Source: Hormiphora californensis | Lineage: Eukaryota; Animalia; Ctenophora | Reading direction: 5' to 3' | Assembly (NCBI GenBank): GCA_020137815.1 | Contig: CM035359.1 | Span: 7,440,001 to 7,504,000 of the forward strand | DNA: 64,000 bases | In this document: positions 1 to 64,000 of the stretch, one piece after another | Position numbering within the stretch: the stretch's first letter is position 1 | Layout: each line of letters begins with the position of its first letter | Made by a program: the position numbers and the translations under genes | The notes under the pieces: generated by a model | The model's input: only the letters and a program-made list of their open reading frames with translations | What the model was told of the DNA's origin: nothing | Databases searched by the model: none

Positions 1-379
1 AATGATGATAATGATTATGATGACGATGTCTTTGGCCAGCTTCAAGATAAAGAGTTGTGTTCGAGTTTTAAGGAAACTCAGTATCTAGTAAATATATCTC
101 AACACGGAGTTAGACACCTTCTCCTAAACCATGGGAGTTTTGATGTGACGTATTGGGATCTAATAGGGATCCCTAAAAAAGTTCAGTATTTACACAGCGT
201 TTACACAGTCTTTACACAGTCGTTAAAGTCGGATTTTTTGAAGTTGTTTACAAGTTTACAAGTTTACAAGTTTACAAAAATAGATTCGGTATACAATGCA
301 TTATAAAGACAAATATACCACGTTCTCAGCATGATGCTTCTACGTACAATGATGTGAATGATGCAGTGACCAACATACA

Positions 380-3300
380 CTACCCAGGGGGGAGCAGTGT
401 AACCAATGAGTTGTCGTTGGGACTCCTGTAGCCCCGAACTGGAGGGTGATCAGGTATACCATCCAGGAACTTGCCGAGAGAAACTTTGAGATCCTCTAGT
501 GTTTCGCATCTTCGAACTTCTTTCGGCATCCTATTGAAGAGCTTGACTGACCTCACTGAGAATGATCCTTCCCTGATGGTCTCAATTGAATCTTGGGCCG
601 AAGTGTAAAGGTCCGGGTATTCAGCTAGGAGACCTCGCCGTGGATGGACCTTGAATGACTCGTCCACGGGCCTGGTGGTATGGTTCGGGACGAGTCCATG
701 ATATACTTTCCAGAGATGGATTATCATAAATCGCTCCCGTCGCCGTTGAAGTGACTGGATCCCCAGGAACTTGAGCCTCTCCCAGTAGTCCATCCCGATG
801 CACTCCTCGATCCGCCGCGTAAAGAATCTCTGGACTCCCTCGAGCTTAGCAATGTTACTAATCGTCGTGGGAGACCAGAGAGCCGAACAGTATTCTAGCT
901 TTGGCCTGACCAATGCCTTGAAAAATGTTATCATCGTTCGTTTCGACCGGTTTCTGAACACTCCGAGGGCCCATCCAGCGATCCTCTTGGCCTCTGTTGC
1001 GATGGTTGCGATGTGGAAATCGAACTTTCCATCCTCTGTCAGGTATATCCCAAGGTCTTTTACTCCGAATTCTGCTTCGATGATATCTCCGTTCGGGTTG
1101 AAGTAGAAATAGCATTCAGCATTGAAAGGTAGATCTCTCAGTGGCTTCGTGGAGTTTAACCTGTAATTCAGGACCTGAAACTTTTTCTCGTGGAGAGCCA
1201 TGTTGTTCTTCCGGCTCCACTCCTCTATCAAGTTCAAGTCTCTCTGGAGGCTGTCCCTATCGTTCAGGTCCCTGATATCTTGACCAATCTTGGTATCATC
1301 AGCGAAAGTTCCAAGTTTTCCGGTCGTTCCTGATACCAGATCGGTAATGTAGATAATGAACAATAGTGGGCCCAAGACTGATCCTTGAATGACACTGCTG
1401 ATCACCGCCTCCATCCTCGATCTGCATCCTTCCAGTACGACAGTCTGCGATCTTCCTGTGAGAAAAGCTTGTATCCACATGAACAGCTTCCCAGTTACTC
1501 CATACCTTTGAAGCTTTTGAAGAAGGACTTGAATATCAACTTTGTCAAAAGCCTTCTCAAAATCTATGTAGGCTACGTCTACTTCTAGTCCACTGTTCAG
1601 ACTCTCCAGAATCGTGTCGTAGTGTAACAGTAGCTGTGTGAGACAGCTCCGACCAGCCCGAAAACCATGCTGCTCCTCATTCAGGATTCCACTGTTCTCC
1701 ACGTAGTCCGAAAGTTGTGTCCTCACTACTCTCTCAAATGTCTTGACCAGATGCGAAGTTAGTGCAACTGGGCGGTAGTTCTCTGGTTGACATTTGTTGC
1801 CCTTCTTGAAAATTGGGGCAATCTGCTGCTCCTTGAGTTGTTGAGGTATAAAGCCGGCCTCAAATGAGCGACTCCAGAGTTTCCATAACGGGTATGCCAG
1901 TACTCCTCTGCAGTCGTGGAGAATCTTTGCGGGAATATCTCCATCCGGCGCAGCAGAATGGGGATTCAGTTCCGCAAGGGCCTCCTCGATAGTAGATGGG
2001 TTAAAGATGATTTCTGAGATGCTCTCCTGTCGTTGAGCTATCCCCTCTAGGGCCTCGTCCACATCAACTGTTGTTGGGTCACTGAAAACCTTGACATACT
2101 GGTCCTGAAGGAGTTCAGCTTTCAGGACAGGGTCATCAGTCAGCGTGCCGTCTTCCTTCAGAAGGGGACCCACGTTTGTCTTGACTTTTCTCTTATTCTT
2201 GGCATATGAGAAAAAGTACTTAGGGTTCTCCTTGATCTTCGAAACAGCTTCATCCTCTTCAGAGTTGATCTGCTGCAGAAGATGTTGTCGAATTTCTTCC
2301 ACACATCTCTGTACACGAGCAAGTAGTTTCTCGATCCTTGACGGGCTTGCTTTCTCGCTCCTCCTCTTCTTGATCTGCCTATTTAGCCGTCTCCGCTTTG
2401 ATTTTAATTTAATGAGTATCCTATCTTTCTCAGGATGCCTCCTAGGCCCTTTTTTCGTGGGCGAGTAATGGCAGGTCACCTGTAGGACTGTAAGGGTCAG
2501 GAGGTGAGTGAATGCGGTGATTGGATCGTGATTCTCAGCTCTTTCACACTCATTCCACAAAACATCCCAATCAATCTCTCCCAATTTCTCTCGTATCATA
2601 TTCATATCTCCCCTATGAAGGTTGATACCCGAAAAAGACTGAGGATCTAAAAGTCCCTTTTTACCCTCAGATCTCCGTGTCAGGTTATAACCCAACACTC
2701 CTGTAACAGTCTTGTGATCAGAGATTATCTCTGTCTCCTCTACGTCCGTAAACACAAAATAGTTTGGCCTATTCGTGAGGATAATATCAAGAACATTCGA
2801 CCCCCTCGTTGGTTTCACCACTACTTGGGTCAGGAAATTCGCTTGACAGAATACATCCGTCGATGCACAGTTCCGATCTCCCTCGATGTGCTCCCAATTA
2901 TGATGAGGGAGGTTTAGGTCTCCCAGTATGAATAAATCAGGCGCCGCCTTTCCCCTGGAACATTTCTCGATGAAGCCCTCGAGCACCTCTAGCAAGTAGT
3001 GATACTCTCCAGTTCGGTAGATGGACCCAATCACGGTGTGTGAATTAGACAGATACACCGCCGCGACATTATTGTTGTCGTCTCCCCAGGAAAAGTCCTC
3101 TGTAACTGTGAGAGAGTTGTTGATGTAGAGTGCTGAACCTCCTCCTCCTCTTGTCTCGCGATCCGATCTGTAGAGCGAGTAACCCGGGACATTGACTTCT
3201 GCGTCACAGACTCTGCCATCCCACCAGGTTTCCGTCAGGGCTAAAGCCATGATTGGGAAGTCTGGGTCAGTCAGTTGGTCCCGTATATACCTCATTTTCC

Positions 3301-3382
3301 ACTTCACGCTGCTAGCAGCCGAGGGGTTGAGGCTCCTGCCGTTGATGAGGAGCAGCTTGGAGAAGTCTATCCTGCTCCCCAT
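380..3382 (-). CDS. LINE ORF2: APE endonuclease plus reverse transcriptase
   Basis: Motifs ALTETW, GDLN, LDIILTN, SDH, NYRPVAL, QHGFR, DFEKAFDKV, QGSVLGP, FADD, KDLG and RPKLEY in a 1000-aa uninterrupted ORF. Confidence 0.97.
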   Translation of the reverse strand: MGSRIDFSKLLLINGRSLNPSAASSVKWKMRYIRDQLTDPDFPIMALALTETWWDGRVCDAEVNVPGYSLYRSDRETRGGGGSALYINNSLTVTEDFSWGDDNNNVAAVYLSNSHTVIGSIYRTGEYHYLLEVLEGFIEKCSRGKAAPDLFILGDLNLPHHNWEHIEGDRNCASTDVFCQANFLTQVVVKPTRGSNVLDIILTNRPNYFVFTDVEETEIISDHKTVTGVLGYNLTRRSEGKKGLLDPQSFSGINLHRGDMNMIREKLGEIDWDVLWNECERAENHDPITAFTHLLTLTVLQVTCHYSPTKKGPRRHPEKDRILIKLKSKRRRLNRQIKKRRSEKASPSRIEKLLARVQRCVEEIRQHLLQQINSEEDEAVSKIKENPKYFFSYAKNKRKVKTNVGPLLKEDGTLTDDPVLKAELLQDQYVKVFSDPTTVDVDEALEGIAQRQESISEIIFNPSTIEEALAELNPHSAAPDGDIPAKILHDCRGVLAYPLWKLWSRSFEAGFIPQQLKEQQIAPIFKKGNKCQPENYRPVALTSHLVKTFERVVRTQLSDYVENSGILNEEQHGFRAGRSCLTQLLLHYDTILESLNSGLEVDVAYIDFEKAFDKVDIQVLLQKLQRYGVTGKLFMWIQAFLTGRSQTVVLEGCRSRMEAVISSVIQGSVLGPLLFIIYITDLVSGTTGKLGTFADDTKIGQDIRDLNDRDSLQRDLNLIEEWSRKNNMALHEKKFQVLNYRLNSTKPLRDLPFNAECYFYFNPNGDIIEAEFGVKDLGIYLTEDGKFDFHIATIATEAKRIAGWALGVFRNRSKRTMITFFKALVRPKLEYCSALWSPTTISNIAKLEGVQRFFTRRIEECIGMDYWERLKFLGIQSLQRRRERFMIIHLWKVYHGLVPNHTTRPVDESFKVHPRRGLLAEYPDLYTSAQDSIETIREGSFSVRSVKLFNRMPKEVRRCETLEDLKVSLGKFLDGIPDHPPVRGYRSPNDNSLVTLLPPG

Positions 3383-3402
3383 TCCGGCTGGACAAGCTGC
3401 CT

Positions 3403-4692
3403 TTATGTTCGCTGGCTCTGTGTCAGCTGTATTCCCGGAGGGAGCTGCAGCGAAACGTTGGTTGGAGAAGTGGCTTGATGCATCCCGACTTCTCTCGCCA
3501 CTAGAGCCGGAAGGGATTCCGTTAGCCTCTGGAGGAGGCGCTGGAAAAAATCCTCGCCCATATCTGCTCCTCTAATCGTCTGTCCAGTTCCAGTTCCACT
3601 TGTTGGTGTAGGCCGATTCCAGCCGCTTGTATTTCTTGATCTCGACTGATTGGACTGGTTCATCGATTGCCCTGTTGGCACACGCTTCCTGCCGGTCACC
3701 GTTAGCCATCCATCCTCAGCATTATCATCCTTCGATCTCCGGGTGTGCCTTAGATGTTGGAGCTTGCAGTCGACTTTGAGACACTGGTGTTTCAGCTCTG
3801 AGTCCCTGCATAACGGTTCATGGAAGCGCTTACAGGCACTCCCACGCTGGCAGCCATGCTTCCTAGCAGCCCCATGGTCACTATAGCGGTAACACAATTG
3901 GGGGTGCTTCTTGGAGCACGTTGATCCGTTAATCCTCTTTTTTCCGGATCTTCCGTGGCGACATCGCCGTTGGAGGTAGAAAGGACAAACCTCCTCGAGC
4001 TTTACCACCGGCTCCTTCTTAGTTACATTACTGTCTTCTTTCTTCTCATTCTTTTTCTCCTCCTTCTTCGAGTTTCTCTTGTTCTCATCATCCTCATCAT
4101 CGTCGCCTCCGCCAGTTTCGCCAGATTTTTCATCTTCCTCCACATCTGGGAAGCTGAACTTGCGTTGCAGCTGGGCTGTACTGGCTGCACTGAGGGGAGG
4201 GTTCTCTTCGTCTCCCTCTGTGAACGTCTCCAGCTCATTCTTCTTCATGCACTCCCAGCAAACCCACACAAATCCTCGTACCTTGCTGATGGGTTGGGAG
4301 GTGATCTGGTCGCAGTCGTGTGACCCTCCCCAGCAGTATGCACACCGAAATAGGGGGGTATCTCCTCTCTTAATTGTGTAGCTGCTGTCACAAGCTAAAC
4401 AGTGCTGCGGGAGGTAACCTTCAATGGCCATGATCAGCCAATCTATCAGAGTCTCTCGGCTCTTGTACTTCGGTTGATTTGACTCATCAAGTGGCTTACC
4501 TCCAAGGAAGACTGCAGCCGTTTCTAGGGTGGGGGTATTGTACTTCTGGAGCTTCTTGAGGTTCGTATTGTGCTTCTTCGTCGGATCATACCCCTGGATC
4601 AATCGCTTCACTTCATCACTGGCTTCTTCGTGCAACTTCCCCAGGATCGCCTTCAGGTCAGCACTGTCGTCTGTTTCCACAACATTTGGCAT
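3403..4692 (-). CDS. LINE ORF1 with a PHD-like finger and three CCCH-type zinc fingers
   Basis: CLAC...CAYC...HDC...WVCWEC, then CPFY..RRC..CSKKH, CYRY..C..C..FH and CRDS..C..C..QH. 429 aa, directly upstream of ORF2. Confidence 0.9.
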   Translation of the reverse strand: MPNVVETDDSADLKAILGKLHEEASDEVKRLIQGYDPTKKHNTNLKKLQKYNTPTLETAAVFLGGKPLDESNQPKYKSRETLIDWLIMAIEGYLPQHCLACDSSYTIKRGDTPLFRCAYCWGGSHDCDQITSQPISKVRGFVWVCWECMKKNELETFTEGDEENPPLSAASTAQLQRKFSFPDVEEDEKSGETGGGDDDEDDENKRNSKKEEKKNEKKEDSNVTKKEPVVKLEEVCPFYLQRRCRHGRSGKKRINGSTCSKKHPQLCYRYSDHGAARKHGCQRGSACKRFHEPLCRDSELKHQCLKVDCKLQHLRHTRRSKDDNAEDGWLTVTGRKRVPTGQSMNQSNQSRSRNTSGWNRPTPTSGTGTGQTIRGADMGEDFFQRLLQRLTESLPALVAREVGMHQATSPTNVSLQLPPGIQLTQSQRT

Positions 4693-4741
4693 CGTATCGT
4701 TTTCTGCCCTTTGGGGCCGTTACTTCGACATGTTGCTGAAA

Positions 4742-4779
4742 CTCAAATTAATTTGTTTAAAGTAGTGTTGAAAAGTTTG
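4742..4779 (-). other. Ctenophore spliced-leader exon sequence forming the 5' end of the LINE
   Basis: The minus strand reads CAAACTTTTCAACACTACTTTAAACAAATTAATTTGAG, matching my recollection of the Pleurobrachia/Hormiphora-type SL (not database-checked). Confidence 0.85.
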
Positions 4780-5730
4780 TCATCCCCCTTTTCGTGCGCA
4801 GAATGTTTTTGCATGTCACATCACATGTTAACGTGTCAAAATTGATAAATTTCACATGCACGGTCATTTTGGGGTGACAACTTCAAAAAATCCGACTTTA
4901 AAGTCGGATTTTTTGAAGTTGTCACCCCAAAATGACCGTGCGTGAGAAATTTATCAATTTTGACGCGCACACCACACGTTAACATGTGATGTGACGTGCA
5001 AAAACATTCCGCGCACGAGAAGGGGGGTGACAACTTCAAAAAATCCGACTTTACACCCAGAGCGGCGCATGCTGCGTTTTGCGGCTTTTTCTAAGAAAAT
5101 ATTGGATTGTGTGCTGCACAATTGAGTAATTTGAGCGCTGCGGCGAAAAAAGTTTCCGAAAACGCTGCAAATCGAGTGCGAAAGACGCAGTCTTTACACC
5201 CAGAGCGGCGCGGGTGCTCTGGGTGTAACGACTGTGTAAAGACTGTCTAAACGCTGTGTAAATACTGAACTTTTTTAGGGATCCCTATTAATACCAAATT
5301 CCTTCAAATTGGTAAACTGAAAGCTATTGTGTTCCTTGGGTTTTCCCTCTCCTTGGATTTTTCCACTCCTGGTCTGAGTGTGGAAGAGCTTGCAATAAAA
5401 GCTCTTTATAACCAGCTCTATACAAACTCCTTGGACAAAATGTTATCAATTCTTCCTAATCTGAACACTTTAAAATGCTATGGTGTGGATATTACTGGAG
5501 AACATAGAAAACCGACAGACATTGATTGAAATCTTTTTAAAATTCCAAAACTCTCTTGAGTACCTAGAAATTCCGTTAATTTTCTTTGAAAAACGAAATG
5601 ATATTTGTTTTACCTCTTTGAAAGAATTGAAGTGTAGTACGATATGTCCGTCCATGATATATAATCATAAATATGAAAACGTCAAGGAAACTTGGGACGA
5701 TTTAAGATGTTTTTTCCAGTCTGCACCACC

Positions 5731-5755
5731 TTACTAACACCATACTCTCCTGTAG
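5731..5755 (+). promoter_or_regulatory. Branch point and 3' splice acceptor upstream of the ubinuclein ATG (trans-splice site or 5'-UTR intron end)
   Basis: TACTAAC at 5732-5738, then catactctcctgtAG; the ATG is at 5770. Confidence 0.55.
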
Positions 5756-5769
5756 TAAAATGTTCCAAG

Positions 5770-6428
5770 ATGGTTGATGCACCGAAATCAGCAAAATCAA
5801 AGAAACGCTTTAGGTATTGACTTTTTAGCTAAAACAAGATCATGTGTAAAATACCCCGTCCCTGACTGGTTTCTCCCTCAGATCTCTCTTCTCTCCTGAA
5901 CAAAGCAAGCTAGTTAGAAGTAAAGCCCTCCCTCCTGCACCTGATAAGGAGGAATCAGATAGTGGGCCTTCCTCAACAGAAGGGGGTTAGTTAGTCACTC
6001 ACTATAGTCACTTTAGGTTGTTCGAAGCTGTAGAAGATCAGATCCTCTGCTGCAACAGGGTCATCGCCTCGTGCGAACACCCTTGGTAAAAGTAACAATA
6101 AAACAACCCGTTACAGAATCTTCCGATGGCTCGGATGTTAGTAGTGGGGTTGAGGAGCCCCGTGTTAAGAAACAGAAGGTGGAGGAAGTTGTGACACACC
6201 GGATCAAAGTTGATTTAACGTGTATCCGAGATAAGGATCAGTATCCAGAGTTTTCTTTTGAAAAGCTGCTTTCTCAGGTAGGGATAGGGTGAACGAGGAA
6301 GATAGAGAGCTAGGTCATGGTCTTGTAGGTTGGGTCAGAGGATCGGGATGTGGAGCGTCGAGGTGGTAGTGGCCGGACTGGCGATGTGTCTGAGTGTGGT
6401 CATTGTTAGGTGTCATTGTCATTGGAGA

Positions 6429-6500
<72 letters not shown>

Positions 6501-6708
6501 CCTCCGGGCCCTCAGATCCAACAGGATTCGGGCTCGGGGGATTTAACCCTGCTCACGCATGGGACCTTACGGCCCCATGCGGGAGTGGTGCGTGTAGTGG
6601 ACCGAGAGAGAAAGAGAAAGAGAAAGAGAAAGAGAAAGAGAAAGAGAAAGAGAAAGAGAAAGAGAAAGAGAAAGAGAAAGAGAAAGAGAAAGAGAAAGAG
6701 AAAGAGAA

Positions 6709-6739
<31 letters not shown>

Positions 6740-9700
6740 AAGAGAAAGAGAAAGAGAAAGAGAAAGAGAGAAAGAGGGAGGAGAGATTCTAGTTACATAT
6801 ATGTGTCCTGTTTTCACTACAACTATCGTATCTTCAGGATGACTCGGCAGATGAAAGTGGGGGAGGTGGAGAGGATGGGGATGCAAAGAGAATAGCTGCA
6901 TACTTCGAAAAGAAATACGTATGTACAATGGAAGGAGTGCATTGTTGTACTTCTTCGGATTTATAAACGTGTCTTTCTCAATTCAAGTTCCATACAAAAG
7001 CAATCTTCATTATTTATAATCTAAATTATTTTATAATAGTCATTCCTACAGCTAGGGACACACTGGGTTTATTATAATCCCCACTTTTATAATTTACAGG
7101 GTGGCGATAGTGGTAGTAGTAATGGTAAGAGGAGGAGGATAAAAGATGTAACTATGGACTACGGATATGATGTATCAGATAACTTTATAGACGACTCAGA
7201 AGCAGTAAGTTATTATACCAGGTGGGGGGATAGAGTGAAGATAGTTGTCTCATATAAGACCGTCCTCTTCGCACCGGGCCGTCTCTGACAAGAAGATAGA
7301 GACCCATTCTGATGTTCATGTTATTGCCCCATACGACACATCATATATAATAGAGACAACTCCCTATTCCCCTCCAGGCGGATGAGGTGATACCTGACGA
7401 GCTAGATACTCAACATGGAGGATTCTATGTGAACTGTGGTGATCTCATGTTCAAGAAAGTCCCCCTCAGTGATAGGTGAGACACTATATTGGCACACCCT
7501 GGGCCGTGGTATAATCCTTGGTTAACAAGTCACCCCTGTTATTATATTGTATATAGCCATTATAACGGGGTAACCTCATTACCAAGTATAATCCCTGCCA
7601 GCCCCTCTTATCTCTATGATGGTGGCGACGCTCCTAGTGTCCCTAGTCCTGTCACACTATCCGTCCCGCCGTTTTTACACAAAGACGTGGGGCGCGGTGC
7701 AATCCTTACTAGACATCACGCGCGCAACTTAAGCATCTCTCTGTGTGGCTTCTCTCTATCTCTCTGTGCCTCTCTGTATCTCTCTCTCTCTCCCGCTATA
7801 TCTCTCATTCTGTGATCTGTACAGCGCACCCTTGGCGTTTTACCATCGGTCCGGTGCGAAGAGGACGGTCTTATATGAGACAAAGTGTTCTGTTCTCATT
7901 TCAGCCGTTAATAAATAGGATAAAACCTCTACTTCACAATTCTAGACAGTTCTAAACCTCTACTTCACAATTCTAGACAGTTCTAATCCTATTTCCAGCG
8001 AGGAAGAGGAAGAAGAAGAACAAAGGGAGAAGAAGAAGAAAAAGAAACATGATGATGCAGCTAGAAAGCACCTCCACAAACAAATGAGATCTCAGAAGAT
8101 AAAGGACAAATACAAGAATGCAGTGAAAAAGAAGAAGAAAACTGTCAAAATGTGAGTGATCTGAAATTATATTTGTTTTAGTATACCGCATTGTCAGTTC
8201 TATTCCAACTACAATATATCACCCCAACAGAGTGGAAAGTGAAAGTGAAAGTGAAAGTACTCCAACCCCTAAGAAAGTGGTCCCTATGGAAGTGGATAAA
8301 CCTGCAATCCAGGTTGTCAAACAGACAAATAAAGGTACATGTCTGTGCTAGTACATAATAGTGGTTATAGTAAATGAATTTGGCTAGTCTCTGCTCTTGT
8401 ATTCCCCTCTAGAGGATTCATCCCTCTCTGTCTTGATAATGGGGGGGGGTCGTGATCATTGAACCATTGGGTTATAATGAACTGTCCATACTAAGAAAAC
8501 TTATGGGGAGAAAACGACATAATGACAATTTGAGACAGAATAGAAGAGAGAGAGAAAGATATACATTGTTAGAAGAATTAACACACACTACTTCTCCAGT
8601 TACAAACCCACCAAAACCCAAAAAACCAAAAAACTCTGGTGAAGGAACAAAGGCTGCTAAGACCTCATCTACTGCTACAAATGCTACACCTACCAGAGCA
8701 ATGATTTTGAAGAGATCGAGGGATGAACTAGTTAGTATTGTGAAGAAGAATGCTCCATTTGGTATGGAGAAAGTTAATATGATCACTACTCAGTTAATCA
8801 GGTGAGAAATGTTACTGGTCAATTTTAGTTCAAATTAATAATTTCCAGAAGATGATTTATCCCCCACAGAATCTAATTCCCACAACTAAACATCTAACAT
8901 GCCCCCTAATCCCACACAGTATTGAGTTTGAACTACGGAAGGCCCACGTTGAACCATCTCGGAAGTCTTTCTACGAGGATCTTGTGTCAGAGGTAGTTGT
9001 GGAGATGACAATACCTCACAAGGATTTGAAGAAGAGGGCCTTCACATTTCTTAATCGGTCTAATGTAGGTGCTGTTTATGCTGTCATATGTTACAACCTC
9101 TCAGTATACAAACTCACTGTACTAGATTGTGAAGTCAGTGAAGTGTATTCTGGTACAATGTTACACTATAGATCAAGTGTTGCACTATATCACGTACAAT
9201 GTCCCCAGGAGAACAAGATTAAGGAGTTGTACAAACCTCTAAAGGCGGCTGTTGATATGAAACTAGCTGCCCAGATTACATCCTACAACTCACGTCTAGC
9301 TTCCTATAACGAGAGAATTGAGGCGTGGAAGAAGACCATGGAGTCACTGCCTGAAGGAGCTGAGGAGGTAAGAGAGGGAGGGATCAGAGATGTAGCAAGG
9401 GTAGAGGAGGTAAGAGAGGGAGGGATCAGAGATATAGCATGGGTAGAGGAGGTAAGAGAGGGAGGGATCAGAGATATAGCATGGGTAGAGGAGGTAAGAG
9501 AGAGGGAGGGATCAGGGAATGCTGGTACAAGGAAGTATGAGAGGAGGGATCAGAGAATGCATGGTTATGAGAGGTATACGAGAGAGAGACGTCTCTCAGA
9601 GGTAATGTTATATCATTATGCAGGTAATGTTGTTACAAGGTGCAGGTATCAGATCATCTGCTTTTAACTGGATGGATTAGGTATAACGAGGCATGATCTT

Positions 9701-12081
9701 AGTTTTAATAAGCATGGTACGAGGTGATACGAGCTGGCGAGGGATCAGGATGATCAGCAGTAGCGTGAAGAAGAGAGAGATCAACTTATACTTGGTGTAC
9801 AGGAACGAAGACAAGACGGATTCAAATATAGCTGAGTGTGGAGTTAATGAAGGAAAGGACAGAGCATATGCAGGGTAAGAGTAAGCACGACAAGGGATCA
9901 GATATAGCATGGGTAGAGGAGGTAAGAGAGGGAGGGATCAGAGATATAGCATGGGTAGAGGAGGTAAGAGAGGGAGGGATCAGAGATATAGCATGGGTAG
10001 AGGAGGTAAGAGAGGGAGGGATCAGAGTATGGGTGGAAACTGGAAGTAATTGATGGCCTCCGTTTGGCCACAAACCATCAATTCATTGAAGTTTTTGAAT
10101 TTATCATCTGATTATGACCCCGTTACTTCCAGGTCCCGAAACCGAAAGGAGTCACCAAAACTTTTAAATGGGACGCTGACACTAGGAAACTGTTTGGAGA
10201 ACTCACGAAGGAGAAGGAGGTTCATTTGAAGTTGTTACGTTTTAGAACAGATGAACAGGTCGATCTCATGCAGGTAATATTATTACATTTGATCTCAGTC
10301 TTCCAAATCAAATCCTTGCCTTTTTCATAAGCCCATTTCTCAATATTGCTCTCTCAACTCTTTCTCCTCTTTTAATTCTTTACAAACTTCTATCTGCAGA
10401 CATACCTGTCACGATTGATACCTGAACTGTGGCCGGGAGGTTGGATGACAGTCAAAATACTGATGAAAGAAGCAGAAGCGTACAAGAACTTGATTACTCC
10501 TGTACCCAAGGTAAAGAAACTCAAAATTCCAAACTATTTGATATTGAAATGTCAGATTAAATACTAATCAACTGAATAGTACTAACACCCTGTATTTCCA
10601 GGCGACTCCAACTACTGCTACTACAACCAAGAAGAAGCCATCAGTTACTGTGAACCCCATCAAAACTGCAGCTGCTAAACCTAGCAAAACAACCAAGGAC
10701 AACAAGCAGAACAAACCCAGTAAAGTTGAGACGACAAAGACAACCAGCACGAAATCTGTTAAATCCTCAGACGGAACAACCCTGAAAACTACAAAAAGTG
10801 CATCTTCCTCCGTCAAGTCTAGCAGTAACTCAGACTCCAGTAAACCTGGGACACCCGATACTAGCTCACGATCAACCAGCATAGGATCCTCTACGTCATC
10901 TTCAAAATCTGTCAAACAGAAGCCATCTACCACTAAAGCAGCGGCAGCTACATTCGCCTCAGCCATAACCAAACTATCTGCAGCTGCAGCAACTAAACAA
11001 GTTGCTGATGCTCCTTCGTCAAAGGTTGTCATGGAAACAGCAGGGGATATTGGTGGTTCAAAACCTGATACAGCCCCTAGAAGAGTTAGTCTTGCTCCCA
11101 TCCCTGTCTCGAAATCTGGAGAGGCTACTTTACCCAAGCCGATTGCTGTTTCTCAGTCTAAGGCGACTTCCAAAAGTGCAGTTCTAGAGATTACCCCTTC
11201 AAAGCCCCCAAAAAGTATCCCTTCTGCTCCAGTGGCTGAGACAGCTGAACCTGTTACCAGTGGTACAGAACTCAACTCTGCTGAACCAACCACCCACCCA
11301 GCCCCGGCTGCAGAGGTTCCTAAAGTCCCATTTGTACCCGTTATCACAGAGACAGCGGCACTAAAACTACAAAACAGGATGAGACAACTACAGCGACAAA
11401 ACGAGATTACAAAACAGCTATCTGCAGTAGAATCTAACAGGGCAGTTAAAAGTGAGGCTGTGGAGATCATGAAAAGTCCCTTGAAATGCCTACTGGATGA
11501 GTCAATGAAGAGGAAAACACCCAGCCCCAGTGCTGCTACAGAACTGGAGAAGTCTGGGAGAAAAGATCAACAAGTGGTAACACCCACCATACCATCAGTA
11601 GTAGCTACCTCACCTACCTCTATACCGGTGGTCACCAGTAAACCGTCAAAGCAGCAACCTGTAACAACACAACAACCAACTGTAACCCCAGTCAGCAAAT
11701 CTCTCTCCAGATCTCTGCCAATCAAACCATCCCAACCTGTCAAACAGTCTGTCATACAAACTGCAGCTGCTACCAAGAAACCACAACTAATCCTGACGAA
11801 GCCGGTGAAGTCTGAAAACGAGCAACTGAGACAACAACTTGCTAGGGTGGCTGCAAGTATCGATGAAAAACAGAAATCTCTGTTATCGGTGAAGAGTGAT
11901 AACTCAAGACCTACAGTTGTGGTACAGAAACCTACAGCTAAGAGACCCGCTCCACAGACCCCCAGTATTGCACCCCATGTATCCTCCATTCCTCCTGAAG
12001 TACTGGGGTAAGTTATCAACTTGTTCTTTCGGGGAACTAACCCACATACTAATAACCTCTCTCCCAACCTCATCTAACCAC

Positions 12082-12156
<75 letters not shown>

Positions 12157-12586
12157 TCATCTAACCGCCTCTCTCCCCAACAGGGCAATAAAGAAGAAGT
12201 ATGGTCACCAGGTGAATCTGAGCGACAAGAACACCCTCCAGTCAATCCTACAGTTGGAGTTACAACAAGCAACCCGCAACAACAAATCCCCTACTTGTGT
12301 CAGAAGTGACGTCATTATGATAGATGATGATCGTCCCAGTTCTTCCTCTTCCAATAATAATAAGCCCCAAATAAGGACCGTTCCCAAAACATCCCCCATC
12401 AAGATCGTATCTTCCTCCTCTGCTGTTGTGTCCAATACAAACTCTCCTCTGATGTCATCACACAACGTGACGTCAGCACCCCGTGTAACACCCAGTTTAC
12501 CTCACTCAGTGGCGAGCATGATGAAGAATGACAATAGACTATCATTAGGACAGAACAGTAGACAGAGCCTGTACAGGGGCCTCTAG
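5770..12586 (+). CDS. UBN1: Ubinuclein (HIRA histone-chaperone complex subunit), multi-exon
   Basis: Exons 7100-7204 and 7378-7475 give the HUN/HRD domain [41 protein letters not shown]. Also YPEFSFEKLL, KTFKWDADTRKL, PELWPGGWMT and a long S/T/P/K-rich tail. GT-AG introns. UBN1 and UBN2 cannot be distinguished. Confidence 0.9.
6433..6775. repeat. (AG)n and (AAAGAG)n microsatellites
   Basis: Directly visible at 6433-6498 and ~6604-6775. Confidence 0.95.
9362..10027 (+). repeat. 42-bp minisatellite containing an exon end plus donor (GAGGAG|gtaaga), in two blocks
   Basis: Unit gaggaggtaagagagggagggatcagagatatagcatgggta at ~9362-9510 and ~9893-10027. Confidence 0.9.
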
Positions 12587-12990
12587 TGTAGCTAACTCTA
12601 ATAGACAGAGTCTGTCAGGGGCCTCTAGTGTAGGCGTTACAGAGTGCTACAACTTCAGAGTTTACTTAGTTCTATACAGAGCATGAGAGATAAGGGGAAA
12701 TCTAAATAGAATGTGTGTATTTTCTTTGGTTTGTATTATGGAGAATAGTCCTCTTAGATGACAGAACAGCTGTTTGTTATAAAAGTTTGATTTGAACTTC
12801 AAATTGAAGGAGAAGAGTTGTGGAAGGGAACTGTTGGGGGGATCTTGGAGTTGTATAACGGGGCTGACGAAGTGTTGATCGTATGATAAATTATACATTA
12901 TATATTTGAATATATTGTGCTCTATTTATAACAATTTAAATTCGCCCATTTCTTTTTGTAAGCACACATGGTAACATCTAACTTTCACTT

Positions 12991-13070
<80 letters not shown>

Positions 13071-14281
13071 CCTCGATATTGCCATGTGAGTGGAAGATTA
13101 AAATCCTCCCACCGCACTTTTTGTAAAACTCCAGCCACAATTCAACACACTACACGGTGCTGTGCACGTTATAGTTTTCATTATGCTAGAGAGAGAGAGA
13201 GAAAGAGTGAGAGAGAGAGGGGGACTGTCAACAGAAAGAGAGAAAAAAGAGAGAAAAGAAACTGGAAGGAGTGAACGAGAGAGACATAGAGAGCGAGAAG
13301 GAGAAGGAAAACGTGAAGGAAAGAGAGAGAGCGAAGATTGTTTAGGATTGCTGTGGTCATAATTGCATTGAAAGTTCAAGCTGTCCCACACACTCTGGCT
13401 CACCGTACTTGTAAAAAGTAGTCAATTGTCATGCGTGCATTGTGAATTGTTGCGTCGACTGTATTGTTCCACCGAAGGCAAAATCAGTTTTAAAGTTACA
13501 TATATGTATATTGTCCTGCCATGACGTAGTGTTTTCAATTTTTTCCCTGCCCGGGTGGATGCCGAAGGCATCCACCCGGATGCCTTTTTACTTTGTAAAA
13601 AGGCATAGCAGGGTTAGAATTCGAAAACGACATTTTGATATACTAACTAATCGGTAGAGGGACCGTTTTGGTCACACTTTCGTTGCGAGGGGCAACCCGG
13701 TACCACCCAGTGTACTCAGCGTAGCAACTGAGCCGCGCGCACAGTGACGAGCTACTCCTTCATCAAACACCTCATTGACACAGTTTGATGGACGTGTGTT
13801 TAATTCTCGTTTAATAATACATATTTTCATCTTGCGAGTCGAGTGTGAGAGGTTAGATAAGTAGTTAAGTTGGAATGTCAAAAGCTGGTTAGCAAGTGTC
13901 ATGTGAGTAAGCTATGTGAGAAGTATACTGACAGCTAGATCGCGATCTCACATTACATTATGACCAAGCCTTGATACTGTTGTCAGTGTTGACAGTGACA
14001 CGTGAAACGGGAGGGCAGGGAAACACAGCATTATGAATACATAATGCAATGATTCTTGTTAATCTGTCAGAATTCGTGACTTTGTTTTGTTCATTGTCTT
14101 TGTCCCAAATTGTACTTTAACTTCTGAACGACAACCTTATCTATGATCCGATCCTTCTGGGTCTCTCCACTCTCGCAGTCAGTCTGGCGGTGGCCACTCC
14201 GTTTTCAGTACGCGGGACAGTGTGCTCAGATGGCGCCGCCAGACACCTCTCACAACACACACATATTCCCAGACTCACACT

Positions 14282-15700
14282 ATGGATGATGATATTGATG
14301 AAGTGCTAAGTGATTCCAGCGAAGAGCTGTGTGTTCTAACATCCAATGTTAATGCAACACCCAAAATATCGGGAGAACTAAAACCAACGTACCTGAAATT
14401 TTACAAGAATCAACTGTGCTTCTTCAGGTTGGTATATTTCATATCGGGGCTGGCTAGGTCCATGTCCAATGTCCATTGTCCAGACCCCAACCCCTAACCC
14501 CTGATTTTAACCCTCTACCCACATGTGTTTTCAGTGCCACAATATCCGACAACAATCTCCAAATAATTCCTGATTCCAACTGTTTGACAAAGCCCATGTT
14601 TCTCCCGTTCTGTCACGCTAACTTTGCCAGACATGCCTCTGATTTCCTATCTGCACTAACATCCGGGGGAGCTATCAGTCTGGCTAGCTACAGAAAACCA
14701 AGGTATGCTGCATACTATGCACCTCGGGGTTGTGTCAACTTGTGAGGTTACACGATGCCTGACCTCGGGATAGTTTTCTAGATTGTACCGGACGAAAACG
14801 AAGAAAGGTTGGGTGCAACTCAGAAGTGTCTGCGAGATGTGCAAGGGACCCCGTTCGTTTTCGTGGGGGCGCGACGTGCCCAATTTCTATTCGGAATAGG
14901 ACTTGGAATTGGGCACGTCGCGCCCCCATGGGAATATCATTCCCAATGTCTCAATTTGGTCAGATCAAATTCAATGATATTGGTCATGTTAATGTCACCT
15001 TTTCAAAACGTAATCACCTTTTTCAGGTACATTTTTGTGAACACCGGGAAGAAGAAAATACTGATATCATTCATTAATGAACACTCCCACACCGATAGCA
15101 GAATGTATTTTGAAGGTACATATATATTTCAGCTGTCTGGCGGCACTTGTCTGGCGGTACCAACCCTAGTTTGAGTCTCCATAGTGAGCCCAGATCGGGT
15201 CGGCACCGCCTGACAGAAATTTCAGCACGCTATATCTGTTTCTTGAACAGAGAAAAAACGATATTACGTGCTGAATTTTAACATATTCGATCATTTGATC
15301 ATGCGAAACCGATATATTCACTTTTCCTTCCCATCGTTCTTGCGGAGAGATCTATCGGCTTCTTTTTACGGAGAGATCAATCAGTATCAATCATAGATTA
15401 AATCTCGTAGGAAACATAGATTCTAATATCTATGTTTCCTACGAGATTTCTTTAGAATCGAGAATGGAAGGATAGAGTTCCCTGCCATATTTCCCAGTTC
15501 CCCCAAAATAATAATCTTTGCGGAACTCCCACCCATCACCAAACTACCTCTCAGGAACTGAGATGAGTTTGAAAGGAACGCTAAAGTGTAGTTTACCAAT
15601 CACCAGACTGACCTCTATGGATGACTTGGAGAAGAAGATCAAGAGCTTGGAGCTGGATCTTGAGGGGAGCTGCTTTTGTCGAGGGGGCCAGGAGGCTTGA
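14282..15700 (+). CDS. Uncharacterised ~182-aa protein, 4 exons (14282-14427, 14535-14702, 15027-15115, 15555-15700)
   Basis: Three GT-AG introns with compatible phases give a continuous frame MDDDIDEVLSDSSEELC...SLELDLEGSCFCRGGQEA*. No family recognised. Confidence 0.6.
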
Positions 15701-16079
15701 ACTGCTGAGGGAGTGTTAATGTTTGTAAAGACACTGAATGGGTCAACTGAAAATGAGCTCAAGTGCACATCAAACTGAGAGACAGAGAGAGAGAGAGAGG
15801 TATTATTCAGAGAAATGATGTTGTGGGGAAGATCCATTGTTATTGTCCCCAAATTATTGTTTGATGTGCACCAGAGATATGAAATGGGAGACATATTTTG
15901 GAAAATGAATTGTCATGATCTTATAACACATTTTCAACAACAAGACCGCTCTACATTTCTCTTTCTCCCTCTCCCTCTCTTTCTTTCTCTTTCAACTAAA
16001 CACGAAAATTGTCTGTCACAAGAAACTCCTTGATTCTTCATCGCTGGGAGTTCATCTGTTGGCAAGTTCCGTGATTTGT

Positions 16080-19000
16080 TTAACAGTCACACTGGTGGAA
16101 ATCAATGGCAGATCCATCACATCGGTTGAAGTCGATTCTGTCGTAACACTTGCACACTCGGTATCTGGAAGGAGAGGGGTGAGTGGGGTGTTTGGAGAAA
16201 TAGAGAGAAAATTGAAGTATTGGATAGGGAAGGAACCAGGAAGACCGGGAGACTGGATTGGAACAGGCCACATACCGTTTTGTGGAGGTAGGGATGGAAC
16301 AAGATGCGGGACAGTTTCGGCCGCTCCATTCTCCCCACTCGTAGACAGCTCCAGTACACAGTTCCTCAGCCTCATACCCCTCCCTTCCAGGGTTACACTG
16401 TTCCTTGTCCTCAAGACGGCCTGGGGGAGAGAGAATGTAGAGAGAGAATGGTTCAAGAATCTTTTTGATTTGGTCTACCGATATAAAATGCAGCGTGAGC
16501 CACACAATACAATAATGGCTCTGAGTTCCATCGTCTAATTATAGAAAAGTGTATCGGTAGATTCAACATACCATGATATCCATCAGTACACTCGCAGGTC
16601 CTGGACTTTGGTTTGGTGTAGGTATCAGGTGCACAGACAAACCGGTCACACACAACATCAGACCACTTGGTCAACTCGACTGGAAGGGAGGGAGTTTGGG
16701 GGTAGGTTTAGAGAAATTGAGAAATAAGTTGAAGTTTTGGGAAACTCAGAAAAACTACCCAGCAACTCTCAATTTAATGAGCCACTCTGATCATATCTTT
16801 CTGGGGTTATGAACTTACAGGGTTTGAATCCACAGCCGGTCTCCTCCCTAAGGGGCTCTCCGGGGCACTGTGAGTTGTCAATGTTGTTCTTACACTTACA
16901 ATCTCGTACCCTAAGCAGGAAAATAAAGGGTGTTAACTAGGGGGTTCAAATCTGATCAAACAACTATGTAGTAGTGTAGTGTAAATCCCAATTAAAACAC
17001 TAACAAAATGTCAATTACCTGATTCGTCGTGTCTCAGGTTCTGCGCAGGTAAGAGCACCACACTCCTGAATAACAGTCCAGGCGGTAGGGTTCCATACCT
17101 TCTCGGCAGTGAAAACACAGGGCTCGAACTTCTCCGCGGGACCGGCACACTGACCTATATAGGCGATAGTAGGGTGTTGTTGGGGGTGTTTAGGAGAGAA
17201 GAGAATTAGGTAGTATGTCTGTATGTAGTGGATAATAGGGTGTTGTTGGGGGTGTTTAGGAGAGAATTAGAGCTGAATTAGAGAGTTTAAAAAACAAAAC
17301 TTACCGTCTTCTCCAAGATCACCATCACAAGAGCAGTCTCGGATAAATCGCTGTTGTCGATCAGGGAAACACTCGTCACACTTGCTGACAGCCACCCAGG
17401 GTGACCACTCGTCTAGATAGGAGGAGGGGGTTAGAACATGACAATACGATGATGTACGGTTTATGTTATTTAGGAAAGAGTTTCACTTGTTGTCATAATT
17501 AATAATATGGTTGTTACGAGTTGTCAAAATACTGCCCTCTCCTAGATTGTTCCCACCCCTTACTAAACAACTCCTACATGATCAATGATACAGTCGTAGT
17601 AAACAAGGTTCTGGACGTTACTTACAAGGGGTAGTTGCGGGGCAGAGTCGGGCAGCTCTAGGTCGCTGTCCAGCGCAGTTGTCTCCAGATTTATCAGTTG
17701 ATACAGTGCCCTCAGCAGAACACTCACAGCTACACAGAGAGAAGGAATCGGTCAAAATGAGGCAATGGAAATAGGAATTTAATAGTTCGGCACTTGAGTG
17801 ACAGGTTCCTAGAAGAAAACTCATAATTTGGTACTCGAGGGAGTGAGAGGAGCGAGAATAGGTTGCAATGGAGCCAAATAAAACTCCCAGTACCTGGTAG
17901 AGATTAGTTCCCGGAAGGGAGTACAGGAATCCTTGTCAGGACAGGCTCCCGAGCTTCTGAGGACCCAGTCAGAGTTAACAGGGCACCAGTACTTAGTGGA
18001 ATCATCTCCCTCACACTTACCCTCACCCTCAATAGTCTGACACATACACGCTCTGATGGGAGGGGAGGGGTTACAATACACGCTCTGATAGGGGGTATAC
18101 AATACACACTCTGATGGTGGGTGGTTTGTGGTAAACAATCTGGGGAAACCAGGATATCCGAACTACATCTAATTACCGTGTTTTGGTGTATTCCTTGGTG
18201 TGACACAGTTCCTCAGAGTTACAATCCTCAGCACCCCAGTCGGTCCACTCGAAACTCTGGAGAGGGAAAGGTTAGTTAGAGGGAAGAGAGGGGGTTAGTT
18301 AGAGGGAAGAGAGGGAAGGGAGGGGGTAAGAGGGAAGAGAGTGAAGGGAGGGGGTTAGTTAGAGGGAAGAGAGAACTCTGGGGAGGGAAGGGAGAGGGTA
18401 TAGTAATATGATTCTTGATCGGTAGTTTCAAACATTGAGAATCTCGCTCCAGTTTCAGGGGAGCTGGAGGGTGTCTCAGGGGAGCTGGAGGGTGTTTGGG
18501 GTTACCTCAGTAGGTGCACATGTTCGCTCCCTCCTCAGTTCAGCATTGCCACACTGCCTCCTGTCCCTAATATCACCACAGACACAGGACCTGGTATCAA
18601 TAGTTGAGGATTCGGTACAGGTGTTGGTGGGGCATCTTCCTTGAGTCCAACTGGTCAGAGAGACTGAGGGGAGAGGGGTTGTGTTAGAGAAAGGGGGAGG
18701 GGAGACTGAGGTGGGGAGGGGTGTGTTAGAGCAAGGGGGGGGGGGAGACTGAAAGGGATAGGGGGAGTGTTAGAGAAAGTGGAGGATTTGAGAGAAGTGC
18801 AGATTGGTTCTAGTCGTGCATAACATCGATTTGGGTGATTTGGGTTCTGAAAGAAACGAATGATGAGTTAGATGTACTCACATTCCCTGGCAGCCTCACA
18901 CTCAAAGTTCTCCTTAAGAGGTCCCTGGGCAGCGCATCGTCCATGGGAATCAGTGTAGGTACCTACAGGGGGGATAGGGGATTAGGACACACTATGTATT

Positions 19001-22000
19001 GTGAAACTAAATTGTGTGAGAAATGTTTTCTCTTCAAAGATAGAGTAGTAGCCTACATACCGGTAGAGTCTTTGCAGACACAGTCCCTGCTCCTTGATCG
19101 GAGGTAGGGGTAACAGGAATCTTTGTTATCACACTCTTCAGACACCCATCTAGACATCTCGTCTGGAGAGAGGGGGTGGCAGGGTTATTACAGGAGTGTA
19201 ATGGGTTGGGGGATGTAATATGGGGTTGTTACAGGGCGGGTTGGGCCGTTGGTCAAGAACAAGTTACAGGAACACACGGATGAGATTTGAGAATGGGTAT
19301 AATTGGAGAATTAGTTGGTGGTTGGATCTACTACTTACATCCAATGGTAGCGGAGCACTCATAAGTGATATCCCGGTTGGGCAGGAGATCATATTTGGCA
19401 CACTCTGAGTTATCAGACCTCCTGTAGACACCGTTACTGTCAGCACACTGGCACTCCCATTCCTGGGTGTTGGTATAGGGGGCACACCTGTCCTCACACT
19501 GCCTCTCCTCGTATACAATCTTACATTCTGAGTGGGGGGAAGGAGGAGGGATTAGTTTTAGAAGGAGGAGGAGAAGAGAGCAACAGAGTGAGGGGAGTCT
19601 GTGAAGAAGGAGTCGTAGTTCATGTGGAACTGAACGTGTGGTTGGAATGAAAATAGAAAAAAGTAGTTCACTCCCCAAATTGCTAGAGATATGTAACTCA
19701 CGTTGTTTCTTGACAGGTGTAGTAACAGTAACAACACCGCATCTCTCTCCAGCACGACTGATGACCACAGAGGTAGTAACAGAGTCCCCAGGAATGTCAA
19801 CACTCTTCATTTTGAGGGGTGAGTTGGCATGGTAATGCTCCTCTGAGCTGTGAGGAGGGGGAGATGGGGTAATAGGGAGATATATCAACAAATAGTTTTG
19901 GGTACTGAAGAGGGGATTTAGTTCATCCAACCGAAACTAAAAGTGGAGTTTGAAGCCCAACAATCAGCTCTTGACATAAATCTCTCCATAAATTACAACT
20001 CTGGAACCTACTTATTAAGAACTAAAGGTCTACTAACTATATTAATTAATAAAACCTACTTGACATTAAGGAAGTTGTTTCCTTCATCATCAGACCATTG
20101 ACACTTGACAAACGCAGGATCTGAAGAGAGCAGGTTGGTTCCCTCCTTAGGGTTGAGGATCACTTCAGCATTGAAATCTACACCATCGTTCTTGTAGACT
20201 TCCAACCTAACATCTGGAGGGGGAGGAGGGGTGGTGAGGAACTATTCGCGACCTAACATCTGGAGAGGGAGGAGGGGTGGTGAGGAACTATTCGCGACCT
20301 AACATCTGGAGAGGGAGGAGGGGTGGTGAGGAACTATTCGCGACCTAACATCTGGAGAGGGAGGAGGGGTGGTGAGGAACTATTCGCGACCTAACATCTG
20401 GAGAGGGAGGAGGGGTGGTGAGGAACTATTCGCGACCTAACATCTGGAGAGGGAGGAGGGGTGGTGAGGAACTATTCGCGACCTAACATCTGGAGAGGGA
20501 GGAGGGGTGGTGAGGAACTATTCGCGACCTAAGATCTGGAGAGGGAGGAGGTGAGGAACTATTCGCGACCTAACATCTGGAGTGGGAGGAGGGGTGGTGA
20601 GGAACTATTCGCGACCTAACATCTGGAGAGGGAGGAGGGGCGGTGAGGAACTATTCGCGACCTAACATCTGGAGAGGAAGGAGGGGTGGTGAGGAACTAT
20701 TCGCGACCTAACATCTGGAGAGGGAGGAGGGGCGGTGAGGAACTATTCGCAACCTAACATCTGGAGAGGGAGGAGGGATGGTGAGGAACTATTCGCGACC
20801 TAACATCTGGAGAGGGAGGAGGGGTGGTGAGGAACTATTCGCGACCTAACATCTGGAGAGGGAGGAGGGATGGTGAGGAACTATTCGCGACCTAACATCT
20901 GGAGAGGGAGGAGGGGTGGTGAGGAACTATTCGCGACCTAACATCTGGAGAGGGAGGAGGGGTGGTGAGGAACTATTCGCGACCTAACATCTGGAGTGGG
21001 AGGAGGGGTGGTGAGGAACTATTCGCGACCTAACATCTGGAGAGGGGGGAGGGGTGGTGAGGAACTATTCGCGACCTAACATCTGGAGAGGGAGGAGGGG
21101 TGGTGAGGAACTATTCGCGACCTAACATCTGGGGAGGGAGAAGGGGTAGTGAGGAACTATTCGCGACCTAACATCTGGAGAGGGAGGAGGGGTGGTGAGG
21201 AACTATTCGCGACCTAACATCTGGAGAGGGAGGAGGGGTGGTGAGGAACTATTCGCGACCTAACATCTGGAGAGGGAGGCGGGGTGGTGAGGAACTATTC
21301 GCGACCTAACATCTGGAGAGTGAGGAGGGGTGGTGAGGAACCCTATTCGCGAAGAAGGTGTGTGAGTCAGGGACCTAACAGGATGGGTGTTATACATGAG
21401 GGTATATCTACAGAGCGACCTTGTTTTCACTAGTCCTAGCAGTAAAATAAAGGAGTAGGACTGATTTCACGGGGAACAAAGTTTAGTAGTAGGATCACAT
21501 ACCTTCAATGTGGAACTCAAAGTTGACCTTTGAAACAGTCTCCCCCTTGTGGTTGACCTCAGTCTTGAAATACCTGGAATACGAGGTTTAACATTCCCTA
21601 ACTATGTAGCGACACACACTGTCGCCAGACAGTTCTCTAAATTATCTACTGTTGTATCTGAATTAGTCATCTGGATAAAGACTCTAGCTGTGATCACTGA
21701 TCACTCTAGTCATGTGATAACAGCAGATCTATTGACTAACCTGACGGAAGCTACACTGGGTTTGTTGAGAACGACAGTAACGGACACCTCACCTCGAGTT
21801 CCAACATTCCTCTTCACAATCTCAACGTCATCTGAAACACAGTGTCTAGATTTAGTAATGGGAGTGTTTTCATCAAAGTCTTGATTTAGCACTTTTACGG
21901 GGGCTGCAGCTGGTACAAGCCACAAGGGGAGGGGCTACACGATTAGGGACAGATGAAAGCACTACTACTGTTATAGAACTCACCTCCAGTTGGGATTCTC

Positions 22001-25000
22001 TCTCCTAGATCGTTAACCTCTTGAACAGAGACCTCGTTCTCCAGTAGAGAGAAATCATGGGTGGATCCACCGACCTTTAGGAATGTGGTTGCAATATTAA
22101 TCGCCCCTTATACAAATATATCGTCTCATATAAGATCAGTTGTTGTCTATCACTCAACTGCTGCGATTGATGCCCCTCTCTCACCTTGATGGTAGCCCTG
22201 GTAACCTCTCCGACCATGGAGCACTCTGTCACCTCTGGTACCTCCCAGATAGTAACAATAGCCCGGGCATAACAAGATGACTCCTGAGTATAGGAGATAT
22301 CCTTGCACTCAGTAGCCTGGACTCCCTTGTAGGATAGTGCGCACTGGTACACCTGGTCACCAATAGCGAGGGTCTCCTTAGGAATCTGGAGGGCAGAGTA
22401 GAGACCAGAGGCTCCCATAGATCGCTCAACGGTGTCATAGTCCTGTGGGAGGGAGGAGGAGGGTGTGTTAGTGATACAAAAAGGGTAGATGTAGATAAAC
22501 ACAGATGGTAAATGATGAAATTACTAAATATTACTCGGGGTCTCGCGGTGGCATTCTCCACTTCAAACTGAATGATAAACTACTAACCAGTTTCTCCCAC
22601 TCTCCGTCAACATGTTTGTACCAGTCAAGTGTGAACTCAGAATCCAGCATCTCCAGGCCCTTACCAACACAGACTACAGAGGTATCCGCACCAACGGGCT
22701 GTACAACACTGTAAGCCTCAACATCTGGGGAGGGAGAGGGGAGTGTGGTTGGTTTATTGGTTAGAGAGGGGTGTGACGGGTTGTACAACACTGTAAGCCT
22801 CAACATCTGGGGAGGGAGAGGGGAGTGTGGTTGGTTTATTGGTTAGAGAGAGGGGTGTGTGATAAGGAATTCCGGGGTATTTGTCTACTACAGGGAATAG
22901 CCAGGTGAATAAGATGAAATGAATCAGAAGAGAGAAAACAGGTTTAGTGGGTTTAGTTGGAGTTTGATAAGGTACTGGAACTATTGGAATACGTTGTAAT
23001 TTCTAAGCGGGGTAAGAGAGGATGGAGCGATGAGAGAGGGAACAACATACCGAAGATCTGGAAATCAGCAGGTTCACTCCACTGTCGTCCCTCGTGATCA
23101 GTGACCTGGCAGCTAATATCCATCTTACCACTGTTAACATCCACACCAGCAACTAGTGGGGGAGGGAGGGTTATGGTAACCATGGTAACACACACACCCA
23201 TAATGGTAACTGTATGGTAACCGCATAATGTTAACACATACTGGTAAGGATTGATATCTTTTTGTCCTCATCAGCATCGTATGTCTCCACAGAGAAGCCA
23301 CTGTTACCAGCCAGATTGTTACCATCCCCATCAACCCAGTGAACCTAAATAGTTATACTAGTGTTAACCTATCTGACAAGAGTGTTAACTAGAGTTAGTT
23401 ATACTAGTGTTAATATATATCTGTAAGAGTGTTAACTAGAGTTAACCTAAACACACACCCCCTCACACACATACCTTGACACGGTGGTGATGGTTGTATT
23501 TAGCGTTACAAATCAGCTGGACTCCGTTACCACTCCTAGTACACATCTTGGCATTGGTAACAGTTATCACGGGCTCACAACACCAGATAAACCTAGAGAG
23601 AAAAAGAGAGGGGTGTTACATGGTGGTACAGAAGATATATGGGTACATGGGTGAGAGGGGTGTTACCAGGCGGTCTATAGAGGTGACCGCGGTGAGTACA
23701 TACCTGTCCTCAACGTGACACTGGTAGGGGGATGTCTCCCTCCACACAAACTCGTAACAATCCTGACACTCCTCCACAACAGTCCTGATGGAAGGTAGTT
23801 GTAAATAGTAGGGCTAGTATAGCAATATGTGGGGTAAGTCGGGAGGTCTTCAGAGAAATTATGGGGGGGGGGGGGGCAAGGCCAAAAAAAGCCAGATCAA
23901 TCCCGGATTTTAGGGCGGGTCTGGCTTTTTTTGGCTTTTTTTTGGCCCTACTTTTTTGGTCATTTTGGCATGTAATTCTGACATTATATGGTCTGTTTGA
24001 CATTAAAAACACTTTAAAATGGCTTCTTTGATCTAGTTTTACCATTTTATATCGTTAGGAAAAAAATTTTATACCGAAAAAAGTTTGATATAAAAAAGCC
24101 AGATCAAAAAAAGCCAAAAAAGCCAGATCAAAAAAAGCCAAAAAAAGCCAGATCAAAACTGCTAAATCAAAAAAAGCCAGATCAAAAAAAGCCAAAAAAA
24201 GCCAAAAAAGGCCAATAAAAGCCAAAAAAGGCCAAAAAAAGCCAGATCAAAAAAGGCCAGATCAAAAAAAGCCAAAAAAAGCCAGATCAAAAAAAGCCAA
24301 AAAAAGCCAGATCAAAAAAAGCCAGATCAGACCCGGATTTCAGGGCGGGTTTGGCTTTTTTTGGCCTTGCCCCCCCCCCCATTATATGAGTAAATGCTAG
24401 TAAATTGTAGAACTAAGTAGAATTCGGGGCTGCTTTATTCGGGGTGCTGATTGTAGAAGAGTTGTGTCACTCACCAGTCACCGAATGAGCAGTCCTCATC
24501 TTCTCCCCGTGCCCTGATTGATCTGACCACATCTGTGTCACAGAGTTTATCATCACCTGGAGAAGTGTCAAAATATTAGCAACAATTAGCAATTAACATA
24601 TATCAGCAATTATCATATTAGCAACCATGATAATAAATGGTAAATTCAAAAGGTTTGCAGGAGAGGTCCACTGAGAAGCGAATTGCTAGATGGTTCTACT
24701 TACCACCCTTGCCCCAGGTGTTAACGAACTTCTGTTCACTATCACAGTTCTCAATACAAGTAGTGTAACATCAGAGAACTTGACTGTAGGTACAACTTCA
24801 GGTACAACAGGTACAGTAGGGTGCTGGTGTGGGTGCTGGTGTGGGTTCAGGAACGGCACCACAGGCACCCTTCACAAACGAGATGGCACTTCCAGATATA
24901 CTGACACTCATTGTGTCACCAGTCCTCAGGGTGTACTGCTTCTCTTTAGGCTCGTAGACAACACCAGAACAGTCTGATTAGATGGGGGAGTGGGGGAGGT

Positions 25001-25925
25001 TAGAATGAGTAGAGTAGTATGGGATGGGGGTCAGTACACAACACCAGAACAAACTGATCATGGGGAGGAGGGAGGTTAGAATGAGTAGAGTAGTATGGGA
25101 TGGGGGTCAGTACACAACACCAGAACATTCTGATCATGGGGAGTGGGGAGGTTAGAATTAGTAGTAGGGGAGATAAGTATGAGGCGCACAACTCCCGAAC
25201 AATCTGATATGCAAAAGGGAGCTGGGAGGGGGTTGGTATGGTACTGCAGGGGGGACTAAGATGGTATTTCTCCAATGGTACTGCAGTGATCACTCACCAT
25301 CATAGTCGGAGCACTCGCTCAGGGCGTCTCCCTCAGAGAGGAAGGCAATACGTCCCCTGGTCAGATAGTTATCAATGTGGTAGTCTGGTACCCTGCACCA
25401 CTCCCTTCGGTAGTCCTCTCCGCTCTAGGGGGGGGGGGGGGGGGGTGTTAGCAAGGTTAGAGGGGACAAGGAGGGTGGGGTGTTAAGGTAGTCGGGTACC
25501 CTGCACCACTCCCTTCGGTAGTCTTCTCCGCTCTAGGGGGGGGGGGGTTTAGAAAGGTTAGAGGGGACAAGGAGGGTGGGGTGTTAAGGTAGTCGGGTAC
25601 CATGCACCACTCCCTTCGGTAGTCTTCTCCGCTCTAGGGGGGGGGGGGGATTAGCAAGGTTAGAGGGGACAAGGAGGGGACATGGAGAGGGTTGAAGAGG
25701 TTACTGTTGGGTTTTAGCTAACATTTGAGGGGCTGGAGAGGAGTGAGATAGTTATGGTGTGCTAGGGCTGGGGGAGGGAAGGTTGAAAAAATGGGTGGCA
25801 ACTAGGTGTTATTGTGGCCAGTATTCCTATACTACAAGAGACACACTGACCTCTTGGGTAACATCAGAGATTAGCAGTTGACTAGCAGAGACAATCCCTA
25901 CGAGAAGTAGGGGAAGGAACAGCAT
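16080..25925 (-). CDS. Large secreted Cys-rich protein: signal peptide, PAN/apple-like module, Ig-like domains and C-terminal divergent thrombospondin-type-1 repeats; >20 exons
   Basis: Signal peptide MLFLPLLLVGIVSA. Ig-like segments VVCVGKG...LDWYK...SALQI...VYQCAL. TSP1-like segments WTDWG, WSPWVAVSKC...RFIRDCSC and YEWGEWSGRNC...RYRVCKC. No TM segment seen. Frameshifts near 24750-24820. Confidence 0.7.
20205..21352 (-). repeat. 46-bp minisatellite (~25 copies) made of a splice acceptor plus the first exon bases
   Basis: Unit acctaacatctggagagggaggaggggtggtgaggaactattcgcg. On the minus strand each copy reads ...ctccctctccAG|ATGTTAGGT. Confidence 0.95.
23863..24380. mobile_element. Intronic MITE with poly-G/poly-C TIRs and internal (aaaaaagccagatc)n repeats
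   Basis: G-run+caaggccaaaaaaagcca at the left end and tggctttttttggccttg+C-run at the right end; attat on both flanks. Confidence 0.85.
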
Positions 25926-26179
25926 TGTATCACGAGTGAGAGATCCTGAGTCGATCAGTGTCGTCACCTCTCAACTCACCTGCTTTTTATATTTTGAATG
26001 GTGGGATTTGTTTTGTCTGTGGACTGGTTAATGTTATGTCTGACACGTCAGACTACATGTGGGTCATAATAACCCACCACGCACACCATGCAATGTTATA
26101 ACAATTCAGGCCACATAATGCCAACTTGTTTTGTTCGACCCTCCCTCCCCGTGGTTTGAACAAAACAAATGCCACCCTG

Positions 26180-26457
26180 TTATAAACCACCCCCCCTGCT
26201 GATATTTCCCGCAGTCTACTGTGGTATATCAAATAATTCCCTCCCTCTGTTTTCACACCTTTCATAATTCCCGGGGTCGTTTTATAAGAAATAACCACGG
26301 CTAGTAAAGTGATGAAATCTGATAATCCCCTACGGGGATTATCACACGATATTCCCCTCGTCACTCCGTTCCTCGTGGATATCGTATTGATATACCAGCC
26401 TAATAGGCTGGTATATCAGATTTCATCCCTCTACTAACCGGGGTTATCTATATTATA
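26180..26457. mobile_element. Structured dispersed repeat (sub-terminal IR plus terminal cloverleaf), copy 1; Helentron/DINE-like
   Basis: Shares its 5' ~60 bp and 3' end with 59522-59932, and ends in a four-way junction of hairpins. Confidence 0.6.
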
Positions 26458-26884
26458 ACAATTCGGGCCGCATAATACCAGGGTCGAATGAGGTGATGTG
26501 GCCATGTACCTGTCCACTGGACATAATGCCAATGCTCTAATGCTCTCATGACCGTGATACTGTCTCTTATCTTGTCTGTCTTTCTGTCTCTGAAGCTCCA
26601 TTATTCGTATGTTTAAAATTTAAAACACGTCAGATAAAGTGTGGTAAGATCGATTATAAAACATTATTTACAGGCTGATATTAATCTAAAATAAATATTA
26701 CAACAAGATCTCTAATAAGTATATTCAACAATATATTTACATCTGATCTGATAGAAAAAAGAAGAATTCTCACAAGAAGCCTTCAAGCATACCTCCATTA
26801 TATTAGTCCGAGGACAATATACCCCACAGTTCTCTTGCCAGTGCAGTAGAAACTATTTCTCTCTGACTAGTAGAAAGAGAGCAA

Positions 26885-29366
26885 TTAGTTCTCCCCGACT
26901 GGACTGGTAACGGAAGGTGCAGCAGAGGAGGCGCGAGATGATCCAAAGTTTTCGTTCAACTCCAAGTCCTTCTTTTCCTTCTCTCCTAGCTTCTTCAGAG
27001 TGGACAGATCGTAATCTCTAATAGTCTTACCTGGGCAAATATGTTAAAAACTGTTAATTACTGACGTAAAAGAGATGAAGAGAGAATTTAAACTCCCTCA
27101 ACAAATCCCTGTCCGACGGTGCCAACCCGATCTGAGCGCACTGCCGAGGGCCTGGCACACCGCCAGTGATACCCCCCCCCCCGATATTTCTTACCGATGA
27201 TTCCAATTCCATAACACAATAGGTCAGAGGAGGTAACTTCAGGGCAGATGGAGCACAGAGGATTATCCAACATTGCAGTCACCATGGGAGAGTGGGCAGA
27301 GAAGGGCCTTGCCAAACGAGCTCCTCTGACTAAAATAGGAAGGAGGAGTTAGAATAAGGCAGTTAGTGAAGGCTAAGATATAAATTATGGTTTCTCCAAT
27401 CACCAACCAATCTCCAACCAATCTCCAACCAATCTCCAACCAATCTCCAACTAATCTCCAACTAATCTCCAGCCAATCTAAAACTGTAGTTTTTCATTTT
27501 GCCCATTTTTGCCCACTTTGGCCCATTTTTGCCCATATGGGCAAAACCAAAATTCGCTGGGATTATGGGCAATGGGCAAAAAAAAGGTGTCGGCCCCCCA
27601 GTCGACTTCAAAAACTTCAAAAACTAAAAGGGTAGGAAACTTCAGCCCCCCCCCTAAAAATCTCCACTTACTTTCTGACTCTCCTATATTCAGCAGCGGT
27701 AGGACCACTTTTAGAGTCCACCAGACCTTTCAATTTGAAGTAGTGAGGATATCGCTCCTCCAGCTCCCTCTCTGAAGTAACTCGCTGACTTATATTGAAG
27801 GAGTCGGATCTGAACAACCTAAATCGGGAGGAACAGATAACAATGAATGGAATGTTATATTTTAAGATCTCAGTTTCAAGTTTCAACCCCTCCCAAACTC
27901 ACCGCCCCATTTCCGTTCTGATACTGTCCTCATCAGCCTCTTGGAAGGTCAGGGTGGTACACTTGATTAACAGCTCGTACAGTCCCTCAAAGAACATCTT
28001 GTCTTTCCTTGTTTTAGAGTAACGCAACCTACAGCGAGGAGTTATAGAGTTCCTGTTTTTGTGTTAGGCAACGATATAAAAGTACTAAATACTGTATATG
28101 TTTCCACGGCTTCAAATAAATTTGTGTCTCGTGTGAAAGAGATAATAGCAACATTATGAACGGTTCAATATACATTTGTACTGATTTGCTACTACATACA
28201 TACGTGTATTAACTTACTTGCCCCCGTTCAAATGATGTATCTCCCCACACCTCTGGCCCAACAGGAATGCCCCGTAAACAGTGGATAGTAACTTGTGCGC
28301 CTCAACTAGTGCCATCTCGTCCAGTTTCTCGCGTTGTTGTTCCTCAAGACTCTGTCCACTTAGAGGGAGCATGAGACTGGGGGTCCGTTAGATTGGGGCA
28401 CATGGGACAATAATAAATCAGATAATATATTACAACAAACTTACGCCATCATAGGTCTCGGTTTCTTGTTGTCTTGTGTTACAAAGTACTTCTCAAAGAA
28501 CTTCAGAGTGCAACAAATAATCTCGTCAACTAGAGGGGACCTGAAAAAGGGGGAATGAAACTGAGAAGTGTTTAATGGGACGTCATGATATTCTTTTCAA
28601 TATCCTTCCCTTCCCCATTTCCACGCCCCCTCCTATTTCGCACCAGTTACAGATTAATACCCTGATATCAGGGGACGCTCCCTGATATCAGGGCACGGCG
28701 CGTTCCTGCATGCCCGGCCATCATGATGGCCGGGCATGCAGATGGTTCTGTGGGAACCATGCGACATTGCTGCGCGTCACGTAAATTGAATGGAAAGTAG
28801 AGCTAACGCGCATGTCAGCACTCACTTGCCTCCCGACCATACAGCTTGGGAACTGATGCATGGGAATCTCTAACTGGTGCCTTTTCCACACCCTTCCCTC
28901 TCAGCTCCCCTGCTATGTGGTTTATGTGCTAAAAGATACCCCTTTATTACCACTGTAACAGCTGCAACATTTCGAGAAGGGCCACCTGATATTGCTCTTT
29001 GAATCAGACCCGTAAAACTCAGCAGTCCCACCCTAACAAATCTCAGACAACACTACTGACTACATAATGTCTCGTAAGGTTCCAGAAGTGGAGCTTCACT
29101 TTCCTCCGCTCCACAAATTTGATTGTCTACCATCCAACACACTACACATGGTCCAATACCACAATTCTCAGTAGCCCCATATTCTAATTCATGGGGGAAT
29201 TCATGGCTTCATTCATAGATCTAGTATCAGACAGACTCAAAGTATATATGTCCTCCCTCCATTTGAGTAGCCTAATTCAGTAATTCTTCTATCACCCTAA
29301 TTTTAGCATTGCTGCACCTCCTGTGACCTTCAGTGAGGTGATTCTTGGGCGAAGAAATAGAACAAA

Positions 29367-29439
<73 letters not shown>

Positions 29440-30591
29440 CGATAGAGAGAGAAAGGAAGAGAACAACTCGGAAGACTATGACCTCAAATAAGACCTGTAG
29501 CAGGATAAAACCAGGGTAAATTATCAATTTTAAGTCCATGCAGGCGGCGGGCCTGGTATAAAGGACCTTTGTTGTAGATGATAACGGATTTTGAAAGGAA
29601 CCGTGTTCCATATCCCGCCAAATATTTTGGGGAATTGGGGATCCTTAATCTTGTTTCTGCAAATTGTGCACTTTTAATTTGAATTTTGCAATAATTTCGA
29701 TACCCAGTCGCGATATATAATGGTTGAAGCTATCGGAGTTATAGTATCTTTCTCTCTTGCTATATTTATCACTTCAATCGTTCACAAAATTGTCTAAAAG
29801 TCGGTTGGGCAATCCAATTTGGTAAATGGAAACTGAAATACGAACTGAGGGGGTGAAGGTTAGAGACTGAATCTTGGTAATGATGAGTGAGAGAGAGAGG
29901 GAGAGAGAGAGATAGAGAGAGGAGTTAGTTTGAGGAAGGTGGGAGCTAGTCTCCTAGTTCCATCCTCAGTCTGCAGAGAATCACCTGATTCCTAAGGTCA
30001 CCGAGGCATCCCCAATCTTGTTACGTGTGTGCGTGATGAGCATGATAGTTATTTGAAGAGTAACTCCAGCCACTTTGTTACACAGTGTCAGGCGACTCAA
30101 TTTGTTACATCTTTGTGATGTGGTAGCTGACTAGCTGGTGTGTTTGGGAATTAAGTTGTGTTGTTGATGGTAATGGCCGCGGTAATGGTTTCCTTATCCA
30201 ATACATCCATTATTAGACTCTCATTCCACTCTATGAGTTGGCAATTGGCATAAACAAAATTCATTCAAAATTATTGTAAGTTGGTCAGTTGAGTAGAACT
30301 TAACTACCCCAGTTTATCAAACTCTCCATCAGTTCCTGATTCTATACCTTGTATAAGCTTTAGTAAACCCTTGAATGATTATAATGATTACGTCATAATG
30401 TTCGACGCCATATGAATCTCTACATACGGCGTTACAAATATATCGAGTTTCTTCTGCAACTGTTTCACTGATTTCCCATTTCTCGAATAGGTCAAATTCT
30501 TTTGTTAAATCCACTGTCTATAACCACTACACCTGGTTTTTCATAGGTGCTACTTCTTCCACACAACGGCAAACACACCCTACTTGTTTTA

Positions 30592-30662
<71 letters not shown>

Positions 30663-33274
30663 CTGCCCCTACCAACCTCTCCCTCCCTCTCCCACACCCT
30701 CTCTCATTTAGCCAGACGTGGTTTGATTTCATGTTGATTATATCGCTCCTCCTCCTCCTTCTCCCTGGGAGGGCGGTGGCCACTATATCTCGAGGTCCAG
30801 GGGTCTGTGTGGCATACGATGTGTGTGAGACTAGTGGTGCACTACCCTGTCCAAACAACACCGCCGCCCAACCCCTTGTGGGGGAGGATGTTAGGGAGGT
30901 TCTCGCTGGAATATGCCCACATCTCAGGTAATGCATAATGGATCAGGATCTCAGAGTGACATCTTCTTTAATGAGGTCATAATGACGTCATGACGTCATA
31001 ATGGATTGAGATCGTGTAAATTATTTCATATTTCAGTGATGAGGATCTGTTGTGTTGTTCGGAGGCTCAAGTTACAGCCCTGAAAAACCAACTCTCTCGA
31101 GCGGAGTTCATACTTTCCGGTTGTGAGAACTGCTACCGGAATTTCCGTTCTGTGTTTTGTGACATGGTGTGTCATCCTGATCAGGTACTGACTATGTCTT
31201 AATACAGTGAGTAATGGTAACCATGGTAACGAGAATAGTAACTAATGTTCACCATGGTAACGCGAATGGTTAACACAATTCTGTTACAGTCGGAGTTTTT
31301 AAACGTTACGGAAACCGACATGTCAGGAGATAATGTGGAGTATGTCAGCAAATTCTCCTACTATCTCACCTACGAATATGCTAATGGGGTAATTAGAGGG
31401 GCAATTAGAGGGGTATTTAGTGGGGTAATTGGAGGGGTAATTAGATGTGTAATTAGAGCTAGAGATGATTAGAGGTGCATAATAGGAAGGGTAATTAGTA
31501 ACTACTACACTTACTAGACTATACTTGTATGACCCATTTGAAACCCCATTTCAGATGTATGAGAGTTGCAAAAAGTTTCCCACGGCACTTTGTTTTGGTT
31601 GGTTTAGCTGTACTCTAGATGAAACATACGAATTTCTAGGTAACTGTATAACCAAGTGGTAACCATGTTATTAACATGGTGTTAACCATAGGTAACCATG
31701 GTAACTACTTAAAACTACATGGTTCAAAACAAACCACATTGTCATAATAACCATGGTAACCACTTTGTGATTTTCTAGGTGACAACAGCTTTACTACTCT
31801 TAAAACTGATTACCACTATGAAAAGGACACCCCAGCTCCCTACAAACCTCCCTCTTCTGACCATCTGAGGACCTGTGACTACTACGGGGAATGGGACAGG
31901 TATGAAGGGTGCAAGTACCCCTTCCTTTAGGGGGGGGGGGGGCATTGATCTTCACCTTTGTTAGCTCCATTATGTGGATTGGGATGTGGCGGATGGGATT
32001 GAAATTAGGTTTAGTAGGTCTCATCCTTGATATTGAGAGTGTATGTTGTAAACAGCAAAAACAAGATGAATTCATCTTGTCTTTGCTGTTTACAACATAC
32101 ACTCTCAATATCAAGGATGAGACCTATTAAACCTAATAGCTCCATTATGGGTCTAATACAATTATTATAATATTACAAATTTACCTTATTTTGTCCACAA
32201 CAAAAATATCTTGATTTGTAATGCCCGAGAGTTTTATACTATTGGTTGTCAGGTGTATATGTAACAAGTGCACTTCTACCTGTGACAATGAGCACGGTCA
32301 GGATGGTTTGGTTCACTCTAATGGTATCTGTATCTCAACCACTCTGGGCTCTGATAGTATAACAGTGGACACTACTACTGCACTGGAATGGGATGCAACC
32401 TCTTCTGAGTGCAGGTGAAATATATACCGTACACACTATGAGACACGCAATCACACATTTTGACACCGATTAAAGCCAGGTGCCTATCCAGTATCCAGGG
32501 TTTCAAATACACACACAAAATACACACCCGTACAGATAACAACCACTTCCTACTAGCAGCTGGCATGTGTGGTCCCTCTGAATCTTTATATTCTGTTTCA
32601 GGGAAATGGTGACAACACACTGTCCCATCGCTGGTTAATACACCTGTATGCTGTAGTTCATGTAGACATTGTCGCAGTTACAAGCGTTTTCAACAAACTT
32701 GATGTATTGTTTGGAAGCTGTGGCAACTGTAAGGTAGGATTCAACAGTACTATACTTGTAGAATCAATCAATGGTATCATTCAAGGAAACATGATCGTGA
32801 GCTGATACAATTATAGTAATGATTCAGTCTCTCCCATCATGTCTATTGTCTATACAGTAATGTCTCTCATCCCATCCTGTTTAGGAGAATCTGAGGACTC
32901 TGATGTGTCGATACTTCATCTCCCAAGACCAGTCACTATTAGTTAATGGGATCCTTGGTACCACAGATAACACCCTAACTGGTAAGTGCAACCCCACTAG
33001 GCCCTTTCAAAGTTGGGTTTTAACCCAAAGTATTTACAACCCGGACTATATCTGATACTAGATAGGTCTTGTCTTTTAACCCCAATATTGTGCTTTGTCT
33101 TCTAAACCCAAGTGTGACAGAGTGGTTTTTTAGGAGCTCAGTTGGTTTTGGGAAGTGATACAGTGGACGTAATATTCAAATCGTGTATGAATGTGACAGC
33201 TTACAGCGGGACCTGCAAGGATAGAACCTGTTCATTGTCGGTGAGAAAAAGAGGGGAGAGAGAGAGAGAGAGAA

Positions 33275-33340
<66 letters not shown>

Positions 33341-33363
33341 AAAGAGAGAGAGAGATAGAGTCT

Positions 33364-33405
<42 letters not shown>

Positions 33406-34079
33406 TAGAGAGAGATAGAGTCTAGAGAGAGATATGGAGCTGAGAATCATGGTAACACTAAAAACACCCTTCCCGGTAGACGTTGTTGGATGATCTATTC
33501 GAGGAGTCAGATCTAGCAATCAAGCCAACACTAAAGGTCTATGATGGACCCAGCGATTCTCCCTACAGCACCCCCTACTCTGATTTTAATAGGTGTAATG
33601 CAGGTGAATATAATAGGGCTAATTTGGGGCCCTCTCATTTATTCACATATTCGAACGATTAATAATACATTTTAATACTCCAATTATCCCTCTCCCTATA
33701 TCAGAGGCGGGACTGTGTTCATGTGCGGATTGTCCTGCTGCATGTGATAAGTACAAGCACGAACCAGACTACTGCCTTCTAACTGGATATGTTGATGGAC
33801 AGTTCAGTGTGGAAGGAACTGACGCATTCAATGTAAGGATCTAACCTTCCCCTAAGAAGAAGAAAAAGAAGTCTAGCCTCGATCTATTACCGGTCTCAAA
33901 AAGGGGAAATTGTGTGTTCGGTGAAATTAGTTGCACCTTCAAATCTATTTCAGTCAATTGTGGACGATATCCTGAAGACCACGTGTCCACTGTACAGTAG
34001 GCAGGAGAACACGTGTTGTACAGATAAAATGATGGTCAAGGTTACTGAAATGGTGGAAAAACTAACACAGGCAAGAGAG

Positions 34080-34137
<58 letters not shown>

Positions 34138-34138
34138 A

Positions 34139-34181
<43 letters not shown>

Positions 34182-34222
34182 GAAGGAGAGAGTAAGAGAG
34201 TGAGAGAAAGTGAGAGAGAGAA

Positions 34223-34271
<49 letters not shown>

Positions 34272-37200
34272 CAAATTATTAAAATCCAACATCATCTACC
34301 TATTTACATGATTTAGAAACACTAACATACTCTATCTACAGGCTGCTTCGTGTGTAGTATGTGGGGAGAATATTGCCTCTCTGATGTGTGAAGTGTTCTG
34401 CTCCCCCGATCAATCTCAATACTTCAATATAGATGAAGTCTCCTCCTCCAATAATGCAGAGAAAATGAGGTAATTAATTATAGAGGTAATTAATGAGGTA
34501 ATTAGTTCCGAAGAAGAGAATTATAACTAATATTTTATACGCTCATCTGTCTAAACAAATATTAAAATACTATAAAAATAGTTCCCCTTCCCCCGAACAG
34601 TATCCATATTTCTCCAAAGACCCTGGAAAGCATCACAGAATCGTGTAGTAAAGACACATCCCTTAAAGACTACCTCTGTAGTAGCGGAGATGATTGTACT
34701 GACCCTGATGTCCTACTTGAACAACTTGAAATCAAGGTACAGATCACGAATTTAAACGATGGCGTACTTTGGTCTTTCAGAGGGTCCAATTGTCCAAAGA
34801 AGATATTTGTGTTCTAGAACTTTCCAAAGAAATTTCACATGCCCCTAATTGTGCAGTGTTGCCTTGCTCGACCCTCTCTCTCTCTCGTACCTGGTATGGT
34901 ACCGGTTAGAACATGTACATACTAGCTGGGTCCACTACAATCTCGTTATAGCGGTCTGAACTAATTCTCTTGTACATGATCCACACATCACTACATCATA
35001 ATTCTAACACATCTCCATCTTGAGATATACCAAGTACCAAGCTACTTTCATAACTCACTCTTTCTCCTCTAGATAAATACGATGACCAATACATCTCTGG
35101 ATCTAGTTCTAACAAGGTTTGGGGGTACTAAACTTGCCAGTCCTGTGACGTCACCATGCCATAAAGTTCACCCCGAAATAGGTGAGAAGCAGCTGTAGAA
35201 ACTATAGGAGCTGGATACAGGTTTACTTGCAGCTTCCCCAAACCTCTCTATACTACTATGTATTCTACTTTCTAGAGGATGCATGAACAATAAAATAAGT
35301 TCAAGACCTCTATATGTATCGGTATTTTGACACTAACCCCTCGTCCTCACCATAATCACTGTCACCGCTAGGCGAGGCATGTCCATGTGAGACGTGTGCC
35401 CTATCCTGTGAGACTACTCCAGACGGGTACATCCATGAGAAGGGAATGTGTCTAATGTATGGAACTTGTACTGTCGATGGAATGGAATACCCCTGCTTGG
35501 GTAAGTATACAGGGTGGCCCATAAATTATGAGGCCCGGGGTAAGTATATATGATGGCGTTATATGATGGCCCTATAGTGATCAGTGGGGTACGCACTACC
35601 TGCAGGGGTTCACATGTGAACCCCTGCAGGTAGTGCGTACCCCACTGCAGCCAGTAGTAAGTTAATGTTTGCACCAGAGAACTGAAGCAGGTGTGAACTA
35701 TTATAGACAGTCAAATCCCGATTTACCGTGGAGTCTGAGGATTGATTGGATTAGCTTAACAACCTGCTCACCCTGTACAGGCAACCAGGCATCAGTCCCA
35801 GAAACTGCAATAGTAGCAGAGGAACTAACTGCTATCTGTCCCCTTTACATTCACGAATATAATGGAACTAACTTGTGTTGTGACCAGGATACTATCACCA
35901 TGATGAGTGGGCTACTGAATCTGGCTAAAGCTGTAAGTGATATTATAAGACTTCTTTCTGCCCAATAATGGTTTAAATCCAATATGATGCACACAATTGC
36001 GAACACTGTACCGGACTACAACACTGTGAACAGTCATCAGTCATCACGAAATCCAATGAAGTAAATTTAACTATCTCCCCCTCTCACCCAGATTGAATGT
36101 GTGAACTGTTACCATAACCTTGCCAAGCTGTTTTGCAACGTGTTCTGCCACCCCGACCAATCCTTGTTCACAATGGCGCGAGAGGAGAAGAATGGAGCAA
36201 ATGGAAATATGGCAATTCCTACTTTTGGGTAATAAAACATCATTTAACCTGTCTAGCAGGACCTGTCTGGTGCCGCAGACCCCATCTGAGCGTACTGTCG
36301 CGCACTCAGATTTGAGAATAAAATAATATTTGAGAATCAAATCAGGATCTGGCACCGCCAGACAGAGCAGGATCGTTTTAATCATCAAATCAGTATTCGG
36401 TGAACAAGGAAGTCTGAACTCAAGACAATAATTTCATCTCAGGTACTTTGTCGAGGAGTCGGTAGGTCGAGAGTTGTGGAACTCCTGCAAAGATAACTCG
36501 GGTACCATTATTACGATAATCTGTCAGATGAAATATGGAAGGGCGTGTGATAATTATAAGGAGTTTGCAGTCGCTATAGGAGAGAGTCAAGCAACAAGTT
36601 TTACAATTAACTTTGAGTTTGCAGCTAGTGAGCCCTTTCAATTGGACAGCCCTGGACTGTTGGCATGTGATGAGACCTTCCAGGGTAGGTGGTAATTACT
36701 GATTAATTTACATAATTAACTGTCAATTAACTGTCAATTAACTGATTATAAATTAACTAATTATCAATTAACTAAATATCAATTAACTAGTTATGTATCT
36801 AGGATGACCAACACATTATAACAACACCACCTAACAGGTGAGTGGTGTGACTGTAAGGACTGTGAGGCAGCATGTAGGTCAGATGACGAACTATCCTCAC
36901 CAAAGAGGAATGTGCCTTCTCACTCCATCTGGTTTAGTTCCTGGTACCATGGCAACGAATGGTCCCAAGAATAACACCATTTGTCCAGGTATTATTTGTT
37001 CTATTACCCTCCCTTTACATTTGTTAAAGGTAGTCTAGCTTGGCAAGGTATCATATAATGAACAACATCACATTCTGTATTTTACTAGATACATGTATTG
37101 TCTCACTCTCCGTATGTCTCATTTTACTAGATACATGTATTGTCTCACTGTCTAGGTCTGTCTGGAAGGAAGGTGTGCTGTGACAGTGACGACTTTTCAA

Positions 37201-40200
37201 AGCTGCAGAGTGTCCTGGGGAAACTGGAGATCACGTGTCCTGCGTGCTCCCATAACATCAAAACGTAAACAAACAATGTTAATAAACAAAGAAACAAACA
37301 AATAAATAAACAAATCCTCAAAGTCCAAACACACCCTCTCTAATAATACAAATCCTCATGTATCAGGTTGATGTGTACAATTGTTTGCGGAGGTGACCAG
37401 TCCCTTTACACTACCATTAGCAACAACATGAAACAACAAACGGCCTTCCTAACTGCTGTAAGATCTGTAAAAAGAATAAAAATAGGGAAAGATTGGAGCT
37501 CACCTAAAATTCAAGATCCTAACTGAATTTCCGGAGACCATACAGTGATAATCATTCAATATGACGTATACAGTGATAATCATTCAATATGACGTATATT
37601 CAGGTCAGCACAGAGGAGCTATACGAGTCATGTTCATACCACACTGGAGAGTTGCAGACCGAGGAAGACGTTCTAGCTTGGATATCTACCATGTGAGTGT
37701 AATACTGTCAAACTGATGTTGAATCATCCAACTACCCGATATATACTTATTCTGTCAGCTCCTTTTTTAAGGTGATTTAAAGTATTGTTGATGGTCCTTG
37801 TCCCGGAGAGTGCTCTACTCACGGTTGCGAGGAGCTATTTACAAGTAAAACAAGGAAGTTTTAGTTCAACTGTTGAACTAAAACTTCCTTGTTTTACTTG
37901 TGATTTAAAGTATTTAATTCCAGAATGAACGATGTATACAAGGATGTTGGGTATACCTCTCAAATCAATGTGGACAGTTACCGACTACCGGTTACTAAAA
38001 GTGCACCCCTTTATGGTCTAGCTAACTGCTATGACCACGATCCACAATATAGGTACAGATAATAACTATTATCTAACTCGGGGGTAACTGGTGAGAGACC
38101 ATGTCGACCAGATCAACCACCTTCCTAGTCCTACTAGGTAACCATAGCAACCAGTCTCTCTTTCCTTCTGTAGGTGTGAGTGTGACTACTGCAAGAGAAG
38201 TTGTACAGATGATGGCTACCTCCACGCTCCCAACACCTGCCTGTTCTACGACATATGTGATACCGATAGTAAGAGTATTAATTAATTAATGGAGTTGATA
38301 AGTGATTACTTACTAAATTGGTATCAGATATAATAGGAACGGTGGTGGCGATTAACGATATTTACTTCCATAAACTACCAAGTGCCTTAATCTCCAGAAT
38401 TAAAATGTAAGCCATTTCCAATTTCTCAACAGGAGATTTCCCGTGCGTGAAGAATAATACAGCACCCTCCCTCCCAACTGCTGACATGATGGAACACCTG
38501 TCAGAGTATTGTCCTAACTACCTGGAGACACCAGTGTGTTGTACAGCTGAACAGCTTGGTAGCTTTCATCACCAGGGTGTCAGCTGCTAAAACTATTATT
38601 GGAGGGTAGGTTGTAGTTGAAACATATTGGGAAACATATACACGGCTATACAAATTGTATTATACACGGCTATACAATCACATAATCACACGGCTATACA
38701 CATCCCTCCTGTTCAGGTGTCCAGGGTGCTATTCAAACTTTGTGGACGTGTTCTGTAAACTGACATGCGATCCAAACCAGTCCCAGTTCCTACAAGTCAT
38801 CAGAGAGGAGGAAGGGGGAGCTGTTAGCAGGATGAAATACCACATAACTGAAGAGTTTGCAGTAAGTAAAAAACCGTTAGATAGTGTTATGTACCATACC
38901 AATTGTGTTCTCTCCCATTTTTGTTAACAAATCTAATACATCCAATTAACAACACGTCATGCTTCAACAAATCTAATACATCCAATTAACAACACGTCAT
39001 GCTTCAACAGAGGAAAACGTTTGACTCGTGTAAGAACGTACAGTATACTGGTCAGAGAGCTATCAACCTGATCTGTGACTCAGTGAACTGTGAGGAGGAC
39101 AAGTTTTATAATAGTCTGGGAATTAACAGTTACACAGAGTTGAGGGTGTACTACGAAGTATACACACCTGGGGGTGCAGGTGAGAATTAGAATTGATGCA
39201 ACAAGAACAGTAGTTGCTATGGTAACCAAGGCAGTTACTACGGGGTAACCATGAGTTGAGGGTGTACTACGAAGTATACACACCTGGGGGTGCAGGTGAG
39301 AATTAGAATTGATGCAAACAAGAACAGTAGTTGCTATGGTAACCAAGGCAGTTACTACGGGGTAACCATGAGTTGAGGGTGCAGGTGAGAATTAGAATTG
39401 ATGCAAACAAGCATCTCTCAACCATTTCTGTATCTCTCTCTACAGATAATATTAGTGAATGGTATAATGGTACAGGACAGGAACCGGTTTCTGGGGAAAA
39501 AGTCTTATCATGTGCTGACATCTTGAACGGTAGGTACTAGGTAGCATACAGGCAGTACAATGATTGGTCTGCACACCAGCTGAGTACGTACTACCCTTTA
39601 CCAGGAACCGACCGACACAAGTAAACAACCAATCAGAACTCGTTATTTAGGTCACGTGACTGGTTATCAGCCAATCAGGGACCAGTATTTCCTGATTCGG
39701 TCGGTTCTTAGTTCTTACCCTTTGCAGGAAACCAGACGTGTACGTGTGTGGACTGCCCCGCGGCTTGTGATGATGTAGATCCAATAATAGACGGGGACAG
39801 TACAGCTAGCAATCTCAACAAGTACTTCATTCCCCTAGCTCTGGTATGTGATAACTGTATAGCAACCATCTAGGTGACCATAGCAACCATCTAGGTAACC
39901 ATAGCAACCCTCTAGGTAACTGTAGAGCAACCATCTAGGTAACCATAGCCACCCTCTAGGTAACCATAGCAACCCTCTAGGTAACCATAGCAACCCTCTA
40001 GGTAACCATAGCAACCATCTAGGTAACCATAGCAACCATCTAGATAACCATAGCAACCCTCTAGGTAACCATAGCAACCATCTAGGTAACCATAGCAACC
40101 CTCTAGGTAACCATAGCAACCCTCTAGGTAACCATAACAACCCTCTAGGTAACCATAGCAACCATCTAGGTTGCCATAGCAACCCTCTAGGTAACCATAG

Positions 40201-43200
40201 CAACCCTCTAGGTAACCATAGCAACCCTCTAGGTAACCATAACAACCCTCTAGGTAACCATAGCAACCATCTAGGTTGCCATAGCAACCCTCTAGGTAAC
40301 CATAGCAACACTCTAGGTGACCATAGCAACCCTCTAGGTAACCATAGCAACCCTCTAGGTAACCATAGCAACCCTCTAGGTAACCATAGAAACCCTCTAG
40401 GTTGCCATAGCAACCCTCTAGGTAACCATAGCAACCCTCTAGGTTGCCATAGCAACCCTCTAGGTAACCATAGCAATCCTCTAGGTAACCTGGGCAGTGT
40501 TGACAGTGGCTGTGTTTGCTCTAGTCCGGTACAGGGCCCGGCTCCACCAAGGATTTACAATGGATGGCAAGGAAGATATACAGATGGATGATATGAAGAA
40601 GGAGAAGGAGGAGAGGAAGGAGAGTGCAGGGGTAGTGAGAGTTAACCCAGTCCAGGATTTTATCAGGTACAGTCCTGGCTTAACACTTGACTCACACACT
40701 TGATCTACCGAACCCTCGCATGAAATAAAATGCGGTGGAAGCCATGCATAGCTTGGACCCTCACACTGTTAGTTAGGTCTAATTCTGCTCATATCACTCC
40801 AACAACACCCCACCCTCAGGATGGTGTTTGCTAGATGGGCAGACTTCATCTACAACTACCCATTCCTAATTATCCTGGGTACTTTCCTAATGGTCGGTGT
40901 GGCATGTATAGGTCTCATCTTCTTCAAGATAACATATGATCCTGTGGAGCTGTGGACGGCACCAACTAGTGTCAGTAGGTTGAACAAGGTGAGAGATGAA
41001 ATATATGGGGGACATTGCTGAACAAGGTGAGGGGGAATATACGGGGGGACATTGCTAAACAAGGTGAGAGGGGGAATATATTAGTAGAGGCAATAATTAC
41101 ACTCACCTCCTCTGATTTCTATGAAACTTCTCCCATGCTAAGAGGTGGCAATAGAGGTTAAAATACCGCTGATTTTAAGTCTGAACAATGTTCGGTTCGT
41201 TAATTATCGCTAATTGAAAAACTCCAAAATGGCCTAAAATCGCCCTAAGTTCCGAATTGAAATTTTGGAGTTGAGACTCCAGACTTCGTGGAGATGTCCG
41301 CTAGGATGACAATATGCACCAAAATCGGACGGAAGCCTAAATTCGTCCGAATTCGGTACGAAAAGCCGGGTAGACTGCATTTTGGTCACGTGACATGGGT
41401 CCAAAATCAGTTTTTTGCCATTTACGCCTTTCCTGTACGTCGGAGACAAAAAATATGGCCAATACTTGTCATTTCCATCGCTTTCTGCATCTTTTAAGCC
41501 CCCTATTAATATCCCATACTTCAACGGTTCAGTAGTTAGAGTTTTTCAGGACACTAAATGACGTCACTTCTGAACCGTTGAAGTATGGGATATTAATAGG
41601 GGGCTTAAAAGATGCAGAAAGCGATGGAAATGACAAGTATTGGCCATATTTTTTGTCTCCGACGTACAGGAAAGGCGTAAATGGCAAAAAACTGATTTTG
41701 GACCCATGTCACGTGACCAAAATTCAGTCTACCCGGCTTTTCGTACCGAATTCGGACGAATTTAGGCTTCCGTCCGATTTTGGTGCATATTGTCATCCTA
41801 GCGGACATCTCCACGAAGTCTGGAGTCTCAACTCCAAAATTTCAATTCGGAACTTAGGGCGATTTTAGGCCATTTTGGCGTTTTTCAATTAGCGATAATT
41901 AACGAACCGAACATTGTTCAGACTTAAACTCAGCGGTATTTTAACCTCTATTGCCACCTCTTAGCATGGGGGAAGTTTCATAGAAATCAGAGGAGGTGAG
42001 TGTAATTATTGCCTCTACTATATAACATTGCATCATAGTACAACATGTGTTCCAAAACTAACAAAAAACTAACTAATTCCCACCAGGAGTTTTTTGAAGA
42101 CACCTTTGGGACGCCCTACCGGCCAGCTCAAGTGATCTTCACAGAGAAGAAACCAGCGGAGAACTTTAAAGTAGAGACTATAGATGGAGATACTGGGAAG
42201 GATTTAGAGCTTGAGTATAGTTCCATTTTCAGGTATAATTGTACAAAACACTATGGATTATTAGTCCACTACCATCTCCCCTTGGCCTTACACAAAGAGA
42301 TTCGTCAGGAGGTAGAGATCATTATAACTCCTCCAACACCCCCTTCTCTTCTCTTCTCCACCACCCCCTCCCCACTATAACAGGCCAGATATCATGGCTG
42401 AAATATTTGAGATAGAGAAGAAGGTGAAGGATAGTGTGAGATCTTTGCTGTGCGATGGGGACCATTGCAGGAATATCACACTGGCTGATGTGTGCTATAA
42501 ACCACTAGGTAACTAAGTGTGTAACACCAACAACTAATAGTTTCTGAGAGAATAGAACGAATGTATACTTTCTAAAATATAGTATTTGATCAACTCACCC
42601 CCCCCCCTTCCCAGGAGAGCACAACAAGACCCACCCTGTTAATAACTGTGTCGTAATGTCACCCTCACCCCCCCCCTTCCCAGGAGAGCACAACAAGACT
42701 CACCCTGTCAACAACTGTGTTGTAATGTCACCCTCACCCCCCCCCCTTCCCAGGAGAGCACAACAAGACCCACCCTGTTAACAACTGTGTCGTTATGTCA
42801 CCCTCACCCCCCCCCTTCCCAGGAGAGCACAACAAGACCCACCCTGTCAACAACTGTGTCGTTATGTCACCCTCACCCCCCCCCCCCTTCCCAGGAGAGC
42901 ACAACAAGACCCACCCTGTTAACAACTGTGTCGTTATGTCACCCTCACCCCCCCCCTTCCCAGGAGAGCACAACAAGACCCACCCTGTCAACAACTGTGT
43001 CGTTATGTCACCCTCACCCCCCCCCTTCCCAGGAGAGCACAACAAGACCCACCCTGTCAACAACTGTGTCGTTATGTCACCCTCACCCCCCCCCCCCTTC
43101 CCAGGAGAGCACAACAAGACTCACCCTGTCAACAACTGTGTCGTAATGTCACCCTCACCCCCCTTCCCAGGAGAGCACAACAAGACTCACCCTGTTAACA

Positions 43201-44570
43201 ACTGTGTCGTAATGTCACCCTCACCCCCTCCCCAGGAGAGCACAACAAGACTCACCCTGTTAACAACTGTGTCGTAATGTCACCCCCCCCTCCCTTCCCA
43301 GGAGAACACAACAAGACCCACCCTGTCAACAACTGTGTCGTTATGTCACCCTCACCCCCCCCCCCCTTCCCAGGAGAACACAACAAGACCCACCCTGTCA
43401 ACAACTGTGTCGTAATGTCACCCTCACCCCCTCCCCAGGAGAGCACAACAAGACTCACCCTGTTAACAACTGTGTCGTAATGTCACCCTCACCCCCCCCC
43501 TTCCCAGGAGAGCACAACAAGACCCACCCTGTCAACAACTGTGTCGTTATGTCACCCTTCCAATGGGACTTTACCACGTAAGTTATACCAACCTTGTTAT
43601 GATTTTTCATTTGTTTCGCCGTGCGAGTGTAGTGAAATAGGGTCGAGCAAGGCAACCAATACCAACTAATTTCTGCTATGTAATTATTGTAAACACTGGC
43701 CCAATTTGAACTGTTCATCTCCCGGAGACAGGCCAAACAGTTCAACTACCAATCATGTAACTATCATGTAACATAATACGTCTGTAACCATGACAACACG
43801 CTGTTATAACAGGTACAAGGGTGAGTTGCAGCCCTATGTCAATGAAACCTTTGAGGGGAGCTACCTGGAACAGATGTACGAGTGTGGGCAGGATAACATG
43901 AATACCAAGTGTTTTGGGGCATACCGAGGTCCCATAATGAAGAATGCTGTGTTTGGTGAGTAACGTGACGTCACAATGTGAGTAGTGACGTCATAGTGTG
44001 AGTAGTGACGTCATAGTGTGAGTAGTGACGTCACAGTGTGAGTAGTGACGTCATAGTGTGAGTAGTGACGTCACAGTGTGAGTAGTGACGTCACAGTGTG
44101 AGTAATGACGTCATAGTGTGAGTAGTGACGTCACAGTGTGAGTAGTGACGTCATAGTGTGAGTAATGACGTCACAGTGTGAGTAGTGTTGTCATGGATAT
44201 TACCATTTTCTAAGATTCGCAAAAATCAGACAGGAGGTTTTTGTATCAGATAAATTCCCAAGCGTCTTTCATGTTTAGCCTGTTATGTTCCAATATCTCT
44301 CTCTAAAGGTGGATACGATGAAGAGGGTACCACATCATATCTGAACACCAGCCGGGCAGTCATATTCACATTCGTTGTAACTGGACATATACAGAACAGA
44401 ACCGAGGCGTTGGCATGGGAACTGGCATTTAGTAACTTTATGAAGGAGCAGAAGAGTGATCTACTGGATATTAGCTTTAACTGTGAACGTGGCTTGGAGG
44501 TAAATAATTTGAGTCTTGCAAGTTTTCATTGCTCATAATTTACTTTCTTTCACTTTTTTCTCTCTCTCTC

Positions 44571-44621
<51 letters not shown>

Positions 44622-44642
44622 ATCTCTCTCACTCTCTGTATA

Positions 44643-44733
<91 letters not shown>

Positions 44734-47700
44734 ATCTCTCACCAGGATGAACTTGACAGAGCATCACATGCTGACATTATGACCATTGTCATTAGTTACA
44801 TTCTCATGTTCGTCTACGTGTCAACAACACTGGGAAAGATGTCCCGCTGGGCCCCATCCTGTATGATACAATCAAAGGTAACTAGGGGACGGTTACAATG
44901 GTTACTAGGGGACGGTTGCCATCACAGCATTCAAATAGTCAATAAATAGTAATTAAATAAAATAAATAAGGACTTTTAACCCCCCCCTCCCCCGTCTAGG
45001 TGTTGATAGGACTAGTAGGGGTCACCCTGGTGTTGGTCAGTGTAACATGTGCCCTCGGTATCACCTCCTACTGCGGTCTACCTGCCACTCTCATTGTCAT
45101 CGAAGTGGTTCCCTTCCTAGTGTTGGCTGTCGGTGTGGACAATGTCTACATTCTAGTTCAGGTAGGTTTTAACTTTTGAATCCTAGCTCAATTGTCCTAG
45201 AGATGAACTATGAAGAGAGTGAGAGAAGAAGAATATGTGTTTTAGTGTCTACAACGAAGGCTTGAAGAAACGAGGAGTCAGCGCCGGGAGGTGAACTTTG
45301 TTCAGAATATCATGAGAAACGTCCTGTCTGAAGTCGGGCCAAGTATGCTGATGAGTACTGCCTGCCAAATGGTAAATAGATCTAGTTAAGAATCTAATTT
45401 TTAAGAACCTTGTAATTTTCTACGTACTTTCTCTAACCGTCTCTTGACACGTCCTCACCCCCAGCTCTTTCACTACATTAGTATTTCTAAAACCTTCCCC
45501 TAACCCCCCCCCCCACCACAGGTGGCGTTTTCCCTGGGTGCTCTCTCTTCCATGCCCGCTGTACAGAACTTCGCCTGGAATGCGACCCTCGCAGTTCTAA
45601 TTGATTTCCTTCTTCAAAGCAGCATCTTTATAGTAATCCTGACTTGGGATACACGCCGGGAAATAGATCACAGGTAAATCCTGACTTGGGATACACGCCG
45701 GGAAATAGGTCACAGGTAAATCCTGACTTGGGATACACGCCGGGAAATAGGTCACAGGTAAATCCTGACTTGGGATACACGCCGGGAAATAGGTCACAGG
45801 TAAATCCTGACTTGGGATACACGCCGGGAAATAGATCACAGGTAAATCCTGGCTTGGGATACACGCCGGGAAATAGATCACAGGTAAATCCTGACTTGGG
45901 ATACACGCCGGGAAATAGATCACAGGTAAATCCTGACTTGGGATACACGCCGGGAAATAGATCACAGGTAAATCCTGACTTGGGATACACGCCGGGAAAT
46001 AGATCACAGGTAAATCCTGACTTGGGATACACGCCGGGAAATAGATCACAGGTAAATCCTGACTTGGGATACACGCCGGGAAATAGGTCACAGGTAAATC
46101 CTGACTTGGGATACACGCCGGGAAATAGATCACAGGTAAATCCTGGCTTGGGATACACGCCGGGAAATAGATCACAGGTAAATCCTGACTTGGGATACAC
46201 GCCGGGAAATAGATCACAGGTAAATCCTGGCTTAGGATACACGCCGGGAAATAGATGACAGGTAAATCCTGACTTGGGATACACGCCGGGAAATAGATCA
46301 CAGGTAAATCCTGACTTGGGACACACGCCGGGAAATAGATCACAGGTAAATCCTGACTTGGGATACACGCCGGGAAATAGATCACAGGTAAATCCTGGCT
46401 TGGGATACACGCCGGGAAATAGATGACAGGTAAATCCTGACTTGGGATACACGCCGGGAAATATATCACAGGTAAATCCTGACTTGGGACACACGCCGGG
46501 AAACAGGTAAGTGAAATACATGATGACCGAGACAAAGTTAAATTGGTCTGATGTTACTAAACGAATCAAAGTAACAAATTACAAAATGAATACATTCTTT
46601 TTATTCTTTTCTCTATTCAGTCTAATAATTGGGTACTGGGTAGTGTCTCAATTGTGTGTCTCAAACCGTCGGTGGGCCGTCGGTGAGGGTTCAGTAGATC
46701 AAGTGTCTTCAGCGCAATAATCTCGCCAATCTCCCAGTTAGAATCCAATTACTCCTCATTGTCACTACCACAGAATCTCCTCACCACACGTTTCACTACG
46801 CCCCACAGAGCCTGCCTCATACTGGCTTGTACCAGTATCAGTACCCAACTAACCAGTGTGGCATAGATTGGACTCGGGAGCATGAGAAAGAATTCCACAA
46901 ATTTTTGATTTCCCAGCCAGTGATAAAGGCGAAGGTAGATAGCCGGGAGTACGTCCGGATTAAGCGACCAGATGACATCTTCAACATTTATCACCACTAG
47001 CGCACCCATTGGGTGCGCCTCAAGTAAGGGCTGGTTCTTTTCGCCCCTTTCCACGTCAATAACACGGTTGCCATGGCAACTGAATTGATAAATATGGGGA
47101 CTGGCACTTTGAAAGTCATTCGAAAATATTTACAAACTTCCACTGGAAGTTCCAAAAGTGTAAATGGCAGCTTTACAGCTTTGGGTACATGAAGTGTTTT
47201 ATGAAGGAGTAGTCTGTCGCTTAGATACCGCCTAACGAACGGCCACTTCGACGTTCATCTCCAAATTATAATAGAGATAGTGAAGGAGAAGCATAATAGA
47301 TCGACAAGAAGTGTGGAGCAGACTATTCGAATAGTTAGGGCGATGTTTTCAAGTAGGGCAGCGTTACTACCATCAAGAAGGGGAGTGACCTCAGAATGGT
47401 TGTAGCTAAACCGTCGGTACAAAACACTCAGATATGCAACCATGGCAACAGAGACCACGATAATCATAGATTGTAAGAAGACCGCTAAAACCCCACTAAA
47501 AAGTATCGCGTAGTCAACTTTTACTCCGCAAAACTTTTTGATGTCGCATACCCGCATGATGACAGAAACAACCAAGGCTCCAATCCAAATACACCAAATT
47601 AGGGTTTTCAGCCGGTGACGTTGGACTTCATCTCTGTTGAAAATAGGTGAGGGACGGACGATACACAGAAGTCTAAAGACGTAAATGGATAGTAGGAGTG

Positions 47701-50700
47701 CAGGCCGAGCAATATACAAGACAGTTATGATTATGGCATAGAAAGACATGGCCAAACCTTTTGCATTACAAAGGGGAATGAGGAAGAGGATGTCGAGACA
47801 CCCAATGATGTTCACAGCACAGATGTGTAGATAGAGGGTCGAGATGATAGGGAGGTCAGTCCACCGGCGACATCGGGCAAAGATCGTCACCACCAGAAGT
47901 AGGTTACTTATCAGCCCCAGGACACGCATCGTTATGGTTAGGGGTTCGAGAGCATACCGAGCAAAGTCGCTTCCCGAAGATGTTACTGTTTCTGGATCAG
48001 ACATGTCGCAAAGTTATTGTCCATGTTGAGGAACACTGGGAGCAGACTTTAGAAGTTGCTGCATGCACTAACGACGACCAAGAGGAAATGAAACGTTTAA
48101 TCTCTCGTGAGTATATAATAGGCAACTGACGCTCAATAGTCTCTCCGTTCCTTCTCAGTTACAAGTTTCAACATTTATAAACAAGGCACGATGCATTGCT
48201 GGTAATACTCGCCGTTCCTTCTCAGATACAAGTTTCAACATTTATAAACAAGGCACGATGCATTGCTGGTAATACTCGCCGTTCCTTCTCAGATACAAGT
48301 TTCAACATTTCTTATAAACAAGGCACGATGCATTGCTGGTAATACTCGCCGTTCCTTCTCAGATACAAGTTTCAACATTTATAAACAAGGCACGATGCAT
48401 TGCTGGTAATACTCGCCGTTCCTTCTCAGATACAAAATTCAACATTTCTTATAAACAAGGCACGATAGTTCTTTAGGGTACCACACCCGACACTCGAAGA
48501 AGATTATGACGATATTTATTGTCCCGGCGAGAAGGGGCGGTACTGTGCCGCCCCTTCTCAGTAACAGATTTCACCAAAAATATCCGACAGAAAACAGATA
48601 CAAATTTAATTCTAGCGAAGAAATACAATAAGATTTTGCGTTGAAACTGTCGAGCAATTGTATTTTCACCAGGATCACCACTAATCAAGTAGCAATTGTA
48701 CTTGTTCTATCCTTTAGTCTAGTGGAAACCTGCATAAAAAGGGGGTGAACGTGGAACAAAAAAAGGTAAAAGCAATCTCTTCACCAAAAAATCACAAAAA
48801 ATACCCTGAGTCACCAAAAAAAAGTTTAAAGCTCTAAGTGTGGGGGAAAGTCCCTTAATTGGGCGTAATTGGTCTTTAATAGGGGGGTTCCATATCTTGG
48901 CTCGGGAGTATCCTAGAGATCTAATTTTGACCCTATCTGATGCAGAATGTGCGACTTTTGGGGGGTCGAAGAGAGGTGAAAAGTCTCTATCTCGCTTACT
49001 TTTGCCGTAATTGGGCATAATTGGTCTTAATTGGGTAGCTCTGTAACTTGCCTTAGAATTGGAGTAGAGGGGCTCATAGGGGCACTAAACTGTGTGCCTT
49101 TCACGGGTTTTTATGTTTGAACACAAAATTTAGTATCAAACTTTCTTAATTAATGCGTTAATTGGATAATTATATCAATTAAATCGTGTAAAATGACAAG
49201 ACATGAGTAGAGGGGCAAATGGGGGCACTACAATGTGTCCCTTTCAAGGGTTTTAATGTTTTAACACAAAATTAAGTGTTATACTCTCTTAATTAATGCG
49301 TTAATTGGATAATTAATTATGTTAATTAAATCATGTAATAGGCCAAGAAATGAGCAGAGGGGCGAATGGGGGCACTACAATGTGTCCTTTTCACGGGTTT
49401 TTATGTTTGAACACATAATTAAGTATCATACTCCTTTAATTAATTCGTTAATTGGTCAATTATATCAATTAAATCGTGTCAGAAGGCATATTTTGTACTG
49501 TAGACTCCTTTTCCGGCTCATCTTATAGCCAATACGAGTACCACAGAGGTATAAAACCTATTCTATATACATTTTGGACTCTACTAAATGCCTCTCAGAC
49601 CCTACTAGATTACTTAGATACTGCTCAGACCCCTTCAAGATACCTCTCAGACCCATTTAGATACCCCTAAAACCCTAGAAGATGCTCCTTAAACCCCTCT
49701 TGTTATCGATTATGCCCTGCTTGATATCAATTAGACCCTACTAGATACTCCCTATATCCTGCTAGATACCCCTAAAACACATCAAAATACCTCTAAATCC
49801 CTACCAGGTATCCCTCAGACCCTACTAGGTATCCCTAATTACCAGCTAGATACCACGAAAACCCATCTAGATACCCCTAAAACCAGATAGAGACCCCTGG
49901 CCCTTGGGGCTCATAGAAGAACTTAGATTCCCGTAGAAGCCCCTACAGGCCCCCTAGACTTCCCCTTGACTTCCCTAAAGGCCTTAGATGCTCCTAGAGG
50001 CCCATATAGGTACCTAAAGTAATAGGCCAAGAAATGAGTAGAGGGGCGAATGGGGGCACTACAATGTGTCCTTTTCACGGGTTTTTATGTTTGAACACAT
50101 AATTAAGTATCATACTCCTTTAATTAATTCGTTAATTGGTCAATTATATCAATTAAATCGTGTCAGAAGGCATATTTTGTACTGTAGACTCCTTTTCCGG
50201 CTCATCTTATAGCCAATACGAGTACCACAGAGGTATGAAACCTATTCTATATACATTTTGGACTCTACTAAATGCCTCTCAGACCCTACTAGATTACTTA
50301 GATACTGCTCAGACCCCTTCAAGATACCTCTCAGACCCATTTAGATACCCCTAAAACCCTAGAAGATGCTCCTTAAACCCCTCTTGTTATCGATTATGCC
50401 CTGCTTGATATCAATTAGACCCTACTAGATACTCCCTATATCCTGCTAGATACTCCTAAAACACATCAAAATACCTCTAAATCCCTACCAGGTATCCCTC
50501 AGACCCTACTAGGTATCCCTAAGAACCTGCTAGATACCCCTAAAACCAGATAGAGACCCCTGAAGGCCTTAAAGGCTCCATAAATGCCCCTAAAGGCCCC
50601 TTGAGGTCCCTAAAGGCCCGTATAGGAACCTATAATCCTCTAGAGGACCGTTAGGGGCCTCCAGAGACCTCATAAAGACCTAGAGTCTCTCTACAGTGAC

Positions 50701-53700
50701 TCTAGGAGACCCAAAGTTCCTATACAAGGCTCTCTGAGGGCTTCTTCGGGGCTCGAGGAGCCTCTAAAGGCCTTTAGGGGACCCAATGGTCATATAGTGG
50801 ACTCTATGAGACTTTAGGTACCTATATGGGCCTCTAGGAGCATCTAAGGCCTTTAGGGAAGTCAAGGGGAAGTCTAGGGGGCCTGTAGGGGCTTCTACGG
50901 GAATCTAAGTTCTTCTATGAGCCCCAAGGGCCAGGGGTCTCTATCTGGTTTTAGGGGTATCTAGATGGGTTTTCGTGGTATCTAGCTGGTAATTAGGGAT
51001 ACCTAGTAGGGTCTGAGGGATACCTGGTAGGGATTTAGAGGTATTTTGATGTGTTTTAGGGGTATCTAGCAGGATATAGGGAGTATCTAGTAGGGTCTAA
51101 TTGATATCAAGCAGGGCATAATCGATAACAAGAGGGGTTTAAGGAGCATCTTCTAGGGTTTTAGGGGTATCTAAATGGGTCTGAGAGGTATCTTGAAGGG
51201 GTCTGAGCAGTATCTAAGTAATCTAGTAGGGTCTGAGAGGCATTTAGTAGAGTCCAAAATGTATATAGAATAGGTTTTATACCTCTGTGGTACTCGTATT
51301 GGCTATAAGATGAGCCGGAAAAGGAGTCTACAGTACAAAATATGCCTTCTGACACGATTTAATTGATATAATTGACCAATTAACGAATTAATTAAAGGAG
51401 TATGATACTTAATTATGTGTTCAAACATAAAAACCCGTGAAAAGGACACATTGTAGTGCCCCCATTCGCCCCTCTGCTCATTTCTTGGCCTATTACATGA
51501 TTTAATTAACATAATTATCCAATTAACGCATTAATTAAGAGAGTATAACACTTAATTTTGTGTTAAAACATTAAAACCCTTGAAAGGGACACATTGTAGT
51601 GCCCCCATTTGCCCCTCTACTCATGTCTTGTCATTTTACACGATTTAATTGATATAATTATCCAATTAACGCATTAATTAAGAAAGTTTGATACTAAATT
51701 TTGTGTTCAAACATAAAAACCCGTGAAAGGCACACAGTTTAGTGCCCCTATGAGCCCCTCTACTCCAATTCTAAGGCAAGTTACAGAGCTACCCAATTAA
51801 GACCAATTATGCCCAATTACGGCAAAATTAAGCGAGTTAGAGACTTTTCACCTCTCTTCGACCCCCCAAAAGTCGCACATTCTGCATCAGATAGGGTCAA
51901 AATCAGATCTCTAGGATACTCCCGAGCCAAGATATGGAACCCCCCTATTAAAGACCAATTAAGCCCAATTAAGGGACTTTCCCCCACACTTAGAGCTTTA
52001 AACTTTTTTTTGGTGACTCAGGGTATTTTTTATGATTTTTTGGTGAAGAGATTGCTTTTACCTTTTTTTGTTCCACGTTCGATGCAGGTTTCCACTAGAC
52101 TACACACCGCATTCTATCCCTCGCTCACACCGCATTCTATCTCTCCCTCACACCGCATTCTATCTCTCCCACCAGACCGGATTCTATCCCTCCCTCACAC
52201 TGGATTCTATCCAGTATCCCTCCCTCACACCGCATTCTATCTCTCCCACCAGACCGGATTGCTGCTGTTGTCTCGGGTTCGAGGAGGATATGGAGGTACA
52301 CTCAGAACGGGGCCCAGTCCGGTATTTCATACAAAACATACTGGCGGACATGCTGTTTAGCCCATCAAGACTGGTATGTGATATATGTAATGCTGTTTAG
52401 CCCATCAAGACTGGTATGTGATATATGTAATGCTGTTCAGCCCCTGATCAAGACTGGTATGTGATATATGTAATCAATAGATACTACCCCCCTCCCCCTA
52501 AAGGGCAATCAAGAGATACTACCCCCCTCCTAATATAATCAATAGATACTACCCCCTAAAGGGCAATCAAGAGATACTATCCCCCCTCCTATACAGATCA
52601 GACCAGTGATTGTATCTCTCTTCCTGCTCCTCACCCTGACCTCTCTGGTGCTGTTACCCCACGCTACCATTGGACTGGATGAATCACTAGCCCTCCCTTC
52701 TGATTCTCACATTGTTCACTATTTCCACGATGTCTTCAAATATCTGAGGATAGGGCCAGAAATTGACTTCGTGTTCGTGTGAGTTCAAACCTTTATTTAC
52801 CAGGTTTTTGCAGGATATAAATCAAGGTGTACAGTATCTACAGTATCGAATCTTTGATATATATACCGAAATGAAATAATAATGTATATCCTGATTCAGG
52901 AACTAACTTTTTAAATTATCTTCCTTTAAACTAATCTGCTGACAAACCCTTGTAGAAGTAAGGATGATGGTGGATCATTGAATGTGTTTGATGAACATAC
53001 ATACGATGCTCTAGTGGATTCTGATAACTCACTTTACAGCATCATGGAGAAGTAAGTTACCAGGACATTGTCACCATAGCAACAGGGAACATTCATAGTC
53101 ACCATACAACAGGGAACATTCACATCACCATAGCAACATGGAACATTTATATTTACCATAGCAACAAAAGGGAACATTTACAGTTACCATGGCAACAATA
53201 GGGAACATTTATCCAACCTACCAATCATAGAAAGTACAGGAATTTCACGTGAATTCAATAGCGTTAATTTAAAGTTAACTAATTTATTAAGGTACTCGAA
53301 GGACCCAGCGAAAAAGTACATTATAGGAGGGGCCGGTTCTTGGCTGAGAGTATTTAAACATGATTGGGTAAAAAGTGAAATATGCTGCTCCACTCCAAGA
53401 GATGACACGTAAGTTGAAATAAAAAGTAGCAAGAATTCCACCTTTAACGTACGTGACACACCCCAGTATACTTCCATATATGGGCATATGACACACACAC
53501 TTCTACTTCAGGGACTCCTTCTGTTCCTCACTGAACGAGAGCTCTGCGTGTGATAACACAGTGGGGTGTTCAGCAACTGGGGATGAGAGAATGTACCAGT
53601 ATCTGGGATGGTACCTTTCTGATATACCTGATACTACAGGAAACCTAGAAAAGTAAGGGCAACCATGAGGGCGCATCTAACTCTACCCCGCTCTTATTAT

Positions 53701-55248
53701 TCAAGTATTACTCCTGCTCAACAACTACCCCTTCAGGTGCTCAAAAGGTGGTAAAGCAGAGTTTGGCTCAGCAGCAGATATCTCCCCGGACGGTTACTCT
53801 ATTACAGCGGGGTATTTCAAGCTGAACCACCCCGCTCTCTCCGGCTCAACCGACTTCATCGCCTCCCGACTTGAGGCACTTGAACTAGCCGAGGAGTTCA
53901 ACTCGCAACACTCTACCATCAAAGTCTTCCCCTACTCCTACGCCTACCACTTCTACGAACAGTACGACACGATAGTCCGCGAGACGGCAATGAATCTCTC
54001 TATCTGTATCTTTGCAACATTCCTTGTCAGTCTGGTCATGTTAGGATTCCAGTTGATCCCTGCATTGGTTGTCCTGGTTACAGTCTCCATGGTAACCATT
54101 GACATGTTGGGAGTCATGGTGGTGTGGGGCATTGAACTGAACGCTATATCTCTTGTTAACCTCATCATGTCAGTGGGGATTGCTGTCGAGTTTAGTGCAC
54201 ATATTGTTAAGAGCTACGCAGCATGCCCCGCCCGGAACAACTTTGTGAGGGCAAGACACGCCCTGGTAACTACGGGACCCAGCGTGTTCAGTGGCATTAC
54301 CCTGACCAAGTTTGTAGGGATTGTAGTGCTGGCATTTGCGAAAAGTAAACTATTTGAGGTGTTCTATTTCCGGATGTTCCTGAGTGTGATTGTGCTGGGT
54401 GTTCTTCATTCTCTTATATTCCTACCAGCTCTACTTGCAATGTAGAGAGATACTTGGACTTAGGAAATTTAGAGAGAATGAGACAATGAACCTGTCATAA
54501 AGTGAGCCCAGACCCGGACAGTGGTTATAATATTTGGTCGAGTATCAGCCCCCAATTGATTGTCTCACAAAATACTGCCCCGAGAGGAACAGTTTGCGAC
54601 GTTACAATCACGTAGTATCAACCCCTGGTTACGCAACCGTCCCGTGAGATACAGTCTACAGACTGTAAATGTTAACCAGTAGTTTTTATTCTGAATAATA
54701 ATTTGTAGATAGCAAAGTATGTAGTTTAATTTAAATTTACCGACTATAAATTTTTGTTTATATCTCTTATTTTCAACCAATCCCAACGGACACCCCCCCA
54801 CCCAGTTACTCATGCCATCCAAGTTAGCCATCCCACTCCCAATAATAATGAATGGCCCTTCACCCTGCTCCAGAACAGTATGTATGGTATTCATTATACA
54901 TAGCATACTGTATAAGAATGTACTTACTCTTCAAAGAGGCGTGTCTGTATCCCAGTGCAGCTCAGGTGAGACAGAGCGACCGCTGAAACATTATAAAGCA
55001 ACAATAAATACAGAGACGTTATAAAGCAACAATAGATGTCAGGCCAATAGTCTGACCACAGTTCTCGCGCACTCAGGTAAGGTCCGTCGGAAAGGCAGAC
55101 AAACAGACAAATGTAGAGATAGATTGAGGGATTATATCTTACCTTTAACATCCAGCATTGTAACGTATTTGGGGAGGTTCGAGTACTTAGAACGATAGCT
55201 ATTAGTATTGAGGGTCACTGGGCCACCCGTGAACAGAGGCGTCATCCT

Positions 55249-55279
<31 letters not shown>

Positions 55280-55804
55280 GGGGTCAAATAAGAGAGAGAG
55301 AGAGATAGGGGGTCAAATATAATTAGTAACGAAACAACCAGTCAGGGGTGCAAAATATACTAGCTGGAAAAGATAGGAGGAGCTTCAAAAAACTAGCTGC
55401 AGAGAAATAGTCTGTTACTCTCTGATGTATATTATTTAGTCGTGTGTATAAATTCTCTCACCTTTCTTTTTCCCGTTTCTGAGGCGGGGCTGGAGGTGGC
55501 GGGGGCTTGTTGGTTCTTCTGTTTTGTTGGCGGGATTCAAATCCTCCAAAGCCCGTCACACCACTGAAAACAATAGTTCTGGGTCAAACAAGAAAGAAAT
55601 TGTGTATCAAATAGAATGGGAATTCTGCCCCGAATTCTGCGTCAAGAACTACAATTAACAGTTTGACCGTTGGCAATTCTGTGTCAACAGAGAACCATAC
55701 AATCAACGTACCCGACAGGTTCGAGGGTGTTTGAATCATCTCTCCAGATAAACTTAGTTCCCACCCACTGTCTGAGGTAGACGCTGCTGTGGTTGCAATG
55801 CCAT
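26885..55804 (-). CDS. PPP1R36: Protein phosphatase 1 regulatory subunit 36; four 5' exons at 55804-54928 and 3' exons at 28540-26885, separated by a ~26-kb interval
   Basis: 5' exons give [12 protein letters not shown] and [15 protein letters not shown]. 3' exons give [39 protein letters not shown] and IGIIG. These are motifs I recognise from PPP1R36. The phase-2 donor at 54927 fits the phase-2 acceptor at 28541. One frameshift in exon 1. Confidence 0.8.
30731..54445 (+). CDS. NPC1: NPC1/NPC1L1-like sterol transporter with six tandem N-terminal domains
   Basis: Signal peptide and six Cys-patterned NTDs, then TM1, ITYDPVELW, sterol-sensing domain ([34 protein letters not shown]), [50 protein letters not shown] and [28 protein letters not shown]. 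About five single-base frameshifts in NTD exons. Confidence 0.93.
39858..40490 (+). repeat. 21-bp minisatellite (~30 copies) filling an NPC1 intron, each unit carrying AG|GTAACC
   Basis: Unit ctctaggtaaccatagcaacc. The last copy supplies the real acceptor (ctctAG|GTAACCTGG, giving VTWAV). Confidence 0.95.
41082..42020. mobile_element. Near-perfect palindromic (foldback) element, ~450-bp arms with a 37-bp spacer
   Basis: 41082-41532 is the reverse complement of 41570-42020. TAG...CTA termini with tat on both flanks; a TA TSD is an alternative reading. Confidence 0.92.
42595..43558 (+). repeat. 65-72-bp tandem array (14 copies) of an NPC1 acceptor plus ~51 nt of exon
   Basis: Unit cccAG|GAGAGCACAACAAGACCCACCCTGTCAACAACTGTGTCGTTATGTCACCCT. 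Only the last copy continues into FQWDFT and a donor. Confidence 0.95.
43957..44187 (+). repeat. 20-bp minisatellite (~11 copies) beginning at a donor site
   Basis: Unit gtgagtagtgacgtca(t/c)agt. Confidence 0.9.
45636..46511 (+). repeat. 39-bp minisatellite (~22 copies) of an NPC1 exon end plus donor
   Basis: Unit ATCCTGACTTGGGATACACGCCGGGAAATAGATCACAG|gta. The first copy encodes [12 protein letters not shown]. Confidence 0.95.
46749..48004 (-). CDS. Intronless rhodopsin-like 7TM receptor (frameshifted or pseudogene) nested antisense in an NPC1 intron
   Basis: ORF 47255-48004 has about six hydrophobic segments with [33 protein letters not shown] and IWCIW. ORF 46749-47054, in another frame, supplies a TM7/helix-8-like end ([12 protein letters not shown]). 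Confidence 0.65.
48144..48467. repeat. ~67-bp tandem repeat (~4.7 copies) upstream of the nested GPCR
   Basis: Unit ccgttccttctcagatacaagtttcaacatttataaacaaggcacgatgcattgctggtaatactcg. Confidence 0.9.
48715..52102. mobile_element. 3.4-kb non-coding foldback element with ~1.3-kb modular inverted arms
   Basis: Termini tagtctagtggaaacctgcat ... atgcaggtttccactagacta. ~48715-50019 mirrors ~50810-52102. An internal direct duplicate lies at ~50020-50560. No transposase ORF. Confidence 0.92.
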
Positions 55805-56165
55805 GCTACATAAACATAGTGTTCAATTAGGGGGATGGCAACAATTTAGAGCGGTTTAAGAAGGTGGAGGAATTAGGTAGAATTTGGCAACAATTGGTTT
55901 GACTATTGTCACGGAGAGAGGCGCCAGAAAGAGGAGGGGATCAAAGTGCGCGGCGCAAGAGTAAAACAATATGTACTTTCAATAAAATTGCGCACCAGCG
56001 CGTCACTCAAAAACACCCCATACCACACATGGAGGAATTTTCAACACAACTCTACTTTTCGTCAACTCTACTTTTCGTCAAAATAAAAAGTTGTTCATTC
56101 AATGTTGAATGAGGCACGTCGTCAATAATAAAATAGTGTTTAAGTCAGATAAATCATCGTCCAGA

Positions 56166-64000
<7,835 letters not shown>

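Follow-up and report, generated by a model that had tools for sequence, protein, structure and literature searches.

Within a stretch of 64,000 nucleotides of the ctenophore Hormiphora californensis (contig CM035359.1, positions 7,440,001 to 7,504,000; hereafter the window, to which positions refer unless a locus is named) an intact LINE begins with what appeared to be the spliced leader (SL) of its host. An earlier note, made from the sequence alone, had proposed that the RNA template of this element was SL trans-spliced before reverse transcription and that the family may regain a capped 5' end in this way at each cycle. With each copy a LINE has to restore both its 5' end and a way of being transcribed, for which internal promoters and self-cleaving ribozymes are the known answers. 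The locus thus raises the question whether the leader is a single accident, an inherited part of the element or the trace of a host process that is used again and again.

Structure of the element and its insertion site

The two-ORF element lies on the minus strand, spans 248–4776 and has a palindromic MITE as its target. The following features were identified.

4742–4779, minus strand: DNA copy of the SL exon, the last 38 of 43 nt (4742–4776 secure, 4777–4779 common with the target duplication)
4693–4741, minus strand: 5' UTR of 49 nt, a module common to other SL-headed families
4736–4741, minus strand: TTTCAG, an acceptor-like hexamer directly 3' of the SL; TTTYAG in 4/5 elements with the same UTR, not in L031
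4720–4731, minus strand: minimal uORF, Met-Ser-Lys-stop; a uORF of 1–5 codons with the same end point is present in 5/5 elements with the same UTR
4702–4717, minus strand: conserved motif GCCC-n4/5-GGGCAGAA with a predicted 4-bp hairpin; found in the window, L016, L031 and L032, degenerate in L020
3403–4692, minus strand: ORF1, 429 aa, Cys/His-rich, with PHD-like and CCCH-like patterns by eye
380–3382, minus strand: ORF2, 1000 aa, APE-type endonuclease and reverse transcriptase (RT), 20 nt past the ORF1 stop
248–379, minus strand: 3' UTR, its last part (248–275) made up of 3.5 copies of an 8-nt unit
244–247, minus strand: 3' copy of the 4-bp target duplication or microhomology ACAA, read from the junctions
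4777–4780, minus strand: 5' copy of the 4-bp target duplication ACAA, read from the junctions
153–247, no strand: palindromic MITE, left part, interrupted by the LINE
4777–5299, no strand: palindromic MITE, right part, its intact arms representing the empty site

An ORF analysis of the window showed both ORFs to be open without interruption, and the ATG of ORF1 follows 49 nt after the leader, in agreement with the intact element and the UTR of about 49 nt described earlier. The sequence ACAA occurs at both insertion ends (244–247 and 4777–4780) and once in the intact MITE arms, and is a 4-bp duplication or microhomology. The MITE itself (153–247 and 4777–5299) is a fold-back element whose inverted arms are nested and whose subterminal repeats measure 11 nt, and its relatives are found on very many contigs in genomic runs.

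Identity of the leader

When the 5' end was aligned with the Hormiphora leader of 44 nt as printed in PMC8527503, 4742–4779 (minus strand) proved identical to its last 38 nt. An SL RNA gene at locus L022 has an exon of 43 nt, and the identity holds likewise for its final 38 nt. This confirms the earlier identification of the 5' terminus as the ctenophore SL. This is the single match in the window, shuffled controls gave 0/100 at up to three mismatches, and the chance expectation for a 35-nt match, calculated from base composition, is ~1e-15. The shorter length was used as the secure part of the leader (4742–4776) since the leader bases CAA (4777–4779) overlap the ACAA target duplication. Of the 43-nt exon the copy in the window lacks the five initial nt; the exon length itself rests on the agreement between the L022 sequence and three mRNA-like loci, and 33 of the 43 nt are A or T as counted from the sequence.

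At L022 the exon is followed by GTAAG within a 778-nt tandem unit that includes a 5S rRNA gene, and the locus is a true SL RNA gene. The ctenophore-type SL RNA gene and the 5S rRNA gene alternate there on the same strand (263–381, 693–735, 1041–1159 and 1471–1513 of L022).

The window copy was also considered as an SL RNA gene and rejected, as the exon is followed by TTTCAG and the UTR instead of the GTAAG donor, and only 7/30 upstream positions are identical to the SL gene. Beyond the leader the MITE resumes, as had been stated, with MITE on both flanks and neither SL intron nor SL-gene flank. An insertion of the NeSL/CRE type was rejected on the APE domain, the absence of an RLE domain and the MITE flanks in place of SL-gene sequence; the different relation to the SL that the earlier note had seen is borne out by the APE endonuclease and by an SL that travels to unrelated sites.

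Classification of the element

Pfam domains PF14529/PF03372 and PF00078 were found in ORF2, with no further family above cut-off, i.e. an N-terminal APE endonuclease and an RT without RNase H, as is characteristic of CR1-group ORF2. Elements of this group have a 3' tail of short tandem repeats and a short or absent target duplication, and the 3.5 copies of an 8-nt unit and the 4-bp ACAA correspond to both. The Cys/His pattern of ORF1 is kept in nine relatives; searches of Pfam and PDB gave no match for ORF1, including its PHD-like and CCCH-like parts, and its structure model (pLDDT 48.7) was too poor for a fold search. Types of ORF1 in CR1/L2 elements, for example with PHD, are treated in PMC4120745.

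Relatives of ORF2 named for Bolinopsis and Mnemiopsis were found among the best 120 of 2190 matches and, together with the leader, point to a ctenophore host. In an RT tree of 18 rows, which holds no named clade references, the window element groups with Bolinopsis- and Mnemiopsis-named proteins, apart from four other SL-headed loci (L007, L008, L015 and L034). The RT motifs FADD and YADDSQLY of the two lineages presumably point to CR1 and L2. As far as sequence traits can be tested, the window element agrees with a LINE of the CR1 group.

Other loci headed by the leader

Metagenome contigs were scanned for an exact 29-nt SL core including the 3' end of the leader, which gave 35 matches at 34 loci: 23 mRNA-like, one SL RNA/5S array and 10 LINE-type. 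The scan is blind to diverged leaders, to leaders cut elsewhere and to SL-free full-length LINEs, and its result is that SL-headed DNA is mostly LINE, which does not mean that all LINEs are SL-headed. Loci were classed as mRNA-like when the leader lay at most 7 nt from the contig end, an ATG followed 1–41 nt later and tblastn gave no match to the window ORFs. Two SL-headed contigs have an unusual content: L009 runs on into bacterial-looking ribosomal protein ORFs and is presumably a chimera, and L010 carries a ubiquitin ORF followed by a ribosomal-protein-like ORF, which we take to be either a chimera or a dicistron. The SL core gave no match in viral contigs, an ORF1 profile gave 69 pattern matches there of which none was confirmed, and the UTR motif gave no match in prokaryote genomes, all in collections not expected to hold ctenophore DNA.

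Among the LINE-type loci L007, L008, L015 and L034 encode endonuclease and RT, while L003, L020 and, by motif, L021 contain the start of an endonuclease, these three having homologous ORF1s. L020 is a relative of the window element (ORF1 42%, ORF2 59%), whereas the ORF2s of the L007 group are 24–34% identical to the window lineage and separated from it by a split with support 100/100 in the 18-row tree. L032 has a single ORF with a predicted fold like human L1 ORF1p (pLDDT 77; Foldseek E 1e-7), followed by a (TAA)n tail, and L016 is its homologue; L031 was classed as LINE-type by UTR and ORF size only and has no link to the L032 family. SL-headed LINE-type elements are thus found in two distant RT lineages and among elements with an L1-type ORF1 that have no ORF2 on their contigs. 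The latter (L032: 462–1622 and L016: 54–1258) are SL-headed units of about 1.15 kb with one L1-ORF1p-like ORF, a tail and the window-type UTR, and are likely non-autonomous partners. Fourteen proteins related to the L032/L016 ORF were observed, mostly on contigs of 1.0–1.3 kb.

The 11 elements (the window element included) keep 35, 38, 38, 40, 41, 41, 41, 42, 42, 42 and 43 nt of the leader, and leaders of 42–43 nt, or nearly so, head five separate families. In the 14 SL nucleotides that had not been part of the search the match is gap-free up to the 5' cut-off in 10/11 elements, 6–14 nt being kept, and L007 differs at the second base only. Past the kept leader the flank is unrelated, with at most 9/30 positions identical to the SL-gene upstream region wherever 30 nt exist; three of the 10 elements (L008, L015 and L031) have flanks of 6 nt or less. 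On the other side the SL leads into the element UTR and never into the donor GTAAG (11/11). Eight loci have at least 17 nt upstream of the SL, and these comprise seven LINE-type loci, the SL gene array and no host retrocopy.

A second, stacked leader was found in 0/11 elements. The TTTCAG behind the window leader was considered as the relic of one, since it resembles SL bases 3–7, and rejected as only five bases agree and nothing further aligns. With 10 further SL-headed LINE-type loci, from a scan that required the SL core, the 5' ends of other elements speak for a shared trait; a one-off template switch is unlikely because the trait is common to 10 of the 34 loci. The SL-headed LINE is real, is no one-off and is broader than a reading of the sequence alone could show.

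L020 has a flank of 351 nt upstream of the SL-headed LINE (1940–2289 of L020), in a data set whose other four matches look mRNA-like. Carry-over of DNA could account for it, as could a read-through precursor that was not spliced.

The 5' UTR and acceptor-like sites

Five elements with three different ORF1 types have a UTR module of 38–49 nt in common, in which TTTYAG (4/5), a uORF of 1–5 codons with a fixed end and the motif GCCC-n4/5-GGGCAGAA (4/5) follow each other in this order. The motif has one match in the window where 0.01 are expected. Counted from the first base of the SL, it occupies +62 to +68 in elements whose ORF1s are unrelated; no covariation was found in its 4-bp hairpin. A conserved motif within the 49-nt UTR weakens the earlier argument that there is almost no room for an internal promoter, as do UTRs of 145–215 nt in the second lineage. 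These latter UTRs, from six SL-headed elements, are U-rich and 34–81% alike, and in 4/6 a TTTTAG-G stands directly before the ORF1 ATG. In L003, L007, L008 and L034 this TTTTAG-G at the end of a U-rich UTR of 145–162 nt looks like a second, internal outron.

The TTTCAG next to the leader had been named as one of two possible acceptors. Since the DNA copies keep it, the transposing RNA probably uses another acceptor: TTTYAG is retained in 4/5 elements and 0/48 contigs skip TTTCAG, so that this part of the earlier proposal is weakened. In L031 precisely these 6 nt (TTTYAG) are absent and the remaining spacing is kept, which fits splicing at the second AG, in a single case with a diverged UTR. 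Among the mRNA-like loci TTTYAG was found right behind the leader in 0/23.

An Rfam search revealed no ribozyme among 35 matches at E<=10, those near the junction being hairpin-type only, below gathering scores and derived from the palindromic MITE. An HDV-like core was found in 0/11 elements with a rough, uncalibrated descriptor of our own.

The family in genomic runs

Between 73 and 89% of the words of the element are contained in six runs, which come from two samples; one may be the source of the window itself and hence not independent. Runs with small shares (X7–X16) were left out of any reading of habitat, and X8, X11 and X12 served for contig placement only. Run X18, guessed to be RNA, gave no long contig on ORF1, which counts neither for nor against expression. 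In run X1 a contig of 3505 nt covers 3300–4733 with three differences and stops 8 nt before the SL. On 4620–4762 a total of 48 contigs from four runs (10, 28, 9 and 1) could be placed. None of these leaves the element at the UTR/SL boundary (0/48) and none has a joint that skips TTTCAG (0/48), while two leave inside the SL, after 6 nt (run X5) and after 17 nt (run X11). The remaining loose ends on the ORF side belong to further families with the same SL+UTR start; in run X1 alone five different downstream sequences, those of the window family and four others, stand behind one such start.

A 55-nt contig spans 4704 to 4758 without difference and overlaps the long family contig by 30 nt. Among the contigs listed (25 of the 48) none has at least 31 letters on both sides of the UTR/SL junction (best 38 + 17), and the contigs give support for the junction, not proof. 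Past 4779, 22–27 contigs per DNA run enter mixed flanks (agreement 0.43–0.48), as expected of scattered SL-headed insertions. In X1 the contig depth reaches 246.6 on the LINE, where a flank contig has 35.4, and in X5 the values are 1165–1740 and 84.4, an excess which hints at several young copies and gives no copy number.

In X5 a contig on 4708–4747 has a related UTR behind six SL-like nt of the type TTTGAG, with a branch-point-like CTAAC ~27 nt upstream. Deep truncation of a copy could account for it, or else a source locus that has no SL and uses a natural acceptor.

Proposed mechanism and alternatives

The SL/UTR junction was very probably made by trans-splicing, because the same joint is found in 11 elements with no SL intron, host mRNA or SL-gene flank, and the claim that the RNA template was trans-spliced before reverse transcription is well supported on the same grounds. 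The reading that we prefer, with a probability of about 0.58, is that LINE RNA receives the SL by trans-splicing, as host mRNAs do, and that reverse transcription then proceeds nearly up to the cap, with a probable renewal of the leader in each round. The cycle would begin with a copy such as that in the window, where the SL exon, 49-nt UTR, ORF1, ORF2 and repeat tail are framed by short target duplications within a MITE unrelated to the element; the same kind of start is present, for the sample at hand, in LINEs of two distant RT lineages and in elements with an L1-type ORF1. Transcription of the new copy would start upstream of it or close to its 5' end; the leader in DNA, rich in A+T, would be discarded as part of the outron, and the last AG of the leader would act as acceptor. 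A new capped SL of 43 nt would then replace the old leader exactly, the 1–8 nt lost at integration being regained, and such an exact replacement would explain the absence of stacked leaders. Downstream acceptors (TTTYAG at +6 and TTTTAG before the ORF1 ATG of the second lineage) may serve mRNAs or rare derivatives, e.g. L031.

Renewal is suggested because an invariant, near-full leader stands beside a drifting UTR in distant lineages, and the leader's own last AG is proposed as acceptor because stacking is absent and TTTCAG is kept. Renewal in every cycle through this terminal AG is put by us only a little above even. Against this, GAG is a weak splice acceptor; a better one, TTTYAG, stands 6 nt away and is nevertheless retained in 4/5 elements, which fits no splicing equally well.

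This leads to the strongest alternative, still unlikely in our judgement, that the leader was captured once per lineage and then inherited, SL and UTR motif together forming an internal promoter that starts at the first base of the leader, with the RNA remaining unspliced. The conserved UTR motif could be such a promoter and make splicing needless: it is found at +62 to +68 across unrelated ORF1s, and a hairpin without covariation suits a DNA element. Retention of TTTYAG and of the acceptor before the ATG in DNA, together with the lack of stacking, is what inheritance would predict. In Ascaris the SL exon acts as a promoter element of the gene for the SL RNA, which was counted as a precedent. 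Further precedents are Pr77, the internal promoter of trypanosomatid LINEs, and the DinoSL relic, for which a promoter role is proposed in PMC6050394. However, inheritance requires that at least two RT lineages captured the SL independently and that selection for the SL of today lasted while the adjacent UTR drifted to 34–58% identity, and it offers no means of restoring the 1–8 nt lost per integration, yet near-full leaders are found in five separate families. Renewal by trans-splicing and an internal promoter may also be combined.

It is improbable that SL-headed copies are dead ends, formed as a by-product of SL-free source loci with a host promoter or one of their own and a true outron. 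The X5 contig, with a related UTR, only six SL-like nt and CTAAC ~27 nt upstream, would suit such a locus, and with the SL on 56% of ctenophore Iso-Seq reads (PMC8527503) any LINE transcript would be prone to gain it, but 0/48 contigs leave at the UTR/SL boundary, and any new source locus would have to descend from a copy headed by the SL, so that one returns to renewal or to an inherited leader.

A single insertion in which the LINE RNA was joined, by template switch or by ligation, to SL RNA or to an mRNA with the SL is very improbable and largely refuted, and so is an insertion into an SL gene of the NeSL/CRE type: chimeras of LINE RNA are known (PMC13174262) and SL-bearing RNAs are abundant, but eleven elements have one architecture with no host mRNA or SL intron between, the flanks are MITE or unrelated DNA and not the SL/5S unit, and the window endonuclease is of the APE type where NeSL/CRE use RLE (PMC4640811).

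Comparison with known systems

For flatworms, passing remarks already in print hold that a trans-spliced leader is brought into the genome by retrotransposons. A genomic SL exon beside LTR or LINE elements is reported there for 6 and 597 loci (Boroni 2018, PMC5832876, Schistosoma; Calvelo 2025, PMC12582326), and both reports suggest that flatworm SL loci derive from trans-spliced retrotransposon RNA. In the parts covered they concern partial leaders within 500 bp of repeats, with possible assembly chimeras and neither junction mapping nor a proposed cycle, whereas the ctenophore leader is near complete, terminal, placed inside target duplications and recurrent across lineages.

In Hydra ~30% of the Iso-Seq reads from TEs carry the SL, a full-length CR1 transcript among them (PMC12220107), and the latter was counted in favour of trans-splicing. 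This evidence is at the RNA level; the parts of that report covered contain no description of DNA copies headed by the SL. SL transcripts overlapping a LINE/CR1 repeat are noted in PMC6362198, and annealing-type 5' joins with short duplications in PMC4245944.

A general precedent is given by dinoflagellate retrogenes with DinoSL relics (PMC6050394), where a DNA-encoded SL marks passage through trans-spliced RNA, and the window element agrees with them as a retroposed sequence whose 5' end is an SL encoded in DNA. The dinoflagellate cargo is host genes and the relics are often stacked, whereas here the retrotransposon itself is the cargo, none of the eight loci with flanks is a host retrocopy and 0/11 elements are stacked. 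NeSL and CRE/SLACS resemble the window in having an SL exon at the 5' junction of a non-LTR element but are RLE elements with the SL gene as target, unlike the APE element of the window that carries the SL elsewhere (PMC4640811). Pr77 of L1Tc/ingi is likewise a short 5' module, common to autonomous and non-autonomous elements, that sets the RNA's 5' end; it differs in combining an internal promoter with an HDV-like ribozyme on unspliced RNA, no HDV-like core being present in the SL-headed elements.

SL-headed genomic LINE copies are not mentioned in the parts covered of PMC2566580, PMC12460157, PMC11067881, PMC7986045 and PMC6362198. The openly accessible literature that was searched contains no report of SL-headed ctenophore LINEs and no test of a renewal cycle.

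Significance

If the preferred reading is true, host trans-splicing would be a further answer to the 5'-end problem of LINEs. More tentatively, and with somewhat less than even confidence, several ctenophore LINE lineages may be obligate users of host trans-splicing, the leader being a portable outron and acceptor by which every full-length copy would regain an exact capped 5' end wherever it is transcribed, with neither a promoter nor a ribozyme of its own. This would amount to a third general solution, and most unexplained genomic leaders would then be LINE 5' ends. In two ctenophore genomes 718 and 491 genomic leader copies are reported, without explanation in the parts of PMC8527503 covered, and SL-headed LINEs offer one. 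Such copies mislead the annotation of SL genes and gene models, and a leader in DNA can serve as a tag for full-length LINE 5' ends and for dating these against the evolution of the SL.

Elsewhere in the window long ORFs made up of tandem repeat units were observed at 42795–43277, 45628–46521 and 57270–58214, which are probably minisatellites that are open by chance.
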